Sequence record: NC_029091.1
Reading direction: 5' to 3' (one strand)
Length of the DNA stretch: 64,000 bases
Origin: Escherichia phage APCEc01
A model generated the notes under the pieces. It saw only the letters and a list, made by a program, of their open reading frames with translations. It did not search any database and was not told the DNA's origin. Made by a program: the position numbers and the translations under genes. This document shows, piece by piece, positions 1 to 64,000 of this stretch; within the stretch, counting starts at the first letter, position 1, and every line of letters starts with the position of its first letter.

Positions 1-398
1 CACACTAAAGGCTCGTCAGGATATGAAACTAAATTGTAAAATTTCTCACGGTTCTCGTTAATATGATAAAGAATTTGGTCGCCGCCTGCATTAGCATATT
101 TCTGAATAGAAGCTTGATACGCTGCTTCCTGAGATGTAATCCAACCATAATACGGGTCGTAGTTGTCATTACACATCAAAAGGACCCAGTATAATTGAGG
201 GTTGCCATAAATGATATTCGCTAGTTCTTCAGGACGCGGAGAGCCTTTAATATAATAAGAACGTAATCTATAATTGGCAGCAACACGCTTAAAGTACTCT
301 TTATAGTTACGAAATATGTCTGTCATAGGAATAGTAGGTGCATTCTTATCAACTGTTTTAGCACTATATCCTATTGGGTCGAAGAATGTAAATAACAA
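1..398 (-). CDS. 53: baseplate wedge protein gp53-like, N-terminal part (gene runs off the window start)
   Basis: Open minus-strand frame from TTG at 398-396 with AAGGAG 6 nt upstream; translation MLFTFFDPIGYSAKTVDKNAPTIPMTDIFRNYKEYFKR... matches my recollection of T4 gp53; late promoter upstream. Missed by the track because it leaves the window. Confidence 0.6.
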   Translation of the reverse strand, partial: MLFTFFDPIGYSAKTVDKNAPTIPMTDIFRNYKEYFKRVAANYRLRSYYIKGSPRPEELANIIYGNPQLYWVLLMCNDNYDPYYGWITSQEAAYQASIQKYANAGGDQILYHINENREKFYNLVSYPDEPLV

Positions 399-425
399 GA
401 TAGTCTCCTTCCAATATGAAATTGG

Positions 426-433
426 TATAAATA
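426..433 (+). promoter_or_regulatory. late promoter TATAAATA for gene 4
   Basis: Exact T4 late consensus TATAAATA about 27 nt upstream of the gene 4 ATG. Confidence 0.6.
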
Positions 434-440
434 ATAATAC

Positions 441-448
441 TATTTATA
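441..448 (-). promoter_or_regulatory. late promoter TATAAATA (minus strand) for gene 53
   Basis: Reverse complement of TATTTATA is TATAAATA, about 43 nt upstream of the gp53 TTG; divergent with the gene 4 promoter. Confidence 0.55.
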
Positions 449-459
449 AGGAGGACAAC

Positions 460-909
460 ATGGCCTACTCTGGTAAATGGGTCCCAAAAAATTTAAAAAA
501 ATACCGTGGAGACCATACCAAAATAACGTATCGTTCAAACTGGGAAAAATTCTTTTTCGAATGGTTGGATAAAAATCCAGAAATTATTGCATGGGGTAGT
601 GAAACAGCAGTAATTCCATATTTTTGTAATGCTGAAGGTAAGAAACGTCGATACTATATGGACATATGGATGAAAGATGCATCAGGTCAAGAGTTCTTTG
701 TAGAAATAAAACCAAAGAAAGAAACTCAGCCACCTATTAAACCGGTGAATCTTACAACTGCGGCTAAGAAACGTTATATGAATGAAATCTACACGTGGTC
801 TGTGAACTGTGACAAATGGAAAGCTGCCTCAGCTGTTGCTGAAAAGAGAAATATAAAATTTCGAGTTCTAACCGAAGATGGTCTTAGAAAACTCGGATAC
901 AAGGGGTAA
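460..909 (+). CDS. 4: head completion protein gp4
   Basis: ATG at 460 after AAGGAGG; 149 aa starting [11 protein letters not shown]; size and position between 53 and 2 as in T4. Track start 316 is an upstream extension overlapping gp53 on the other strand. Confidence 0.6.
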
Positions 910-911
910 TT

Positions 912-1733
912 ATGAGCATATTCCAAATTATATCTGAAGGCGTACAAGCCCCTAAGATTGCTCAGTCTATGAATGAAAGAAAATGGATTGAGATAGGATT
1001 AGAATACAAGAAAGCTAAAGAGAAAGGAATCACTGCAAAAGCATTTGCAGAATCAAAAGGAATAAAATACTCGTCGTTTACATCTGCAATGTCTAGATAT
1101 GCATCATCTATTAAGACTGCACAGAAAATTGAAACGCTTGAATCTAAACCTAAAAATAAACTCAATAAGCAAGAACGTCAACTTCTGATGATAAACTCGT
1201 TTCGCAGTTCAATACGAGAAAAGATTAGAAATGAAGGCGCAGCAGTAAACAACAAATCATCTAAGTGGTTTGTTGAAACAATTAAAAAAAGTGTAAAAGG
1301 TCATAAAGTAGTCAAGCCTACGCCAGGCAAAATTTATACTTACGTGTATGATGCTAAACATAAAGATACTCTGCCATACTGGGACCGATATCCTTTGATT
1401 ATTTATTTAGGATTAGGTAAACATAATTTGATGTATGGGTTAAACTTGCACTATATCCCACCTAAAGCACGTCAACAGTTTCTTGAAGAATTGCTGAAGC
1501 AATATGCTAGCACAACTACTATTACTAATAACACAAAGTTGAAGATAGACTGGAGCAAGGTGAAAGGATTTCAAGGTGCTGACAAAATGATTAAAGCATA
1601 CCTGCCAGGCCACATTAGAGGAACAATAACAGAAATAGCTCCTAAAGACTGGGCTAACATAATCATGTTACCTACTCAGCAGTTTATGTCAAAAGGAAAA
1701 CGTTTCTCTGCGAATACTGTTTGGAAATCTTAA
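912..1733 (+). CDS. 2: DNA end protector protein gp2-like
   Basis: 273 aa, same size and position as T4 gp2; basic protein; ATG 2 nt after the gp4 stop. Confidence 0.55.
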
Positions 1734-1835
1734 TTCTATTCTCTTCCGTTCTTCTGATATTCTGTTGAACCGGATTAATGGAAGAGACCTAAAACCATTA
1801 TACTGCATTTTTATTAAAGCGTTTTTGAGGTGCTT

Positions 1836-2420
1836 ATGACTCGTCCAACGAGACAGATTTTTAACCAAACAAATATAACAAACTTTGTTGTGGATATCCC
1901 AGATAGTACACGAACTTCAGGTTTTGTGCTCAATGCCCAAACAGCTCCATTGCCAGGTGTGAGAATTCCTGTTGTTGAAACTGTGACAGGCACAATGGGG
2001 TTAGGACGTGCAATGCGTGCAGGCACCACATTTGAATACGACCCTTTTGTTGTACGATTTATAGTTGATGAAGACATGACGTCCTGGATGAACATGTATA
2101 AATGGATGCTCAGCACTAATAACTATATAACCGGACATAATACGGCCCACTCCGATGGTCCTGAGTTTGTTACTTTGCACATTTTAAACAACAATAAGAC
2201 TGAAGTAGTTTTGACGGCGAATTTCTATAAACCATGGATTTCTGATTTGAGTGAAATTGAATTTAGTTACACCGAAGACTCTGACCCTGCCGTTACGTGC
2301 GTAGCAACTATTCACTATGCGTACATGACGATAGAAAAGGATGGTGAAGTCATTGTATCTCAACAACCACGTCAAGCAGTCGAATCTAAATCCATTTCTA
2401 GACACCCTTCCTTGCGTTAA
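1836..2420 (+). CDS. 3: tail completion / sheath stabilizer gp3-like
   Basis: ATG 1836 after GAGG; 194 aa; between gene 2 and gene 1 as in T4. Confidence 0.5.
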   Translation: MTRPTRQIFNQTNITNFVVDIPDSTRTSGFVLNAQTAPLPGVRIPVVETVTGTMGLGRAMRAGTTFEYDPFVVRFIVDEDMTSWMNMYKWMLSTNNYITGHNTAHSDGPEFVTLHILNNNKTEVVLTANFYKPWISDLSEIEFSYTEDSDPAVTCVATIHYAYMTIEKDGEVIVSQQPRQAVESKSISRHPSLR

Positions 2421-2473
2421 TCGCTTCTAGCTCCGTATGTTATAATCACTCATAAATTATATGAGGAAAACCT

Positions 2474-3208
2474 ATGGAGCTAATCTTTTTAAGTGGCATC
2501 AAACGTAGTGGTAAAGACACCACTGCTGATTACATCAATTCAAACTTTAAATCCGTAAAATACCAATTAGCATATCCAATTAAAGACGCTCTAGCAATAG
2601 CCTGGGGACGTAGGCATGCTGAAAATCCTGATGTATTCACAGAGTTGAAATACGAATACTTTGAAGGCATTGGATACGACCGTGAAACACCATTAAATCT
2701 CAATAAGTTGGATGTTATTGAATTATTGGAAGAAGCGCTAATTTATTTGCAAAGTCAATATTTACCGATTAATAATGTTAAAGTATTATCATCGTTAGAA
2801 GGTGGATATTCGTATCTAGATATTAAACCATATGAAGCCCTGCGTGAAGCTATAAATAATATCAACGACACATGGTCAATCCGCCGTCTTATGCAAGCCC
2901 TCGGTACGGATGTTGTCGTTAATTTATTTGACCGTATGTATTGGGTTAAACTTTTTGCATTAAACTATATGGATTATATTGGAAGTGATTTCGATTACTA
3001 TGTTGTGACCGATACACGCCAAGTCCATGAAATGGAAACCGCTAGAGCGATGGGTGCTACAGTTATTCATGTGGTTCGCTCTGGTACGGAATCCACCGAT
3101 AAACATATTACAGAAGCTGGGTTGCCTATTGAAGAAGGCGATTTAGTTATTACAAACGACGGCTCTTTAGAAGAGCTTTATTCTAAAATTGAAACAATCT
3201 TAAGGTAA
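2474..3208 (+). CDS. 1: deoxynucleoside monophosphate kinase gp1
   Basis: 244 aa; N-terminus MELIFLSGIKRSGKDTTADYI with P-loop; close to remembered T4 gp1. Confidence 0.8.
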   Translation: MELIFLSGIKRSGKDTTADYINSNFKSVKYQLAYPIKDALAIAWGRRHAENPDVFTELKYEYFEGIGYDRETPLNLNKLDVIELLEEALIYLQSQYLPINNVKVLSSLEGGYSYLDIKPYEALREAINNINDTWSIRRLMQALGTDVVVNLFDRMYWVKLFALNYMDYIGSDFDYYVVTDTRQVHEMETARAMGATVIHVVRSGTESTDKHITEAGLPIEEGDLVITNDGSLEELYSKIETILR

Positions 3209-3212
3209 TAAA

Positions 3213-3898
<686 letters not shown>

Positions 3899-3911
3899 TT
3901 TTCACAAAACA

Positions 3912-3950
3912 GTTTACATAAAGATGATGGTGTGTTACTATCATCCTATC
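3912..3950 (+). promoter_or_regulatory. early promoter (PeSL-like)
   Basis: GTTTAC -35 at 3912, TACTAT -10 about 18 nt downstream; short inverted repeat ATGAT/ATCAT around the -10. Confidence 0.5.
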
Positions 3951-3975
3951 AAATAAACAGCCTCAAGGAAATAAA

Positions 3976-4263
3976 ATGAAATCCTATAAAGAATTTATAT
4001 CACCTTTTGCTAACGTTTCTACTCTGACCGAAGCAACCCTTACTTCCGAAGTTATTAAAGCAAATAAAGGACGTGAGGGTAAACCAATGATTAGCCTGGT
4101 TGACGGCGAAGAAGTAAAAGGTACTGTTTACTTAGGGGATGGATGGTCTGCTAAGAAAGACGGCGCTACTATTGTTATCTCTCCGGCCGAAGAGACTGCA
4201 CTGTTTAAAGCTAAGCATATTTCTGTAGCTCAGCTTAAAATTATTGCAAAAACTCTTCTGTAA
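3976..4263 (+). CDS. ipI: internal head protein (IPI-like) with capsid targeting sequence
   Basis: 95 aa; N-terminus MKSYKEFISPF resembles the MKTYQEFIAE targeting sequence of T4 internal proteins; next to 57B as T4 ipI. Confidence 0.55.
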   Translation: MKSYKEFISPFANVSTLTEATLTSEVIKANKGREGKPMISLVDGEEVKGTVYLGDGWSAKKDGATIVISPAEETALFKAKHISVAQLKIIAKTLL

Positions 4264-4266
4264 GTA

Positions 4267-4306
4267 GTTTACATGCTGATAGGACTATGTTATAGTAGTC
4301 CTATCA
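4267..4306 (+). promoter_or_regulatory. early promoter (PeSL type)
   Basis: GTTTAC at 4267, TATAGT at 4291; inverted repeat TAGGACTA / TAGTCCTA flanks the -10; followed by CTATCAAAACAA box. Confidence 0.6.
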
Positions 4307-4333
4307 AAACAAATGAGTAAATGGAGAAATAAA

Positions 4334-4519
4334 ATGAAACGCGCTGAACTGATTCGTAATGTTGCTGTAGTAATTGCTTCAATGGCTTTTAGTTTTTCGA
4401 TGTTTGTAGGATTCATTTGCGGACTACTGACAACAACTGAAAATTCTATCTCATTGGTAGTAGCATTTCTAATCGGTTTAATCGCTATCGTTATGGATAA
4501 AATTGCAAAAGGTGAGTAA
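4334..4519 (+). CDS. small membrane protein
   Basis: ATG 4334 after GGAG; 61 aa with hydrophobic core; track start 4313 is an upstream extension. Confidence 0.5.
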   Translation: MKRAELIRNVAVVIASMAFSFSMFVGFICGLLTTTENSISLVVAFLIGLIAIVMDKIAKGE

Positions 4520-4520
4520 A

Positions 4521-4883
4521 ATGAAATATCACGTATATGCGGATTTTGAAGCAAATCCTTCTAAAGACCCTGATTGTCGTTTGATACGCAAACCATTTGA
4601 TTCAGCAGCTCAAGCATGGACTTGGATTAAATCTAAATCGCCTGGTTATATGTTCTTTGAAGTAGTCGATGACAATGGTACACTGCATCCAGAACCTACA
4701 GAAACTATTAATTTCCTTCTGTTTGCTGGTTACGACTGTTATCCTCTTGGTGGTATTGATGATCTTGTTGCTACAGGAAAAACTGTTGAGGCTCTTCGCG
4801 AAATTTATAAAAACGCAGAAGAAAATTTTGACTGGTACCAGATTGTCAGTGCACATACTTTTGAAGTGGTGGAACACTCATGA
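4521..4883 (+). CDS. hypothetical protein
   Basis: ATG 4521 (MKYHVYADFEA) 1 nt after previous stop, GGTGAG upstream; 120 aa. Confidence 0.5.
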   Translation: MKYHVYADFEANPSKDPDCRLIRKPFDSAAQAWTWIKSKSPGYMFFEVVDDNGTLHPEPTETINFLLFAGYDCYPLGGIDDLVATGKTVEALREIYKNAEENFDWYQIVSAHTFEVVEHS

Positions 4884-5170
4884 TTCTTTACGCTAAAGTA
4901 AAATCTGTCGAGAACGGATATGAAAGCGATCAACGTGCAGCTAAAGCACTAGTCGATGACTATGGTATTTTGACTAATTTTGAAGTTGAAAAGGTTTATA
5001 TCGACCGTTCATCTTCGCAAGTTAAATTACTCTGTGAAGATGATAAATTTAACACAGTTAACTTTGATTTCTTTATTGAAACAGAAAAAGGCCCTCTTGA
5101 ATATGATATTTTCAAGAATCCTTTGAAATTACGTTGCATTGAATATAATTACATTAATATGGTACGGTGA
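4880..5170 (+). CDS. hypothetical protein
   Basis: 96 aa; ATGA overlap with upstream gene. Confidence 0.5.
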   Translation: MILYAKVKSVENGYESDQRAAKALVDDYGILTNFEVEKVYIDRSSSQVKLLCEDDKFNTVNFDFFIETEKGPLEYDIFKNPLKLRCIEYNYINMVR

Positions 5171-5174
5171 GTAA

Positions 5175-5690
5175 ATGAATATTTGTTTAGGCAGTACAAT
5201 TCCTAAGGGTTACGTAATTGATGTCACTACTTGGGAAAATGACGGCGACAACTATAAAACTAAAACGTTGTTTGGTGTAGAAGAGCATGAGCTCCAACAG
5301 TTTAAATATCTCTTGAAGAAATTTAAGAGTCGTCATTCCAGCACTAAAGCTGAACGTTACTGTGGTAATACACCATTCAGTGATTGCTCGCTTTTAATCT
5401 ATGAATACTTGGTTGAAGGACTGTTCTCAGACCAGCTTTATCCAGAATTCATTAAAAAGGTCTTTGGTATTGAAGTCGACCTTGGTAATAAATCTGAAGA
5501 AGACGAATCGCGTGTATTTGACCTGTTCCATGAGAATGGATATTTAGTATCAGAAGGTCTCATTGATATTCTTGGCCATGCTTCTGAATATTATGATTAT
5601 GATTTCTTGCGTGTAGTTGAATGTGTTGAATTTGCTTATATTGAAGAAGAAATCGTTTTGCCGACTGTTAAAATGATTGATTTGCTTTAA
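5175..5690 (+). CDS. hypothetical protein
   Basis: 171 aa acidic protein; GGTGAG RBS. Confidence 0.5.
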   Translation: MNICLGSTIPKGYVIDVTTWENDGDNYKTKTLFGVEEHELQQFKYLLKKFKSRHSSTKAERYCGNTPFSDCSLLIYEYLVEGLFSDQLYPEFIKKVFGIEVDLGNKSEEDESRVFDLFHENGYLVSEGLIDILGHASEYYDYDFLRVVECVEFAYIEEEIVLPTVKMIDLL

Positions 5691-5769
5691 GAATTATGTG
5701 TTATTATTAATTCATACCCTCTATTACCAAAGGTGCTCTAAAGTGCCTTTCATAATAGAAAGTTATTTA

Positions 5770-5843
5770 GGCCCTGTAGCTCAATGGTTAGCAGCAGTCC
5801 CCTCATAAGGGAAAGGTTACCAGTTCGAATCTGGTCTGGGTCA
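5770..5843 (+). tRNA. tRNA with anticodon CAU (Met or Ile2/AUA-reading type)
   Basis: Hand fold: acceptor GGCCCTG/CTGGGTC (one U-U mismatch), T arm ACCAG-TTCGAAT-CTGGT, anticodon loop CTCATAA; no encoded CCA. Confidence 0.6.
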
Positions 5844-5849
5844 TATATT

Positions 5850-5926
<77 letters not shown>

Positions 5927-5944
5927 ACTTTAAGTGAGGAAAAT

Positions 5945-6289
5945 ATGAAAGGTAATATTTATCTGGTAGTTCATGATTTAACGTTTTATTTTAATGAACA
6001 GGATACAGTTATTTCCGACCGGTTGATTAATTCGTTATATCAACACGCTGATTACGTTTATTTCCAAAATGAATTTGGCCATTGGAAGTTTCTTAAAAAC
6101 CGTTCCGGGTTAACTAGTTTTGAATACTTTGACCGTAAAGACCTTTTAAACGAAATTCCATTACAACATCGGTTCCAGAAACGCGAATCACTATACTATT
6201 GTCGTCATATACCAAATGCTGAATGTGTTTATGAAGCGATTAATCTATGGCGTCGGCGTCGAGAGCAAATTGATGATATGCCAAAATAA
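5945..6289 (+). CDS. hypothetical protein
   Basis: ATG 5945 after GAGG, just downstream of tRNA-Arg; 114 aa. Track start 5897 lies inside the tRNA. Confidence 0.45.
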   Translation: MKGNIYLVVHDLTFYFNEQDTVISDRLINSLYQHADYVYFQNEFGHWKFLKNRSGLTSFEYFDRKDLLNEIPLQHRFQKRESLYYCRHIPNAECVYEAINLWRRRREQIDDMPK

Positions 6290-6457
6290 GAAGCCGGGTC
6301 GCTACCGGCAAGTCGTCGGACTGATGTTCCCTGAGTAAGGACTGGTCTTAATAAATCTTTACGATTTGTTAATATCCCCTTACATCACAGCAGAAACGGC
6401 GCACAGAATTATCGATTCGAGGAAATATCTTTGTCGTAAGCCGAGTAGCGTTTTTGA

Positions 6458-6549
6458 CGGAACGTTCGGATATGGTCGAGATATGGCCTTTTAAAAATAT
6501 TGAGTAGCGTCAACTGCTTAATAACCGGGTTCGAATCCCGGCGTTTCGT
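6458..6549 (+). ncRNA. tRNA-like element (possible degenerate tRNA or small stable RNA)
   Basis: Perfect T arm CCGGG-TTCGAAT-CCCGG followed by CGTTTCG that can pair with CGGAACG at 6458; D and anticodon arms do not fold canonically; lies in a 370-bp ORF-free stretch ending in a terminator. Confidence 0.25.
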
Positions 6550-6600
6550 ACAAACACTTGCCTTAGCAGGTGGAACCCCGACAAGGTTGCCGCAAGGCTT

Positions 6601-6630
6601 AGCCCCTTCCGAAAGGTCGGGGCTTTTTGG
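6601..6630 (+). terminator. rho-independent terminator
   Basis: AGCCCC-TTCCGAAAGGTC-GGGGCT hairpin with GAAA tetraloop core, then TTTTTGG. Confidence 0.7.
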
Positions 6631-6673
6631 CATAATAATAAATAGATAAGTTAATTAACTTAGGAAAAGCAAC

Positions 6674-7138
6674 ATGAAATCATACGCTGAATTTTTGACT
6701 GAACAATCTAGTTCAGATGTAAAAGCCGCTGCGATTGCAGCAATTCAAGCAGGTAAATATTCTTACAAAGACGCCTCTGATGAAGAACGTTTCCGTTTTA
6801 TTAGAGATTTTAAAGCCGAAGGTTTTACTAATGCTAATACTGTTAGCCGAGTTTTTAAAAGCCTAGCTGCATCAGGTGAATTGTTCCAGAAAGCTACAGG
6901 TAAAGCACCTGCGCCAAAAACAGACCCTAAAGCAGCTCAAGAAAAAAATATCGCCAAAGGAATTATTTCTAAGTATGAAGCAATTCTTAAAGAGCTTTTA
7001 GTAATCAAAACAGAAGGCCAGAAACTGGCACGAGCACATAGCTTCAAAGATAATCCTCACGCTCATAGCCTTGAGTATGTTGAAGATATCCAAAAACTTA
7101 TTAAAGACCGTATCTGGTCTGCTAAACAAATTAAATAA
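6674..7138 (+). CDS. internal-protein-like protein with capsid targeting sequence
   Basis: 154 aa; N-terminus MKSYAEFLTEQ. Confidence 0.5.
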   Translation: MKSYAEFLTEQSSSDVKAAAIAAIQAGKYSYKDASDEERFRFIRDFKAEGFTNANTVSRVFKSLAASGELFQKATGKAPAPKTDPKAAQEKNIAKGIISKYEAILKELLVIKTEGQKLARAHSFKDNPHAHSLEYVEDIQKLIKDRIWSAKQIK

Positions 7139-7144
7139 TAGAAT

Positions 7145-7172
7145 GCCCCTTCCTTATGGTTGGGGCCTTTTG
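7145..7172 (+). terminator. rho-independent terminator
   Basis: GCCCC...GGGGC stem followed by CTTTTGG; same family as the 6601 and 22839 terminators. Confidence 0.6.
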
Positions 7173-7204
7173 GTATCTAGGGCATAAAAATATTTCATAA
7201 AGAT

Positions 7205-7245
7205 GTTTACTTCTTCTAAGGACATGATACTATAGACTTATCAAC
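7205..7245 (+). promoter_or_regulatory. early promoter (PeSL type)
   Basis: GTTTAC at 7205, TACTAT 17 nt downstream, then TAGACTTATCAAC box. Confidence 0.55.
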
Positions 7246-7261
7246 CATAGAGGAAAATGTT

Positions 7262-7765
7262 ATGAGTCTTTACACTGAACTGAATAAAAAATCTGAAGAA
7301 TCTGCTGAAACTATTTTTAAAAACGTGCAAAAGCGTATTTTGGAAAAGATGTACGATGCAGCATCTAAAGGTGAAAAATCTTGCCGGTTTCCGATGAGGT
7401 GTTCTTCTGATTTATGCGCAAATACTATTGAATGGCTGGAAAGTGAAGGTCTTACGGTAGAGAAAAACCCGGCGACTTCTATTGACGGCGAATCATATAT
7501 TAGTATTTCTTGGGATAAATCAAGGGTAGAAGAGAAAGATGGTGATTGGGTTGTAGATGTTAAAACTTCTGATGGTGGACGTTCTGTTGAAGTTTCAGCT
7601 GTAGTTAAAGGCACCCACGAACAAAGGACTTGGGGTTGGGGTGGTGAAGAAAAAGAAATTGTTCTTAGTGTGATTGCCAGGTCAACTAGTAATAAAATTG
7701 CACAAAGCATCATTGACGCTGCAATTGCTGAAGCAGAAAAAATTTGCAAAATTAAAAATAAATGA
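7262..7765 (+). CDS. hypothetical protein
   Basis: 167 aa; AGAGGA RBS; antisense ORF 7270..7779 judged spurious. Confidence 0.5.
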   Translation: MSLYTELNKKSEESAETIFKNVQKRILEKMYDAASKGEKSCRFPMRCSSDLCANTIEWLESEGLTVEKNPATSIDGESYISISWDKSRVEEKDGDWVVDVKTSDGGRSVEVSAVVKGTHEQRTWGWGGEEKEIVLSVIARSTSNKIAQSIIDAAIAEAEKICKIKNK

Positions 7766-7766
7766 T

Positions 7767-7810
7767 GTACAAACGCCAAGGATGGTGGTACTATAGACTT
7801 ATCAACTACA
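7767..7810 (+). promoter_or_regulatory. early promoter (PeSL type)
   Basis: GTACAA -35-like, TACTAT -10, TAGACTTATCAACTACAGAGG box. Confidence 0.5.
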
Positions 7811-7824
7811 GAGGAGTAAACAAA

Positions 7825-7989
7825 ATGACTACTTTAATTATTTGGTTCGATGAAAATGAAGAAACATACTGTGTGAATATTGGTGAAAGTCCAATGCCTG
7901 AATTTGAATCCTCGGATAAAAACTCTGTTGTATCTTGGGCTGAAGGTTATAAAGCAGCTAAAGGTGACGTTGAAATAATTTACATCTAA
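7825..7989 (+). CDS. hypothetical small protein
   Basis: ATG 7825 after GAGGAG; 54 aa (MTTLIIWFDENEE...). Confidence 0.4.
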   Translation: MTTLIIWFDENEETYCVNIGESPMPEFESSDKNSVVSWAEGYKAAKGDVEIIYI

Positions 7990-8020
7990 GTAAGTTTATG
8001 TTATAGTAATCACATCAAAT
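7979..8020 (+). promoter_or_regulatory. early promoter
   Basis: TTTACA at 7979, TATAGT at 8003 (18-nt spacer). Confidence 0.45.
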
Positions 8021-8035
8021 CAAGAGGAAAATAAA

Positions 8036-8263
8036 ATGGCTAAAGTTAGTATTGATGTCGTTGATTATGAATACACCGAAGAAGTTATTCGCAACCGACA
8101 CCCTGAAGTTCGTATCGATTCAGTCCAAGATTCCAAGTTCTGGACAACTGAGCTTAATCTGAGTGGTCCTTATGAAGCTGTTAAGAAGTTCATGGTTGAA
8201 GAATACTGCGAAGGCATGCACCCCGAAGACGCCAAGTTTTATGTCAATTTGATTAAAAAATAA
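8036..8263 (+). CDS. hypothetical protein
   Basis: 75 aa acidic protein; AAGAGGAAA RBS. Confidence 0.45.
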   Translation: MAKVSIDVVDYEYTEEVIRNRHPEVRIDSVQDSKFWTTELNLSGPYEAVKKFMVEEYCEGMHPEDAKFYVNLIKK

Positions 8264-8300
8264 TTTACAAACTCTTGAGAGCAGAGTATAATGCTCTCAT
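8263..8300 (+). promoter_or_regulatory. early promoter (PeSL type), near-duplicate of element at 38776
   Basis: TTTACA -35, TATAAT -10 at 8287, inverted repeat GAGAGC / GCTCTC flanking the -10. Confidence 0.6.
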
Positions 8301-8333
8301 CGGATAACAAACCACCAATTGAAAGGTAATAAT

Positions 8334-8927
8334 ATGAACACACTGAAGAAACTTGTTGAATTCATCCGCACTAAACTTGGTACTGCTATGGCTAAAAATC
8401 TGACTGTCGAAGAACAGTATAACGCAGCTGCAGATAAGTTGATTACCCAAATCAAAGAACTAAAAACGGCTTCTGTTAAATCTATTAATGAAGAAAAACG
8501 TATTCGCGAACTTGTTAATGAAAAGAACAAACAAGCCGCTTCTAAGGAACGTGAAATTCGTAAGCTCTTGGCTGAAGGACAAGATGTTACCATGCATGCT
8601 AAGCTTGGTCTTCTGTATCGTCGAACTGCCGAACAACTTAATACAAAGGCTGACGGGTATGCCGCTATGCGAATTGAAATTGCTCGTAAGGTGGTTGAAC
8701 TTGATGATGCTCGTCAGAATCTGGCAATCAAACTCGAATACATTCGTGAAACTCGAGCAGCCAATGCCCTTGGTATCTCTACGGCTGATGATGTAATTGA
8801 AATCGCTGCACTGACTAAGGTTGATATCGAAGACACTCTGACTCGTGTTGAAACGTTCAATGGCACTCCAGCCGGTGTCGAAACCACTTCTGCTGATGTA
8901 CAAGAATATATTAACTCTTTGAAATAA
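8334..8927 (+). CDS. coiled-coil protein, function unknown
   Basis: ATG 8334; 197 aa, heptad-rich. Confidence 0.5.
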
Positions 8928-8935
8928 AATAATAC

Positions 8936-8958
8936 GGAGGACTCCGGTCCTCCTTTTG
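8936..8958 (+). terminator. rho-independent terminator
   Basis: GGAGGAC-TCCG-GTCCTCC hairpin then TTTTGG. Confidence 0.7.
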
Positions 8959-8976
8959 GATAATAAAGGAGTTAAC

Positions 8977-9579
8977 ATGCGAAACCAAAATAATGATATT
9001 GACTCAATGTTCGAAGAGTTCCGAGATAAGGTAAATCCACCTACGTCTTTAGTTGATTCATTACGATATGTTGCAACCGGACGTAAATGGTACTGGTCGT
9101 CTTCTTATGAGACTACTGAGAAAACGGCTAGCCATAGCAGAAAATCTTTATTAGCCCCAGGTATTATGATTCATGATATCGGAGCTATTGCTAAACTAGT
9201 TGCAGACCATGATATTAGATTCACCGATTTCGTTGCTCCTACATGGTCTGTTTGTTGTTTAAACACTGAATGGGAATATATCAGCGAACGCTCTAAAGAT
9301 TATTATGGTTTTAGAGATAAGCTTCTGAGGTCTAACATGTTTTATATTGATACAGAAGTTCTGGTCAATAATAAAAAATACTACTTCACTTTAATCGTCG
9401 ATTCTGAAACTATGTATGAAGGCGGGCCTTTGCTTAAGAGAGTTGATGCTTTAAGTGCTATTGATGCGCTTTATGAAACTATGGTTGTTAGTCCTAATTT
9501 CACTAACAATTTAATCCTTGAGCAATTTATTATGGAATGTAGAGAATATGTCAAAGCCAACCCTGTACATGCCAATTAA
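8977..9579 (+). CDS. hypothetical protein
   Basis: ATG 8977 after AAGGAG; 200 aa; C-terminal region contains EQFIMECR junction motif. Confidence 0.5.
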   Translation: MRNQNNDIDSMFEEFRDKVNPPTSLVDSLRYVATGRKWYWSSSYETTEKTASHSRKSLLAPGIMIHDIGAIAKLVADHDIRFTDFVAPTWSVCCLNTEWEYISERSKDYYGFRDKLLRSNMFYIDTEVLVNNKKYYFTLIVDSETMYEGGPLLKRVDALSAIDALYETMVVSPNFTNNLILEQFIMECREYVKANPVHAN

Positions 9580-9943
9580 GCCCTGGGCATACGAATACAA
9601 GCGTAAATTAATCCCAAATGAAGTACTATTTGGCCCTATTTTAGCTTTAGCATTTTTAATCTTTATGATTATAGGAGCTGTTTTAGATTCCAATAAAGTT
9701 ATATCGTCTGATGCAGCATTTTCATTAATGTTCGTCGCACCACTTATTGTACCGTTTTTATTAATGCCTATTAATTGGGTAGGATATTGGCACCAAGGCC
9801 GTCATCACAGAGCTCGAGTAAGAGAATGGAAAGTTCAGTGCGCAAAAGCCCAAGCTCAGTATGATGAAGCTGTTAAAAAGTATGAATATGAAGAAGCTAT
9901 GGAATTCGTTAAGGAAATAAGATGCAAAAGCCTCAACTCTTAA
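9548..9943 (+). CDS. membrane protein
   Basis: Two hydrophobic segments; start uncertain (ATG 9548 or 9569), overlaps upstream gene end. Confidence 0.4.
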   Translation: MSKPTLYMPIKPWAYEYKRKLIPNEVLFGPILALAFLIFMIIGAVLDSNKVISSDAAFSLMFVAPLIVPFLLMPINWVGYWHQGRHHRARVREWKVQCAKAQAQYDEAVKKYEYEEAMEFVKEIRCKSLNS

Positions 9944-10281
9944 CCGTATGGCCTTCTCTTGGTGAGAACATTCTAATTTTTATTATGAGTATTGGCATGG
10001 GATTTGCCTTTGGATTAGTTGGATTTCTTATTGACGGCGTTGTGTTAGGATTTATAGGGAACACTGGTGGATTCACAGACCAATGGCAGGACTTACGGTA
10101 TACCCAAGCCTTTGCATCCATCGCATCATTTTGTACTGTAGTCTATTTTTACTACGATTTTATAAACCACAACAAGAAAAATAAAAAGGTTTACGCTTCT
10201 CAAATGATTAGTTATAATGAACTCCTAGCTAGACGTGAAAATGAAACAATCGAAAACTTTATTAAGGAATGTAGAAAATGA
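9922..10281 (+). CDS. membrane protein with C-terminal ENFIKECR motif
   Basis: 119 aa, two predicted TM helices; ends ...ETIENFIKECRK overlapping next start (ATGA). Confidence 0.5.
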   Translation: MQKPQLLTVWPSLGENILIFIMSIGMGFAFGLVGFLIDGVVLGFIGNTGGFTDQWQDLRYTQAFASIASFCTVVYFYYDFINHNKKNKKVYASQMISYNELLARRENETIENFIKECRK

Positions 10282-10583
10282 GTAAGATTATTGAAATTAA
10301 AGTACCAGAGTTTAATGATGCCAAATCCGCTTCAGATGCAATTTATAAACTTCTGAATCAAGCTGAACGTATCGAAGAAGAAGCAACAAAGATCGCAGAC
10401 CAATATGCCGTATCATTTTCTGTAGGTGATTATGGTAGCGGTCGTACTTATTATCCTAAGGGTGAAATCGTATCCCAGTGGATGAAAGATGAAATTGAAA
10501 ATAATGGCGGCGATGTTAAGCGTGAAGGTAATGGATACGTTATTACTGAAGGTGCTTGGGTTTCGTCTTCTGCGTTGTGCTAA
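10278..10583 (+). CDS. small protein, paralog family member 1 (C-terminal GAWVSSSALC)
   Basis: 101 aa; first of three tandem ORFs with related C-termini. Confidence 0.5.
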   Translation: MSKIIEIKVPEFNDAKSASDAIYKLLNQAERIEEEATKIADQYAVSFSVGDYGSGRTYYPKGEIVSQWMKDEIENNGGDVKREGNGYVITEGAWVSSSALC

Positions 10584-10592
10584 GGAATCATT

Positions 10593-10865
10593 ATGTCTAA
10601 AGAACAAACCGAACTGGCTGAAGCTGTAGCAAAAATCTATGCAGCTATTGAGGCTGCCAAAGAAATTGCTGATAAACAAAACACAACATTCAACTTGTAC
10701 CCAGCTTATGGTATGGGTGGAACCTATCATTCACCCGGACATCTTAAAGCCGATCTTGAACGTTGTACAAAAAACGGCTATGCTGAATGGGCTGACGTTT
10801 ACCAATACGACTACAACCTGAGCCTCGAAACTGGTGGTTGGGTCGCATCTTCTCACACTTGCTAA
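10593..10865 (+). CDS. small protein, paralog family member 2 (C-terminal GGWVASSHTC)
   Basis: 90 aa; each of the three is preceded by CTAAGGAA RBS. Confidence 0.5.
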   Translation: MSKEQTELAEAVAKIYAAIEAAKEIADKQNTTFNLYPAYGMGGTYHSPGHLKADLERCTKNGYAEWADVYQYDYNLSLETGGWVASSHTC

Positions 10866-10874
10866 GGAAACAAT

Positions 10875-11072
10875 ATGTCTCGTGAATTAGATTGTGCTGT
10901 ACGTACGGCAGTAGCTGCTCTGGAAAACCTGTTCCAAATTGCAACAGAAGAACGCGAAGAAGTTACATTATGGATTGAAGATAACGCAGGTCTGAATCTC
11001 CAGGACGCGATCTCATTATCCCACAATAGTATCACTGTTCAAGGCTGGGTATCATCTAGTTATTCTTGCTAA
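10875..11072 (+). CDS. small protein, paralog family member 3 (C-terminal GWVSSSYSC)
   Basis: 65 aa. Confidence 0.5.
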   Translation: MSRELDCAVRTAVAALENLFQIATEEREEVTLWIEDNAGLNLQDAISLSHNSITVQGWVSSSYSC

Positions 11073-11076
11073 AACA

Positions 11077-11115
11077 GTTTACAACAAGATAGGGCTATGT
11101 TATAGTAGTCCTATC
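11077..11115 (+). promoter_or_regulatory. early promoter (PeSL type)
   Basis: GTTTAC at 11077, TATAGT at 11101, inverted repeat AGGGCTAT / ATAGTCCT. Confidence 0.6.
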
Positions 11116-11134
11116 AAAACAAATGGAGTCCACA

Positions 11135-11374
11135 ATGATTTATTACGAAAGTATCGGAACCAAAGTGGTTAGTAAAACCATTACTCGTGAAAAGTTTGCA
11201 AAGATATTCGATATGCGTTATAAAAAATCTGAACACAAAGGCATCCGATTCGAAGATGCGCACTGTACAATTTGCCCTTATAATGAAGACATAAACGGTA
11301 CAATCGTTCCATTGGTAGAGGCTTCACATGATGACCTCTGGGATGAATATAATATCGCATGTCGTGAAATTTAA
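11135..11374 (+). CDS. hypothetical protein
   Basis: ATG 11135 after GGAG; 79 aa. Confidence 0.45.
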   Translation: MIYYESIGTKVVSKTITREKFAKIFDMRYKKSEHKGIRFEDAHCTICPYNEDINGTIVPLVEASHDDLWDEYNIACREI

Positions 11375-11402
11375 GTTAATGAATTAATCCGAGGAAAATA
11401 TT

Positions 11403-12359
11403 ATGATGTTAGTTATTGGTTCTCGTGCACTTCACTATCACGGTCTTATTGATTCTAGCGCTATTAAAAATAGTGATTGGGACTTTATTGCGGACCAAGG
11501 TTCTTGGAATGCATTCAAAAATCAAATGATGGGTGTATATGTTCACCAAGATAACCCTGATGTCCAAGTTTTCAAATGCTTCCATAATGGACGCGAAACT
11601 CATTTTGAAGCATATATTGTTCCGGCAATCACTAATGTCCGTGAATTAGTCGGTGAACTCACTCCTGAAGATTTCACGTCTTCTTATGACCTTTTAAAAT
11701 ACGCCAAGAAAAATTTGACTAAAGACCGTTTGAACGGGTTTTACTGGGCAACTCCTGAGATATGTCTTGCAATTAAGATGTCTCATCGTTTCAAGAAAAA
11801 TAATCCATTCTTTTTAAAGACTATGAACCATATTCAGTATCTTCGTGGTAAAGGTGTTACACTGAACGATGAACTTACTGAAATTATGCTGAAACGCCAG
11901 AAAGAAACCTTGAATTATGCTCACCCAGTTCTTGACACTTCTAAAAGTGCGTTCTTTAAAGATGACATCTATACATATGACCATGATACTATTCATGAAG
12001 CCATTGCACTAACAGACCGTCCAGCGTATACATTTTATATGAAAGATGGTTCTGAAGTCATGACCTCACGCGAGAAGTTCGAATCATTACCAGAAATGGT
12101 CAAATTGGCCGGCGTATACGAAGAATCATGTGTACTAGCGTTAGAACGTTCTCAGATTCCTAATAACTTTGAAATCCATCCACGTGATAGTTTTATGATG
12201 GCCCTTGAAAAGGTCTGTACATCAATCACATCAGGATGGTTCCGTGAGTTCGCTTGGGAAAATTATAGCAAAGTAGTAAGTATGTACCAAAGCTTAGGAC
12301 ACGACGATTACGTCAAGCGTTTCAAACAAAACTTTCATATGGTAAAACCTTTCAAATAA
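11403..12359 (+). CDS. hypothetical protein (318 aa)
   Basis: Long ORF with GAGGAAAATA RBS; no family recognised. Confidence 0.5.
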   Translation: MMLVIGSRALHYHGLIDSSAIKNSDWDFIADQGSWNAFKNQMMGVYVHQDNPDVQVFKCFHNGRETHFEAYIVPAITNVRELVGELTPEDFTSSYDLLKYAKKNLTKDRLNGFYWATPEICLAIKMSHRFKKNNPFFLKTMNHIQYLRGKGVTLNDELTEIMLKRQKETLNYAHPVLDTSKSAFFKDDIYTYDHDTIHEAIALTDRPAYTFYMKDGSEVMTSREKFESLPEMVKLAGVYEESCVLALERSQIPNNFEIHPRDSFMMALEKVCTSITSGWFREFAWENYSKVVSMYQSLGHDDYVKRFKQNFHMVKPFK

Positions 12360-12371
12360 TTTCACAAAACA

Positions 12372-12410
12372 GTTTACAAGGTCTGTAGTTGTTGATACTA
12401 TAGACCTATC
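12372..12410 (+). promoter_or_regulatory. early promoter (PeSL type)
   Basis: GTTTAC at 12372, TACTAT at 12396, TAGACCTATCAAAACAA box. Confidence 0.6.
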
Positions 12411-12439
12411 AAAACAAATGAGTGAATGGAGATATAAAA

Positions 12440-12640
12440 ATGACTACTTTGAATAAACGTTTCGGTAAAGCTAAACCTGGTTGTGCAGCAGAACGTCGTT
12501 ATGTTTTCGCTCAGTTAGAAGATGTAGAGTATCAGATTAATCAAGTTCACATTACTGGCATCGAGCCTATGTGTGGCCTTGAAGCTCTTCGTGAAGTTCG
12601 TGATGGGTATCGTCGTGACATCGAAGAAATGTCAAAATAA
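12440..12640 (+). CDS. hypothetical small protein
   Basis: ATG 12440 after GGAG; 66 aa. Confidence 0.45.
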   Translation: MTTLNKRFGKAKPGCAAERRYVFAQLEDVEYQINQVHITGIEPMCGLEALREVRDGYRRDIEEMSK

Positions 12641-12641
12641 G

Positions 12642-12680
12642 TGTACAAACTGATAGGACTATGTTATAGTAGTCCTATTA
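12642..12680 (+). promoter_or_regulatory. early promoter (PeSL type)
   Basis: TGTACA -35-like, TATAGT at 12665, inverted repeat TAGGACTA / TAGTCCTA. Confidence 0.55.
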
Positions 12681-12698
12681 AAACATGAGGAGAATATT

Positions 12699-13004
12699 AT
12701 GAAATTAGGCGAAACCAACCGAATTGGTCTTTTAACAATATTTGTATCACTTTTTTACGCAGCTCTTTCTGTTGCAGTATTACAAAAGGCTTACAGTATG
12801 GATGGTGTTCCTGGTTTTGTATTCTTATCGCCGTTTTTGCTATTCGTTGGAGCATTGTTATTATATGCCACGACTAGTTTCGACCATAACGTCTGGGTCA
12901 ATTATAAATGTAAATTGTCTGAAGAAGAACACGCAGAAGCTCGTAAAAAAGCTATTGAATCTACCAATCTAGAAAATTTCATTAAAGAATGTCGAGGAAA
13001 ATAA
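12699..13004 (+). CDS. membrane protein with C-terminal ENFIKECR motif
   Basis: 101 aa, two hydrophobic helices; ends ...NLENFIKECRGK. Confidence 0.5.
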   Translation: MKLGETNRIGLLTIFVSLFYAALSVAVLQKAYSMDGVPGFVFLSPFLLFVGALLLYATTSFDHNVWVNYKCKLSEEEHAEARKKAIESTNLENFIKECRGK

Positions 13005-13005
13005 T

Positions 13006-13692
13006 ATGAATAGTTCTAAAGTGTTTAATAGTCAAGCTCGTGCAGTAGGTGGTTTTGCTCATGCGATTAAAAATGACCAGATTAAAAACGAGCCTATGTT
13101 CTTTAATTGCGATTTGAATTTTGCTTTTGATAACGGCGGTCCAATTACTCGTAGCTTTATCCAAAATCTCCCTGACGATTGGAAAGACTCGGATGTAGTA
13201 TTTGATTCACGAGTCCATATGCTGATGCCTGGTTGGTATCCTGCTATTCCTGGTTATCACCATGATGACGTACCACGCCCGGATATTCCGGTTGGTCAAC
13301 ATTTTATTACTGCAGGACAACCTGACTATGACAATCCTCGCTATTTGTCTGAACATATTCTTGGTCTTGTTAACGCTGATGTGTGTCCTACTCATTTTGC
13401 AACAGGAACTGCAGAGTTCAGTCAGATTCCTGATGGCGAACTTATCTATCGCCAGTGGCACAAAGAAGTCCTCGAAAAAATCGAAAAAGGCGAACTAGAG
13501 AAATGGGAAGCTCCAGATCGTACTCTTCTTCAGTTTGATTGGCAAACATGGCACACTGGTTCTCGTGCAATTAGTAACGGATGGCGTTGGTTCGGACGTG
13601 TATCTCGTAATACAGACCGAGTTAAAAAGATTACCAATGAAATTCGTGTCAATGCCCAAGTTTATCTGGAATTCCCTATGGAAGGATGGTAA
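13006..13692 (+). CDS. hypothetical protein (weak hint of 2OG-Fe(II) oxygenase-like His/Asp motifs)
   Basis: 228 aa; contains HHDD and WHTGSR...GRVSR; assignment tentative. Confidence 0.45.
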   Translation: MNSSKVFNSQARAVGGFAHAIKNDQIKNEPMFFNCDLNFAFDNGGPITRSFIQNLPDDWKDSDVVFDSRVHMLMPGWYPAIPGYHHDDVPRPDIPVGQHFITAGQPDYDNPRYLSEHILGLVNADVCPTHFATGTAEFSQIPDGELIYRQWHKEVLEKIEKGELEKWEAPDRTLLQFDWQTWHTGSRAISNGWRWFGRVSRNTDRVKKITNEIRVNAQVYLEFPMEGW

Positions 13693-14183
13693 TGATTAAC
13701 AAAACATATTGGTCTAATATAGACGATGGCAACGAAGGTATTTCATACTATTCAGTAGATTGGACAGGATGTCCATCCTACTTAGTGAAACATATTTGCC
13801 AAGAATTTAAAATCGACCAGCCAGCAGGTATTATCGTGAACAGATACATTAATGGATATCAACCTATCGATGAAGTAATACGAACAACTCAAGCTGAGCT
13901 TGAAAAGTTTTTCAATAAGTGCCAATGGATAACAGGATGGATTATATTTGTACCGTCGGTATGGTTTTTTAGTACTAAGGTGAGTTCTTTCGGTTTTGTT
14001 GATATTATTGCTATCTTATTAGCATCTGCTATCGTAAGTATAATTGGCGGTATAATTGGTGGAGGTACTGTAGGCATCATTATTAATCTTGTTAAAAGTA
14101 GTTTACAAGAACGTAAAGACAAGATAAAGGCCAAGAATAATGAAGTTGAACGTTTTATTACCGAATGCAGGAATTTGAGATGA
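13686..14183 (+). CDS. membrane protein with C-terminal ERFITECR motif
   Basis: 165 aa; C-terminal TM segments and Gly-rich stretch; ends ...NNEVERFITECRNLR. Confidence 0.5.
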   Translation: MVMINKTYWSNIDDGNEGISYYSVDWTGCPSYLVKHICQEFKIDQPAGIIVNRYINGYQPIDEVIRTTQAELEKFFNKCQWITGWIIFVPSVWFFSTKVSSFGFVDIIAILLASAIVSIIGGIIGGGTVGIIINLVKSSLQERKDKIKAKNNEVERFITECRNLR

Positions 14184-14416
14184 GTATAGCAATTTACATT
14201 AAATCAGAATCATGTGATAGTTATCTGTACACATATGATAAAGATGTGTCAGAAGAAAAAATCAAAGACGACCTTAATATGGACCTTGATATGTTCTGTC
14301 CTATTGCAGATTACAAACTTGCGGTCTCTAATAGTGAAAGTCCATCTAAAGAAACGCGCATTGAAGAATTTATGTCCGAATTAATGGCCAAATCATGGGA
14401 CCGAGATGATGAGTAA
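14180..14416 (+). CDS. hypothetical acidic protein
   Basis: ATG 14180 overlapping upstream stop; 78 aa. Confidence 0.45.
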   Translation: MSIAIYIKSESCDSYLYTYDKDVSEEKIKDDLNMDLDMFCPIADYKLAVSNSESPSKETRIEEFMSELMAKSWDRDDE

Positions 14417-14864
14417 GAAAAATAAAGTGAAAGAACTATCAGCCGGTATTATTTTCCTTACCGAAGATAAAGAATTATTCATGGGGCGTGTAACTGGTTC
14501 TCGTCCTAAAGGTGCATTAGCTCATCGGTGGGATATTCCTAAAGGCCGTGTCGAACCTGGCGAATCTCCTATTGAAGCCGCTATTCGTGAATGCGAAGAA
14601 GAAACTGGGTTTACACAATATGACCCTGCCTTCCTGAAAGACCTAGGTGAACATCATTACTCAGACAATAAGAATATTCATCTGTTCCTATATACCATCC
14701 CTGTAGAGCACGAGCAATTCAGAAACAGTGTTTGTAATTCCTATCATACATTCCCAGACGGACGACAGATTCCTGAATTTGATGCATTCGCTTTAATTAA
14801 ACCTTCTCAATGGGAATATGTAATGGGTAAATCATTATATAAGGTGCTCACTACACTCCTATAA
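14406..14864 (+). CDS. nudE: Nudix hydrolase (NudE-like)
   Basis: Nudix box GRVEPGESPIEAAIRECEEETG; immediately upstream of e as T4 e.1/nudE. Confidence 0.7.
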   Translation: MMSKKNKVKELSAGIIFLTEDKELFMGRVTGSRPKGALAHRWDIPKGRVEPGESPIEAAIRECEEETGFTQYDPAFLKDLGEHHYSDNKNIHLFLYTIPVEHEQFRNSVCNSYHTFPDGRQIPEFDAFALIKPSQWEYVMGKSLYKVLTTLL

Positions 14865-14871
14865 GTAATAA

Positions 14872-14897
14872 ATACCTCCTATAAACGTGGGAGGTAT
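14872..14897 (+). promoter_or_regulatory. stem-loop sequestering the lysozyme Shine-Dalgarno; possible late promoter
   Basis: ATACCTCC (14872-14879) pairs with GGAGGTAT (14890-14897), which contains the GGAGG RBS of gene e; TAATAAATA at 14866-14874 resembles late TATAAATA. Confidence 0.5.
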
Positions 14898-14898
14898 T

Positions 14899-15387
14899 AT
14901 GAATATATTTGAAATGCTTCGTAATGACGAAGGTCTTAGACTGACTTTATACAAAGACACTGAAGGCTTTTGGACGATTGGCATAGGCCATTTAGTAACA
15001 AAGAACCCGTCTTTAGCCGTAGCTAAAGCTGAACTTGACAGAATGATCGGTCGTAAATGCAACGGTACAATTACCCTTGATGAGGCTGAAAAGCTATTTA
15101 ATGAAGACGTTGATAAAGCCGTCCGCGGAATCTTGGGTAATGCTAAACTTAAACCGGTATATGATTCTTTAGACGCAGTTCGTCGGTGTGCATTGGTCAA
15201 TATGGTCTTCCAAATGGGTGTAGCAGGAGTCGCCGGTTTTACTAATTCTCTTCGTATGCTTCAACAGAAACGTTGGGATGAAGCGGCAGTAAATCTAGCC
15301 CAATCTAAATGGTATCGTCAGACACCTAATCGCGCGAAACGCGTAATCTCAACATTTAAAACAGGAACTTGGAAAGCGTATATATGA
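14899..15387 (+). CDS. e: lysozyme (endolysin, T4 e-like)
   Basis: [32 protein letters not shown]... near-identical in pattern to T4 lysozyme; 162 aa. Confidence 0.92.
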
Positions 15388-15665
15388 AAACATATAGTGA
15401 ATTTTTATCAGAATCTATTCTTAACGAAGCTACTGACACATTTGCAACTAAGCTAGGTGCAGCTTTGGTTGAAGCTGAAAGTCTATTAGCACGTATTTCT
15501 GAACTTGCTAGTAAGATAGATACTCGCAAATTTGAACGTACCAGCGATATCGCTAAGCTTGAAGCCTTGTTGCGTATGTGCGATAAACCAGAAGAAATCG
15601 CTAAGAACGGCTCGCTGATGAAACAACGTCTTGAAAAATATATTTCAGGCGCTTCAGAAAAATAG
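15384..15665 (+). CDS. internal-protein-like protein with capsid targeting sequence
   Basis: ATG 15384 overlapping e stop; N-terminus [11 protein letters not shown]; 93 aa. Confidence 0.5.
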
Positions 15666-15666
15666 T

Positions 15667-15700
15667 GTTTACTTCCTCCAAGGGTTTTGATACTATACAT
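15667..15700 (+). promoter_or_regulatory. early promoter
   Basis: GTTTAC at 15667, TACTAT at 15691. Confidence 0.5.
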
Positions 15701-15723
15701 TCATCAACTACTTGGAGGAAATT

Positions 15724-16137
15724 ATGACTCGTATCAATTTAACACTTGTTTCTGAACTGTCCGACCAACATCTTATGGCTGAGTATCGTGAATTACCACG
15801 CGTATTTGGTGCAGTCCGTAAACATGTTCAAAACGGTAAACGTGTAAAGGATTTTAAAATCTCTCCAACATTTATCTTAGGCACAGGTCACGTAACATTC
15901 TTTTACGACAAACTCGAATTTTTACGTTTACGTCAAATCGAGCTAATCGCTGAATGCTTGAAACGTGGTTTCAAAATCAAGGACACGACTGTCCAGGATA
16001 TTTCCGACATTCCTGTAGAATTTCGTAATAATTACGTCCCGTCCGAAGCGTCCATTGCGATAAGTCAAGCACGCTTAGATGAAAAAATTGCTCAACGTCC
16101 GACTTGGTACAAATACTATGGTAAATCAATTTACTAA
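15724..16137 (+). CDS. denV: endonuclease V (pyrimidine dimer DNA glycosylase, DenV)
   Basis: ATG 15724 after GGAGG; [34 protein letters not shown]... matches T4 DenV; 137 aa. Confidence 0.9.
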
Positions 16138-16144
16138 GGAAAAA

Positions 16145-16405
16145 ATGAAAATGTATCAAGAATTTATCATTGAAGTAGATGCCAAAGACCCCAAATTTAA
16201 AGTTAAAGCTTTCATTGGTGATGCGGAAGACTTTGGCTCATTAAAACGTAATGGGTATTCTTTCTTGGGTGGCGATGGTAAAGAAATCAACACCTATGCA
16301 AAACGTAGTGAAATTGCTTATGTTGTAGTAAGTCCTAAAGTAGATGTTGACGATATTGGATACGATTTTAACAACTTCGGAATTATTTCTGGCGGTAAAG
16401 CTTAA
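16145..16405 (+). CDS. internal-protein-like protein with capsid targeting sequence
   Basis: ATG 16145; N-terminus MKMYQEFIIEV; 86 aa. Track start 16079 lies inside denV. Confidence 0.5.
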   Translation: MKMYQEFIIEVDAKDPKFKVKAFIGDAEDFGSLKRNGYSFLGGDGKEINTYAKRSEIAYVVVSPKVDVDDIGYDFNNFGIISGGKA

Positions 16406-16408
16406 ATT

Positions 16409-16445
16409 GTTTACGCTTAAGTATTAATATGGTATAATTACTCTA
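16409..16445 (+). promoter_or_regulatory. early promoter
   Basis: GTTTAC at 16409, TATAAT at 16434, CTCTATCAAAACAAACAAGG box. Confidence 0.5.
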
Positions 16446-16468
16446 TCAAAACAAACAAGGAAACAAAA

Positions 16469-16783
16469 ATGAAAACGTATAAAGAATTTATTGCAGAATC
16501 CGCCAACCAACGCGTTGAAGGTGGTTATATTTGGATTGAACAAGTTGAGCCACCGAGCCGCACTTCTACAGGTAAATGGAAAATTACTGTTGACGGTCCT
16601 GGCGGTAAACGTAGGACTCTTAAAGAAATTAACGGGTACTATGAAGAAGCTCTTTCGGATGCAGGAACTTACATGATGCAAATCATGATTAAAAACCCTG
16701 AAAACCGTTTTGCAGCTAAAGTCTTCCGTCGTATTGGTAATAAACTTTATGATGCATACTCTAAAAACTTCCCTAAAGAATAA
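16469..16783 (+). CDS. internal-protein-like protein with capsid targeting sequence
   Basis: N-terminus MKTYKEFIAES; 104 aa. Confidence 0.55.
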   Translation: MKTYKEFIAESANQRVEGGYIWIEQVEPPSRTSTGKWKITVDGPGGKRRTLKEINGYYEEALSDAGTYMMQIMIKNPENRFAAKVFRRIGNKLYDAYSKNFPKE

Positions 16784-16808
16784 CATAAATTAAAACAATA
16801 GGAACAAA

Positions 16809-17138
16809 ATGAAAACATATCAGGAGTTTATCACTGAAGTTACATTATCTGCGGAACAGAAAGCTGCTATCGAAGAAGGTAAAAATCCCAAAGTAACATA
16901 CAAAGTAAATAGTAAAGGCGTTTTTGATGGCTTGGTTCAAGACCCTGAATTGAAAAAAGCTCTTTCTAAAACTAATGCGTACTTTGCTCCTAAATTTAAC
17001 ACAGCCGGTGTACTTATTGGATTGGACGTATTCAACTCTAAAGGTGTTCTATCTAATGCCTTTGGTTATGCCGCTAACAAAATTACCAAAGCAGCATGGG
17101 AATCCAATACCAAACAAGCTCAAAAGCCTAGAGTATAA
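16809..17138 (+). CDS. internal-protein-like protein with capsid targeting sequence
   Basis: N-terminus MKTYQEFITEV; 109 aa. Confidence 0.55.
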   Translation: MKTYQEFITEVTLSAEQKAAIEEGKNPKVTYKVNSKGVFDGLVQDPELKKALSKTNAYFAPKFNTAGVLIGLDVFNSKGVLSNAFGYAANKITKAAWESNTKQAQKPRV

Positions 17139-17311
17139 TTCTTGCCTAATAAAGGGAAACGCAACCTCTCCTCATGAACGTCGAGTCCTCTGAGTGATGT
17201 ACCTTTTCCAACCTGTAATAAGGTCGAGCCCAAGTGCGGTAATGGGTTTACATAGCGAGTCGAAGGACCTAACATGTGCCACGGAATGGCCCAAACCTTA
17301 AGAGAAATAAT

Positions 17312-17851
17312 ATGAGAACATTTTTAACTGGACCTTATCTATCCCTGATGAATGCTTTTACACACCATTCTGATGCTAGAGTAGAAGAAATTTGTAAGAA
17401 CGGTTATGTCCCACCATTTGAAGACGTACTCAAGCAGTACTGTACACTTCGTTTAGACGGCGGCCGACAATCAGGTAAATCAATTGCTGTGACTAACTTT
17501 GCTGCTAATTGGCTGTATGATGGCGGAACAGTTATTGTTCTTTCTAATACTTCAGCTTATGCTAAAATTTCTGCTGGCAACATTGAAAAAGAATTTTCGC
17601 GTTATTCTAGCGACGATATTCGATTCCGTTTATTTACTGATTCTGTTCGTAGTTTTATTGGCAATGAAGGTTCTAAATTCCGTGGATTAACGCTTTCTCG
17701 TATTCTGTATATAATTGACGAGCCTATTAAAGCTCCTGATATGGATAAGATTTACAATGTACATATTAAAACAGTCCAACACTGTTGCAAAAGCAAATAT
17801 TGCATCGGCGGTAATGCTCGTCCTCAATTTTTTGTGATTGGAATGCAATGA
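17312..17851 (+). CDS. hypothetical protein with P-loop-like motif
   Basis: ATG 17312; 179 aa; GGRQSGKS Walker-A-like and YIIDE segments. Confidence 0.45.
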   Translation: MRTFLTGPYLSLMNAFTHHSDARVEEICKNGYVPPFEDVLKQYCTLRLDGGRQSGKSIAVTNFAANWLYDGGTVIVLSNTSAYAKISAGNIEKEFSRYSSDDIRFRLFTDSVRSFIGNEGSKFRGLTLSRILYIIDEPIKAPDMDKIYNVHIKTVQHCCKSKYCIGGNARPQFFVIGMQ

Positions 17852-18156
17852 TGACCACTATTGAAGTTTTTGAATATTGTTATAACAGCCCAGTATGCAA
17901 TAAAAGGGCCCTTGTAGAAAATTACGAGATTTACCATTTTAAACCTAAACGATACCGTTTGACTAAAGGTCCGTTCGCAGGGCAGCAGGTTCTTTGTACT
18001 GCTCCTAATGCACGGTTGATGACTAGTATTCCACATTTCAAAATGGAATTTATTGACGGGCCATTTAAGGGATTAATCACTCAAAGTTTAATGGCGTTTA
18101 ATTCCGACCCATTTTTGATTAAAGAAAAAACTTGGATAAATTTATTTTCTAATTGA
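17848..18156 (+). CDS. hypothetical protein
   Basis: 102 aa; ATGA overlap with upstream gene. Confidence 0.45.
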   Translation: MMTTIEVFEYCYNSPVCNKRALVENYEIYHFKPKRYRLTKGPFAGQQVLCTAPNARLMTSIPHFKMEFIDGPFKGLITQSLMAFNSDPFLIKEKTWINLFSN

Positions 18157-18162
18157 GGTTAT

Positions 18163-18525
18163 ATGAAAGCATATCAAATTCTTGAAGGCACACACAAAGG
18201 CACTATTTATTTTGAAGACGGTACTCAAGCCCGGATTATTGTCTCTAAGACTTTTAAAGAAGACGCTATTGTAGACCCGGAAATTTTCTACGGTTTGCAT
18301 GCCCGTGAAATTGAAATTGAACATCACCCTAAAGTTAAAATTGAAGGTGGTCAACATCTGAACGTTAACGTTCTGCGTCGTGAAACTCTAGAAGATGCAG
18401 TTAAGCATCCAGAAAAATATCCGCAGCTGACCATCCGTGTATCTGGTTATGCAGTTCGCTTTAACTCTCTGACTCCGGAACAGCAGCGCGACGTTATCGC
18501 TCGCACCTTTACTGAGAGTCTATAA
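18163..18525 (+). CDS. autonomous glycyl radical cofactor (GrcA/YfiD-like)
   Basis: C-terminus [32 protein letters not shown] carries the glycyl-radical RVSGYAV fingerprint; 120 aa. Confidence 0.75.
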
Positions 18526-18749
18526 TGGCTAAATTGATTATAGAAGGGTCTGAAGATGTTTTAAAATGTTTTGCCGCCTGGTTTAGTTGCTCAGGCGAGC
18601 AATCATTCACTGAAGCATTTAGAATGGGTGATATTACCGGAAACTATCCGGCAACTGATATCACTGTACGTGGATATGGTATTAATGAGCCTATCCAATT
18701 GGTCGAATATGACCTTGCCACTGATGAGGAAATTCCTTATGTCGATTGA
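18525..18749 (+). CDS. hypothetical protein
   Basis: 74 aa; start overlaps upstream stop. Confidence 0.4.
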   Translation: MAKLIIEGSEDVLKCFAAWFSCSGEQSFTEAFRMGDITGNYPATDITVRGYGINEPIQLVEYDLATDEEIPYVD

Positions 18750-19005
18750 AGACATCAAAGGCTACAAGCCGCATACCGATGATAAAATCGGTAAAGTGAA
18801 CGCTATTAAAGATGCAGAAGTCCGTCTTGGATTGTTGTTTGATGCTCTGATTGAAGAAGCATATATCTTGAAAGAAAATGAAACAGAGCAACAAACCAAA
18901 GAAGATATGGATGCAGTGCAGGCTCTTAAGTATGCTAAGCAACATCTAAAAGAAGCCAGCATGTGGGCGTGTCGTGCAGTATTTCGACCTGAGGAAAAAT
19001 ACTAA
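18739..19005 (+). CDS. hypothetical protein
   Basis: ATG 18739 (MSIEDIKGYKPH) overlapping upstream stop; 88 aa; track ORF 18571 is an upstream extension. Confidence 0.4.
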   Translation: MSIEDIKGYKPHTDDKIGKVNAIKDAEVRLGLLFDALIEEAYILKENETEQQTKEDMDAVQALKYAKQHLKEASMWACRAVFRPEEKY

Positions 19006-19220
19006 TGGCTTCTACTATTACTGGGTTATTGGACTTTCAAGAAAAGGTCAACAAAATTTGTAGTGAATACTTAAAGTATCTTGAAGAAGACCTTGAAGAT
19101 TGTAAGGAAGAAGGCGAAGAAGACTATGCTGACCAGCGTCGACGCCAAATCGAAGAGATGAGGCATTTCGCCAATATGGTATCTAAAGAATCTTGGGCTT
19201 TAACTCCATTTTATCAATAA
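19005..19220 (+). CDS. hypothetical acidic protein
   Basis: 71 aa. Confidence 0.4.
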   Translation: MASTITGLLDFQEKVNKICSEYLKYLEEDLEDCKEEGEEDYADQRRRQIEEMRHFANMVSKESWALTPFYQ

Positions 19221-19224
19221 AGTA

Positions 19225-19272
19225 GTTTACTTCTCCTCTAGTTGTGTTACTATAGACCTGTCAACTAGAGGA
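19225..19272 (+). promoter_or_regulatory. early promoter (PeSL type)
   Basis: GTTTAC at 19225, TACTAT at 19248, perfect 10-bp inverted repeat CCTCTAGTTG / CAACTAGAGG flanking the -10. Confidence 0.6.
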
Positions 19273-19281
19273 GAAATCAAA

Positions 19282-19740
19282 ATGACTATCAATTCAGACG
19301 TTTTTATCCGCCGTAATAAACTCCGTCGAATCTTTGAAACGGAGTTCCGCAAAATAAATGCCGGTATAAAAGATGCTGCAAAGTCTCTTGGACTACCAGG
19401 CTTTCATATCAAGTATTCTCAACATCTCTTAGATCGTGCCATCCAGAGAGAAATAGATGAGAATTACGTTTTTGAATTATTTCATAAAGTAAAAAATCAT
19501 GTTAAAGAAGTTGCAGAATTTTTATCAATGCCGGCACGTCCAGATGTTGATGAAGATTTTGTCGAAGGTGTCGAATATCGCCCAGGCCGTTTAGAAATAA
19601 CTGATGGAAATCTTTGGTTAGGACTTACAGTTTGTCGCGAAAATCCGGCATTCAAAATGAAGACTCTTCAATGCAGAATGGCTATTATTAACAATAAACG
19701 ACTACCAGGAAAAGCTTCTAAAGCAGTGATTAAAATCTAG
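19282..19740 (+). CDS. regB: RegB site-specific endoribonuclease
   Basis: MTINSDVFIRRNKLRRIFETEFRKIN...LPGKASKAVIKI closely matches remembered T4 RegB; 152 aa. Confidence 0.8.
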   Translation: MTINSDVFIRRNKLRRIFETEFRKINAGIKDAAKSLGLPGFHIKYSQHLLDRAIQREIDENYVFELFHKVKNHVKEVAEFLSMPARPDVDEDFVEGVEYRPGRLEITDGNLWLGLTVCRENPAFKMKTLQCRMAIINNKRLPGKASKAVIKI

Positions 19741-19748
19741 AGGTAAAC

Positions 19749-20291
19749 ATGAGAAAAGCACTACTCGCTGGTCTATTTGCTCTTTCATTATCAGCACATA
19801 GCTCCGAGCATACTTTTAGTAATGTCCAACTCGATAACTTGAATTATGCTTATCAGTTTGGGGAACAGTTTTCTAAGGATGGAAAATTTAAAACGCATGA
19901 AAATATGCATAAGAAAGGACTTGGATACATAATGGCCGCAATACTATGGCAGGAATCATCTGCCGGTATTAATCTTAAAGATAAGAAAGGTCACCATGCG
20001 TATGGAATGTTCCAAAATTATCTACCGACAATGAGGGCAAGAATTAACCAGCTTGGTTATAATATGACTGATGCCCAAATTAAGAAAATGCTATCTAAGC
20101 GGTCTAATTCAGCCAGATGGGCTTATATCGAATTTTCTTATTGGTTAAATATACATAACGGGGATATAAGAAAAGCTATATCCTCATATAATGCGGGATG
20201 GAAGACAAGTGCCGGAAGTAAATATGCTTCTGAAGTCCTAGAAAAGGCTAATTACCTTAAATCAAATAAACTACTGGAAATAAAAGAATGA
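19749..20291 (+). CDS. secreted lytic transglycosylase-like (SLT domain) protein
   Basis: N-terminal signal peptide; ILWQESSAG...GMFQ resembles the SLT catalytic Glu-Ser motif. Confidence 0.5.
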   Translation: MRKALLAGLFALSLSAHSSEHTFSNVQLDNLNYAYQFGEQFSKDGKFKTHENMHKKGLGYIMAAILWQESSAGINLKDKKGHHAYGMFQNYLPTMRARINQLGYNMTDAQIKKMLSKRSNSARWAYIEFSYWLNIHNGDIRKAISSYNAGWKTSAGSKYASEVLEKANYLKSNKLLEIKE

Positions 20292-20635
20292 CCAAAATGT
20301 TGGCTTTAATAGTTGGCTTGGTTTCATTTAACGCTCTTGCTAATACTACATATACTGATGTAACGGAGTATACAAACAGAACGGCGTCTGATTACTGTGG
20401 TAAAAGTCAAGAGTGTAAAGTAGATTTTTCACAAAAATTGTTATATGCGTATAAAGACGGAGAAAAAGACGGGGCGTCTAGTAGGTTCAAGGCGTCTACC
20501 TTAATTAAAAGATACTATAAAAAATGGCAAATATTAGAATGCTCGGTGGCGGAACCTAAAGATAAGGCAGCATGCAATTCTATGGTGGACCGTCTAGTTG
20601 ACTCTTATAATAGAGGACTTGCAGCAAGTGATTAA
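20288..20635 (+). CDS. secreted/periplasmic hypothetical protein
   Basis: 115 aa with N-terminal signal peptide MTKMLALIVGLVSFNALA. Confidence 0.45.
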   Translation: MTKMLALIVGLVSFNALANTTYTDVTEYTNRTASDYCGKSQECKVDFSQKLLYAYKDGEKDGASSRFKASTLIKRYYKKWQILECSVAEPKDKAACNSMVDRLVDSYNRGLAASD

Positions 20636-21095
20636 AAACTATATCAAGGGCGATATTGTCGCCCTGTTTTCTAAAGGTAATAATATTGCTCATGGGTGTA
20701 ATTGTTTTCATACAATGGGCGCGGGTGTGGCAGGACAATTAGCAAAGGCTTATCCAAAAATTCTGGAAGCCGATAAACTTCAAACCGAATTCGGAGACGA
20801 GTCTAAACTCGGGACTTATTCGGTTTATGAAAAATATTTTAAGACCCATAAAGCTTATTGCTTTAATCTTTATACACAGTTTGAGCCGGGACCTAATTTT
20901 GAGTACTCTGCTTTAATGAATTGTATAATAGAATTAAATGAATTCGGAAAGAATAAGATAATAAAGCCTGTAATTTATATGCCAAGAATTGGTGCAGGTA
21001 TTGGTGGTGGAAACTGGGATGTCATCGAAGAGATTTTAGATACGTATTCTACTAAACTAGAAATTGTGATTGTTGATTGGGAACCGTTATTATGA
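20598..21095 (+). CDS. macro domain (ADP-ribose binding/processing) protein; start uncertain
   Basis: HGCNCFHTMGAGVAGQL and PRIGAGIGGGNWDVI match macro-domain glycine-rich motifs; no ATG near 5' end (TTG 20598 or GTG 20628). Confidence 0.55.
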   Translation: MTLIIEDLQQVIKNYIKGDIVALFSKGNNIAHGCNCFHTMGAGVAGQLAKAYPKILEADKLQTEFGDESKLGTYSVYEKYFKTHKAYCFNLYTQFEPGPNFEYSALMNCIIELNEFGKNKIIKPVIYMPRIGAGIGGGNWDVIEEILDTYSTKLEIVIVDWEPLL

Positions 21096-21304
21096 ATATA
21101 CATTATCCACATCCATATGACCCAAAGAATAAGGCAGTAATTATTCGTCAATGGGAACGCATTTGTCGTACCAAATGTCCAATTAATAGTCCACATGATG
21201 TAGATAAAGACTACATCGGAACATTCGTTGAATATACCTTTATTGATAAGAAAGGCCGTAAACAACATGTAGAAGAATATTGCTTAAAGGTGACATGGCT
21301 ATGA
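21092..21304 (+). CDS. hypothetical protein
   Basis: ATG 21092 overlapping macro-domain gene stop; 70 aa. Confidence 0.4.
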   Translation: MNIHYPHPYDPKNKAVIIRQWERICRTKCPINSPHDVDKDYIGTFVEYTFIDKKGRKQHVEEYCLKVTWL

Positions 21305-21507
21305 GTCAAACAAAAATTCTTACAGGTGCTAAATGCGAAAAATGCGAATGGCCTGTAGTTTTTGCTTTATGCAATGACGAAATGGCTTGTGATTTTGATT
21401 ATTGGTGTTACTGTTCGAACAAAGGTTGTAGCAATCATAAAGGTGAAGGGTTTTACTCAGGATTTTACCCTTACCCAGATTTCGTTAAAGAAGGTGAACC
21501 TAAATGA
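21295..21507 (+). CDS. Cys-rich small protein (possible zinc-binding)
   Basis: 70 aa with CEKCEW...CDFDYWCYCSNKGC; ATG 21295 after AAGG. Confidence 0.4.
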   Translation: MAMSQTKILTGAKCEKCEWPVVFALCNDEMACDFDYWCYCSNKGCSNHKGEGFYSGFYPYPDFVKEGEPK

Positions 21508-21686
21508 AATTGACTAAAGAAGAGAAAACTAAACTGTTCGAACTTATCCATGACCTATTGGATGAGCAAGCAGCCACCAATGCGTACGATGAATATGCTC
21601 CTTTGACGGACGAAGAATATCAAGCATTGTTGGAATCATTTGACAGGAAAGAACAAGAACTCATTGACTATGTGAATTCACTATAA
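21504..21686 (+). CDS. hypothetical acidic protein
   Basis: 60 aa; ATGA overlap. Confidence 0.4.
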   Translation: MKLTKEEKTKLFELIHDLLDEQAATNAYDEYAPLTDEEYQALLESFDRKEQELIDYVNSL

Positions 21687-21695
21687 GGGACTCTT

Positions 21696-22277
21696 ATGGC
21701 TAGTTTAATTTTTACCTATGCCGCTATGAACGCTGGTAAGTCTGCTTCATTACTTACTGCTGCACATAACTATAAAGAACGTGGCATGGGTGTATTAGTT
21801 CTTAAACCGGCTATTGATACTCGCGATTCAAAAGGTGAAATAGTCTCTCGTATTGGTATTCGTCAGGATGCCAATATAATTACAAAAGACATGGATATCT
21901 TTGAATTTTATAAATGGGCTGCAGCACAAAAGGATATTCATTGTGTATTTGTTGACGAAGCTCAGTTCTTAACTACTGAAAAGGTGTATCAACTTAGTCG
22001 TATTGTTGACGTGTACAATGTGCCGGTAATGGCATATGGACTACGAACAGATTTTAAAGGTAATCTATTTGAAGGTTCTCAAGCATTAATGGCTATTGCC
22101 GATAAGCTTGTTGAACTTAAAGGTGTCTGTCATTGTGGTAAAAAGGCCACAATGGTAGCTAGAGTCACGGAAGACGGACTTCCAATTACAGATGGCAGTC
22201 AAATTGAAATTGGTGATACCGATAGATATGTGTCATTATGCCGGAAGCATTGGAATGATTTGACAGGGTTGTTATAA
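21696..22277 (+). CDS. tk: thymidine kinase
   Basis: 193 aa; MASLIFTYAAMNAGKSASLL...CHCGKKATM...; matches T4 Tk length and sequence pattern. Confidence 0.88.
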   Translation: MASLIFTYAAMNAGKSASLLTAAHNYKERGMGVLVLKPAIDTRDSKGEIVSRIGIRQDANIITKDMDIFEFYKWAAAQKDIHCVFVDEAQFLTTEKVYQLSRIVDVYNVPVMAYGLRTDFKGNLFEGSQALMAIADKLVELKGVCHCGKKATMVARVTEDGLPITDGSQIEIGDTDRYVSLCRKHWNDLTGLL

Positions 22278-22280
22278 ATA
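22273..22280 (+). promoter_or_regulatory. late promoter TATAAATA
   Basis: Exact TATAAATA upstream of the 22305 ORF and rI. Confidence 0.5.
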
Positions 22281-22304
22281 CTAATATCTAACCAAGAGGT
22301 ATAT

Positions 22305-22517
22305 ATGCAGCAATTAAACGAAAGACAACTTCGTAATCTTACTGTAACCCAATTAGATGAAATCCGAAGAGAATTAGGACATTCTATTTCTCATTTAAAC
22401 GAGGATATCCGTCAAACTGGTTCTAAAGCTGATTATACACGCAAGCGCAAGCTGGAAAAATACCTCACAGATGTTAAGGCCGTCCAAAGGCGAAAAATAA
22501 ATACTGGCCAAAATTAA
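22305..22517 (+). CDS. hypothetical protein
   Basis: 70 aa; AAGAGG RBS. Confidence 0.45.
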
Positions 22518-22529
22518 CAGGAGGCCTAT

Positions 22530-22832
22530 ATGGCCTTAAGAGCGATAGCTGTCATAGCGATGCTGGGGTTTTTTGCAGCAACAACTCCTATCGTTGGTAC
22601 TGCACATATCGACCCATATTTTGATAACTTTATGGAATCAGGGATTAAAAACGTATATACTTTGTTTGAAATTCAAAATGTCGAGAATTCTGAAAAATTC
22701 TATAAGTATATGGCAAAGCATTACAAAAATAGCCCCTGTGATGATGCATTTGAATGTCATGAACAAGGCATAAAAACTGCCAGACAATTTGCCGAGTTCA
22801 TGAAAATAAAATTAGAGCCTACATCTATCTAA
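22530..22832 (+). CDS. rI: lysis inhibition regulator rI (periplasmic antiholin-binding protein)
   Basis: Signal peptide then DPYFDNFMESGIKNVYTLFE...SPCDDAFEC, matching remembered T4 RI; 100 aa. Confidence 0.7.
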   Translation: MALRAIAVIAMLGFFAATTPIVGTAHIDPYFDNFMESGIKNVYTLFEIQNVENSEKFYKYMAKHYKNSPCDDAFECHEQGIKTARQFAEFMKIKLEPTSI

Positions 22833-22838
22833 TTTACT

Positions 22839-22868
22839 AGCCCCTTCCGAAAGGTTGGGGCTTTTTGG
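22839..22868 (+). terminator. rho-independent terminator
   Basis: AGCCCCTTCCGAAAGGTTGGGGCTTTTTGG, near-identical to the 6601 terminator. Confidence 0.7.
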
Positions 22869-22877
22869 CATCTATCA

Positions 22878-22930
22878 GTTTACTTCTCCTCAGGTTGTGT
22901 TATAGTAAACCTTACTTACTAGAGGAGAAC
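22878..22930 (+). promoter_or_regulatory. early promoter (PeSL type)
   Basis: GTTTAC at 22878, TATAGT at 22901, inverted repeat TCTCCTC / GAGGAGA. Confidence 0.55.
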
Positions 22931-22933
22931 GTT

Positions 22934-23113
22934 ATGTCACGTAAAGAAAAAATTTCTAAGTTAATGTTTTTGATTGAAGAGTACGCTAATGCGGTATCTG
23001 ATTGGGAAAATGCTCATGGTTGCGAAGATGGAGACATCGACATTAACAGAGCTATGAAAAAGATGGCTGAAGCCCACACCGAATTGCAAATGTATGTTAA
23101 CGAGATTATGTGA
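22934..23113 (+). CDS. hypothetical small protein
   Basis: ATG 22934 after AGAGGAGAA; 59 aa. Confidence 0.4.
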   Translation: MSRKEKISKLMFLIEEYANAVSDWENAHGCEDGDIDINRAMKKMAEAHTELQMYVNEIM

Positions 23114-23120
23114 GGATATT

Positions 23121-23327
23121 ATGCTTTACGATTATACTGGAAAATCTGAAGACGGTGTACTTGAACTTTTACCTGAAAGCGCTGAAGATGATGATACGGT
23201 GGTGATGTTTTGTAAAAATGGCCCTGGGGATAAGGGATGGATTTATCTTCGTCAAGAAAATGACTTAATTGTTTTGGGCCCAAAACAAGTTGAAGAACTT
23301 TATCAACATTTAAAACACAATCGGTAG
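23121..23327 (+). CDS. hypothetical protein
   Basis: ATG 23121; 68 aa. Confidence 0.4.
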   Translation: MLYDYTGKSEDGVLELLPESAEDDDTVVMFCKNGPGDKGWIYLRQENDLIVLGPKQVEELYQHLKHNR

Positions 23328-23370
23328 TTTACATCTTGGTAGGACTATGTTATAGTAGTCCTATCAAAAC
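23327..23370 (+). promoter_or_regulatory. early promoter (PeSL type)
   Basis: GTTTAC at 23327, TATAGT at 23351, inverted repeat TAGGACTA / TAGTCCTA, CTATCAAAACAAACGGAG box. Confidence 0.6.
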
Positions 23371-23491
23371 AAACGGAGAACAAAATGAAACTTTTGCTTA
23401 TCGCTTATGTTGTAGTACAATACAATTATCCGATGTTTACTTATAACATGGTAAACGGCATAGTGAATCTTATTGAAACGAGTATGGTAAA

Positions 23492-23671
23492 ATGACCCGT
23501 GAACAAGCTAATAAATTGATGGAACTTATCCGTAACTTACGTGAAGCCGATTCAGATTTGAATGATGTAGCTTATCATGCAGTAAATGATAACGAAGACT
23601 TTTATGAAAATCAGGTTGATGCTTGTCTGAATGATTTGGTGAATTTTGTTGAAACTTTAATTGGTGAATAA
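23492..23671 (+). CDS. hypothetical small acidic protein (59 aa, below track threshold)
   Basis: ATG 23492 to TAA 23669-23671; a 36-codon ORF (23385..23495) precedes it. Confidence 0.35.
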   Translation: MTREQANKLMELIRNLREADSDLNDVAYHAVNDNEDFYENQVDACLNDLVNFVETLIGE

Positions 23672-23672
23672 T

Positions 23673-24203
23673 ATGAAAACTGTAATTGAAACAACCGAGT
23701 TGTTTGGCGATTTATGTATCGAAAAACGTGGTTATGCTTACGTTCTGACACAAGAAGATGATGCTGTTACTATTCTTCCTATGGAACTGGACAAGATTTT
23801 GAAACTCAATCCGCCCGGCCATGCATCTGTAATTAACATTGATGAAGACCTTCAAGTTCGTTTTTATCACGGTCTTTATAGTGGGGTTAATATCGAAACA
23901 GAAGATGAATGCCTTTCTATCAATAATTGGAAAACATTCGTCACTAAGGTGAAAGAATTCATAGAATCTGAAACTGCCAAAAAGGCCAAACTTCAATGGG
24001 CTAAATGCCGTAATGCTTTTATTACAAATCAGGACCGCCCTGACTATACAACAGTCCTAGGCGTTAATCCTTCTTATGAAGACGGTGATGTCGTAGTTAT
24101 TCGCCAAATTGATGACCTTCGTCAACATATCATTACATTAGACAAAGATGAAGCAGTTGCTCTTAAAGCTTATCTTGATTCTATTATCCCAACCTTGAAA
24201 TAA
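23673..24203 (+). CDS. hypothetical protein
   Basis: ATG 23673; 176 aa. Confidence 0.5.
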   Translation: MKTVIETTELFGDLCIEKRGYAYVLTQEDDAVTILPMELDKILKLNPPGHASVINIDEDLQVRFYHGLYSGVNIETEDECLSINNWKTFVTKVKEFIESETAKKAKLQWAKCRNAFITNQDRPDYTTVLGVNPSYEDGDVVVIRQIDDLRQHIITLDKDEAVALKAYLDSIIPTLK

Positions 24204-24213
24204 GGAAATTATT

Positions 24214-24687
24214 ATGATTATCAATGAAAACTCTTGGCACTTTAAAATTTATGCCGCGTTCAATAGTACATGGAATCGTCCGAAAACGTTGTGTGCTTAT
24301 TTTTGGAAAACGCTAATCCCGGTATTGGCTGCTTCAATTATTGGATTTGCGATTTTAGCAGCAGTCACAATCATTGGCCAGGAAATTTTAACTAAATTCT
24401 TTGTTTTTAGCAGTCTATGGACATTAGTTCCAGCCTCAATTGGTGTAGGCATTTTGATTGTAGCAGTCATGGCTTTTATTGCTACCGGGTTGGTAATTGG
24501 TCCGTCTTGGTTGTTAGACAAATATAACGACAGAAAATATTATAAAGAAATTGAGCTCATTGCGCAAAACCAAGAACGAATTAAAAATGGACTTGAGCCT
24601 ATTGAACGTAAGAAATCATTAATAGGCGAATACCTTAAAGCTCGTAAAGAAAAAGTCTGTCCTACTCTTGAATATAAGGCTAAATGA
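24214..24687 (+). CDS. membrane protein
   Basis: 157 aa with three hydrophobic helices. Confidence 0.5.
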   Translation: MIINENSWHFKIYAAFNSTWNRPKTLCAYFWKTLIPVLAASIIGFAILAAVTIIGQEILTKFFVFSSLWTLVPASIGVGILIVAVMAFIATGLVIGPSWLLDKYNDRKYYKEIELIAQNQERIKNGLEPIERKKSLIGEYLKARKEKVCPTLEYKAK

Positions 24688-25673
24688 TGAAAACAATTAT
24701 GAAAGGCTACTTTGGTAGCCACCTTTATGGAACGTCTACTCCTGAATCTGACGTCGATTTTAAAGAAATTTATGTCCCTCATGCTCGTGATATCTTGACC
24801 GGTAACGTTAAAGAACACATGAGCAAGAACACGAATAACACATCTTCTAAGAACACAAAAGACGACGTGGACCATGAGTTATATAGTCTCAAATATTTCT
24901 TTAAACTAGCTGCGGATGGTGAAACCGTCGCATTAGATATGCTTCACACTCCACAAAGTCTAGTAGTTAAATCTGATTTGCCTGATGTATGGAAGTATAT
25001 TCAAGATAACAGGTCTCGTTTCTATACCACTAACATGAAATCTTATTTAGGGTATGTCCGTAAGCAAGCTTCTAAATACGGTGTCAAGGGTTCTCGACTG
25101 GCCGTTCTTCGTCAAGCCCTTAAACGTTCTAATGAATGGGGACAATACTTTGATAATGGTGCAGTAATTCGTTTATCACATATGAAGAATGTTCTGCCCG
25201 TAGGTGAATTTGCTTCGTGGGTTGAAACCGAAAACAAGAAAACAGGTAAGCAAACATTCTATAATCTGTTAGACCGTAAATTCCAAGATACGTTAACCAA
25301 TAAAGAGTTCAATGCCATCCTGGTTAAACTTGAAGAGAACTATGGCGAACGTGCTCGTAAGGCAGAAGCCAACGAAGGTATTGACTGGAAAGCATTGAGT
25401 CATGCATGTCGTGGTGGACTTCAATTATTGGAAATTTACAAAACCGGCGACCTGGTTTACCCACTTCAGGATGCTCCATTTATTCTCGATGTTAAGCTTG
25501 GTAAACATACGTTTAAAACTGTACAAGAATTCCTAGAAGATATCGTTGACCAAGTTGAACATGCGTCAGAACAAGCCGCTAAGAACGGTATGCAACAAAA
25601 AGTAGATATGAGTTTCTGGGATGATTTCCTTGAGCAAGTCTATCTCGAAAATCATAATTCTTACTATAAATAA
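24684..25673 (+). CDS. Pol-beta superfamily nucleotidyltransferase-like protein
   Basis: N-terminal GSHLYGTSTPESDVDF fits the NTase motif G[SG]x(9-13)Dh[DE]; 329 aa; function unknown. Confidence 0.5.
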   Translation: MMKTIMKGYFGSHLYGTSTPESDVDFKEIYVPHARDILTGNVKEHMSKNTNNTSSKNTKDDVDHELYSLKYFFKLAADGETVALDMLHTPQSLVVKSDLPDVWKYIQDNRSRFYTTNMKSYLGYVRKQASKYGVKGSRLAVLRQALKRSNEWGQYFDNGAVIRLSHMKNVLPVGEFASWVETENKKTGKQTFYNLLDRKFQDTLTNKEFNAILVKLEENYGERARKAEANEGIDWKALSHACRGGLQLLEIYKTGDLVYPLQDAPFILDVKLGKHTFKTVQEFLEDIVDQVEHASEQAAKNGMQQKVDMSFWDDFLEQVYLENHNSYYK

Positions 25674-25704
25674 ATAGATAAATAACCATTAACTTGAGGT
25701 AAAT

Positions 25705-25971
25705 ATGAAAAAATTAGTAATTGGTTTATTCGCGGTAATGATGGCATTCTCTGTTGGTGCTACCACGGGCGCAGGAGCTGATGGTAACCAGTCTTCTGCG
25801 CCTTCTAACGGTTCGGTAAATGCATCACATTCTCAGGGTATTGAGAACATTAAATCAAGCTATATTAATAGCACGGCCGGACAAGCAACTGAAGCATGGT
25901 CAAAGGGTCGAGTAGTTACTCGCTCTGTATTCTGTGATATGCCTAATTATGTTGCTAAGTGTGATAAGTAA
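25705..25971 (+). CDS. small secreted protein
   Basis: 88 aa with signal peptide MKKLVIGLFAVMMAFSVGA and two C-terminal Cys. Confidence 0.45.
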   Translation: MKKLVIGLFAVMMAFSVGATTGAGADGNQSSAPSNGSVNASHSQGIENIKSSYINSTAGQATEAWSKGRVVTRSVFCDMPNYVAKCDK

Positions 25972-25976
25972 ATGTG

Positions 25977-25995
25977 GGGACCTTCGGGTCCCTTT
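25977..25995 (+). terminator. candidate terminator hairpin
   Basis: GGGACC-TTCG-GGTCCC hairpin followed by TTT. Confidence 0.45.
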
Positions 25996-26013
25996 AGGGG
26001 GTTAAAATATTTT

Positions 26014-26050
26014 TAAAAAGTAGTGTACATGCTTTTAGGATATGATACTA
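26014..26050 (+). promoter_or_regulatory. early promoter (PeSL type)
   Basis: TGTACA -35-like, TACTAT at 26036, TAGACCTATCGAAACGAAATGAG box. Confidence 0.5.
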
Positions 26051-26089
26051 TAGACCTATCGAAACGAAATGAGTAAATTGGAGAATAAA

Positions 26090-27070
26090 ATGTTCAACGT
26101 TCAAATCAAAAAAGGTATCTATCGTAATAACGAAATCTCTGGTTCTTATGTTGCCACAAAGACCTGGTTCCCGGCAAAGCTTAATCCTGAATGTTCCCAC
26201 TTAGGTGATGGTAAAATTTTCGTTATTATTGATGGTTCTGAACGTGGAGTATGGGTCTTCAAATCAGACATCGTAATGGAAGGAGTTGAGACATCACCAG
26301 TTGCAGTTGTTGAAAGCACTGAAGATATGAAAACCCGTATCAACAAACGCTTTAAAGTAATGAACATGATGACGAATGGTATTATCGATGGCAAAATTCG
26401 TTCACTCATTATTTCAGGTGCAGCTGGTATTGGTAAGACGTATTCTCTGGATAAAGCACTTAATAATGCTAATGATAATGGTTTCATCAAATACAAAAGC
26501 ATTAATGGTAAAATCTCTGGTATTGGCCTTTACGAACAACTTTGGCTCAACCGTGATGCAGACAGCGTTCTCTTAATCGATGACGTTGACGTATTCTCAG
26601 ATATGGACATCCTGAACCTTCTTAAAGCAGCATTAGATACCGGAGATAAACGCAAAGTTTGTTGGAGCACTGCGTCATCTTATCTCGAGGATAAGGGTAT
26701 TGATAAAGAATTTGAGTTTGAAGGTACTATCGTTTTCATTACAAACGTTGATATCGATAAAGAGTTAGAACGGGGTTCGAAACTTGCTCCACATCTTCAA
26801 GCTTTAGTATCTCGTTCAGTGTATCTCGACCTTGGAGTACACTCTAATGAAGAGATTATGGTTCGAGTTGAAGATGTAATATTATCTACTGACATGATGC
26901 AGAAACGTGGTCTGACGGATGCAGAAACGTATAAAGCATTGTCCTGGATGAAGGCTAACGTATCTCGTCTTCGCAATGTATCATTACGTACGGCTCTTTA
27001 TGTAGCAGATTTTATTTCAACTGATAAAGATGGTTGGGAGGAAATCTCTGAAGTAACTTTACTGAAATAA
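26090..27070 (+). CDS. AAA+ family ATPase, function unknown
   Basis: ATG 26090 after GGAG; Walker A ISGAAGIGKT, Walker B VLLIDDVD; 326 aa. Confidence 0.55.
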   Translation: MFNVQIKKGIYRNNEISGSYVATKTWFPAKLNPECSHLGDGKIFVIIDGSERGVWVFKSDIVMEGVETSPVAVVESTEDMKTRINKRFKVMNMMTNGIIDGKIRSLIISGAAGIGKTYSLDKALNNANDNGFIKYKSINGKISGIGLYEQLWLNRDADSVLLIDDVDVFSDMDILNLLKAALDTGDKRKVCWSTASSYLEDKGIDKEFEFEGTIVFITNVDIDKELERGSKLAPHLQALVSRSVYLDLGVHSNEEIMVRVEDVILSTDMMQKRGLTDAETYKALSWMKANVSRLRNVSLRTALYVADFISTDKDGWEEISEVTLLK

Positions 27071-27208
27071 GCTTATAGGAAGTTCTGAGGTAACAAAAGC
27101 CATAAAGATGAATAATCATATGGCTTACCTCAAAGAAGGACACCAGGAACCTACTGAGGGCATAGAAATATTTAAAAATAATGATGTACAAATCAAAGAG
27201 GATATGTT

Positions 27209-27496
27209 ATGGATTTTATGCAAAAAATTAAAGCCGCAGTCGAACTCTATGCTCATCGTATGGTTAGTTCTACAATGCAATATAGCGAGGAGGTTCGCCA
27301 GGACTCTTCCTTGAAAGGAAAAACTAAAGCCTTAATTACCTTAGATCGTTTGCAAAAGAATGCCATAGAGATGCTCCAGTACGACAAGGGTGTATATAAG
27401 AAAGAACAGGAAGAGAAACTTAAATCTGAAAAATTACAAAAAATCCCGAAGTCTGTTTGGTTCAGTGGAAAAAATACCGAAAAAAGTTTCTTTTAG
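27209..27496 (+). CDS. hypothetical protein
   Basis: 95 aa; AGAGGA RBS; overlapping track ORF 27108..27314 judged less likely. Confidence 0.45.
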   Translation: MDFMQKIKAAVELYAHRMVSSTMQYSEEVRQDSSLKGKTKALITLDRLQKNAIEMLQYDKGVYKKEQEEKLKSEKLQKIPKSVWFSGKNTEKSFF

Positions 27497-27498
27497 TT

Positions 27499-27540
27499 GT
27501 TTACAAGGTCTATGGTTATGTTATTATAGACCTATCAACT
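27499..27540 (+). promoter_or_regulatory. early promoter (PeSL type)
   Basis: GTTTAC at 27499, TATTAT at 27522, inverted repeat AGGTCTAT / ATAGACCT. Confidence 0.55.
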
Positions 27541-27554
27541 ACTGGAGGTAAAAC

Positions 27555-28082
27555 ATGAACGCTAAAGATATTTTCAACCTGGTAAATTATAACGACGGTA
27601 AATTTAAATCTGAAGCACAAAGCAAGTTCTTTAATGACGTTGCTTATGGTAACGAGATTACCGTGGACGGAGGTCAGATTTTCAAATCTCGCTGGAATTG
27701 GATTGTTATCATCGATTCAGTTGGAATTGTGGAAGTCTACAAAAACACTAACAAAAAACGTACATTATTCTGGTCTCGTGAAACTAACGAGCAGTACAAA
27801 AAGGATAAAGCATCTCGTTTATCCAAAGTAACCCAGGAAGATATCGAGTTTATCAAGAAAGATATCGAGATGTACGAAAATTTAATCGCTGAAGACCAGG
27901 CAGTACTCGATAAGTTTGATGAAATTAAAGCTTCTCGTGAAATCCCTGACTTCATGAAAGAAACAGTAAACGAACGATACGCTCTCACTTCAGAACGTAT
28001 TGCAAACTATACAAAACAGAAAGCAGAACGTATTAGTACTCTTCGGAAATTTGAAGAACGTTTAAAGACGGTTCACGCATAA
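27555..28082 (+). CDS. hypothetical protein
   Basis: 175 aa; CTGGAGG RBS. Confidence 0.5.
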   Translation: MNAKDIFNLVNYNDGKFKSEAQSKFFNDVAYGNEITVDGGQIFKSRWNWIVIIDSVGIVEVYKNTNKKRTLFWSRETNEQYKKDKASRLSKVTQEDIEFIKKDIEMYENLIAEDQAVLDKFDEIKASREIPDFMKETVNERYALTSERIANYTKQKAERISTLRKFEERLKTVHA

Positions 28083-28109
28083 ACGCTTTACCCAAGGACG
28101 GGTTATAAT
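28082..28109 (+). promoter_or_regulatory. candidate MotA-dependent middle promoter
   Basis: ACGCTTTA (MotA-box-like, one mismatch to TGCTTtA) 13 nt upstream of TATAAT at 28104. Confidence 0.35.
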
Positions 28110-28144
28110 GGTTTTGAGTTCCAATTCAATCTGAGGAAATAGTT

Positions 28145-29140
28145 ATGAGCATTACATCTGATGCGGTAAAACATGAAATTAACGGTTTATGTGCTTCACA
28201 GATTAAAGTATGGTTTAAAGACCATAACGATCGCAGAGCACTTAATTATGAGCAAATTGCTATCCAAGTTCATCAATTACTGACTAGTAAATTTGATTTT
28301 CATATGCCGTCTGAAATCTATACTAATCTGCCGCGAGCACTTATTAAAGCGTGTAAAGGTTATGGAAAATCAATGGCTGATGGAATCTTCAGCGCGCTGA
28401 ATAAACTTAACGTTCTGTCGATGATTAACTCTAACAACATCCTGCGTAATCTAGGACGTACTGATTTGTTCGGCCGTGAACAGGGTAAAATGCCTTTGAA
28501 ATGGATTGTTGCTCATCTTAACGAGAACCAAACACGTTTTATGGCCGTAACAGCACGTTTACAAATGGGCCTAGATCGTCAGATGAACTTTAAAACTCAT
28601 CCATGTTATTCAGGTTCAACAAACTTTTATAAATGTGAGCTTCAAAAGGTCGGTGGCAAAACCGTCTTAGTAGTTCGTGTAACGTTTGAAGGACGACGTC
28701 AAGGATATTTTGACATAATCGGCTCTGGACTTAAACATTGTGGATTTATCGACGAAGTTGATATCAAGCGAGACGGCGTTGGATACCGTATTGGGTATGT
28801 TTGTACTCTTAAAGAAGAGATTTCAGGACCAGCTCCAGGACTAAAAGACGTTAGATATAAAGACGAGCTCGTTGAAGAAATAAAAGAAGTTGAATATGAT
28901 ATCAACCAAGAAGATGCTCTTAAAGACCTTATTGATGAACTGAACCAAGACGTTATTCCGGTTCAGAAATTTGAATCAAAACATGCTGAGCAAATCAAAT
29001 ACTTTGAAGCTTTGATTAACGAACTTAATGTAACTATTCAACAGACTGACGATGAAATCTCACGATTAGCAGGCTTAAACGGTAAAAATAAAACAGAACG
29101 AGCTAATCTTATTCAAGTAGTAAAACTTCTTAAGGAATGA
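28145..29140 (+). CDS. hypothetical protein with C-terminal coiled coil
   Basis: 331 aa. Confidence 0.5.
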   Translation: MSITSDAVKHEINGLCASQIKVWFKDHNDRRALNYEQIAIQVHQLLTSKFDFHMPSEIYTNLPRALIKACKGYGKSMADGIFSALNKLNVLSMINSNNILRNLGRTDLFGREQGKMPLKWIVAHLNENQTRFMAVTARLQMGLDRQMNFKTHPCYSGSTNFYKCELQKVGGKTVLVVRVTFEGRRQGYFDIIGSGLKHCGFIDEVDIKRDGVGYRIGYVCTLKEEISGPAPGLKDVRYKDELVEEIKEVEYDINQEDALKDLIDELNQDVIPVQKFESKHAEQIKYFEALINELNVTIQQTDDEISRLAGLNGKNKTERANLIQVVKLLKE

Positions 29141-29170
29141 TGTACAACCAAGGATGGTTGGAGTATAATA
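29141..29170 (+). promoter_or_regulatory. early promoter (PeSL type), duplicate of element at 30135
   Basis: TGTACA, then ACCAAGGATGGTTGGAG hairpin, then TATAAT at 29164. Confidence 0.55.
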
Positions 29171-29195
29171 AATTTTTCAACATGAGGAATATAAA

Positions 29196-30131
29196 ATGGC
29201 TTTTATTACACGTAGAGAACTTATCAAAGAATTTACCTCGAACGCATATACTCCAGGACCTAATCCTATCCGTATGCCTGTAAAGACTCCTGAAGAGATT
29301 GAGGAAATCTGTTCGTATTATGGGATTAATTCTCGTAAGTTTACTCAATTTGAATGCGTTACTAACACACCCGTTAAAGAGTTCATTAAAAATGGCGAGT
29401 TCAGCCGTTTATTGGCCAAACAGAAACTTCGTAATTTTTGTATTGGCGGTGAAGGACAATATTTCGCTAAGCAGTTCCGGAATAACCTTAACAATCTGAT
29501 GGCCATTGCTTCTCGTATTCGTCCTCAAGCAATTAACATGAAACATTTGAAATATACTTACGATAAGTTGGAAATCATGGTTATCAGTGAGAACGAGTTC
29601 ACTCTCACGTATAAACCTAAGAATGATAACGTTGCTCGTGTATTCCACCAAGCGTTGGAAGTGTTAGGTGATAATATTCACCAGATTAAAGCAATTTATT
29701 CTCGTGAGCTTAATATTATCAACCCTATCAAGAATAAGGGCCATATCGCTATCCAGGCTCGTGTATCTATTGGTAAAAAGGTTCCTGCGCCATGGTGGCA
29801 CAAAGACTCTGAATACTATCAAAATCTTAAAAAGGAAAATGCAACGTTCGAAGCGTCAATTACTGCAACCCCAATTGGCCATGCTGAAGTTCTAGGTGCA
29901 TATTCTACTGCTCCATCTATACACATTTCACCGTCGACTAAACTGGAAATCTCTAACGGTCTTCTTCCTGCCGAAGATTACCATTATAATCAAATCAAGG
30001 CCACTGTAGACCAACTATCCGTTGAACTTGACAAAGCACAAGCTAAGCTTCGTGATGCTCAACAAGTAGTTACCAAGCTCCAGTTGCAGTACTCTAAACT
30101 TTTTAACGCAATGAATGCGTTAAAATCATAA
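29196..30131 (+). CDS. hypothetical protein with C-terminal coiled coil
   Basis: 311 aa. Confidence 0.5.
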   Translation: MAFITRRELIKEFTSNAYTPGPNPIRMPVKTPEEIEEICSYYGINSRKFTQFECVTNTPVKEFIKNGEFSRLLAKQKLRNFCIGGEGQYFAKQFRNNLNNLMAIASRIRPQAINMKHLKYTYDKLEIMVISENEFTLTYKPKNDNVARVFHQALEVLGDNIHQIKAIYSRELNIINPIKNKGHIAIQARVSIGKKVPAPWWHKDSEYYQNLKKENATFEASITATPIGHAEVLGAYSTAPSIHISPSTKLEISNGLLPAEDYHYNQIKATVDQLSVELDKAQAKLRDAQQVVTKLQLQYSKLFNAMNALKS

Positions 30132-30134
30132 ATC

Positions 30135-30166
30135 AGTTTACAACCAAGGATGGTTGGAGTATAATA
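30135..30166 (+). promoter_or_regulatory. early promoter (PeSL type), duplicate of element at 29141
   Basis: GTTTACAACCAAGGATGGTTGGAGTATAAT; same 26-bp core as at 29141. Confidence 0.55.
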
Positions 30167-30193
30167 AATTTATCTTAACGAGAGGAAAATATT

Positions 30194-31144
30194 ATGACAC
30201 GTTCACATTACATTGAATACTTTGCAGGTCTTATCGCTAACGTTCATGCCCAACGTGCTTCTGGTGTACTAGGATTTGATGTTCCACACCGAGATGTAGT
30301 AAGTGGTATTCTTCGAGATTTTGGTACATACATAGGCCAAGAAAATCATATCTGTAAAGATACTCAAAATGCATATTCTCATTCATTAGGGACACTGCTT
30401 CAATGGTTCAAACGTTCTCGTTTATTATCTTCTACTGTAGCTCGCGATAACATTAAAAACTTTATGAAGCCGAGCTTCATTAAATCTGTGACATCTAAAA
30501 CCGATTTGGTTGAATTCACTATTGTTAATGATGTTAAAAAGACTCATTTGGCTGATTGGTTATCTACCATTCCTGAAACTAAATTTGCTGATAAATTTGC
30601 TTGTGAATTCAATAACCAAGTGAATATGCTTTTTAAACATTCTCGTAAATTATTCACAGGCGGCGATGATCGTACAAATACAGTTCATGCTAAAGATTGG
30701 GTTACTGCAGTGTTCAAACCAACCGGTAATGGTACCGCATCATTATCAATTGATATTCAGGTTCCTTATTATTACTCACGTAATCTCGGCACCATGAAAG
30801 CTGAAGAAATTAAGAAGCACAATAAAACCATTCGTTCGCTGTCTTATAAACTTCGCATGATGTTAAGAGTCATGGACGTGGTAGAAATGTATGATGAAAC
30901 CGAAGATAATGGTTCAATGTTATACAGTTCTCGCATTCAAATTAAGTTGAAGAACCCTAACGAGTATAAGCCTAAGCCTATTAAAGAGCCTAAAGCAGAA
31001 AAAGTTGATAACTTAAGAGAAGAACGCGAATATCTCAAATCTCGTCTGAAAGAAGTCGAAGCCCAGATTGCAGAACAAACTAAATCGTTAAAAGCTCTGA
31101 ATGCGAAAGCGGATGGTTTACGAAATGCCATTGAGGTGTTATAA
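30194..31144 (+). CDS. hypothetical protein with C-terminal coiled coil
   Basis: 316 aa. Confidence 0.5.
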   Translation: MTRSHYIEYFAGLIANVHAQRASGVLGFDVPHRDVVSGILRDFGTYIGQENHICKDTQNAYSHSLGTLLQWFKRSRLLSSTVARDNIKNFMKPSFIKSVTSKTDLVEFTIVNDVKKTHLADWLSTIPETKFADKFACEFNNQVNMLFKHSRKLFTGGDDRTNTVHAKDWVTAVFKPTGNGTASLSIDIQVPYYYSRNLGTMKAEEIKKHNKTIRSLSYKLRMMLRVMDVVEMYDETEDNGSMLYSSRIQIKLKNPNEYKPKPIKEPKAEKVDNLREEREYLKSRLKEVEAQIAEQTKSLKALNAKADGLRNAIEVL

Positions 31145-31449
31145 TGAAACTACGTCTTTTAGAGGATATTGATATGAGCACTAATCATGGCTTGGTTAAG
31201 TTTATTGACGATAGTTCAAAGATTGAATTTGTTCAGCGAGATAAAATCCACGGTGAAGAAGAGTTTGTTCCTCCGGCATGGAACGAAATAATGAAAATGG
31301 TTGAACGACGTGAAAATGCTGCCAAATCGGCAGCAAAACATCCATGCCCGGAATGTGGAACTATCCAAGTCCAACTGGTTAACTGGACAACTGATAACTT
31401 GAAATTGAAATGCCGTAAATGCTTCCACAAATTTGAGAGAACATTATAA
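31144..31449 (+). CDS. zinc-ribbon protein
   Basis: 101 aa with CPECG...CRKC. Confidence 0.45.
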   Translation: MKLRLLEDIDMSTNHGLVKFIDDSSKIEFVQRDKIHGEEEFVPPAWNEIMKMVERRENAAKSAAKHPCPECGTIQVQLVNWTTDNLKLKCRKCFHKFERTL

Positions 31450-31862
31450 TGAGATATAGCCTTCGTTGTTTTATCGCAGCTTTAGTTTTTGCTATTATTC
31501 CATTCATTTGGAACAGCCAGAATACTTACATGGAAACTAAAGTAATTCCTGTGGAGGTAGTGGAATTAATCTCAGGCCAATCTACAGGAAAATATTCTAA
31601 ATTAGAATTTATTGCAGTCTATAAAGATGAGCAAGGACGAGTTTTTGACAGGCATGTATCACCGTCGTTTTATACGCTTCTGAATAAAGGTGATACGATA
31701 GCTATAGAAATTCGTGAGATGGATATCAAACAAACTACTAAAGATAACTTGATTTGGTTCTTTGGTACGGTGTTGTTGGTTTCTATCTGTATCACAGGTT
31801 TTATTACATGTATTGTATTTGGCGTTGCATATTTAATCGATGAAAGGAAAAATAATGTTTAA
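31449..31862 (+). CDS. membrane protein
   Basis: 137 aa; N- and C-terminal hydrophobic helices. Confidence 0.45.
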   Translation: MRYSLRCFIAALVFAIIPFIWNSQNTYMETKVIPVEVVELISGQSTGKYSKLEFIAVYKDEQGRVFDRHVSPSFYTLLNKGDTIAIEIREMDIKQTTKDNLIWFFGTVLLVSICITGFITCIVFGVAYLIDERKNNV

Positions 31863-32118
31863 AGTGTACGGGTATGACTCTACTATTCATAAATGCGTTT
31901 ATTGTGATAATGCGAAACGATTGCTGACTGTTAAGAAACAGCCATTCGAATTCATTAATGTTATGCCAGAAAAAGGTGTGTTCGACGATGAGAAAATTAC
32001 TGAGCTTCTGACTAAGCTCGGGCGTGAAACAAAAGTCGGATTGACAATGCCACAGGTATTTGCTCCTGATGGAACTTTGATCGGCGGATTTGACCAACTG
32101 CGAGAATATTTTAAATGA
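31855..32118 (+). CDS. nrdC: thioredoxin/glutaredoxin NrdC
   Basis: ATG 31855; MFKVYGYDSTIHKCVYCDNAKRLL... with CVYC active site; 87 aa as T4 NrdC. Confidence 0.85.
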   Translation: MFKVYGYDSTIHKCVYCDNAKRLLTVKKQPFEFINVMPEKGVFDDEKITELLTKLGRETKVGLTMPQVFAPDGTLIGGFDQLREYFK

Positions 32119-32411
32119 GTATTGATTTAACTTTCCCGGGCCCTTATGACCTGGGTGAATTAGAAGCTTTATTATATCAAGAAATGTGCTCTCGTGCTAA
32201 GAACGATATTCAGTATGCTATCGATAATCCATGGGGTGAATTTCGTATATTAATGGGTAATCGAATCATCGGTGTCCAATGGCGATTCGTTGGCCTTGAG
32301 CCTGAGGACTATGAAGAAAACGAGCACGGTGACTGGATTCCTGTTGGTGAATACCACTGGGAATACGGTGGTCCTGATTTTGAAGTCTCTTGTTCATGGG
32401 TAGAACAATAA
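32115..32411 (+). CDS. hypothetical acidic protein
   Basis: 98 aa; ATGA overlap with nrdC. Confidence 0.45.
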   Translation: MSIDLTFPGPYDLGELEALLYQEMCSRAKNDIQYAIDNPWGEFRILMGNRIIGVQWRFVGLEPEDYEENEHGDWIPVGEYHWEYGGPDFEVSCSWVEQ

Positions 32412-32429
32412 CCTGCGAGAAAATTTTAA

Positions 32430-32786
32430 ATGACATATTCATTAAATCTTAAAGATTTCCAAGATGTATACGAAGTTTGTGCCAATGAACTTGGACCTGA
32501 TGCTCCAACTATTATTGAAGTTTTAAATGTGCTCCCTTCATCATTAGCTTACGAAGCCAAATCATGGGGTTGGAACGACACTGTCGTTCGTGATGACCTT
32601 TACGTCCTGATGAACGATATGATGGTTAAAAAGGCAGAACCGGTTGCGCCAATGGTTACCATTACCGTTGAAGAATATAATCGCCTGCAAGCCATTGAAG
32701 AGCTTCTGTGGAACATTGAATGTGACCTGCCGTCAGGGCTAGAATCCTGGATTGATTATGAAGAGCTCAATAAACTCCGGGGTTAA
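32430..32786 (+). CDS. hypothetical protein
   Basis: 118 aa. Confidence 0.45.
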   Translation: MTYSLNLKDFQDVYEVCANELGPDAPTIIEVLNVLPSSLAYEAKSWGWNDTVVRDDLYVLMNDMMVKKAEPVAPMVTITVEEYNRLQAIEELLWNIECDLPSGLESWIDYEELNKLRG

Positions 32787-32914
32787 ACCGTGGTATTCTG
32801 CTCGATGGGAGACTGTCGAGCCAGACGTCGAAACGGTTTACAACGACGAAGAACCATGTTATGATGAACCTTCAATAAATGAATTAATTGATATGGAAAT
32901 GGGAAGAGATTATT

Positions 32915-33085
32915 ATGCAAGTTAAATTATTGTACCGTTTATTAAAAAATGGCAAACACGATTGGTATTTGCTTATTAAAACCGATCCGAATTTTTTCTC
33001 TGGACAACCATTTACAGTTCGTCCTACTAAACGTCAGCTTCGCAAAGCTAAACGTTCTCATCGTAACTTTTATAGAGAATATTGA
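32915..33085 (+). CDS. small basic protein with C-terminal VRPTKRQLRK tail
   Basis: ATG 32915; 56 aa; C-terminus resembles that of ORF 61315..61527. Confidence 0.35.
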   Translation: MQVKLLYRLLKNGKHDWYLLIKTDPNFFSGQPFTVRPTKRQLRKAKRSHRNFYREY

Positions 33086-33086
33086 T

Positions 33087-33512
33087 ATGAATATTTCTGA
33101 AACTCGCGGTAAATGGTTCAAGATTGTTAAAGAAGATGAAGAACTACAAGTCAAGTTTCCTGAATTAAAGAAAGATACGATCATCAAGGTAATTGGTACT
33201 ACTACCGAAGATGGTTATGGCGACCATGGCATTATTGAAGTGATGTTGTCTACCGGTGAGAAACTTTGCATCTATGACCGTGATACTTCTCTTTGGTGCT
33301 TCTGGGAATCACATTCAATAGATGAACTCGAAGAAATTGATTCGGCTGATATTGCGGATGTGCTAGGTAGTAAACTTGGTGAATTCGAAGGTGAACGAAT
33401 TTCTTATGCATTAGCTAAATTAGCTGGACAAGAAAATAACGACGGCTATGAAGGTAACCTGATGCAAGCAGCCGCAGAATACATTGAATATTTAGAAAGA
33501 CGTTTAAGTTAA
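33087..33512 (+). CDS. hypothetical acidic protein
   Basis: ATG 33087 (MNISETRGKWF); 141 aa. Confidence 0.45.
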   Translation: MNISETRGKWFKIVKEDEELQVKFPELKKDTIIKVIGTTTEDGYGDHGIIEVMLSTGEKLCIYDRDTSLWCFWESHSIDELEEIDSADIADVLGSKLGEFEGERISYALAKLAGQENNDGYEGNLMQAAAEYIEYLERRLS

Positions 33513-33517
33513 TAAAT

Positions 33518-33545
33518 ACCCTTATCTATTTAAGGTAAGGGTTTA
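33518..33545 (+). terminator. candidate weak terminator hairpin
   Basis: ACCCTTA...TAAGGGT stem followed by TTTATC. Confidence 0.3.
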
Positions 33546-33547
33546 TC

Positions 33548-34021
33548 ATGTTATTATCAGGCGCAAAATATAAAGAAGAAAAACAAAAATTTTATGATGC
33601 ACAGAACGGTAAGTGTCCTATTTGCCACCGTGAATTAGACCCTGATGTTCAAGGTAACCATCTTGACCACGACCACGAATTAAACGGGCCAAAAGCCGGT
33701 AGAGTTCGTGGATTACTCTGTAATCTGTGCAACGCAGCAGAAGGCCAAATGAAGCATAAGTTCAATCGTTCCGGTCTTAAAGGACGTGATGTTGACTACC
33801 TCGAATGGCTTGAAGCTCTTCTTGCTTATTTGAAACAAGATTATTCTGATAATAATATCCATCCTAATTTTGTTCCAGACAAAACTAAAGAGTTCTCAAG
33901 ACTAGGTAAAGAGGAAATGATGGCTGAGATGCTTCAAAGAGGATTTGAATATAATGAATCTGACACCAAAACACAGTTAATAGCTTCATTTAAGAAGCAG
34001 CTTAGAAAGAGTTTAAAATGA
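33548..34021 (+). CDS. 49: endonuclease VII (Holliday junction resolvase gp49)
   Basis: MLLSGAKYKEEKQKFYDAQNGKCPICHRELDPDVQGNHLDHDHELNGPKAG... matches T4 EndoVII including Zn-binding Cys; 157 aa. Confidence 0.88.
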   Translation: MLLSGAKYKEEKQKFYDAQNGKCPICHRELDPDVQGNHLDHDHELNGPKAGRVRGLLCNLCNAAEGQMKHKFNRSGLKGRDVDYLEWLEALLAYLKQDYSDNNIHPNFVPDKTKEFSRLGKEEMMAEMLQRGFEYNESDTKTQLIASFKKQLRKSLK

Positions 34022-35835
34022 CAATTGAAAAAGAAATTGAAGGATTGATTCATAAAACTAATAAAGACCTTTTAAACGAGAATGCTAATAAAGATTCTCG
34101 TGTTTTTCCAACTCAACGGGACCTTATGGCTGGTATTGTGTCTAAACACATTGCCAAAAATATGGTCCCGTCTTTTATTATGAAAGCACATGAAAGCGGA
34201 ATTATCCATTTCCACGATATTGATTATTCCCCTGCTCTTCCGTTTACTAATTGCTGTTTAGTCGATTTAAAGGGGATGCTTGAGAACGGATTTAAATTAG
34301 GCAATGCTCAAATTGAAACGCCTAAATCTATTGGCGTTGCTACTGCAATTATGGCACAAATTACTGCACAAGTTGCTTCCCATCAATACGGCGGAACGAC
34401 TTTTGCTAATGTAGATAAAGTACTTTCTCCTTATGTTAAACGCACCTATGCAAAACATATTGAGGATGCAGAAAAATGGCAAATCGCTGATGCGTTAAAT
34501 TATGCTCAATCTAAAACAGAAAAAGACGTATACGATGCATTCCAAGCTTATGAATATGAAGTAAATACTCTCTTTAGTTCAAACGGACAAACGCCTTTTG
34601 TAACAATTACATTTGGTACGGGAACTGACTGGACTGAACGAATGATTCAGAAAGCAATTCTGAAAAATCGTATTAAAGGTCTTGGTCGTGATGGGATAAC
34701 TCCTATTTTTCCTAAACTTGTTATGTTCGTTGAAGAAGGTGTTAATCTTTATAAAGACGATCCGAACTATGATATTAAGCAGCTTGCGTTAGAATGTGCA
34801 AGCAAAAGAATGTATCCTGACATTATTTCGGTTAAGAATAATAAAGCTATCACCGGCTCATCTATTCCTGTTTCTCCAATGGGTTGTCGTAGTTTCTTGA
34901 GTGCATGGAAAGATTCAACTGGAAATGAAATTCTTGACGGTCGTAATAATCTTGGCGTTGTAACACTGAATCTTCCTCGTATAGCATTAGATTCTTATAT
35001 TGGAACACAGTTCAATGAACAGAAATTTGTTGAGCTATTTAACGAACGAATGGACCTGTGTTTTGAAGCCTTGATGTGTAGAATTAGTTCCTTAAAAGGA
35101 GTTAAAGCGACTGTTGCTCCTATTCTTTACCAAGAAGGTGCATTCGGGGTTCGTCTTAAACCTGATGACGACATAATTGAGTTATTTAAAAACGGTAGAA
35201 GTTCAGTGTCTTTAGGATACATTGGTATTCACGAATTGAATATTCTTGTCGGTCGTGATATTGGGCAAGAAATTTTAACTAAAATGAATGCTCATCTTAA
35301 ACAGTGGTCCGAAAGAACTGGATTTGCTTTTAGTTTGTATTCTACTCCTGCTGAAAACCTTTGTTACAGCTTCTGTAAACTTGATACAGAAAAATATGGA
35401 AGTGTAAAGGATGTTACTGATAAAGGTTGGTACACTAATAGTTTCCATGTTTCAGTAGAAGAAAATATTACTCCGTTTGAAAAGATTTCTCGTGAAGCGC
35501 CATATCATTTCATAGCGACAGGTGGTCACATTTCTTATGTTGAACTTCCAGATATGAAAAACAATTTAAAGGGACTTGAGGCCGTCTGGGATTATGCTGC
35601 ACAACATTTAGATTATTTTGGTGTTAATATGCCAGTGGATAAATGTTTTACATGTGGAAGTACCCATGAAATGACTCCTACTGAAAACGGATTTGTTTGT
35701 TCTATTTGTGGAGAAACTGATCCTAAAAAGATGAACACAATAAGAAGAACATGTGGTTATTTGGGAAATCCGAACGAACGCGGATTTAATCTCGGTAAAA
35801 ATAAAGAAATCATGCATAGGGTTAAACACCAATGA
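34018..35835 (+). CDS. nrdD: anaerobic ribonucleoside-triphosphate reductase NrdD
   Basis: 605 aa; C-terminal Cys cluster CFTCGSTHEM...CSICG and glycine-radical region; continuous ORF (no intron). Confidence 0.9.
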   Translation: MTIEKEIEGLIHKTNKDLLNENANKDSRVFPTQRDLMAGIVSKHIAKNMVPSFIMKAHESGIIHFHDIDYSPALPFTNCCLVDLKGMLENGFKLGNAQIETPKSIGVATAIMAQITAQVASHQYGGTTFANVDKVLSPYVKRTYAKHIEDAEKWQIADALNYAQSKTEKDVYDAFQAYEYEVNTLFSSNGQTPFVTITFGTGTDWTERMIQKAILKNRIKGLGRDGITPIFPKLVMFVEEGVNLYKDDPNYDIKQLALECASKRMYPDIISVKNNKAITGSSIPVSPMGCRSFLSAWKDSTGNEILDGRNNLGVVTLNLPRIALDSYIGTQFNEQKFVELFNERMDLCFEALMCRISSLKGVKATVAPILYQEGAFGVRLKPDDDIIELFKNGRSSVSLGYIGIHELNILVGRDIGQEILTKMNAHLKQWSERTGFAFSLYSTPAENLCYSFCKLDTEKYGSVKDVTDKGWYTNSFHVSVEENITPFEKISREAPYHFIATGGHISYVELPDMKNNLKGLEAVWDYAAQHLDYFGVNMPVDKCFTCGSTHEMTPTENGFVCSICGETDPKKMNTIRRTCGYLGNPNERGFNLGKNKEIMHRVKHQ

Positions 35836-36302
35836 ATTATGATAGATTTTATCCTTGCGATTTTGTGAATGGCCCTGGATGCAGGGTCGTTCTTTTCGTT
35901 ACGGGTTGTTTGCATAAATGCGAAGGGTGTTATAATAAATCAACATGGAATGCTAGAAATGGTGTTCCATTCACTGGTGAAACACTAGAACAATTAATTG
36001 AATGTTTGAATAATGATTATATAGAAGGATTAACTATAACCGGAGGTGACCCTCTCTATCCTGATAACCGAGATGTTATTCATTGCATTGCTCAAACAGT
36101 AAAAAATCTTTATCCCAATAAAAGCATTTGGTTGTGGACAGGATATAAGTTTGAAGATATTAAACAACTAGAAATGCTTAAATATGTTGATGTTATTATT
36201 GATGGGAAGTATGAGAAAAATCTTCCGACTAAAAAGCTGTGGCGAGGATCAGATAATCAGCGACTTTGGTCAAATACCGATGGGGTGTGGAAACATGATT
36301 AA
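35832..36302 (+). CDS. nrdG: anaerobic ribonucleotide reductase activating protein NrdG (radical SAM)
   Basis: 156 aa; N-terminal Cys-rich radical SAM-type motif GCLHKCEGCYN; ATGA overlap with nrdD. Confidence 0.85.
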   Translation: MNYDRFYPCDFVNGPGCRVVLFVTGCLHKCEGCYNKSTWNARNGVPFTGETLEQLIECLNNDYIEGLTITGGDPLYPDNRDVIHCIAQTVKNLYPNKSIWLWTGYKFEDIKQLEMLKYVDVIIDGKYEKNLPTKKLWRGSDNQRLWSNTDGVWKHD

Positions 36303-36412
36303 ATTGAATTACATTATGGATACTATAAATGATATGATTTTTCGTTTTGGTCCAGAATTTTATTCGCAATATAGTTTAATGATTATCAATGTTTAGTTAA
36401 TTAAGGGTAAAT

Positions 36413-36628
36413 ATGTACAAATTTCGTAAAGGTTTAGCTGATTTTCTTACATCTGTAACGTTCTTTTTGTTTATGGCAGTTGGAGCTATTTTTCTTATTC
36501 CTTTTACTGGTGTATTTTTCGTGATTAGTTTAATTTCTCCAGAAAAGGGTTTATCCTCCAGCGAATTCAATGAACGTTTGGACAAAATTACTAATAAACT
36601 GAATTCTGTTCTTGATAAAAAGGCTTAA
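36413..36628 (+). CDS. small membrane protein
   Basis: 71 aa, two TM segments. Confidence 0.45.
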   Translation: MYKFRKGLADFLTSVTFFLFMAVGAIFLIPFTGVFFVISLISPEKGLSSSEFNERLDKITNKLNSVLDKKA

Positions 36629-36630
36629 TT

Positions 36631-36948
36631 ATGATTAGTTTTGAGCGGTATGTAGTAGAGAGTTGGAATGGTTTTGATATGTTCGGTAATGACTATTATT
36701 TCTATGAATGTAGTCTGAACCCAAGCTTCTGGGCTGGACGTGAACAAGACCTCGAAGAAATCAACGCTCGTGCCGATTTGTTAGGTGAACTGCCTACGGT
36801 TTATTTTACCTTTGATGAATCCGGCTTCGTTATCCAGGTTTATTTTCCTGAAGAAAACTCTGGTGAGGATTCTGTTAATCCTCCTTATTGGGCTTACCAA
36901 GGAATTATTTCTCGTGGAACAAAACTCGAACTTAAAGAACAAGATTGA
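36631..36948 (+). CDS. hypothetical acidic protein
   Basis: 105 aa. Confidence 0.45.
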   Translation: MISFERYVVESWNGFDMFGNDYYFYECSLNPSFWAGREQDLEEINARADLLGELPTVYFTFDESGFVIQVYFPEENSGEDSVNPPYWAYQGIISRGTKLELKEQD

Positions 36949-37237
36949 AATTTATGGCATCCCTGAAGAAGTAGGACGTTGTCCAGGATGTTATGCTGTT
37001 ACAAAACTTTTAAAGGATCTCAATGCTCCTTATACATTTTATAAAGTCCTCACTAATAATGGTAAGATTGAATATGACCGTCCTTTAATCGTATCTCTTG
37101 CTAAACGTGCAGGATTCACTTCACTTAATATTCGTTATCCTGTCATATTTTTAAATGATAAGAAACAAAAGAATATTGCAGAGTTTAAAAAGTCCTTGAT
37201 TTCATTAGGATATGACTCTGATATCATAGAAGATTGA
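36914..37237 (+). CDS. nrdH: glutaredoxin-like protein (NrdH-like); start uncertain
   Basis: C-terminal 95 aa contain KIEIYGIPEEVGRCPGCYAVTK redoxin motif; no in-frame ATG near the domain, candidate GTG 36914; 5' part of track ORF 36785 overlaps the previous gene in another frame. Confidence 0.5.
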   Translation: MEQNSNLKNKIEIYGIPEEVGRCPGCYAVTKLLKDLNAPYTFYKVLTNNGKIEYDRPLIVSLAKRAGFTSLNIRYPVIFLNDKKQKNIAEFKKSLISLGYDSDIIED

Positions 37238-37260
37238 CCAGGTGCCGCCTGGTCTTCTTT
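37236..37260 (+). terminator. rho-independent terminator
   Basis: GACCAGG-TGCCG-CCTGGTC hairpin followed by TTCTTT; overlaps the nrdH-like stop. Confidence 0.55.
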
Positions 37261-37347
37261 ATCTCATTTCTAATATAATCCATTGGAATCTTCACTTCAC
37301 TATCTCCTTGTGCCCCTCTCAAATCAAAAAATATTTTCATAAAACCA

Positions 37348-37380
37348 GTTTACATCCTCGATAGATATGTTAAGATTAAC
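37348..37380 (+). promoter_or_regulatory. early promoter
   Basis: GTTTAC at 37348, TAAGAT about 17 nt downstream. Confidence 0.4.
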
Positions 37381-37405
37381 ACCATCTACCGCAGAGGAAA
37401 ACAAA

Positions 37406-37588
37406 ATGACAATTGAAGATAAAGAAATTAAGGTTGACCAGTACTATTCTGTCAATGGTAATGCCATACAGATAACCAGAGTTTCAAGCCTGGATGTTTG
37501 GTACCGTTCAATCAAATATCCAGAAATTGGTGAAATGCTTTGTGACCGTGGTATATTCTGTTCAATTGCGAAGGAAATTAAGTCATGA
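37406..37588 (+). CDS. hypothetical small protein
   Basis: ATG 37406 after AGAGGAAAA; 60 aa. Confidence 0.4.
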   Translation: MTIEDKEIKVDQYYSVNGNAIQITRVSSLDVWYRSIKYPEIGEMLCDRGIFCSIAKEIKS

Positions 37589-37833
37589 TTAGTTTAGATT
37601 CAAAGAAAGTTGTTCTATCTCTTAATGTAAATAACGAACGTCCGATATTCATTACCATTTCCGATTTGAACGTTGAAATTGCTAATGGAGTCCGTACTTA
37701 TCAAACGTCTAAAACACATTGGGATTATATCCCGATGTTGACGCTTACTCAGCGTTTAGAATCAATCGGTCTTAAAGACCTTTCAGTAAGTGAAGTGAAT
37801 TTTATCAAACGCGTTGTATCAATCAACCTCTGA
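37585..37833 (+). CDS. hypothetical protein
   Basis: 82 aa; ATGA overlap. Confidence 0.4.
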   Translation: MISLDSKKVVLSLNVNNERPIFITISDLNVEIANGVRTYQTSKTHWDYIPMLTLTQRLESIGLKDLSVSEVNFIKRVVSINL

Positions 37834-37840
37834 GGTACTT

Positions 37841-38134
37841 ATGGGTAAAACATATCGTCGTAAAGATTTGAAAGTTCGCGATTACGACTATTTTGGTAAG
37901 CGTAAAGCTCCTGATGGTGTTAGCCACAAAGACATGGTTGAAAACATTTTCCGCTCAGATAAATGGAAACGTATGAAAGGCGTTGATTCTGAAGTCAAGA
38001 ATGAAATGAATCGACAACTCCGCAAAGAAGTTCGTAAGTTGAAAAAAGATGTTTACAGTAAAGAAGAGTATGATTATAATACTTCTCATACTGAAGCCAA
38101 ACGTAAAGCTAACGAATGTTATCGTTACAGTTGA
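37841..38134 (+). CDS. basic small protein
   Basis: ATG 37841; 97 aa, Lys/Arg-rich. Confidence 0.45.
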   Translation: MGKTYRRKDLKVRDYDYFGKRKAPDGVSHKDMVENIFRSDKWKRMKGVDSEVKNEMNRQLRKEVRKLKKDVYSKEEYDYNTSHTEAKRKANECYRYS

Positions 38135-38141
38135 GGAAATT

Positions 38142-38276
38142 ATGAATATCAAACGAATGCTTTTTAAGCAGGGATTATATACTTTAAATGTTAATCCAAA
38201 GGGTGATACAACTAAATGGTCTGTAAATGACTGGATTAAGTTCATCGATGAAAATGGGGCCTGGAACACAAAATGA
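38142..38276 (+). CDS. hypothetical small protein (44 aa)
   Basis: ATG 38142 after GAGGAAA. Confidence 0.35.
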   Translation: MNIKRMLFKQGLYTLNVNPKGDTTKWSVNDWIKFIDENGAWNTK

Positions 38277-38473
38277 ATCCTGAATCTATGTTATCGCAAA
38301 AGCTTCGTGAAGAACGTGCCGAATTCTTTGCCAATATGAAACTCAACGGCGTTGAGGATGAAGACTTCTTACGCTGGTTCTGGATTTACAAATACAAAGA
38401 ATGCCAGCACGCTGTACTACTGACTTGTGCAGTTATGTACGAAGGCTGGAAAGGCGCTAAAAAGTTCGGTTAA
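38273..38473 (+). CDS. hypothetical protein
   Basis: 66 aa. Confidence 0.4.
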   Translation: MNPESMLSQKLREERAEFFANMKLNGVEDEDFLRWFWIYKYKECQHAVLLTCAVMYEGWKGAKKFG

Positions 38474-38476
38474 TAA

Positions 38477-38516
38477 TGTACAACGATAGGAAGATATGTT
38501 ATTATCTTCCTATCGT
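38477..38516 (+). promoter_or_regulatory. early promoter (PeSL type)
   Basis: TGTACA at 38477, TATTAT at 38500, perfect 12-bp inverted repeat GATAGGAAGATA / TATCTTCCTATC. Confidence 0.6.
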
Positions 38517-38536
38517 CTTAAAATGAGGAAAATATC

Positions 38537-38776
38537 ATGGCCCAAGAATTAGATTTTATCAAATTCAAAAAACACCTCGACGTTAAAATTGGGGATTCAA
38601 TTGTTAGGATTGAGTATGACATTTTAACAGATGCTATTACTGTTGGTTGTGATGGAAATAGTTTCAGCTTCGATACAACCGAAAACAAATACCCAATCTA
38701 TAAAGGCATCTTTGATATGGGTGTTGATATTACTCCACGCGATACAAATTACTTGCTTTTCATGCTTAAAAAATAG
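38537..38776 (+). CDS. hypothetical protein
   Basis: 79 aa. Confidence 0.45.
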   Translation: MAQELDFIKFKKHLDVKIGDSIVRIEYDILTDAITVGCDGNSFSFDTTENKYPIYKGIFDMGVDITPRDTNYLLFMLKK

Positions 38777-38815
38777 TATACAAACTCTTGAGAGCAGAGT
38801 ATAATTCTCTCGTTG
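38776..38815 (+). promoter_or_regulatory. early promoter (PeSL type), near-duplicate of element at 8263
   Basis: TATACAAACTCTTGAGAGCAGAGTATAATTCTCTC; about 40 bp nearly identical to 8263-8300. Confidence 0.6.
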
Positions 38816-38842
38816 GATAATAAAATAACCGAGGAAAATAAT

Positions 38843-39175
38843 ATGTCTACTAAAATCAAAAACGTAGTTAATTCTTTCGCTTTCGATAAAGTTGTTGCTC
38901 TTCTGGAATCTGGCAATATTGTTACTCCTCAAGTTCTTGACGCATGGGAATTCCGTCTTTATGAAATCATGCAAAAACACAACCAGAAAATTGGACGTAA
39001 TTCTATTCGTGAAATTCTAGTGCAATATATTCTTTCTGAATTTGACGTTGCTGCGTTTGGTGTTGAATCTAAAGCTTATCAGAAACATGAAATCTCTGAA
39101 AAGACTATCCGTCGTATGAAAAATCAACGTAAGAAAAAATTCGTTGACCTGAAAATTGTTAAGGCGGCAAAATGA
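38843..39175 (+). CDS. hypothetical protein
   Basis: ATG 38843 after GAGGAAAATA; 110 aa. Confidence 0.45.
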   Translation: MSTKIKNVVNSFAFDKVVALLESGNIVTPQVLDAWEFRLYEIMQKHNQKIGRNSIREILVQYILSEFDVAAFGVESKAYQKHEISEKTIRRMKNQRKKKFVDLKIVKAAK

Positions 39176-39399
39176 GCGTATTAACAGAAACTTTGATTAA
39201 TGACCTGCGTCTAGCTGGTTACGAAGTTGGTACAAATAGTCTAGGTCTTCCTCAGATTGAAGGTCCTGGATTTATTCTAGAATACGAATTCAAACAATGG
39301 TGGTTATATGCTACGGTTGACGATGCGTTGAATATTGATTTCGTTGACCAATTTGATTCGCTGGATGCTGCTCTTGAAGCAGCAAAGGAACTAGAATGA
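39172..39399 (+). CDS. hypothetical acidic protein
   Basis: 75 aa. Confidence 0.4.
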   Translation: MSVLTETLINDLRLAGYEVGTNSLGLPQIEGPGFILEYEFKQWWLYATVDDALNIDFVDQFDSLDAALEAAKELE

Positions 39400-39665
39400 A
39401 ATTAACTCGAATCAGTATAACTGAAGAAAAGCTGGGCGAATTTTATGTTGACGAATACATGAAAGTCACGTATTTTCCATTCGTTAAAGGTGTTGGTTTT
39501 TGGGAAACTCATGTATCTCAATTAAACGAAGGCGACTATAACGAAACACATGAGAACTTTTTAGATTTTCTTTATAATGCCGGTCTTACTGAGCTTTATA
39601 TCGATATCCATGAGTTCAAACGTTTAATGGAAAAAGTGTTTCAGGCTTATTGTTTGCTCCGATAG
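39396..39665 (+). CDS. hypothetical protein
   Basis: 89 aa. Confidence 0.4.
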   Translation: MKLTRISITEEKLGEFYVDEYMKVTYFPFVKGVGFWETHVSQLNEGDYNETHENFLDFLYNAGLTELYIDIHEFKRLMEKVFQAYCLLR

Positions 39666-39737
39666 TATCTCGTGCTTTAAGATAGGTCTCTAAATATTAT
39701 GATATAATAGACCTATGAATTGAGCCAAGAGGTACTT

Positions 39738-40295
39738 ATGACTGAACAAAAACCTAAAAATAACTATGTGAATAATAAAGAGCTTCTCGCCGCTATAATC
39801 GAGTGGAAAAAGGAGCTCTTAAATAATAAAGACCCAAACAAAATTATTCGTCAGAATGATACCATCGGTTTAGCAATTATGCTTATCGCCGAAGGCCTGT
39901 CCAAACGTTTCAACTTTTCAGGATATACCCAGTCTTGGAAGCAGGAGATGATTGCAGATGGGATTGAAGCCTCTATTAAGGGACTTCATAATTTCGACGA
40001 AACTAAGTACAATAACCCACATGCATACATAACTCGAGCTTGTTTTAATGCTTTTGTCCAACGTATCAAAAAAGAACGTAAGGAAGTTGCAAAGAAATAT
40101 AGTTACTTCGTTCATAATGTCTACGACAGTCATGACGATGATATGGTAGCGTTGGTAGATGAAACGTTTATTCAAGACATCTACGATAAAATGACGCATT
40201 ATGAAGAATCCGCTTATAAAGCTCCTGGGGCTGAAAAGAAGGAAGTTGTTAGCGATTCGCCTAGTTTGGATTTTTTATATGAGGATGACAATTGA
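39738..40295 (+). CDS. 55: late transcription sigma factor gp55
   Basis: ATG 39738; [78 protein letters not shown]... matches T4 gp55; 185 aa. Confidence 0.88.
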
Positions 40296-40494
40296 CATCT
40301 CTAACTACTTAGAAGAACCTTTTGACGAAGCAATCCCTTATTTGGTAAAACTGTTGGGTCGTGAATTTAAAATTAATTTTGACATCGACCCTTTGAACCC
40401 ACATGACGTGTCATTTTCGATAAATGGGACTCCGGTTGAGTATGAGTTCTGTATTGAAGAGGATGGACGTTTTTATTTTAATTTAATGAGATAA
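40285..40494 (+). CDS. hypothetical protein
   Basis: ATG 40285 overlapping gp55 stop; 69 aa. Confidence 0.4.
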
Positions 40495-40495
40495 T

Positions 40496-40819
40496 ATGAC
40501 TACCGAGATTATTGAAAATAAAGAAGCAGAAGATGCAGTAGCTAAAATGCTACAAGAAATCCAAAAGAAAAATGAAGCTGAAGCACGTAAAAAATCCGAA
40601 AAGATTCTTAAAAAGAATCGTTTTGAACTAAACCGTCTTTATGCTCATGCTCAAGAAGCAGCAATTCAAAACAACTTCGAAGCTTACGAATATGCTATTA
40701 AGAAATCTCGGGATATTCTACGACAACCATATAATGACAAGTTAATTAAAATCCAGTGGGTTACTACTCGTCAGGCTATTGAGGACATCATTAATGGCGC
40801 TAGTTCAAACAAAGTTTAA
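40496..40819 (+). CDS. hypothetical coiled-coil protein
   Basis: 107 aa. Confidence 0.45.
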   Translation: MTTEIIENKEAEDAVAKMLQEIQKKNEAEARKKSEKILKKNRFELNRLYAHAQEAAIQNNFEAYEYAIKKSRDILRQPYNDKLIKIQWVTTRQAIEDIINGASSNKV

Positions 40820-41000
40820 ACGTCTAAAGCTGAACGCAGGGTTCACCCTTAAATTGGGAGGTCCTCTTTGTGTTAAAATCTCTGAAAAGGAATATCACGA
40901 CGGTTCTATTACAGAAATTTGTCCGCCTATTGTAAAGGCAGACCCAAAACAACTCGTGTGGGTTGATTCATTTCAAGTTAAGAAATGGTGGAAACGATGA
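40794..41000 (+). CDS. hypothetical protein
   Basis: ATG 40794; 68 aa. Confidence 0.4.
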   Translation: MALVQTKFKRLKLNAGFTLKLGGPLCVKISEKEYHDGSITEICPPIVKADPKQLVWVDSFQVKKWWKR

Positions 41001-41039
41001 GAGAAATCGGTTTAGGTATTTTCTGAGAGGTGCTTATGC

Positions 41040-41213
41040 ATGACGAACATCCCGACTTCTGAAAATTTCGATAAAATCCGTAAAGGCAAAGCAGAAAGAA
41101 TGAGACGTTTTAAAGAGTCTTATGATAAAGCTAAAGCCGAAGGAACTATTACATACAAGCCCATTCGATTTAAAAGTTCAAATGAGCCTCTGTACGGTGT
41201 ACTATGTGGATAG
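41040..41213 (+). CDS. hypothetical small basic protein (57 aa, below track threshold)
   Basis: ATG 41040 after GAGAGG; stop TAG at 41211, directly before a strong terminator. Confidence 0.35.
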   Translation: MTNIPTSENFDKIRKGKAERMRRFKESYDKAKAEGTITYKPIRFKSSNEPLYGVLCG

Positions 41214-41240
41214 GAACTCTTCGGAGTTCCTTTTTTTTTT
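41213..41240 (+). terminator. rho-independent terminator
   Basis: GGAACTC-TTCG-GAGTTCC hairpin followed by ten T. Confidence 0.85.
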
Positions 41241-41286
41241 GCTTTATAAACGGATGATAAAATGAATTAACTAATGAGGAAATAAT

Positions 41287-42306
41287 ATGAAAATTTTGCA
41301 CTTAGGCGACTTCCATATCGGAGTCAAACAAGACGACCCATGGGTTCAAGATATTCAACGTGATGGTATTCGTCAAGCAATTGAATACTCTAAGAAACAC
41401 GGGATTAAAACTTGGATTCAGTACGGTGATTGGTTTGACGTCCGTAAAGCAATAACACATCGTACAATGGAATTCAATCGTGAAATCGTTGATATGATTT
41501 CTAAAGCAGGCATTCACGTTCATGTCACGATAGGAAACCATGACATGGCGTTTAAGAATACAATAACACCTAACACTGTTTCTGAATTGTTAACTCAATT
41601 TGAAAACTTTACTATTTATGAACATCCAACTACTGTAGATTTTGACGGATGTCTGATTGATATCGTTCCATGGATGTGTGAAGAAAATACAGGTGAAATC
41701 TTAGAGCACATCAAGACTTCTTCCGCAGCGTATTGTGTTGGGCACTGGGAACTGAATGGCTTTTATTTCTATAAAGGAATGAAGTCTCATGGGCTTGAAC
41801 CTGATTTCTTAAAGACCTATAAACAAGTCTGGTCTGGCCACTTCCACACAATCTCTGAAGCTGCTAACGTCAAATATATTGGGACACCATGGACCCTTAC
41901 TGCAGGTGATGAGAACGACCCGCGCGGATTCTGGGTATTTGACACTGATGTTGAACGTATGGAATTTATTCCTAATGAAACAACATGGCATCGACGAATC
42001 ACTTATCCGTTTAAAGGCAAAATCAATTATTCTGATTATACTAATCTAGCCTTACGTGTTATAGTATCAGAAATTGATTCAGAGTTGACTAAGTTTGAAT
42101 CTGAACTTGAAAAAGTAGTTCACTCTCTTCGTATGGTTTCTAAAGTTGATAACAGTGTTGAATCTGATGACGACCAGGAAATCGAGATTAAATCACTTCA
42201 AGATATCATTAAAGAATATATTGACGCGATTCCAGATATCTCAGACGAAGACAGAGAAGCGCTGGTCAAATATTCCAACGAACTTTATATTGAGGCAACA
42301 CAATGA
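41287..42306 (+). CDS. 47: recombination endonuclease subunit gp47 (Mre11-like)
   Basis: 339 aa; N-terminal MKILHLGDFHIG phosphoesterase motif, GNHD motif; T4 gp47 size. Confidence 0.88.
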   Translation: MKILHLGDFHIGVKQDDPWVQDIQRDGIRQAIEYSKKHGIKTWIQYGDWFDVRKAITHRTMEFNREIVDMISKAGIHVHVTIGNHDMAFKNTITPNTVSELLTQFENFTIYEHPTTVDFDGCLIDIVPWMCEENTGEILEHIKTSSAAYCVGHWELNGFYFYKGMKSHGLEPDFLKTYKQVWSGHFHTISEAANVKYIGTPWTLTAGDENDPRGFWVFDTDVERMEFIPNETTWHRRITYPFKGKINYSDYTNLALRVIVSEIDSELTKFESELEKVVHSLRMVSKVDNSVESDDDQEIEIKSLQDIIKEYIDAIPDISDEDREALVKYSNELYIEATQ

Positions 42307-42560
42307 CTTTAGATGAATTTAATAATGCTGGGCTTGGACTTGAAGTTGAAATGGACGTTAAAGACGATGATGGATTCGAGAACACTATCAAGTATTGGAT
42401 TGAGCCATTACGCGTTGAAGGCAATGAAGTTAAAGCAGTTCATGTCTGCACCGACTGGGCTATTGAATTTAGCTTTAATATAATGGACAACGATACTCCC
42501 GGCTCTATTCTTAAAATGGCTGAAGCGTGTATTGAGGATGCGTATAATGACGAAGACTGA
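42303..42560 (+). CDS. hypothetical acidic protein
   Basis: 85 aa between 47 and 46. Confidence 0.45.
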   Translation: MTLDEFNNAGLGLEVEMDVKDDDGFENTIKYWIEPLRVEGNEVKAVHVCTDWAIEFSFNIMDNDTPGSILKMAEACIEDAYNDED

Positions 42561-42786
42561 TTATGAAATCCATCGTCATGAATTTAGTATTGGTGACGGT
42601 TATATTGGTATCGTTGAATGGACTGAGAATTACGAGGAATCAACTCCTCGTTTCTTTGGAACAATGTATGTTACCTGTGAGTATGCACCAGGTGTTGTTA
42701 TGTATGCAGAACTAGATGAATATTTTGCTGATAGAGATGACATGTTAAAATATGTAGAGGACTTCATTCGAAGAGAATACATATGA
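42547..42786 (+). CDS. hypothetical protein
   Basis: ATG 42547 after GAGGA; 79 aa. Confidence 0.4.
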   Translation: MTKTDYEIHRHEFSIGDGYIGIVEWTENYEESTPRFFGTMYVTCEYAPGVVMYAELDEYFADRDDMLKYVEDFIRREYI

Positions 42787-44471
42787 AATCATTTAAATTA
42801 AATCGTGTTCGTTATCAAAACATCATGTCGGTAGGTGGGAATCCTATCGATATCCAATTAGATAAAGTCCAAAAGACCTTAATCACCGGTAAAAATGGCG
42901 GTGGTAAATCTACGATGTTAGAAGCCATTACTTTCGGACTTTTCGGTAAACCATTTCGTGATGTTAAGAAAGGACAAATCATTAATAGCACGAACAAGAA
43001 AGAGCTCTTAGTTGAGCTTTGGATGGAATTCGATGATAAAAAATACTTCATTAGACGCGGCCAAAAGCCCAATATTTTCGAAATCTCCGTTGACGGTGTT
43101 CGTCTCGATGAATCTGCCAGCAGTCGTGACTTCCAAGAAGAATTTGAACGTAGCATCGGAATGTCATACGCGTCTTTTAAACAGATCGTTGTGCTTGGGA
43201 CGGCAGGGTATACCCCTTTCATGGCTCTTAGCACCCCTGCTCGTAGAAAACTTGTCGAAGACCTTTTAGAAGTCGGCACACTCGCTGAAATGGATAAAAT
43301 CAATAAGTCTCAAGTTCGAGAACTTAATTCCCAGGGACAAGTTCTCGATGCTAAGAAAGATGGTGTTATCCAACAAATTAAGATTTATAACGAGAATATC
43401 GAACGTCAAAAGAAATTATCTGGTGATAATGTAGCGCGTCTACAGAATATGTATGACGACCTAGCCAAAGAAGCTCGTTCATTAAAAGCAGAAATCGAAG
43501 AAGCTAATGAGCGACTACTTAATATCGTTCTTGATGAAGACCCTACTGAGGCATTCAACAAGATAGGACAAGAAGCATTCTTGATTAAATCTAAAATCGA
43601 CTCATACAACAAAGTTATTAAGATGTATCACGATGGCGGTACATGTCCTACTTGCGCATCACAGTTGCACCAGGGTGACCCTATTGTCTCTAAGATTACC
43701 GATAAGCTTCACGAATGTAATCACTCATTCGAGCAACTTACATGTCACAGAGATAACCTGAGTGTCCTAGTGGACGAATATAGAGCTAATGTTAAGACTA
43801 AACAGGACCTTGCATCTGATATTCGTACCAAGAAACAAGCAATGATTGCCACTATTGATAAAGCTAAGAAAGTTAAAGCTGCAATAGAACAAGCCTCGGC
43901 GGAATTTATCGACCATGCCGATGAGATAGCTTTGCTTCAAAAAGAACTTGATAAAATCATTAAAACAAAATCAGATATCGTTCTTGAAAAATACCATCGT
44001 GGTATTATTACAGATATGTTAAAAGATTCTGGTATTAAAGGTGCTATCATTAAAAAATATGTGCCTCTGTTCAACAAGCAGATTAACCATTATCTTAAAA
44101 TCATGGAAGCCGATTACGTGTTTTCTATTGATGAAGAATTCAATGAATCTATAAAATCACGTGGCCGTGAAGATTTTAGTTATGCTTCATTTAGTCAAGG
44201 TGAAAAGGCACGTATCGATATCGCATTGTTGTTTACATGGCGAGATATTGCTGAAAAGGTCTCTGGTGTTAAAATCAACACTCTGATTCTTGATGAGGTT
44301 TTTGATGGGGCAGTTGATTCTGAAGCTGTTAAGGCTATAGATACCATTCTTGGAAGTTTACAAAATACTAACGTGTTCATTATTTCTCATAGGGACCATG
44401 ACCCTCAACGTTATGGACAACATTTGCAAATGAGCAAAGTTGGACGATTTACTGTAATGACTGTTTCATAA
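42783..44471 (+). CDS. 46: recombination endonuclease subunit gp46 (Rad50/SbcC-like ATPase)
   Basis: 562 aa; Walker A GKNGGGKST, central coiled coil with CPTC zinc hook, C-terminal signature and Walker B LILDEVFDG. Confidence 0.88.
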   Translation: MKSFKLNRVRYQNIMSVGGNPIDIQLDKVQKTLITGKNGGGKSTMLEAITFGLFGKPFRDVKKGQIINSTNKKELLVELWMEFDDKKYFIRRGQKPNIFEISVDGVRLDESASSRDFQEEFERSIGMSYASFKQIVVLGTAGYTPFMALSTPARRKLVEDLLEVGTLAEMDKINKSQVRELNSQGQVLDAKKDGVIQQIKIYNENIERQKKLSGDNVARLQNMYDDLAKEARSLKAEIEEANERLLNIVLDEDPTEAFNKIGQEAFLIKSKIDSYNKVIKMYHDGGTCPTCASQLHQGDPIVSKITDKLHECNHSFEQLTCHRDNLSVLVDEYRANVKTKQDLASDIRTKKQAMIATIDKAKKVKAAIEQASAEFIDHADEIALLQKELDKIIKTKSDIVLEKYHRGIITDMLKDSGIKGAIIKKYVPLFNKQINHYLKIMEADYVFSIDEEFNESIKSRGREDFSYASFSQGEKARIDIALLFTWRDIAEKVSGVKINTLILDEVFDGAVDSEAVKAIDTILGSLQNTNVFIISHRDHDPQRYGQHLQMSKVGRFTVMTVS

Positions 44472-44505
44472 ACGCTTTAACACGATGTGGTTATAATGAC
44501 CACAT
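44471..44505 (+). promoter_or_regulatory. candidate middle promoter with stem-loop
   Basis: ACGCTTTA (MotA-box-like) 12 nt upstream of TATAAT at 44492; inverted repeat ATGTGGT / ACCACAT flanks the -10. Confidence 0.4.
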
Positions 44506-44525
44506 CAAATTAAATGGAGAACAAC

Positions 44526-44714
44526 ATGGAGTATTCAACTGGACAACATCTTCTCGTTGTCCCTGAAATTAAAAAATATGTTTTGACCAATACGTTTTCA
44601 GGTGAAGAACATATTGTTACTGAACAAATGCTCAAATCTGCTTTTAAAGATGAGTATAATAAAATAATGTCTAATCGCAATTCCGCATGGACAGTTACCG
44701 ACTTCTACGAATAA
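44526..44714 (+). CDS. hypothetical small protein
   Basis: ATG 44526 after GGAG; 62 aa. Confidence 0.4.
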   Translation: MEYSTGQHLLVVPEIKKYVLTNTFSGEEHIVTEQMLKSAFKDEYNKIMSNRNSAWTVTDFYE

Positions 44715-44726
44715 GAGAGAAATAAT

Positions 44727-45143
44727 ATGTTTACTACTGCTAAAGGTTTTACCGCTGCTGATCTGAAAGTTACTTCTATCCGTACTGACGCTAACCCGCA
44801 TAACCATAATCGTGTTCGTAAAGCATGGGTCCTGCATTGTGATGACGCAAGTGCTAAAAAACTCCAATCTTTGCCACAAGAAACTCGTTTTATGATTTAT
44901 GGTTTTATTGATAACGATGTGTCTGATATGTGGATTCATTTGATGCGTAAGCACTATAAAGATTCTATCGAAGCAGGTGCTAAAATCGTTCTTGATAAAG
45001 ACGGTTCTGAACGCCTTGAAGATTTTTACTGTGTTGATGCCGACGAACAACTAATTGCAGCTGGCGAAATTGTTGCTTCTAAAATTCCAGAATATATTGA
45101 ATCACTGCCTGAAGCTATTAAAAAGCAGATTGTTGCTGCATAA
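44727..45143 (+). CDS. rpbA: RNA polymerase binding protein RpbA-like
   Basis: 138 aa immediately upstream of gene 45, as T4 rpbA; assigned by synteny only. Confidence 0.45.
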   Translation: MFTTAKGFTAADLKVTSIRTDANPHNHNRVRKAWVLHCDDASAKKLQSLPQETRFMIYGFIDNDVSDMWIHLMRKHYKDSIEAGAKIVLDKDGSERLEDFYCVDADEQLIAAGEIVASKIPEYIESLPEAIKKQIVAA

Positions 45144-45185
45144 TAAATTTGTTATAAACTTTGAATTGTCTTGAAAGGAAATAAA

Positions 45186-45872
45186 ATGAAACTGTCTAAA
45201 GATACTATCGCTATTCTGAAAAACTTTGCCTCTATTAACTCTGGCATTCTGCTGAGTCAAGGTAAATTTATTATGACTCGTGCAGTTAATGGCACCACTT
45301 ATGCGGAAGCAAATATCTCTGATGAAATTGATTTTGACGTAGCACTTTATGATTTGAATAGCTTCTTAAGCATTTTGAGTCTAGTGTCTGATGATGCCGA
45401 AATTTCAATGCATACTGATGGCAATATTAAAATTGCAGATACACGTTCCACAGTTTATTGGCCTGCTGCCGACAAGAGCACCATTGTTTTTCCTAATAAG
45501 CCAATTCAATTCCCAGTGGCTTCTGTGATTACTGAAATTAAAGCTGAAGACCTTCAACAATTGCTTCGAGTTTCACGTGGACTTCAGATTGATACAATTG
45601 CTATTACAAATAAAGATGGTAAAATTGTTATCAATGGCTATAATAAAGTTGAAGATTCCGGACTAACTCGTCCTAAGTATTCTTTGACTCTTACTGATTA
45701 TGACGGTTCTAATAACTTTAACTTCGTAATCAATATGGCTAATATGAAAATCCAGCCAGGTAACTATAAAGTAATGTTGTGGGGAGCTGGTGATAAAGTT
45801 GCAGCTAAGTTTGAAAGCTCTCAAGTAAGTTATGTTATTGCGATGGAAGCCGATTCTACTCACGACTTCTAA
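45186..45872 (+). CDS. 45: sliding clamp gp45
   Basis: ATG 45186; MKLSKDTIAILKNFASINSGILLSQGKFIMTRAVNGTTYAEANISDEIDFDVALYDLNSF... matches T4/RB69 gp45; 228 aa. Confidence 0.92.
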   Translation: MKLSKDTIAILKNFASINSGILLSQGKFIMTRAVNGTTYAEANISDEIDFDVALYDLNSFLSILSLVSDDAEISMHTDGNIKIADTRSTVYWPAADKSTIVFPNKPIQFPVASVITEIKAEDLQQLLRVSRGLQIDTIAITNKDGKIVINGYNKVEDSGLTRPKYSLTLTDYDGSNNFNFVINMANMKIQPGNYKVMLWGAGDKVAAKFESSQVSYVIAMEADSTHDF

Positions 45873-45947
45873 GTCAAAGCTTTACGTTTATTGTGATACG
45901 ATTATGGAGGAGAAATCCTCCAGTTTAATGATAATGAGGAAAATTAC

Positions 45948-46910
45948 ATGATTACTATCAATTCCAAAGAACACATTCTAGAACAGAAATATCGTCCTTC
46001 TTCCATTGACGAATGTATTCTGCCTGCGTATGACCATGAAACATTCAAGTCTTTAGTATCTAAAGGAAAACTTCCTCATATTATTTTACACTCTCCATCT
46101 CCTGGTACCGGTAAAACAACCGTAGCAAAAGCATTATGTAATGATATCAATGCCGAAATGATGTTCGTCAACGGTTCTGATTGTAAGATTGATTTTGTGC
46201 GTGGTCCATTAACTGCATTTGCTCGTTCAGTCTCAATGGAAGGCAAGCCTAAAGTTATCGTTATCGATGAATTTGACCGTAGTGGCCTTGCTGAATCACA
46301 ACGGCACCTTCGTACGTTTATGGAAGAATTCTCTAGTAACTGTTCTATTATTATTACTGCCAACAACATCGATGGAATTATCGAACCATTACGTAGTCGT
46401 TGTCGAGTTATCGAATTCGGACGTCCGACTGAAGAAGATAAAATCTCGATGATGAAGAAAATGATTCATCGTATGGTTGAAATCTGTAAGAACGAAAATA
46501 TCGAAATCGCTGATATGAAAGTTGTTGCAGCTTTGGTTAAAAAGAACTTCCCGGACTTTCGTCGTACAATTGGCCAATTAGACCAGTACTCGTCTAAAGG
46601 TGTTCTTGATGCAGGTATTTTGTCAATTGTAACCAATGATCGTGGCACGGTAGATGATGTCATAGAAGCAATGAAGAACAAAGATATCAAACAACTTCGT
46701 GCATTAGCTCCAAAATATGCTGCAGATTATTCATGGTTCATCGATAAATTAGTTTCTGAGTGTTATGACAAAGTTGCACCAGGTAAAAGTATTATTTCGC
46801 TTTATGAAATTGCAGGCGAAAATAATAAGTTTCATGGATTAGCAAGTAATATTGAATTACATGTTATGTATATGCTTCTTCAACTGACCTGCGAACTAAC
46901 TTGGAAATAA
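45948..46910 (+). CDS. 44: clamp loader large subunit gp44 (AAA+)
   Basis: 320 aa; Walker [14 protein letters not shown] Walker B, SRC motif. Confidence 0.92.
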
Positions 46911-46911
46911 T

Positions 46912-47475
46912 ATGAACTTATTCGATGATGACGTCCAGCTTAACGAGCACCAAATTGCATGGAAGTCTAATGACGCTGATGCGATTCAAAAATGTGCTGA
47001 TATGTTTAAAGAAAAACCTGAGAATGAATTCTTTAAAATCATTAATGCTATTAATGAAAAGAAATCTATGTCAATTGCTCAGGTCGACTACTCAAAATTT
47101 ATGGTTGAGAACTCATTATCCCAGTTCCCGGAATGTATGCCAGCTGTTTACATGATGAACTTAGTCGGTTCTGAATTAAGTGATGAAGCGCACTTCAACT
47201 ATATGATGGCTGCAATTCCGCGTGGTCGTCGATTCTCTAAATGGGCTAAACTAGTTGAAGACACTTCAGAGTTACTAGTTATCAAACTGTTGATGAAACA
47301 TTACACAATCAACATGAATGATGCTACCGAGTATAAGCGGCTCCTTGAAAAAAATAACAAGTTGCCAATAGTCCTTAAAGAACTGAAGGCCATGGTCACT
47401 GATGAGTTTCTCAAAGAAGTTACAAAAAATGTGAAAGAACAAAAACAATTTAAAAAATTAGCATTGGAATGGTAA
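46912..47475 (+). CDS. 62: clamp loader small subunit gp62
   Basis: 187 aa; directly after gene 44, overlaps regA start as in T4. Confidence 0.8.
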
Positions 47476-47477
47476 AA

Positions 47478-47846
47478 ATGATCGAAATTAAATTGAAGAA
47501 CCCCGAAGATTTTCTGAAAGTCAAAGAGACTCTGACCCGTATGGGCATCGCTAATAACAAGGATAAAGTTCTTTATCAGTCCTGTCATATCCTCCAAAAG
47601 CAAGGTAAATATTACATCGTCCACTTTAAAGAAATGCTGCGTATGGACGGACGTCAGGTTGATATTGATGGTGAAGACTATCAGCGACGTGATTCGATTG
47701 CTCAGTTGCTTGAAGACTGGGGCTTGATTGTTATTGAAGACTCTGCTCGTGAAGATCTGTTTGGCCTTACTAATAACTTCCGTGTTATCTCTTTTAAACA
47801 GAAAGATGACTGGACTTTGAAAGCAAAATATACAATTGGTAATTAA
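47478..47846 (+). CDS. regA: translational repressor RegA
   Basis: ATG 47478; MIEIKLKNPEDFLKVKETLTRMGIANNKDKVLYQSCHILQKQGKYYIVHFKEMLRMDGRQV... matches T4 RegA; 122 aa. Confidence 0.88.
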   Translation: MIEIKLKNPEDFLKVKETLTRMGIANNKDKVLYQSCHILQKQGKYYIVHFKEMLRMDGRQVDIDGEDYQRRDSIAQLLEDWGLIVIEDSAREDLFGLTNNFRVISFKQKDDWTLKAKYTIGN

Positions 47847-47850
47847 AGCA

Positions 47851-47868
47851 ATGGGACTTCGGTCCCAT
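47851..47868 (+). terminator. terminator/attenuator hairpin upstream of gene 43
   Basis: ATGGGAC-TTCG-GTCCCAT hairpin then TTTGG; followed by GAGTATAAT. Confidence 0.5.
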
Positions 47869-47927
47869 TTGGAGTATAATAAGTTCATCAACAAACAAAA
47901 GACAATAACTCGTCTAAAGGAAATTAA

Positions 47928-50639
47928 ATGAAAGAATTTTACTTAACGGTTGAACAGATTGGTGATTCAATTTTTGAACGTTACATCGATTCTAATGGCC
48001 GTGAACGTACTCGTGAAGTAGAATATAAACCATCACTGTTTGCTCATTGTCCAGAAAGTCAGGCTACGAAATATTTCGATATCTACGGTAAGCCGTGTAC
48101 TCGTAAGTTGTTCGCTAATATGCGTGATGCCTCCCAATGGATTAAACGCATGGAAGATATCGGACTTGAAGCACTTGGCATGGACGATTTCAAATTGGCG
48201 TATTTGTCTGACACTTATAACTATGAAATCAAATACGACCATACAAAAATTCGTGTGGCTAACTTCGACATCGAAGTAACATCTCCGGACGGGTTCCCTG
48301 AGCCGTCACAAGCAAAACATCCGATTGATGCTATCACCCATTATGACTCAATTGACGACAGGTTCTACGTATTTGATCTATTGAATTCTCCATATGGTAA
48401 TGTAGAAGAATGGTCTATTGAAATCGCTGCTAAGCTTCAAGAACAAGGCGGTGATGAAGTTCCATCTGAAATTATCGATAAAATCATTTATATGCCGTTC
48501 GATAACGAAAAAGAATTGTTGATGGAATATCTCAACTTCTGGCAACAGAAAACTCCTGTCATTTTGACTGGATGGAACGTTGAGTCATTTGATATTCCAT
48601 ATGTGTATAACCGAATCAAGAATATTTTTGGCGAATCTACTGCGAAACGTTTATCGCCACATCGTAAAACTCGTGTTAAAGTTATCGAAAACATGTATGG
48701 TTCTCGTGAAATCATTACATTGTTCGGTATCTCTGTTCTTGATTACATTGGCCTTTACAAAAAATTCTCTTTTACCAATCAACCGTCGTATTCTCTGGAT
48801 TACATTTCAGAATTTGAATTGAACGTTGGTAAACTGAAATATGACGGCCCTATTTCTAAGCTTCGTGAAAGCAATCACCAACGATATATTTCTTATAACA
48901 TTATCGACGTGTATCGTGTATTGCAAATTGATGCTAAGCGTCAGTTCATCAACTTGAGCTTGGACATGGGTTATTATGCTAAGATACAGATTCAATCTGT
49001 GTTTAGCCCAATTAAAACATGGGATGCTATTATTTTTAATAGCCTTAAAGAGCAGAACAAGGTGATTCCACAAGGTCGTTCTCACCCGGTTCAACCTTAT
49101 CCCGGCGCTTTTGTTAAGGAACCTATTCCAAATCGATACAAATATGTAATGAGTTTCGACCTTACATCTCTGTATCCAAGTATTATTCGCCAAGTGAATA
49201 TTAGCCCGGAAACAATAGCAGGAACGTTTAAAGTAGCTCCATTGCATGATTATATTAACGCAATCGCTGAACGTCCTTCAGATGTGTACAGTTGCTCTCC
49301 TAACGGCATGATGTATTATAAAGACCGTGATGGTGTAGTTCCAACTGAAATCACTAAGGTCTTTAATCAACGTAAAGAACATAAAGGTTACATGCTTGCA
49401 GCTCAACGTAATGGTGAAATAATTAAAGAGGCATTGCATAATCCTAATCTTTCTGTTGACGAACCATTAGATGTTGATTATCGTTTCGACTTCAGTGATG
49501 AGATTAAAGAAAAGATTAAAAAGTTGTCTGCTAAATCTCTTAATGAAATGTTGTTTAGAGCTCAACGTACTGAAGTTGCAGGTATGACCGCACAAATTAA
49601 CCGTAAATTGCTTATCAACTCACTTTATGGTGCACTTGGCAACGTTTGGTTCCGTTATTATGATTTGCGTAATGCTACTGCAATCACAACATTCGGGCAA
49701 ATGGCTTTACAGTGGATTGAACGTAAAGTTAATGAATATCTGAATGAAGTTTGTGGTACAGAAGGTGAAGCTTTCGTTCTATATGGTGATACAGACTCTA
49801 TTTACGTATCTGCTGATAAAATTATCGATAAGGTTGGTGAATCTAAATTCCGTGATACCAACCATTGGGTAGACTTCTTAGATAAGTTTGCACGTGAACG
49901 TATGGAACCTGCTATTGATAGAGGTTTCCGTGAAATGTGTGAATACATGAACAATAAACAACACTTAATGTTCATGGACCGAGAAGCTATCGCTGGTCCT
50001 CCGCTCGGTTCTAAAGGTATTGGTGGATTCTGGACTGGTAAGAAACGTTATGCATTAAACGTGTGGGATATGGAAGGAACCAGATACGCTGAGCCTAAAC
50101 TCAAAATCATGGGTCTAGAGACTCAGAAATCTTCGACCCCTAAAGCAGTACAGAAAGCTCTTAAAGAATGTATTCGTCGTATGCTTCAAGAAGGTGAAGA
50201 ATCATTACAAGAATATTTTAAAGAGTTTGAAAAAGAATTCCGTCAATTGAATTATATTAGCATCGCGTCGGTATCTTCTGCGAATAACATTGCTAAATAC
50301 GACGTAGGTGGATTCCCGGGTCCTAAATGCCCGTTCCATATTCGTGGAATTCTGACATATAACCGAGCTATCAAAGGTAATATTGATGCACCACAAGTTG
50401 TAGAAGGTGAAAAAGTATATGTTCTGCCTTTACGTGAAGGAAACCCATTCGGTGATAAATGTATCGCATGGCCTTCTGGTACTGAAATCACAGATTTAAT
50501 TAAAGACGATGTACTTCATTGGATGGACTACACTGTTCTCCTTGAGAAGACATTTATTAAACCACTTGAAGGATTCACATCAGCAGCTAAACTCGATTAC
50601 GAGAAGAAAGCATCTCTGTTCGATATGTTTGATTTTTGA
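47928..50639 (+). CDS. 43: DNA polymerase gp43 (family B, with 3'-5' exonuclease)
   Basis: 903 aa; MKEFYLTVEQIGDSIFERYIDSNGRERTREVEYKPSLFAHCPES...; exo motifs FDIEV and NVESFDIPYVY, pol motifs SLYPSII and YGDTDS; matches my memory of the RB69 polymerase. Confidence 0.97.
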   Translation: MKEFYLTVEQIGDSIFERYIDSNGRERTREVEYKPSLFAHCPESQATKYFDIYGKPCTRKLFANMRDASQWIKRMEDIGLEALGMDDFKLAYLSDTYNYEIKYDHTKIRVANFDIEVTSPDGFPEPSQAKHPIDAITHYDSIDDRFYVFDLLNSPYGNVEEWSIEIAAKLQEQGGDEVPSEIIDKIIYMPFDNEKELLMEYLNFWQQKTPVILTGWNVESFDIPYVYNRIKNIFGESTAKRLSPHRKTRVKVIENMYGSREIITLFGISVLDYIGLYKKFSFTNQPSYSLDYISEFELNVGKLKYDGPISKLRESNHQRYISYNIIDVYRVLQIDAKRQFINLSLDMGYYAKIQIQSVFSPIKTWDAIIFNSLKEQNKVIPQGRSHPVQPYPGAFVKEPIPNRYKYVMSFDLTSLYPSIIRQVNISPETIAGTFKVAPLHDYINAIAERPSDVYSCSPNGMMYYKDRDGVVPTEITKVFNQRKEHKGYMLAAQRNGEIIKEALHNPNLSVDEPLDVDYRFDFSDEIKEKIKKLSAKSLNEMLFRAQRTEVAGMTAQINRKLLINSLYGALGNVWFRYYDLRNATAITTFGQMALQWIERKVNEYLNEVCGTEGEAFVLYGDTDSIYVSADKIIDKVGESKFRDTNHWVDFLDKFARERMEPAIDRGFREMCEYMNNKQHLMFMDREAIAGPPLGSKGIGGFWTGKKRYALNVWDMEGTRYAEPKLKIMGLETQKSSTPKAVQKALKECIRRMLQEGEESLQEYFKEFEKEFRQLNYISIASVSSANNIAKYDVGGFPGPKCPFHIRGILTYNRAIKGNIDAPQVVEGEKVYVLPLREGNPFGDKCIAWPSGTEITDLIKDDVLHWMDYTVLLEKTFIKPLEGFTSAAKLDYEKKASLFDMFDF

Positions 50640-50679
50640 TATAATGCCAAGGACGGCCAACTAATTAAATGAGAGAAAT

Positions 50680-51315
50680 ATGAAAACTACTCCTATTACT
50701 ATCGCTATTGACGCAATCGTAAAACAAGCTTCATCTCTTGCCACTATGGCTAAAGTAATTAGTCAAAACCCTGCTCGTTATAATGCTATTCTAGAAACTC
50801 TTCGACGCCCTGGACTTAGTAATTATGAAAGCCGGGTAATTATTACAGGTGTTGGTAAGAATGCTAATATCGCAACTAAAGCTTCCGAGACTTTTGCTTC
50901 ACTAGGTATTCCTAGCATGTATTTGAACACCGGGCATTATTCTCATGGTGACGCAGGATTTATTGCGCCTAATGACGTGTTGATTCATATTAGTCGTTCT
51001 GGTAAAACTGAAGAAATGATAGGTGTTGCTAAACATCTTCGTATGATTCGTCCTCAGGTTAAACAGATTCTGTTACATTGTAACCCAGACATTCCACAAG
51101 AATACGAAGCTCTTTTTGATTATACGTTCTGTACCGGTATCGCGGTAGAAGTTGACGAGAACTCTTTAGCTCCGACTATGTCCACTACATTGTTGTTAGC
51201 GCTTATCGATACGTTTGCTATCAACCTTTCGTCTGAACGTGGATTTACCTCTAATGATTTCCTTAAGTTCCATCCAGGCGGTGCACTAGGTGCCATGTTA
51301 CGAGGCGAACAATGA
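50680..51315 (+). CDS. SIS-domain sugar-phosphate isomerase (KdsD/GutQ-like arabinose-5-phosphate isomerase candidate)
   Basis: 211 aa; SIS motifs ITGVGKNANIATKASETFASLGIP and IHISRSGKTEE; C-terminal FHPGGALGAML as in API enzymes; no CBS domains. Confidence 0.65.
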   Translation: MKTTPITIAIDAIVKQASSLATMAKVISQNPARYNAILETLRRPGLSNYESRVIITGVGKNANIATKASETFASLGIPSMYLNTGHYSHGDAGFIAPNDVLIHISRSGKTEEMIGVAKHLRMIRPQVKQILLHCNPDIPQEYEALFDYTFCTGIAVEVDENSLAPTMSTTLLLALIDTFAINLSSERGFTSNDFLKFHPGGALGAMLRGEQ

Positions 51316-51452
51316 AAGCAATAACAATAGGACTTTTACTATTGATGCTTGTCATGACTATCTACTGGAGCTTAACGGCTCCGGTAATGATTCCAACACT
51401 TGTAATTGGATGGATTATGATTGGACTACAAGCAAAGTATGAATGCTTTAAC
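51312..51452 (+). CDS. small hydrophobic membrane peptide (46 aa; possible Imm-like remnant)
   Basis: ATG 51312 overlaps upstream stop; MKAITIGLLLLMLVMTIYWSLTAPVMIPTLVIGWIMIGLQAKYECFN; below track size threshold. Confidence 0.4.
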
Positions 51453-51496
51453 TAGAATAGTGTACAATACTCCTACTTACCAATGAGGACTTCAAC

Positions 51497-53182
51497 ATGA
51501 AAAAAGCTGTTATTCTTGGTGCTGGACTGGCAACTCGTTTGTATCCAATAACGCATCATATTCCTAAGGTGCTTGTTAATTATAAACAAGACACTATTCT
51601 GAGCAATTTGTATACAATTTATTCTGACCTTGGCGCAGATGAAATTATTGTAGTAGTTCATTCAAAATTTGCTGAAACTGTTCGAGCTTATTGTGAGCAA
51701 GAAGGGTTCAATGTGACTATTCGTACAGTTGATGAAGCGTATGGTTCTGCTTATGCTCTTGCTAAATTACACAAAGATTTAGACGGCCATAATGTAATTG
51801 TTAACTGGTGTGATATTATTCCTGATTTTGGTTCATGGTCTTGGAATGTTAACGCAATCTATGTTAAGGGTGACGAATGTCGATATAATTTCGACGGTGA
51901 AAATATCACTAACGTAGGTTCAACAGGTGGTAATGTTGTAGGAATTTATCAGTTCAAAGACTGGGAATTCTATATGGGTTCTACCGATGAGGAAATTCAT
52001 GAATACTGCAAAGGACGTGATTTCGTAGAATTCCTTTACGGCAGCGCATTCAATAAATCAGAGCTTATGAATATAATTGATTTAGGTGATATGCCTAAAC
52101 TTGAAAAGGCTCATGAAGTTCGTGAACTTAATCGTAGTTTTAATGCAGTTGAAATTGGTGAAGAAACTGTAACTAAATTCGCATTAACCGAACAGGGTCG
52201 AGCTCTTCAGAAAGATGAGATTTCGTGGTATTTGAAAGTGAAATCAGATTCAGTTCCTCAGTTAGTTTCTGTTAATGAAAATAACTTTGAAATGGAACGC
52301 ATTAAAGGTAAGCCAGCATTTGAATATATTAAATCCAAATCAAGTCTTGCTCGTCCACAAATTGTTGATGCAATTTTAGATGCACTGAAATTCAGCACAG
52401 ACACTTATTTTGTAAGTCCTGAAACTGTTCGTCGTGATTTCACTAAAGAATTCTATACGAAAGTTATTGATCGTTGTGAAAGCATTCAACCGTTGATTGA
52501 TTCATTTGGTAAAATCACACATGTGAACTACACTAAGATTGGACGTCTGAAGCCAATGCTGAAACAAGCTTTAGAACACCTTATTCGGTATCATAACCGT
52601 TCTCAGGGACAGTACTCTGTTATTCACGGTGACCCGAACTTCAGTAATACTATGATTACTGATAACGGCGAAGTCAAGTTTATCGACCCTCGTGGATATT
52701 TTGGCGAAACCAAGATTTACGGGCCAAAATTGTATGATGAAGCTAAAGTGCTTTATGCTGTTTCAGGTTATGATGAATTCAATGCTAATCCGACCTGGGG
52801 GCAGTTTACTATTGATGAAACAACTTGTAATGTGACTATTAACATCAATCCATTAGTTTACAAATATGGAAAGATGAGTTCGTTTAACGAGTATCATCAT
52901 TTGGCAGTGGCAATTATCTGGATTGCATTAGGTGGTTATTTCAAGAATAATCCACTTAAAGCGGTAGCCGCATATTATAAAGGTATGGAACTTCTGACTA
53001 AGCAATTACGTAACATGGGCCGTGTACTTCAGGACGGCTCTATTAGTTATGACGTAGCAGAACCTGTAACGGCTACTCTGATTACAAAAAATCCTGGTAA
53101 ATGGGTACTAACTGATAAAGAAACTGGTGTTTCCTATCGTCCAATCGGTGGCGATATCACTCATCAATGGGAACGAATCTAA
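51497..53182 (+). CDS. bifunctional sugar-1-phosphate nucleotidyltransferase / anomeric sugar kinase (APH-ChoK fold)
   Basis: 561 aa; N-terminal AVILGAGLATRLYPITHHIPKVLV pyrophosphorylase signature; C-terminal IHGDPNFSNTMITDNGEVKFIDPRGYFG matches the HxDxxxxN catalytic loop and Dxx metal motif of APH/choline-kinase-like kinases. Confidence 0.7.
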   Translation: MKKAVILGAGLATRLYPITHHIPKVLVNYKQDTILSNLYTIYSDLGADEIIVVVHSKFAETVRAYCEQEGFNVTIRTVDEAYGSAYALAKLHKDLDGHNVIVNWCDIIPDFGSWSWNVNAIYVKGDECRYNFDGENITNVGSTGGNVVGIYQFKDWEFYMGSTDEEIHEYCKGRDFVEFLYGSAFNKSELMNIIDLGDMPKLEKAHEVRELNRSFNAVEIGEETVTKFALTEQGRALQKDEISWYLKVKSDSVPQLVSVNENNFEMERIKGKPAFEYIKSKSSLARPQIVDAILDALKFSTDTYFVSPETVRRDFTKEFYTKVIDRCESIQPLIDSFGKITHVNYTKIGRLKPMLKQALEHLIRYHNRSQGQYSVIHGDPNFSNTMITDNGEVKFIDPRGYFGETKIYGPKLYDEAKVLYAVSGYDEFNANPTWGQFTIDETTCNVTININPLVYKYGKMSSFNEYHHLAVAIIWIALGGYFKNNPLKAVAAYYKGMELLTKQLRNMGRVLQDGSISYDVAEPVTATLITKNPGKWVLTDKETGVSYRPIGGDITHQWERI

Positions 53183-53568
53183 TGCACCGTGTAGAAAACA
53201 TGCTTAATCTTTGTTTTGATGTCGATGATTGTATAACAGAGTGGAATAACAATCGTGATTACGTGAACTTCAAACCTGACGTCGAAATGGTGTCTGCCAT
53301 TAATGCCCTGTATGATGCAGGGCATACCATAACGCTTTACACTGCTCGCGGTATGAAGTCAGTAGGTCCTGGTCGTATAGCAATTGACATTCTCCCAAGT
53401 CTTATTCAGAACTTGGCAAACATTGGCTTGAAGTACCATAATTTGCTAACACATAAACCAGTATATGATTGGATTATCGACGACAAAGCTATGCGTCCTG
53501 ACGAATTCAAAGCTCTTATGAATAAAGGCGAATTCGAAACATTTAAATCATATAAACCGAATCTATAA
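53182..53568 (+). CDS. HAD-superfamily phosphatase
   Basis: ATG 53182 overlapping upstream stop (TAATG); 128 aa; motif I DVDDCIT near N-terminus, TARG and DDK motifs downstream. Confidence 0.6.
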   Translation: MHRVENMLNLCFDVDDCITEWNNNRDYVNFKPDVEMVSAINALYDAGHTITLYTARGMKSVGPGRIAIDILPSLIQNLANIGLKYHNLLTHKPVYDWIIDDKAMRPDEFKALMNKGEFETFKSYKPNL

Positions 53569-53628
53569 TAATTTAAGTAAGACCTGCAAAAAAAAACCAT
53601 CGCATCAATTAACGCGAGATGCAAAAAA

Positions 53629-54789
53629 ATGAATACTTTTAAAATCGGAACGAATTTTGATTTAGCTCTTCTTGATAAAATCGTAGAGCTCAATAAAACT
53701 TATCCTAATAGCTTGATAAATGAAGTATACGGCTCTACAAGAGAAATGGCTTTTGTAGCAGCCAGACCTGATTTTAGGCTTCCTGACGTTGACAAAAAGA
53801 TGTTAGAAGATTACGTTAAACGTTGTAACGAATTAGGTATTTGCTTTAACTATACACTCAACACGATAAATCCTGGTTCAAAAAGAGAACTAGTTGAGTG
53901 GAAGAAGAAAGCTATTCAGGATTATGTTCAGTATCTTTGGTCAATAGGCGTATGGCGTATTACTATCGCTAACCCTGTTGTTATGGAAATTGTTCGTGAA
54001 GTCAATAAAGACATTGAGATTGAAGTTTCAACAATTCTACATGTCGATGCTGTAACTCAAATCAAATACTTGCATGACCAATATAATATCAAAAAGGTCT
54101 GCTGTGGAATTCATAAGAACCGTTCAGTTTCTTTCCTGAAGCGTGCAGCAGAGTTTTGCAATAAGAACAATATAATATTTGAAGTTCTTGTAAATGAGTT
54201 CTGTTCTAATGCTGGTAAAGGGTATACAACACATTGTAGCTATCGTGACTCTTGCTATATTTTCCATAGTACTGATGTTACAGCTGATGATGCTAAATCC
54301 TTAAACGGATATCCTATGCAGCACTGTATTAAAGCTCGTGATACAGACCCATTTAACTGGTTGAGAACTCGTTTTGTTCGTCCTCAAGATTTGAAACTTT
54401 ATAATGATATTGGTATCACTCAATTCAAAGTTTCAGGACGTACAGGTAGCACAGACTACATTTTGAAAGTTCTTGAAGCATACGCTTCTGAAAAGTTTGA
54501 AGGTAATTTGTTAGAACTGTGGAAGCCTTTAGAGACTATTTTCACTCTTGAAAACGAAACTGAGTTTTCACATACAGTAAATATTGAAACCTCTTTGTTA
54601 GATGGCTTTTTAGAAAAAAGGTGGTTCAGACATCCAGATTTCGATTGTGCTAATGAAATCTGCGGGACGACGTGTACATATTGTGAAAGATATTATAAAC
54701 GTCAATTATCTAAAAACGGGTTAGCAGAAAACTCTATATCTATTATTGATATAACTAACTCTGATGACGCTTTGAGGTACCCGGAATGA
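53629..54789 (+). CDS. Cys-cluster enzyme of unknown function (possible U32-like/TIM-barrel or transferase)
   Basis: 386 aa; internal EFCSNAGKGYTTHCSYRDSCY and C-terminal CANEICGTTCTYCERYY Cys clusters; family not confidently recognised. Confidence 0.5.
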   Translation: MNTFKIGTNFDLALLDKIVELNKTYPNSLINEVYGSTREMAFVAARPDFRLPDVDKKMLEDYVKRCNELGICFNYTLNTINPGSKRELVEWKKKAIQDYVQYLWSIGVWRITIANPVVMEIVREVNKDIEIEVSTILHVDAVTQIKYLHDQYNIKKVCCGIHKNRSVSFLKRAAEFCNKNNIIFEVLVNEFCSNAGKGYTTHCSYRDSCYIFHSTDVTADDAKSLNGYPMQHCIKARDTDPFNWLRTRFVRPQDLKLYNDIGITQFKVSGRTGSTDYILKVLEAYASEKFEGNLLELWKPLETIFTLENETEFSHTVNIETSLLDGFLEKRWFRHPDFDCANEICGTTCTYCERYYKRQLSKNGLAENSISIIDITNSDDALRYPE

Positions 54790-55025
54790 TTTCTAGAAAA
54801 ACTTTTAACCACCAACTTAATGAAGAGATTTTGACTATGAAACTGAACACTAATGAACAAATTCTTAAAAAGGCCCATCAGGGCCTTTTTGAAACTAAAG
54901 CGGCTAAAGTGATTAAAGAACCTGTTCAATTAGAATACTACGCTGATGCATTTCTTCATAGTGTTCTTGGAAGTATCGATGCCGAAGCTTTACGTTATAT
55001 CAATATTGCCAAGAAATTCAAATAA
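54786..55025 (+). CDS. hypothetical protein
   Basis: 79 aa; ATGA overlap with upstream gene. Confidence 0.45.
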   Translation: MISRKTFNHQLNEEILTMKLNTNEQILKKAHQGLFETKAAKVIKEPVQLEYYADAFLHSVLGSIDAEALRYINIAKKFK

Positions 55026-55047
55026 GCTTTACGAATTGAGTATATAA
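55023..55047 (+). promoter_or_regulatory. candidate MotA-dependent middle promoter for gene 42
   Basis: AAGCTTTA MotA-box-like sequence 11 nt upstream of TATAAT at 55042. Confidence 0.4.
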
Positions 55048-55066
55048 TAATTGTATTGAGGTAAAC

Positions 55067-55783
55067 ATGGGAAAACATAACACAATGAAATATATCAAAG
55101 CCGCAGATTTTCAAACCGCATTTAAAGCAGTCAATCGTGAAATTTTAGAAAACCCGGAATTCGTAACTGATTCTCGTATTGGACGTTGTAATGAAATTGG
55201 GTCTATGACAGTAGTTGTTGACACTCCATCATCATTCAAAATGACCGACCCACGTATTAACCGCATCTCTTATGAATATGCCGAAGACTTCTGGAAGTTT
55301 ATGATTTCTGGTGGTACCAACGCAGAAGAAGCGTTTAAGGCATATCCTAATGTCGCTAAATTTATTTCTAAACCAAAATCAGATGTTTTGCCGGCGAACT
55401 TCAACACTTTCTATGGTCCTCGCATTGCGGCTCAATTACCAGCTCTTCTAAAAGAACTTAAAGAGAAGCCTAACTCCCGAAGAGTTGTGTTCCAAATTCT
55501 AGAAAGTTCTGATCAGGCTTTGCTTGATTCGGACGAAACGCTTGAATATCCATGTACTGACTCAGTGACTTATTATATTCGTGATGGTAAGCTTTATACC
55601 CACTGTCATATGCGTTCTCAGAACTGTGCTGTTGTTATGCAGTTGGATTTTTATCTCCAAGGAAAATTACTTCATTATATCGCTAACGAATGTGGTGTAG
55701 AAGTTGGTGATTATACTCATACCATGGTAAGTGCCCATGTGTTTGAACGTGATTTTGATTATGTTAAAGGATTCCTTGACTAA
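55067..55783 (+). CDS. 42: dCMP hydroxymethylase gp42 (thymidylate-synthase fold)
   Basis: 238 aa; TS-family landmarks SRRVVFQ, nucleophile PCTD, MRSQNCAVVMQLDF, SAHVF; only TS-like gene here; position between 43 and uvsX as in T4. Confidence 0.7.
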   Translation: MGKHNTMKYIKAADFQTAFKAVNREILENPEFVTDSRIGRCNEIGSMTVVVDTPSSFKMTDPRINRISYEYAEDFWKFMISGGTNAEEAFKAYPNVAKFISKPKSDVLPANFNTFYGPRIAAQLPALLKELKEKPNSRRVVFQILESSDQALLDSDETLEYPCTDSVTYYIRDGKLYTHCHMRSQNCAVVMQLDFYLQGKLLHYIANECGVEVGDYTHTMVSAHVFERDFDYVKGFLD

Positions 55784-56682
55784 TGGCTATTTTCCGCGTA
55801 CCTATCTTGAGTATGCGGTCTTATGAAACTGGACAGTATGCTATCCTTAAGGATGGCAACTTCCAACTTCATTTGCACCGTGCTAATCCGGGTGATGTGA
55901 TTACATATCCACGTAATGCATCTGATATTAAAGAATGCGAACGTCTTTTTCCAGAATTTAAGTTTGTTCCATTATGGTATAAAGATAACGCGTATAACAC
56001 TCGTAAATATTTCTGGTCTGAAAATGAATTTGTGGTTGATTCATTAATTGCTTATTATGACTGTGATTTTCTAATCACAGATATCACTGGATATGACGGC
56101 GCTTTTGATGTGGAATTCAATTTCAATATCACTGCAGACCCTAATAAACCACGTTTTTATATTGACGAATTCTTAAAAACCGATATGTTGTCGGTTAATC
56201 GTTCACTTCAAACTACTGTGTTGAATGAACGTCAAAAAGAAGTGCTGGTTAACGCTGGTGCAGATGGTAATAAGATTATCGTAACGCAGAAAGTTATACG
56301 TCCTTCCATCATGCAGCGTCTTGTAGGTGATTTGGCTCCTATTCATCTAGATGGTATTTTTCATCCATTTCGAATTAGTGACCCATGCTATCGTTTTGAA
56401 CAAGTTGTTGAATGCGCAATTCAATTAGGTCAACCGCTTTATATAACCGATCCAAATAATAGCTTCGACAGAAATAAGTATCCTGAAGAAGCGTTGATTC
56501 GAATTTTTAAACCAACTAAAACTGAGTACTATCAAATTCTTAAAGGACGTCCGAAAATTCAATATTTCGAAAATCCTGAAGAAGTATTCCATCCAGGTCT
56601 TGGTGAGTTCATCTACTTTAATGCTTTAATTTCTTCGCCGTATAATATACCTAAATATGAAGATGTCGTAATCGAGGAATAA
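55783..56682 (+). CDS. hypothetical protein occupying the beta-glucosyltransferase position (candidate modification enzyme)
   Basis: 299 aa; no resemblance to remembered T4 beta-gt; ATGG overlap with gene 42 stop. Confidence 0.5.
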   Translation: MAIFRVPILSMRSYETGQYAILKDGNFQLHLHRANPGDVITYPRNASDIKECERLFPEFKFVPLWYKDNAYNTRKYFWSENEFVVDSLIAYYDCDFLITDITGYDGAFDVEFNFNITADPNKPRFYIDEFLKTDMLSVNRSLQTTVLNERQKEVLVNAGADGNKIIVTQKVIRPSIMQRLVGDLAPIHLDGIFHPFRISDPCYRFEQVVECAIQLGQPLYITDPNNSFDRNKYPEEALIRIFKPTKTEYYQILKGRPKIQYFENPEEVFHPGLGEFIYFNALISSPYNIPKYEDVVIEE

Positions 56683-56683
56683 A

Positions 56684-57232
56684 ATGGCTAAAATTATTTT
56701 AGTAGATGGCCCAGATAATGCTGGTAAAACAACTTTCATTAATGTCATAATGGAAATTAGTGAAAGATATGTAAAGATTGATTTCCCTAAACGAACAGTT
56801 GATGGGCGTTTCGATGTTAAGTCTCGAAATGAAGTTGGCTGTTTCGAAACGATGTTGAATTATTTAGACCCTACTAAGATTTATCTGTTAGACCGTGGAT
56901 ATATTAGTAACTGGGTTTATGGACGTATTCGACAAGATGCGGACTCGATTCTTGACGTTTATGAACAGGACTATGTTCGTCTTTGCCAAAACCATGATGT
57001 GTTCACAATTATTTTAACACGTAACGAAATGACTGAAAGTTTTGAAGACGACCTTATTACTTTGTCTTCATTCGGTTTTAATACAGTCATTTCACATTTT
57101 GAAGAGTTTGCAATTCATAACAAAATCCAAACGTATCAATTACTTAATCATGATGGTGCTAACAAAGTTATAGGATTTAATGCAAGCGAACGTAATTATT
57201 TGATTACAGAAATTATCAAATGGGCTCGTTAA
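56684..57232 (+). CDS. P-loop nucleotide/nucleoside kinase-like protein
   Basis: 182 aa; Walker A ILVDGPDNAGKTT, DRGY segment; resembles dNMP/thymidylate-kinase-like P-loop kinases. Confidence 0.5.
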   Translation: MAKIILVDGPDNAGKTTFINVIMEISERYVKIDFPKRTVDGRFDVKSRNEVGCFETMLNYLDPTKIYLLDRGYISNWVYGRIRQDADSILDVYEQDYVRLCQNHDVFTIILTRNEMTESFEDDLITLSSFGFNTVISHFEEFAIHNKIQTYQLLNHDGANKVIGFNASERNYLITEIIKWAR

Positions 57233-57251
57233 GAGCCATTTAAAGTTTTAA

Positions 57252-57277
57252 ATGCTGTATAACCCTTAGTATATAAT
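57252..57277 (+). promoter_or_regulatory. candidate middle promoter for uvsX
   Basis: AAATGCTGTA (MotA-box-like) 11 nt upstream of TATAAT at 57272. Confidence 0.35.
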
Positions 57278-57330
57278 CATCTTATCTTTTAAACATGAGT
57301 AAAATATAATGATGCCTATGGAAAAATACA

Positions 57331-58503
57331 ATGTCTGATTTAAAATCTCGTCTGATTAAAGCTTCTACTTCTAAAATGACTGCAGACTTGACTAAGTCTA
57401 AGCTGTTTAATAATCGTGATGAAGTCCCTACTCGTATTCCGATGTTGAATATTGCACTAGGTGGTGCACTGAATGCTGGGTTGCAATCAGGCTTAACTAT
57501 TTTTGCTGCTCCTTCTAAACACTTTAAAACATTGTTTGGGCTGACCATGGTTGCAGCATATATGAAGAAATATAAAGATGCAATCTGTTTGTTTTATGAC
57601 TCAGAATTCGGTGCTTCAGAATCTTATTTTCGTTCAATGGGTGTTGATTTAGACCGTGTAGTTCATACTCCGATTCAATCTGTCGAACAACTTAAAGTTG
57701 ATATGACTAATCAGCTTGACGCGATTGAACGCGGTGATAAAGTTATTATCTTTATCGATTCAATCGGTAATACTGCATCTAAGAAAGAAACCGAAGATGC
57801 GTTGAACGAGAAAGTTGTAGGTGATATGTCTCGTGCTAAGGCACTTAAATCTCTGTTCCGCATTGTGACCCCGTATCTGACTATTAAAGATATTCCGTGT
57901 GTTGCAATTAACCATACCGCAATGGAAATCGGCGGACTATATCCTAAAGAGATTATGGGTGGTGGTACAGGTATTCTTTACTCTGCTAACACTGTATTCT
58001 TTATCTCTAAACGTCAGGTTAAAGAAGGTACAGAATTGACCGGTTATGACTTCACGTTGAAAGCAGAAAAATCTCGTACAGTTAAAGAGAAATCTACTTT
58101 CCCGATCACGGTTAATTTTGATGGCGGTATTGATCCATTCAGTGGCTTGTTAGAAATGGCAACTGAAATTGGATTTGTTGTTAAGCCTAAAGCTGGTTGG
58201 TATGCTCGTGAATTCCTTGACGAAGAAACAGGTGAAATGATTCGTGAAGAGAAATCGTGGCGTGCTAAAGCTACTGATTGTGTAGAATTCTGGGGTCCGT
58301 TGTTTAAACACAAACCTTTCCGTGACGCAATTGAAACTAAATATAAACTAGGTGCTATCTCTTCTATTAAAGAAGTTGATGACGCTGTTAATGACCTTAT
58401 TAATTGCAAAGCAACAACTAAAGTTCCGGTTAAAACTTCTGATGCTCCGTCTGCAGCAGATATAGAAAACGACCTTGACGAAATGGAAGATTTCGATGAA
58501 TAA
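57331..58503 (+). CDS. uvsX: recombinase UvsX (RecA-like)
   Basis: 390 aa; MSDLKSRLIKASTSKMTADLTKSKLFNNRDEVPTRIPMLNIALGG...; Walker A GPSKHFKT; matches T4 UvsX. Confidence 0.93.
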   Translation: MSDLKSRLIKASTSKMTADLTKSKLFNNRDEVPTRIPMLNIALGGALNAGLQSGLTIFAAPSKHFKTLFGLTMVAAYMKKYKDAICLFYDSEFGASESYFRSMGVDLDRVVHTPIQSVEQLKVDMTNQLDAIERGDKVIIFIDSIGNTASKKETEDALNEKVVGDMSRAKALKSLFRIVTPYLTIKDIPCVAINHTAMEIGGLYPKEIMGGGTGILYSANTVFFISKRQVKEGTELTGYDFTLKAEKSRTVKEKSTFPITVNFDGGIDPFSGLLEMATEIGFVVKPKAGWYAREFLDEETGEMIREEKSWRAKATDCVEFWGPLFKHKPFRDAIETKYKLGAISSIKEVDDAVNDLINCKATTKVPVKTSDAPSAADIENDLDEMEDFDE

Positions 58504-58837
58504 TCTCGATGATTTAAATCTAGAAATCGTTGATGAATCCCCTTCTTCGGAAGGGGAAGACATTCGCAAAGAACGAGTGTTTAATGAATCTCTTAAAATT
58601 ATCCGTTCAGCAATGGAAAATGTCATTCAAGAGATTCTGATTACACTTGAAGACGGTTCCCATCATATAGTCTATATTACAAAACTAGACTGGGTTGATG
58701 GTAAAATCGTAATGGACTTTGCAGTTCTTGACCAGGACAGAAAAGCAGAACTTGCACCGCATGTTGAAAAATGTGTTACAATGCAAGTACAACAAGCTTT
58801 TAATGAACGAACCAAGAAAAAATTTAAATTCTTTTAA
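58496..58837 (+). CDS. 40: head vertex assembly chaperone gp40-like
   Basis: ATG 58496 overlapping uvsX stop; 113 aa; position between uvsX and 41 as in T4. Confidence 0.55.
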   Translation: MNNLDDLNLEIVDESPSSEGEDIRKERVFNESLKIIRSAMENVIQEILITLEDGSHHIVYITKLDWVDGKIVMDFAVLDQDRKAELAPHVEKCVTMQVQQAFNERTKKKFKFF

Positions 58838-58846
58838 GGAGTTATC

Positions 58847-60289
58847 GTGGTAGAAATTATTTTGTCTCATCTCGTATATGACCAGGCTTATTTTTCTAAG
58901 GTCTGGCCTTATATGGATTCTGAGTATTTTGAGCGTGGACCGGCAAAAAATGTCTTTAAAATTATAAAGAGCCACGTTAACGAATATAATGCAATGCCAT
59001 CTATCAATGCGTTAAAGGTGGCTTTAGATAACAGTTCTTTAACTGAAGCCGAATATAAAGGAACTTCAGACCTAATTGAAAAATTGGCTGATACTCCTGA
59101 AGACCACGAATGGTTGGTTAAAGAAACTGAGAAATATGTCCAGCAAAAAGCGATGTATAATGCTACATCCAAAATCATTGAGATTCAGTCTAATGCTGAA
59201 CTACCTCCGGAACAACGTAACAAGAAAATGCCTGACGTAGGAGCTATTCCTGATATTATGCGTCAAGCACTTTCAATTTCGTTCGATAGTTATGTTGGGC
59301 ATGACTGGATGGAAGACTATGAAGCACGTTGGCTTTCTTATCTAAATAAAGCACGTAAGGTCCCGTTCAAATTAAACATTTTGAATAAAATCACTAAAGG
59401 TGGTGCTGAAACCGGTACACTAAACGTTTTAATGGCTGGTGTTAACGTCGGTAAATCTTTAGGCCTTTGTTCACTTGCTGCAGATTATCTTCAAACAGGG
59501 CATAATGTTCTTTATATTTCCATGGAAATGGCTGAAGAAGTTTGTGCTAAGCGTATAGATGCAAACATGCTTGACGTATCACTTGATGATATTGATGATG
59601 GTAACGTATCTTATGCTGAATATAAAGCCAAGATGGAAAAATGGCGTTCAAAAACAACATTAGGACGTTTAGTAGTTAAACAGTATCCTACTGGTGGAGC
59701 TAATGCTAATACATTTCGTGCATTGCTTAATGAGTTAAAACTTAAGAAGAACTTTGTGCCATCTGTAATCATGGTTGATTACTTAGGTATTTGTGGGTCT
59801 TGTCGTATCAGAGTTTACACTGAAAATAGCTACACATTAGTTAAAGCTATCGCAGAAGAACTTCGTGCATTAGCAGTAGAATCTGAAACAGTTCTATGGA
59901 CTGCAGCTCAAGTAGGACGTGCAGCATGGGATGCTTCAGACATGAACATGAGTGATATCGCAGAATCAGCAGGTTTACCAGCAACGGCAGATTTCATGTT
60001 GGCTGTAATTGAAACCGAAGAACTTGCACAAGCTGAACAACAACTTATCAAACAAATCAAATCACGATACGGCGATAAGAATAAGTGGAATAAATTCCTG
60101 ATGGGTGTACGTAAAGGCAATCAGAAATGGGTTGAGATTGAGCAAGAAGGCATGAACACACCTAACACAGTAAATGAAAACGCAGGTGCTCAGATGCGTC
60201 AGGCAGAGGTGAATCGTACGGAACGCGTAGGTAAAGCCAAAGCAACACGTGCGGACCTAGATAGCTTAGCCAATGAGTTAAAATTTTAA
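58847..60289 (+). CDS. 41: replicative DNA helicase gp41 (DnaB-like)
   Basis: GTG start after AAGGAG; MVEIILSHLVYDQAYFSKVWPYMDSEYFE...; Walker A GVNVGKS; 480 aa; matches T4 gp41. Confidence 0.93.
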   Translation: MVEIILSHLVYDQAYFSKVWPYMDSEYFERGPAKNVFKIIKSHVNEYNAMPSINALKVALDNSSLTEAEYKGTSDLIEKLADTPEDHEWLVKETEKYVQQKAMYNATSKIIEIQSNAELPPEQRNKKMPDVGAIPDIMRQALSISFDSYVGHDWMEDYEARWLSYLNKARKVPFKLNILNKITKGGAETGTLNVLMAGVNVGKSLGLCSLAADYLQTGHNVLYISMEMAEEVCAKRIDANMLDVSLDDIDDGNVSYAEYKAKMEKWRSKTTLGRLVVKQYPTGGANANTFRALLNELKLKKNFVPSVIMVDYLGICGSCRIRVYTENSYTLVKAIAEELRALAVESETVLWTAAQVGRAAWDASDMNMSDIAESAGLPATADFMLAVIETEELAQAEQQLIKQIKSRYGDKNKWNKFLMGVRKGNQKWVEIEQEGMNTPNTVNENAGAQMRQAEVNRTERVGKAKATRADLDSLANELKF

Positions 60290-60295
60290 TAAAAA

Positions 60296-60316
60296 GGAGA
60301 CTTCGGTCTCCTTTCG
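60296..60316 (+). terminator. rho-independent terminator
   Basis: GGAGAC-TTCG-GTCTCC hairpin followed by TTTCGGGGTTT. Confidence 0.6.
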
Positions 60317-60318
60317 GG

Positions 60319-60350
60319 GTTTACATCTTCCTCTAGGCATGATATGATGT
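60319..60350 (+). promoter_or_regulatory. early promoter
   Basis: GTTTAC at 60319, TATGAT about 18 nt downstream. Confidence 0.45.
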
Positions 60351-60377
60351 ACTTACACAAACCAAGAGGAAAACATT

Positions 60378-60752
60378 ATGAATATGTCTCAAGCAATTTT
60401 TACTGCAATCACCGAAAACACAACTGTTGAAGTAGTTTCTCCGCTGGCAACCTACGTTATTCTTGCTCCTAAAACTATTGTATCTCGTATGGAAAACACA
60501 GGCAAACGTATCGTACAAATAGTTGGAGCTGGAAATCAAAAACTTGATTATCTACGAACCATAAAAGCTTATGAACATTTCCAACTCGAAAAAGGTTCTC
60601 CTATCCAGGTAGAACTCGTAAATGGTGATATCGTTCGAGCAATGTTCCATCATTTCTATGCATTGAATGACCCATCTAAAGCAGTTCGTTTAATTGCATA
60701 CGACGCAAACCAAAACGAAATCAACGCAGATGTATCTAAATTACGTTTTTAA
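60378..60752 (+). CDS. hypothetical protein
   Basis: 124 aa; AAGAGGAAAA RBS. Confidence 0.5.
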   Translation: MNMSQAIFTAITENTTVEVVSPLATYVILAPKTIVSRMENTGKRIVQIVGAGNQKLDYLRTIKAYEHFQLEKGSPIQVELVNGDIVRAMFHHFYALNDPSKAVRLIAYDANQNEINADVSKLRF

Positions 60753-60800
60753 GTTTACTTCTCCAGTAGTTGTGTTATTATAGACCTATCAACTACTGGA
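60753..60800 (+). promoter_or_regulatory. early promoter (PeSL type)
   Basis: GTTTAC at 60753, TATTAT at 60776, inverted repeat TCCAGTAGTTG / CAACTACTGGA. Confidence 0.6.
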
Positions 60801-60807
60801 GAACAAA

Positions 60808-61125
60808 ATGAAAACCATCGATTGTAAAGCAGAATTTAAGATTTTTTATCACGGTTCAAGTAGTTCAGCTAACATCGAAAACATGCTTTGTCCTCCTGAA
60901 GAAACAGGAGTTCTGTCTGAAACTGGACGTAAGAAAAACTTGGATCGTGTATTCTTTACTGAAGATATCGGTTTAGCAAAGATTTATGCAGGACGAGCAG
61001 CACGCTCTTATGGAGGTGAACCACGTCTCTATCGAGTAATTTCTCCGGTAGATGTAGTTCAAATGAATGATACTAAAGGCGCTACAGTTTATCACGCTGA
61101 ATGGGCATTTTGCGAGGAAATATGA
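60808..61125 (+). CDS. hypothetical protein (speculative ADP-ribosyltransferase-like His/Glu pattern)
   Basis: 105 aa; FYHGSS ... KIYAG ... YHAEW segments; assignment speculative. Confidence 0.45.
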   Translation: MKTIDCKAEFKIFYHGSSSSANIENMLCPPEETGVLSETGRKKNLDRVFFTEDIGLAKIYAGRAARSYGGEPRLYRVISPVDVVQMNDTKGATVYHAEWAFCEEI

Positions 61126-61313
61126 GCAAATTAACTAAAGTTACTTTTATCGGTTGGTTTAAAAGCGGTGAGATGTTCACTAAAGATATCATGTTATCAG
61201 GTGATCGCGAAGAAATCGAGTGGGTTACGGTACAACTTGCTGAAGTGAACAATGCATTAGTTAAAGCATTTATTAATGACGAGAAAGTTTTTGAAGCTGA
61301 TTTCAGAGGATAA
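61122..61313 (+). CDS. dmd: Dmd (discriminator of mRNA degradation; antitoxin against RnlA/LsoA-type RNases)
   Basis: ATG 61122; MSKLTKVTFIGWFKSGEMFTKDIML...VNNALVKAFINDEKVFEADFRG resembles T4 Dmd; 63 aa. Confidence 0.7.
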   Translation: MSKLTKVTFIGWFKSGEMFTKDIMLSGDREEIEWVTVQLAEVNNALVKAFINDEKVFEADFRG

Positions 61314-61314
61314 T

Positions 61315-61527
61315 ATGTATTCAACTGTGTTTAAACCATCAACATACGAATTTGCATCAACTACACAATGGAAAGCTCTTATTCTGGAAGGATGGGAACT
61401 AATGATGGACTGCGAAGCATCTGAAAAGTTTCCACACGGCAAAGTGGACTTCGTTAAATTTGCTGTACGTCCGACTAAACGACAGATTCGTCAAGAAAAA
61501 CGCAAATTTCGCAAAAGTTTAAAATAG
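61315..61527 (+). CDS. small basic protein with C-terminal VRPTKRQIRQ tail
   Basis: ATG 61315; 70 aa; C-terminus parallels ORF 32915..33085. Confidence 0.4.
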   Translation: MYSTVFKPSTYEFASTTQWKALILEGWELMMDCEASEKFPHGKVDFVKFAVRPTKRQIRQEKRKFRKSLK

Positions 61528-61529
61528 CT

Positions 61530-61560
61530 GTTTACAAGCACCACATACTGTGTTACTATC
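61530..61560 (+). promoter_or_regulatory. early promoter
   Basis: GTTTAC at 61530, TACTAT at 61554. Confidence 0.5.
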
Positions 61561-61587
61561 TTTCTATCAACTACAGAGGAAATTGAA

Positions 61588-61956
61588 ATGAAAAAATTAA
61601 TCGCTTTAGCAATGGTGTTTGGATTAACCGGATGTGGTGCCCATGGCTTTATCCCTAATAACGTCGGCCAATTGATTTACAATCCGAATGTTAAACAGTA
61701 CGACCAACCTAAAGTTGAAGTGGAAGACCCGGTTACTGTAGGTAATCGAATGATTCAAGCTGATGCCCATGCTCAACGTTATCGTGACTCTGATACCGTA
61801 GCATTGTCAAAAGAACAACGCGTTAAAGAACATTGTCTACAGGCTACTGAAATCGCATTCATTCGCTATGTTGAAACAACTGGTAAAGAGCCTACCCAGA
61901 AACAAATCGCGAATAACTACGTCCAGTGTATTGAACGTTTAAACAAATTTAATTAA
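61588..61956 (+). CDS. lipoprotein
   Basis: 122 aa; signal peptide with lipobox LTGC (MKKLIALAMVFGLTGCG). Confidence 0.55.
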   Translation: MKKLIALAMVFGLTGCGAHGFIPNNVGQLIYNPNVKQYDQPKVEVEDPVTVGNRMIQADAHAQRYRDSDTVALSKEQRVKEHCLQATEIAFIRYVETTGKEPTQKQIANNYVQCIERLNKFN

Positions 61957-61959
61957 TTG

Positions 61960-61990
61960 GTTTACGCAAAAGTTAAAACAAGATACTATA
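61960..61990 (+). promoter_or_regulatory. early promoter
   Basis: GTTTAC at 61960, TACTAT at 61984. Confidence 0.5.
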
Positions 61991-62017
61991 AACATAACAA
62001 ATCAAGAGGAAATTAAC

Positions 62018-62266
62018 ATGGAATTATTCGTAGCTAGTTCAGTGGCAGTTTTAATCGCAGGTATTGGTTCAATCATCATTTACATGTTGCCTTGGGTAAT
62101 CGCACTTATTCGTGGCACAAAAAGCACAACAGCAATCTTCTTTGTATCTTTACTCTTTAACTGGACGATGGTTGGTTGGATTGGAACTTTAATTTGGTCT
62201 ATCGTTGCCGAAAAGAAATCGGCTCAGCAGCCTCAACAAGTAATTATTATTCGTGAAAAAGAATAA
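62018..62266 (+). CDS. small inner-membrane protein
   Basis: 82 aa; two TM helices. Confidence 0.5.
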   Translation: MELFVASSVAVLIAGIGSIIIYMLPWVIALIRGTKSTTAIFFVSLLFNWTMVGWIGTLIWSIVAEKKSAQQPQQVIIIREKE

Positions 62267-62270
62267 ACTT

Positions 62271-62310
62271 GTTTACATTATGGATGGACTATAGTATAAT
62301 AGTCCTATCA
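62271..62310 (+). promoter_or_regulatory. early promoter (PeSL type)
   Basis: GTTTAC at 62271, TATAAT at 62295, inverted repeat GGACTAT / ATAGTCC. Confidence 0.6.
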
Positions 62311-62329
62311 AATCAACTAAGGAGTTAAA

Positions 62330-62623
62330 ATGAAAAAGTTATCATTGGCAGCAATCTTACTTGCAGTATCATGTGCACCGGCTCCAGTTACGGCAGGTTA
62401 TGATAAAGACCTCTGTGAGTGGTCAATGACTGCAAATCAAGAAGATGTTGAACAACAAATCTTCTCTGATATCATGAACATCACTAAACGAGACCGTCCT
62501 AATATGGTTAATAAAGTTGTTGAACAACTTAAGTCTGGTGGTATCATGCAGTACAACTATGTTTTGTATTGTGACCCTAATTTCGATAACAAAGATATCG
62601 TAACCGAAATCACAGGTGAATAA
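62330..62623 (+). CDS. sp: Spackle (Sp) periplasmic superinfection-exclusion / lysozyme-inhibitor protein
   Basis: 97 aa; signal peptide then GYDKDLCEWSMTANQEDVEQQI...SGGIMQYNYVLYCDPNFDNKDIVTEITGE matches remembered T4 Sp. Confidence 0.7.
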   Translation: MKKLSLAAILLAVSCAPAPVTAGYDKDLCEWSMTANQEDVEQQIFSDIMNITKRDRPNMVNKVVEQLKSGGIMQYNYVLYCDPNFDNKDIVTEITGE

Positions 62624-62624
62624 T

Positions 62625-63275
62625 ATGATTTATTATATGCACAAAAATCCACCGTTTAAATACGGTAAATTTCCTGATGCACAATGTTATAATATAACGC
62701 CTGATGAAAACAATCGTGGATATCATATTGGTGTAATTTTTGTAATTGTTAAAGATAACGAAATCGTTGCCTGGGCAGATTTTAAAGGTACAACATATGA
62801 TGTTAATCCTGTGCCTTTCACATATTACAATATAATGGATTTGGCATATGATTATAATTGGTTTAATCATGACACGTTGGCTCATATTGAAGGTGTAGGA
62901 TTTGACATCTCTTATTCTAGCTATTCATTATGTCCTATGAGCCGAGCTCACGGTAAAGATGCCTCATATTTTTCATTTCGGAAACGTGTAAACTTCAAAC
63001 GTAGTACAGAGTATGTTGGTGGACTCTTTGTTAAAGATAATAAAATAACCCGTATTAGTTATCCTCTAAGTGTAGGCCAAAAAGATGTTGATGTTGATTT
63101 AGACTTAACTGAAAATAACATTAATCGTATTGCTTCTGTATATTTTGATATCGATGAAAAAATTGTAGTGTGTGGATATGAATTACCACCTGAAGAAAAG
63201 GCTGAAGCAATTGAAGTCGAATTAGAAATTTCTGTCGATGACCAAATATTTAATGCATTTATGAATCGAGGTTAA
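62625..63275 (+). CDS. hypothetical protein
   Basis: ATG 62625 just after sp stop; 216 aa. Confidence 0.5.
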   Translation: MIYYMHKNPPFKYGKFPDAQCYNITPDENNRGYHIGVIFVIVKDNEIVAWADFKGTTYDVNPVPFTYYNIMDLAYDYNWFNHDTLAHIEGVGFDISYSSYSLCPMSRAHGKDASYFSFRKRVNFKRSTEYVGGLFVKDNKITRISYPLSVGQKDVDVDLDLTENNINRIASVYFDIDEKIVVCGYELPPEEKAEAIEVELEISVDDQIFNAFMNRG

Positions 63276-63276
63276 A

Positions 63277-63474
63277 ATGACTACTGCAATTTGCACTGGT
63301 TCTAAAATTAGTGTTTTTACAAGTTTTGAAGATTATGAAGTTGTTTCAAAACACCAATGCCATATTAGCGTAAAAGCTAATGACGGTGTAATTTGGAATA
63401 TTCCACAGTATGAAGGCACTACATATGAAGTCACAGATATAAATGGTGACAAAGCAATCTTTGTAATTGATTAA
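63277..63474 (+). CDS. hypothetical small protein
   Basis: 65 aa. Confidence 0.4.
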   Translation: MTTAICTGSKISVFTSFEDYEVVSKHQCHISVKANDGVIWNIPQYEGTTYEVTDINGDKAIFVID

Positions 63475-63493
63475 ATATACTCAGGAGGTACCT

Positions 63494-63961
63494 ATGGGTA
63501 TTATTAACACTGCAATAGATTCTGTTTACGCATATAAGTTTATTCGACTAATGCAAAAACCTTTTACCGAATGGAAAGCATATGAAGCCAAAATCATCGA
63601 TGAACGTGGAAGTGTTCTTAAACGCCCTTCTACTCCTGAAGAGAAAGCGGCTTATACACCTTTTCATGCTTCAGTTCGTTCAATGAAGCGAATGATGAGC
63701 ACTGTTCCAGGTCTTAATGGAATGGCCTCAATGATGTCTGCTTGGAGTGCTGTAGCTTCACGCTATAACATTACGGAAGAACAACAGAAAGAAATATTTA
63801 AAGAACTCCCTTTATTTGAGGATATGGTTGCTGGCGATTCAGGTGGCAGCCCTCAAGCTATTGCATCAGGAACAACTACAGGTGCAATTGTAAATAAAGG
63901 TCCCGAACAAATTCCTTCCAAGAAAAGAAAGCGAATTAAAGTAAATATTAATAAGTTGTGA
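63494..63961 (+). CDS. hypothetical protein
   Basis: ATG 63494 after AGGAGG; 155 aa; C-terminal KKRKRIK basic tail. Confidence 0.5.
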   Translation: MGIINTAIDSVYAYKFIRLMQKPFTEWKAYEAKIIDERGSVLKRPSTPEEKAAYTPFHASVRSMKRMMSTVPGLNGMASMMSAWSAVASRYNITEEQQKEIFKELPLFEDMVAGDSGGSPQAIASGTTTGAIVNKGPEQIPSKKRKRIKVNINKL

Positions 63962-64000
63962 TAAGATGGCCTTATTAATTTAAGGCCTCTGGAGAATACT

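Follow-up and report, generated by a model that had tools for sequence, protein, structure and literature searches.

A predicted ADP-ribosyltransferase-fold protein of 105 residues encoded upstream of dmd in an RB69-type T4-like phage

The T-even phages are the classic model of viral ADP-ribosylation, and their ADP-ribosyltransferases (ARTs) Alt, ModA and ModB are deployed at or just after infection. In PARP and diphtheria toxin the catalytic glutamate is carried by an E-[aromatic]-[aliphatic] motif, while Tpt1 is an active enzyme that does not use the classical catalytic glutamate. The anti-CRISPR ART AcrF11 (PDB 6KYF) modifies an asparagine of Cas8f. The rifampicin ADP-ribosyltransferase Arr (Pfam PF12120; PDB 2HW2 and 9IAF) is also active without the classical catalytic glutamate; its catalytic D84 belongs to the motif DPN[VL], which shows 100% conservation among Arr proteins, and its NAD site is formed by a loop between early strands (PMC6092378). 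For phages of Escherichia, Shigella and Salmonella, Iyer et al. [quoted passage not shown] Matched by its description, the p0068-Dmd pair is almost certainly the gene pair analysed here, and the ART assignment therefore seems to have been published before, as a prediction. Published experiments on the ART gene were not found in a literature search.

The window, a stretch of 64,000 nucleotides from Escherichia phage APCEc01 (NC_029091.1), comes from a T4-like phage of the RB69 type (Mosigvirus). Over positions 60300-61600 it shares 98.7% identity with RB69, and several Escherichia phages match it at 99.5%. The gene in question, an ORF of 105 codons from ATG to TGA, lies at 60808-61125 on the plus strand, exactly where the initial annotation had placed it, and is the orthologue of RB69ORF040c. 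Its product matches phrog_2110 with an E-value of 3.3e-60; PHROG 2110 is a family without an assigned function. All neighbouring genes considered here are likewise on the plus strand. The ORF is preceded by uvsX (57331-58503), gene 40 (58475-58837), the gene 41 helicase (58847-60289) and ORF124 (RB69ORF041c, 60378-60752). The next ORF (61122-61313) matches Pfam Dmd at 1.3e-21 and PHROG 2102 and is annotated as dmd in RB69, which bears out the initial placement of the ART-like gene immediately upstream of dmd; the TGA of the one overlaps the ATG of the other in the tetranucleotide ATGA at 61122-61125. Further downstream follow gene 61.4, which is tifA-like (61315-61527; Pfam DUF7279, 3.5e-20; RB69 annotation 61.4), imm.1 (61588-61956), imm (62018-62266), sp (62330-62623) and the adfA-like gene 61.2 (62616-63275). 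In T4-like phages the region lying between genes 41 and 61 has been described as an anti-TA island, with dmd, tifA and adfA (PMC9391042). TifA, the product of gene 61.4, inhibits the toxin ToxN in T4, and its RB69 homologue neutralises ToxN as well (PMC10853763); adfA, gene 61.2, is directed against DarT1.

A T4-type early promoter-like site is located at 60754-60781 on the plus strand, with a GTTTAC -35 element, a 16-nt spacer and a TG-extended TATTAT -10 element. It was found in a consensus scan with 9 of 12 matches and the TG present. Similar sites precede ORF124 (60320-60348) and imm.1 (61531-61559); by consensus match only, six such sites were found in the region when 4.3 were expected. 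A Shine-Dalgarno sequence, GGAG, can be read at 60798-60801, 6 nt upstream of the ATG. The tifA-like gene is the last one ahead of the promoter-like site at 61531. Because this is the first promoter-like site after the one at 60754-60781, the ART gene, dmd and tifA look, by consensus matches only, like one early unit in which the ART gene comes first. A terminator-like hairpin inside the ART coding sequence (60893-60910) was taken as a chance occurrence, as one was found and 0.9 expected.

The initial annotation had suggested an ART-like fold from three short segments, FYHGSS, KIYAG and YHAEW, which are indeed present in this order at residues 13-18, 58-62 and 95-99. An H...Y...E pattern is not improbable by chance in 105 residues; what establishes the observation as real is independent evidence, namely the 608 phage records with a homologue, the low dN/dS and the predicted fold. 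Structure prediction and a fold search gave an Arr-like ART model, so that the idea was not refuted. The AlphaFold2 model, built with 40 orthologues, has a mean pLDDT of 83.7 and a pTM of 0.76, with strands at residues 13-18, 48-51, 72-81, 84-87, 94-97 and 99-104 and a long helix at 54-68, and structure comparison finds the split beta-sheet core of ARTs in it. In a Foldseek search of the PDB with this model Arr was the sole confident match (probability 1.00). In a viral structure library the first non-orthologous match was a phage protein of 94 residues named rifampin ADP-ribosyltransferase, with 37% identity and a TM score of 0.72-0.80. The 105-residue protein itself matched no Pfam family at E ≤ 10, nothing in the NCBIfam and PADLOC scans and, as a single query, none of the PDB sequences. 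Arr was reached only by a profile of 73 family sequences, which found Arr-ms (2HW2) with E = 5.6e-4 and aligned H15 with H19, F49 with Y49, Y60 with W59 and E38-x-G-R41 with E40-x-G-R43. Three relatives (P0127, P0133 and P0149) score 26.9-29.4 bits on Pfam Arr-ms, above the threshold of 25, over model positions 1-67 of 99. Thus, the protein is predicted with good confidence to adopt an ADP-ribosyltransferase fold with Arr as its closest counterpart, and by sequence profile it is related to the Arr lineage. Its core would comprise about 93 residues and so be smaller than Arr.

The residues likely to shape the active site are unevenly conserved. Strand beta-1 carries the putative NAD-binding motif Y-H-G-[ST]-[ST] within FYHGSS (60844-60861, plus strand, as are all segments below), in which H15 and G16 are found in 73 of 73 family sequences, position 17 is always S or T, and H15-G16-S17 align with H19-G20-T21 of Arr. 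Between beta-1 and beta-2 lies a basic loop, S-E38-x-G-R41-K-K-N44-L-D (60916-60945), with E38 conserved in 72, R41 in 70 and K43 and N44 in 60 of the 73 sequences. By analogy with Arr, it is the probable NAD or substrate loop; model residues 31-50 have a low pLDDT of 57-72. Strand beta-2, V-F49-F-T (60949-60960), places F49 at the position of Arr Y49, the first aromatic of the triad, and F occupies this position in 71 of 73 sequences and Y in the other two (aligned to HIYIT of Arr). KIYAG (60979-60993) is part of the long helix 54-68, and Y60 is found in all 73 sequences. Invariant throughout the family are H15, G16, A57 and Y60; P29, P30, E38, R41, V48, F49, T51, A61, A64, G69, G70, G91 and A100 are conserved in at least 90%.

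The third residue of the proposed H-Y-E triad behaves differently. E98 (61099-61101), within YHAEW (61090-61104), is the putative catalytic glutamate by motif analogy and may sit at the catalytic-Glu position of H-Y-E ARTs; its context E-W-A-F, as we presume from sequence likeness only, resembles the E-[aromatic]-[aliphatic] motif. Column 98 contains P in 19, D in 18, E and S in 10 each and A in 5 of the 73 family sequences, besides other residues. Among 56 T4-type loci it holds A in 20, E in 19, S in 10 and D in 5, and K, N and Q also occur in this clade. A second acidic residue, E103 (61114-61116), belongs to the last strand, A-F-x-E; it does not vary in the alignment of the T4-type clade and is kept at 55 of 56 loci, but across the family only 31 of 73 sequences have E or D there. 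Counting D, E and Q, 29 sequences have such a residue in column 98, 32 in column 103 and 21 in neither, and the 73 sequences have no acidic third residue in common. A counterpart of Arr D84 and its DPN[VL] motif was not found either: the aligned segment reads M-N-D-T-K-G, and its columns 87 and 88 are variable. Of the triad in the initial annotation, H15 and Y60 therefore stand as invariant, and the glutamate at 98 does not hold among orthologues. Judged from these alignments, either the chemistry would need no fixed acid, as in Tpt1 and in line with the nearest folds, or E38 would provide the acid, or some members of the family would not be enzymes.

Compared with the described systems, the phage protein is most similar to Arr. 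Both are very small single-domain ARTs, and they share H-G-[ST] on strand 1, the aromatic residue on strand 2 and the E-x-G-R loop. The phage ART is, however, shorter (105 residues as against 143 in Arr-ms), has F in place of Arr Y49, aligns with Arr only to about residue 82, and is an early gene of a lytic phage, whereas Arr serves antibiotic resistance. The similarity to Tpt1/KptA is structural only, with no sequence match and no Pfam PTS_2-RNA domain, and the single domain of 105 residues is without the N-terminal RNA-binding lobe of Tpt1. Sequence homology to AcrF11 was not detected. Alt, ModA and ModB belong to the R-S-E clade, are some 200 residues long or longer and show no sequence relationship to the small ART. 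In T4-like phages of Klebsiella and Aeromonas the ART gene is found near srd, about 1 kb upstream of it in Aeromonas phage 44RR2.8t and Klebsiella phage Olmo, and modA and modB of RB69 likewise stand immediately upstream of srd. Since RB69 carries modA and modB as well, the small ART is additional to these enzymes and not a replacement for them. ART-PolyVal (PF18760) is a different ART family, though the two domains are sometimes directly adjacent; in hhalign comparisons with three ART-PolyVal domains only the YHGT motif aligned, with a probability of 7%. In relation to the p0068 reading, which takes the protein as an H-Y-[EDQ] enzyme neutralised by Dmd, we find that the third residue is variable, that the nearest structures are Tpt1 and Arr, and that the two genes are mostly apart.

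Homologues of the ART were found by tblastn in 608 phage records, mostly at 60-100% identity, and the T4-like phages that carry it infect Escherichia, Klebsiella, Acinetobacter, Aeromonas, Enterobacter, Vibrio and other hosts. A profile search of 1.84 billion representative proteins returned 220 relatives. The bacterial-genome scan gave phage-like contigs and two solo copies in Patescibacteria, neither with a partner gene, and nothing else. Against orthologues, dN/dS is 0.09-0.13, with synonymous sites near saturation, and the gene is under strong purifying selection. In comparison with JS10-type phages the ART has 90% identity, UvsX 90%, gp41 69%, gp40 47% and Dmd 50-68%. The ART is thus more conserved than the gp41 helicase, which is unusual for an accessory early gene. 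Horizontal spread among phages could in part be behind this high conservation.

Relatives of the ART domain also occur as modules in multidomain proteins of up to 3,924 residues, found in other phages and in mobile elements. The largest (P0144, 3,924 aa) combines the module with PhageMin_Tail, a minor-tail-protein domain of tape-measure type. Others join it to a portal domain and a 2H/Acb1-like phosphoesterase domain (P0165), to a PcfJ-like protein (P0149), or to GNAT and Toprim domains (P0178), and in three proteins it stands beside ART-PolyVal (P0130, P0139 and P0159, the last with NUDIX in addition). Such polyvalent proteins follow a pattern known from effectors that are delivered together with the DNA (Iyer et al. 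2017, PMC5512222). This multidomain effector-module pattern holds for the relatives and not for the stand-alone copy in the window. The gene context points to an early or injected effector.

We propose, with a probability of roughly 0.55, that the protein is an early effector that uses NAD and that, without any part played by Dmd, acts on a host or defence target that is conserved. An early promoter of its own would probably drive the gene during the first minutes of infection. The protein would bind NAD+ through H15-G16-[ST], the loop E38-x-G-R41-K-K-N, F49 and Y60, and would attach ADP-ribose to a conserved target common to hosts of the genera Escherichia, Klebsiella, Acinetobacter, Aeromonas and Vibrio. 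It would act by itself as a host- or defence-directed effector and not as the partner of Dmd. With regard to the acceptor, a non-protein molecule bearing a phosphate or hydroxyl group (an RNA or DNA end, a nucleotide or a small molecule) seems somewhat more likely than a protein side chain, because a conserved catalytic acid is missing, Tpt1 and Arr have the most similar folds, and the conserved loop is strongly basic. A protein target, by analogy with AcrF11, is the less likely option.

In the reading of Iyer et al. 2022 the ART, perhaps acting on RNA, would be the toxin and Dmd the antitoxin of a type II TA pair. The adjacency of the two genes, with overlapping codons here and in RB69-type and JS10-type phages, speaks for this, as do the reported pairing and the Mod-like ART upstream of Dmd in Klebsiella phages (PMC9503650). 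The distribution of the genes gives the published reading no support. Among 62 loci from IMG/VR, dmd is directly 3' of the ART gene in 10, all of RB69 or JS10 type, and the downstream gene is otherwise variable: a Zn-ribbon peptide of 46 residues, a lipoprotein, a small membrane protein or an unrelated ORF. With these genes, too, overlap of stop and start codons is frequent. About 40 of the 62 loci are not beside gene 41, and clustering of the 942 neighbouring ORFs revealed no gene that accompanies the ART across lineages; its neighbours are lineage-specific: one set comprises gp41, uvsX and primase, another a zeta-toxin-like gene, Rnl2 and an srd-region cluster. Conversely, Dmd is present in 797 phage records, of which 564 have less than 60% identity to the Dmd of the window and are T4-type where sampled, and in T4 itself dmd directly follows gene 41 with no ART in between. 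About 350 of the 608 ART records (those below 80% identity) come mainly from phages that infect Klebsiella, Acinetobacter, Aeromonas and Vibrio, none of which is among the leading organism names of the Dmd matches, and the two record sets overlap in RB69-type and JS10-type phages only; these counts are estimates from identity bands and not an exact intersection. The solo copies in Patescibacteria and the modules in giant proteins have no partner gene, and Dmd is established as acting on the host toxins RnlA and LsoA (PMC9391042). One further observation might be taken in favour of a TA pair, namely that all 10 ARTs adjacent to dmd have E or D at position 98, as against 14 of 46 others. We do not accept this correlation as evidence, since the ten loci are close relatives, so that phylogeny confounds it, and since E98 occurs without Dmd at several loci (L012 and L016-L021). 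The adjacency looks like local gene order and not like a toxin-antitoxin unit, and we regard the TA pair as improbable. The functional link to dmd that the initial annotation implied is therefore weak, because the genes mostly occur apart.

Given that the Glu position is variable and that Arr D84 has no counterpart, the protein could be a binder and not an enzyme, that is, an inactive ART fold whose binding of NAD+, or of a molecule derived from ADP-ribose (an immune signal, for example), would serve sequestration or sensing. The very small size of the protein would agree with such a role, and H15, G16, Y60, E38 and R41 could all be needed for nucleotide binding alone. Nevertheless, we consider a binder unlikely: the two nearest folds, those of Tpt1 and Arr, belong to active enzymes without the classical catalytic glutamate, the module has enzymatic domains as neighbours in multidomain proteins, the T4-type clade keeps E103 invariant, and the conservation of the ART favours an enzyme with a conserved substrate over a binder evolving in step with a variable defence protein. 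The protein might instead be a resistance enzyme of the Arr type that ADP-ribosylates a rifamycin-like antibiotic or an anti-phage metabolite, a possibility that has been raised for phage-carried ARTs of the Arr family (PMC9503650) and that gains from Arr being the nearest relative both by sequence and in Foldseek. This is quite unlikely in our view, as the protein has 105 and not 143 residues, the alignments reach no further than about residue 82 of Arr, or position 67 of the 99 in the Pfam model, nothing was found to match DPN[VL], which contains D84 and rifampin-contacting residues, the window protein has no Pfam Arr-ms match, and the gene is an early one of strictly lytic phages. That the motif arose by chance in an unrelated small protein, or that the ORF is not a gene, could be argued from the weakness of an H/Y/E pattern alone and from the lack of matches in Pfam, NCBIfam and PADLOC; this explanation is refuted by the 608 homologues, the dN/dS of about 0.1, the confident ART model and the profile match to Arr, and hardly any weight is left to it. 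An early NAD-using effector that is independent of Dmd is thus the reading we prefer.

We further speculate, as a tentative and rather doubtful extension of the proposed effector role, that the protein represents the smallest known catalytic unit of an ART, with no fixed acid, which would ADP-ribosylate a phosphate or hydroxyl group of a nucleic-acid end or of a nucleotide-type immune signal by Tpt1/Arr-like chemistry and would be expressed early here and injected as a module in other phages. If this is true, T4-like phages would possess a broadly conserved enzyme that, in the first minutes of infection, counters defence or shuts off the host, and the T-even phages would have a fourth, mechanistically distinct system of ADP-ribosylation. 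In addition to Alt, ModA and ModB, RB69-type phages and hundreds of T4-like phages of Klebsiella, Acinetobacter, Aeromonas and Vibrio carry a further, unrelated and unusually small predicted ART, which in the phage analysed here shares its locus with dmd, tifA and adfA, three proven inhibitors of host TA systems. The protein would define the lower size limit of a working ART, and its acceptor would reveal either a new step of host takeover or a new enzymatic counter-defence.

The predicted ADP-ribosyltransferase-fold gene (ART, window 60808-61125, plus strand) lies directly upstream of the antitoxin gene dmd, and the layout of the T4-like "anti-TA island" is present as a whole in the window. 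A tifA/61.4-like gene (61315-61527, DUF7279) and an adfA/61.2-like gene (62616-63275, 219 aa) enclose imm.1, imm and sp, the latter two occupying 62018-62623. The same interval of T4 likewise contains dmd, 61.4, sp and 61.2, whereas imm.1 and imm are absent there. Between gene 41 and ART, on the plus strand, lies ORF124 (RB69ORF041c, 60378-60752), which belongs to phrog_10668, a family without assigned function, and gave no match against Pfam, NCBIfam or PADLOC. An early-type promoter-like site of its own, recognized by its match to the consensus, is located at 60320-60348. Among the fetched loci, ORF124 is present only in L003 and L004, both of RB69 type.

Within the ART coding sequence, on the plus strand at 60893-60910, the arms CTCCTG and CAGGAG with a T-rich stretch behind them resemble a terminator hairpin. 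The hairpin is probably non-functional, because the one terminator-like site detected in the region compares with 0.9 expected by chance.

Downstream of ART or dmd, relatives carry further small genes. In two related phages, a protein of 110-113 aa is encoded immediately 3' of dmd (L011, 4532-4873; L015, 4498-4830); its N-terminal part is matched by the Dmd profile with E about 1e-15 and it carries a C-terminal extension. By sequence it resembles a Dmd paralogue that arose in tandem and has diverged. L012 (4318-4458), L017-L019 (about 4295-4450) and L005-L010 (about 4514-4660) share a conserved peptide, roughly 40-46 residues long, that contains two CxxC pairs and ends in acidic residues (MEEFECVVCGCS...CLDCD...EEE); its gene directly follows ART in loci that lack Dmd and is located 3' of Dmd in JS10-type phages.

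Relatives of ART also occur in large proteins and in bacteria. In two proteins, one of them 3,735 residues long, a domain of the present family stands side by side with a different ADP-ribosyltransferase domain, ART-PolyVal (P0139, residues 1326-1421 and 1496-1660; P0130, residues 50-188 and 208-299). Solo homologues of 143-148 aa, with an N-terminal extension of 45 residues, were found in two assemblies of Patescibacteria, the candidate phyla radiation (L088, 4902-5348; L089, 4923-5354), and one of them adjoins a 347-aa ORF that was taken by eye as a putative transposase or integrase.

In Klebsiella-type T4-like phages (Olmo, L081; L026), ART is preceded at a distance of about 1 kb by a zeta-toxin-family gene on the opposite strand (647-1480 and 2142-2978, respectively), and about 2 kb downstream of ART there is a gene for an Rnl2-type RNA ligase. 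In Acinetobacter phage Acj61 (L083), a nicotinamide phosphoribosyltransferase gene of NAD salvage (1-458) is located about 1 kb upstream of ART (Acj61p060, 1474-1797) on the same strand. The surroundings of ART in this single phage possibly represent an NAD-related neighbourhood.
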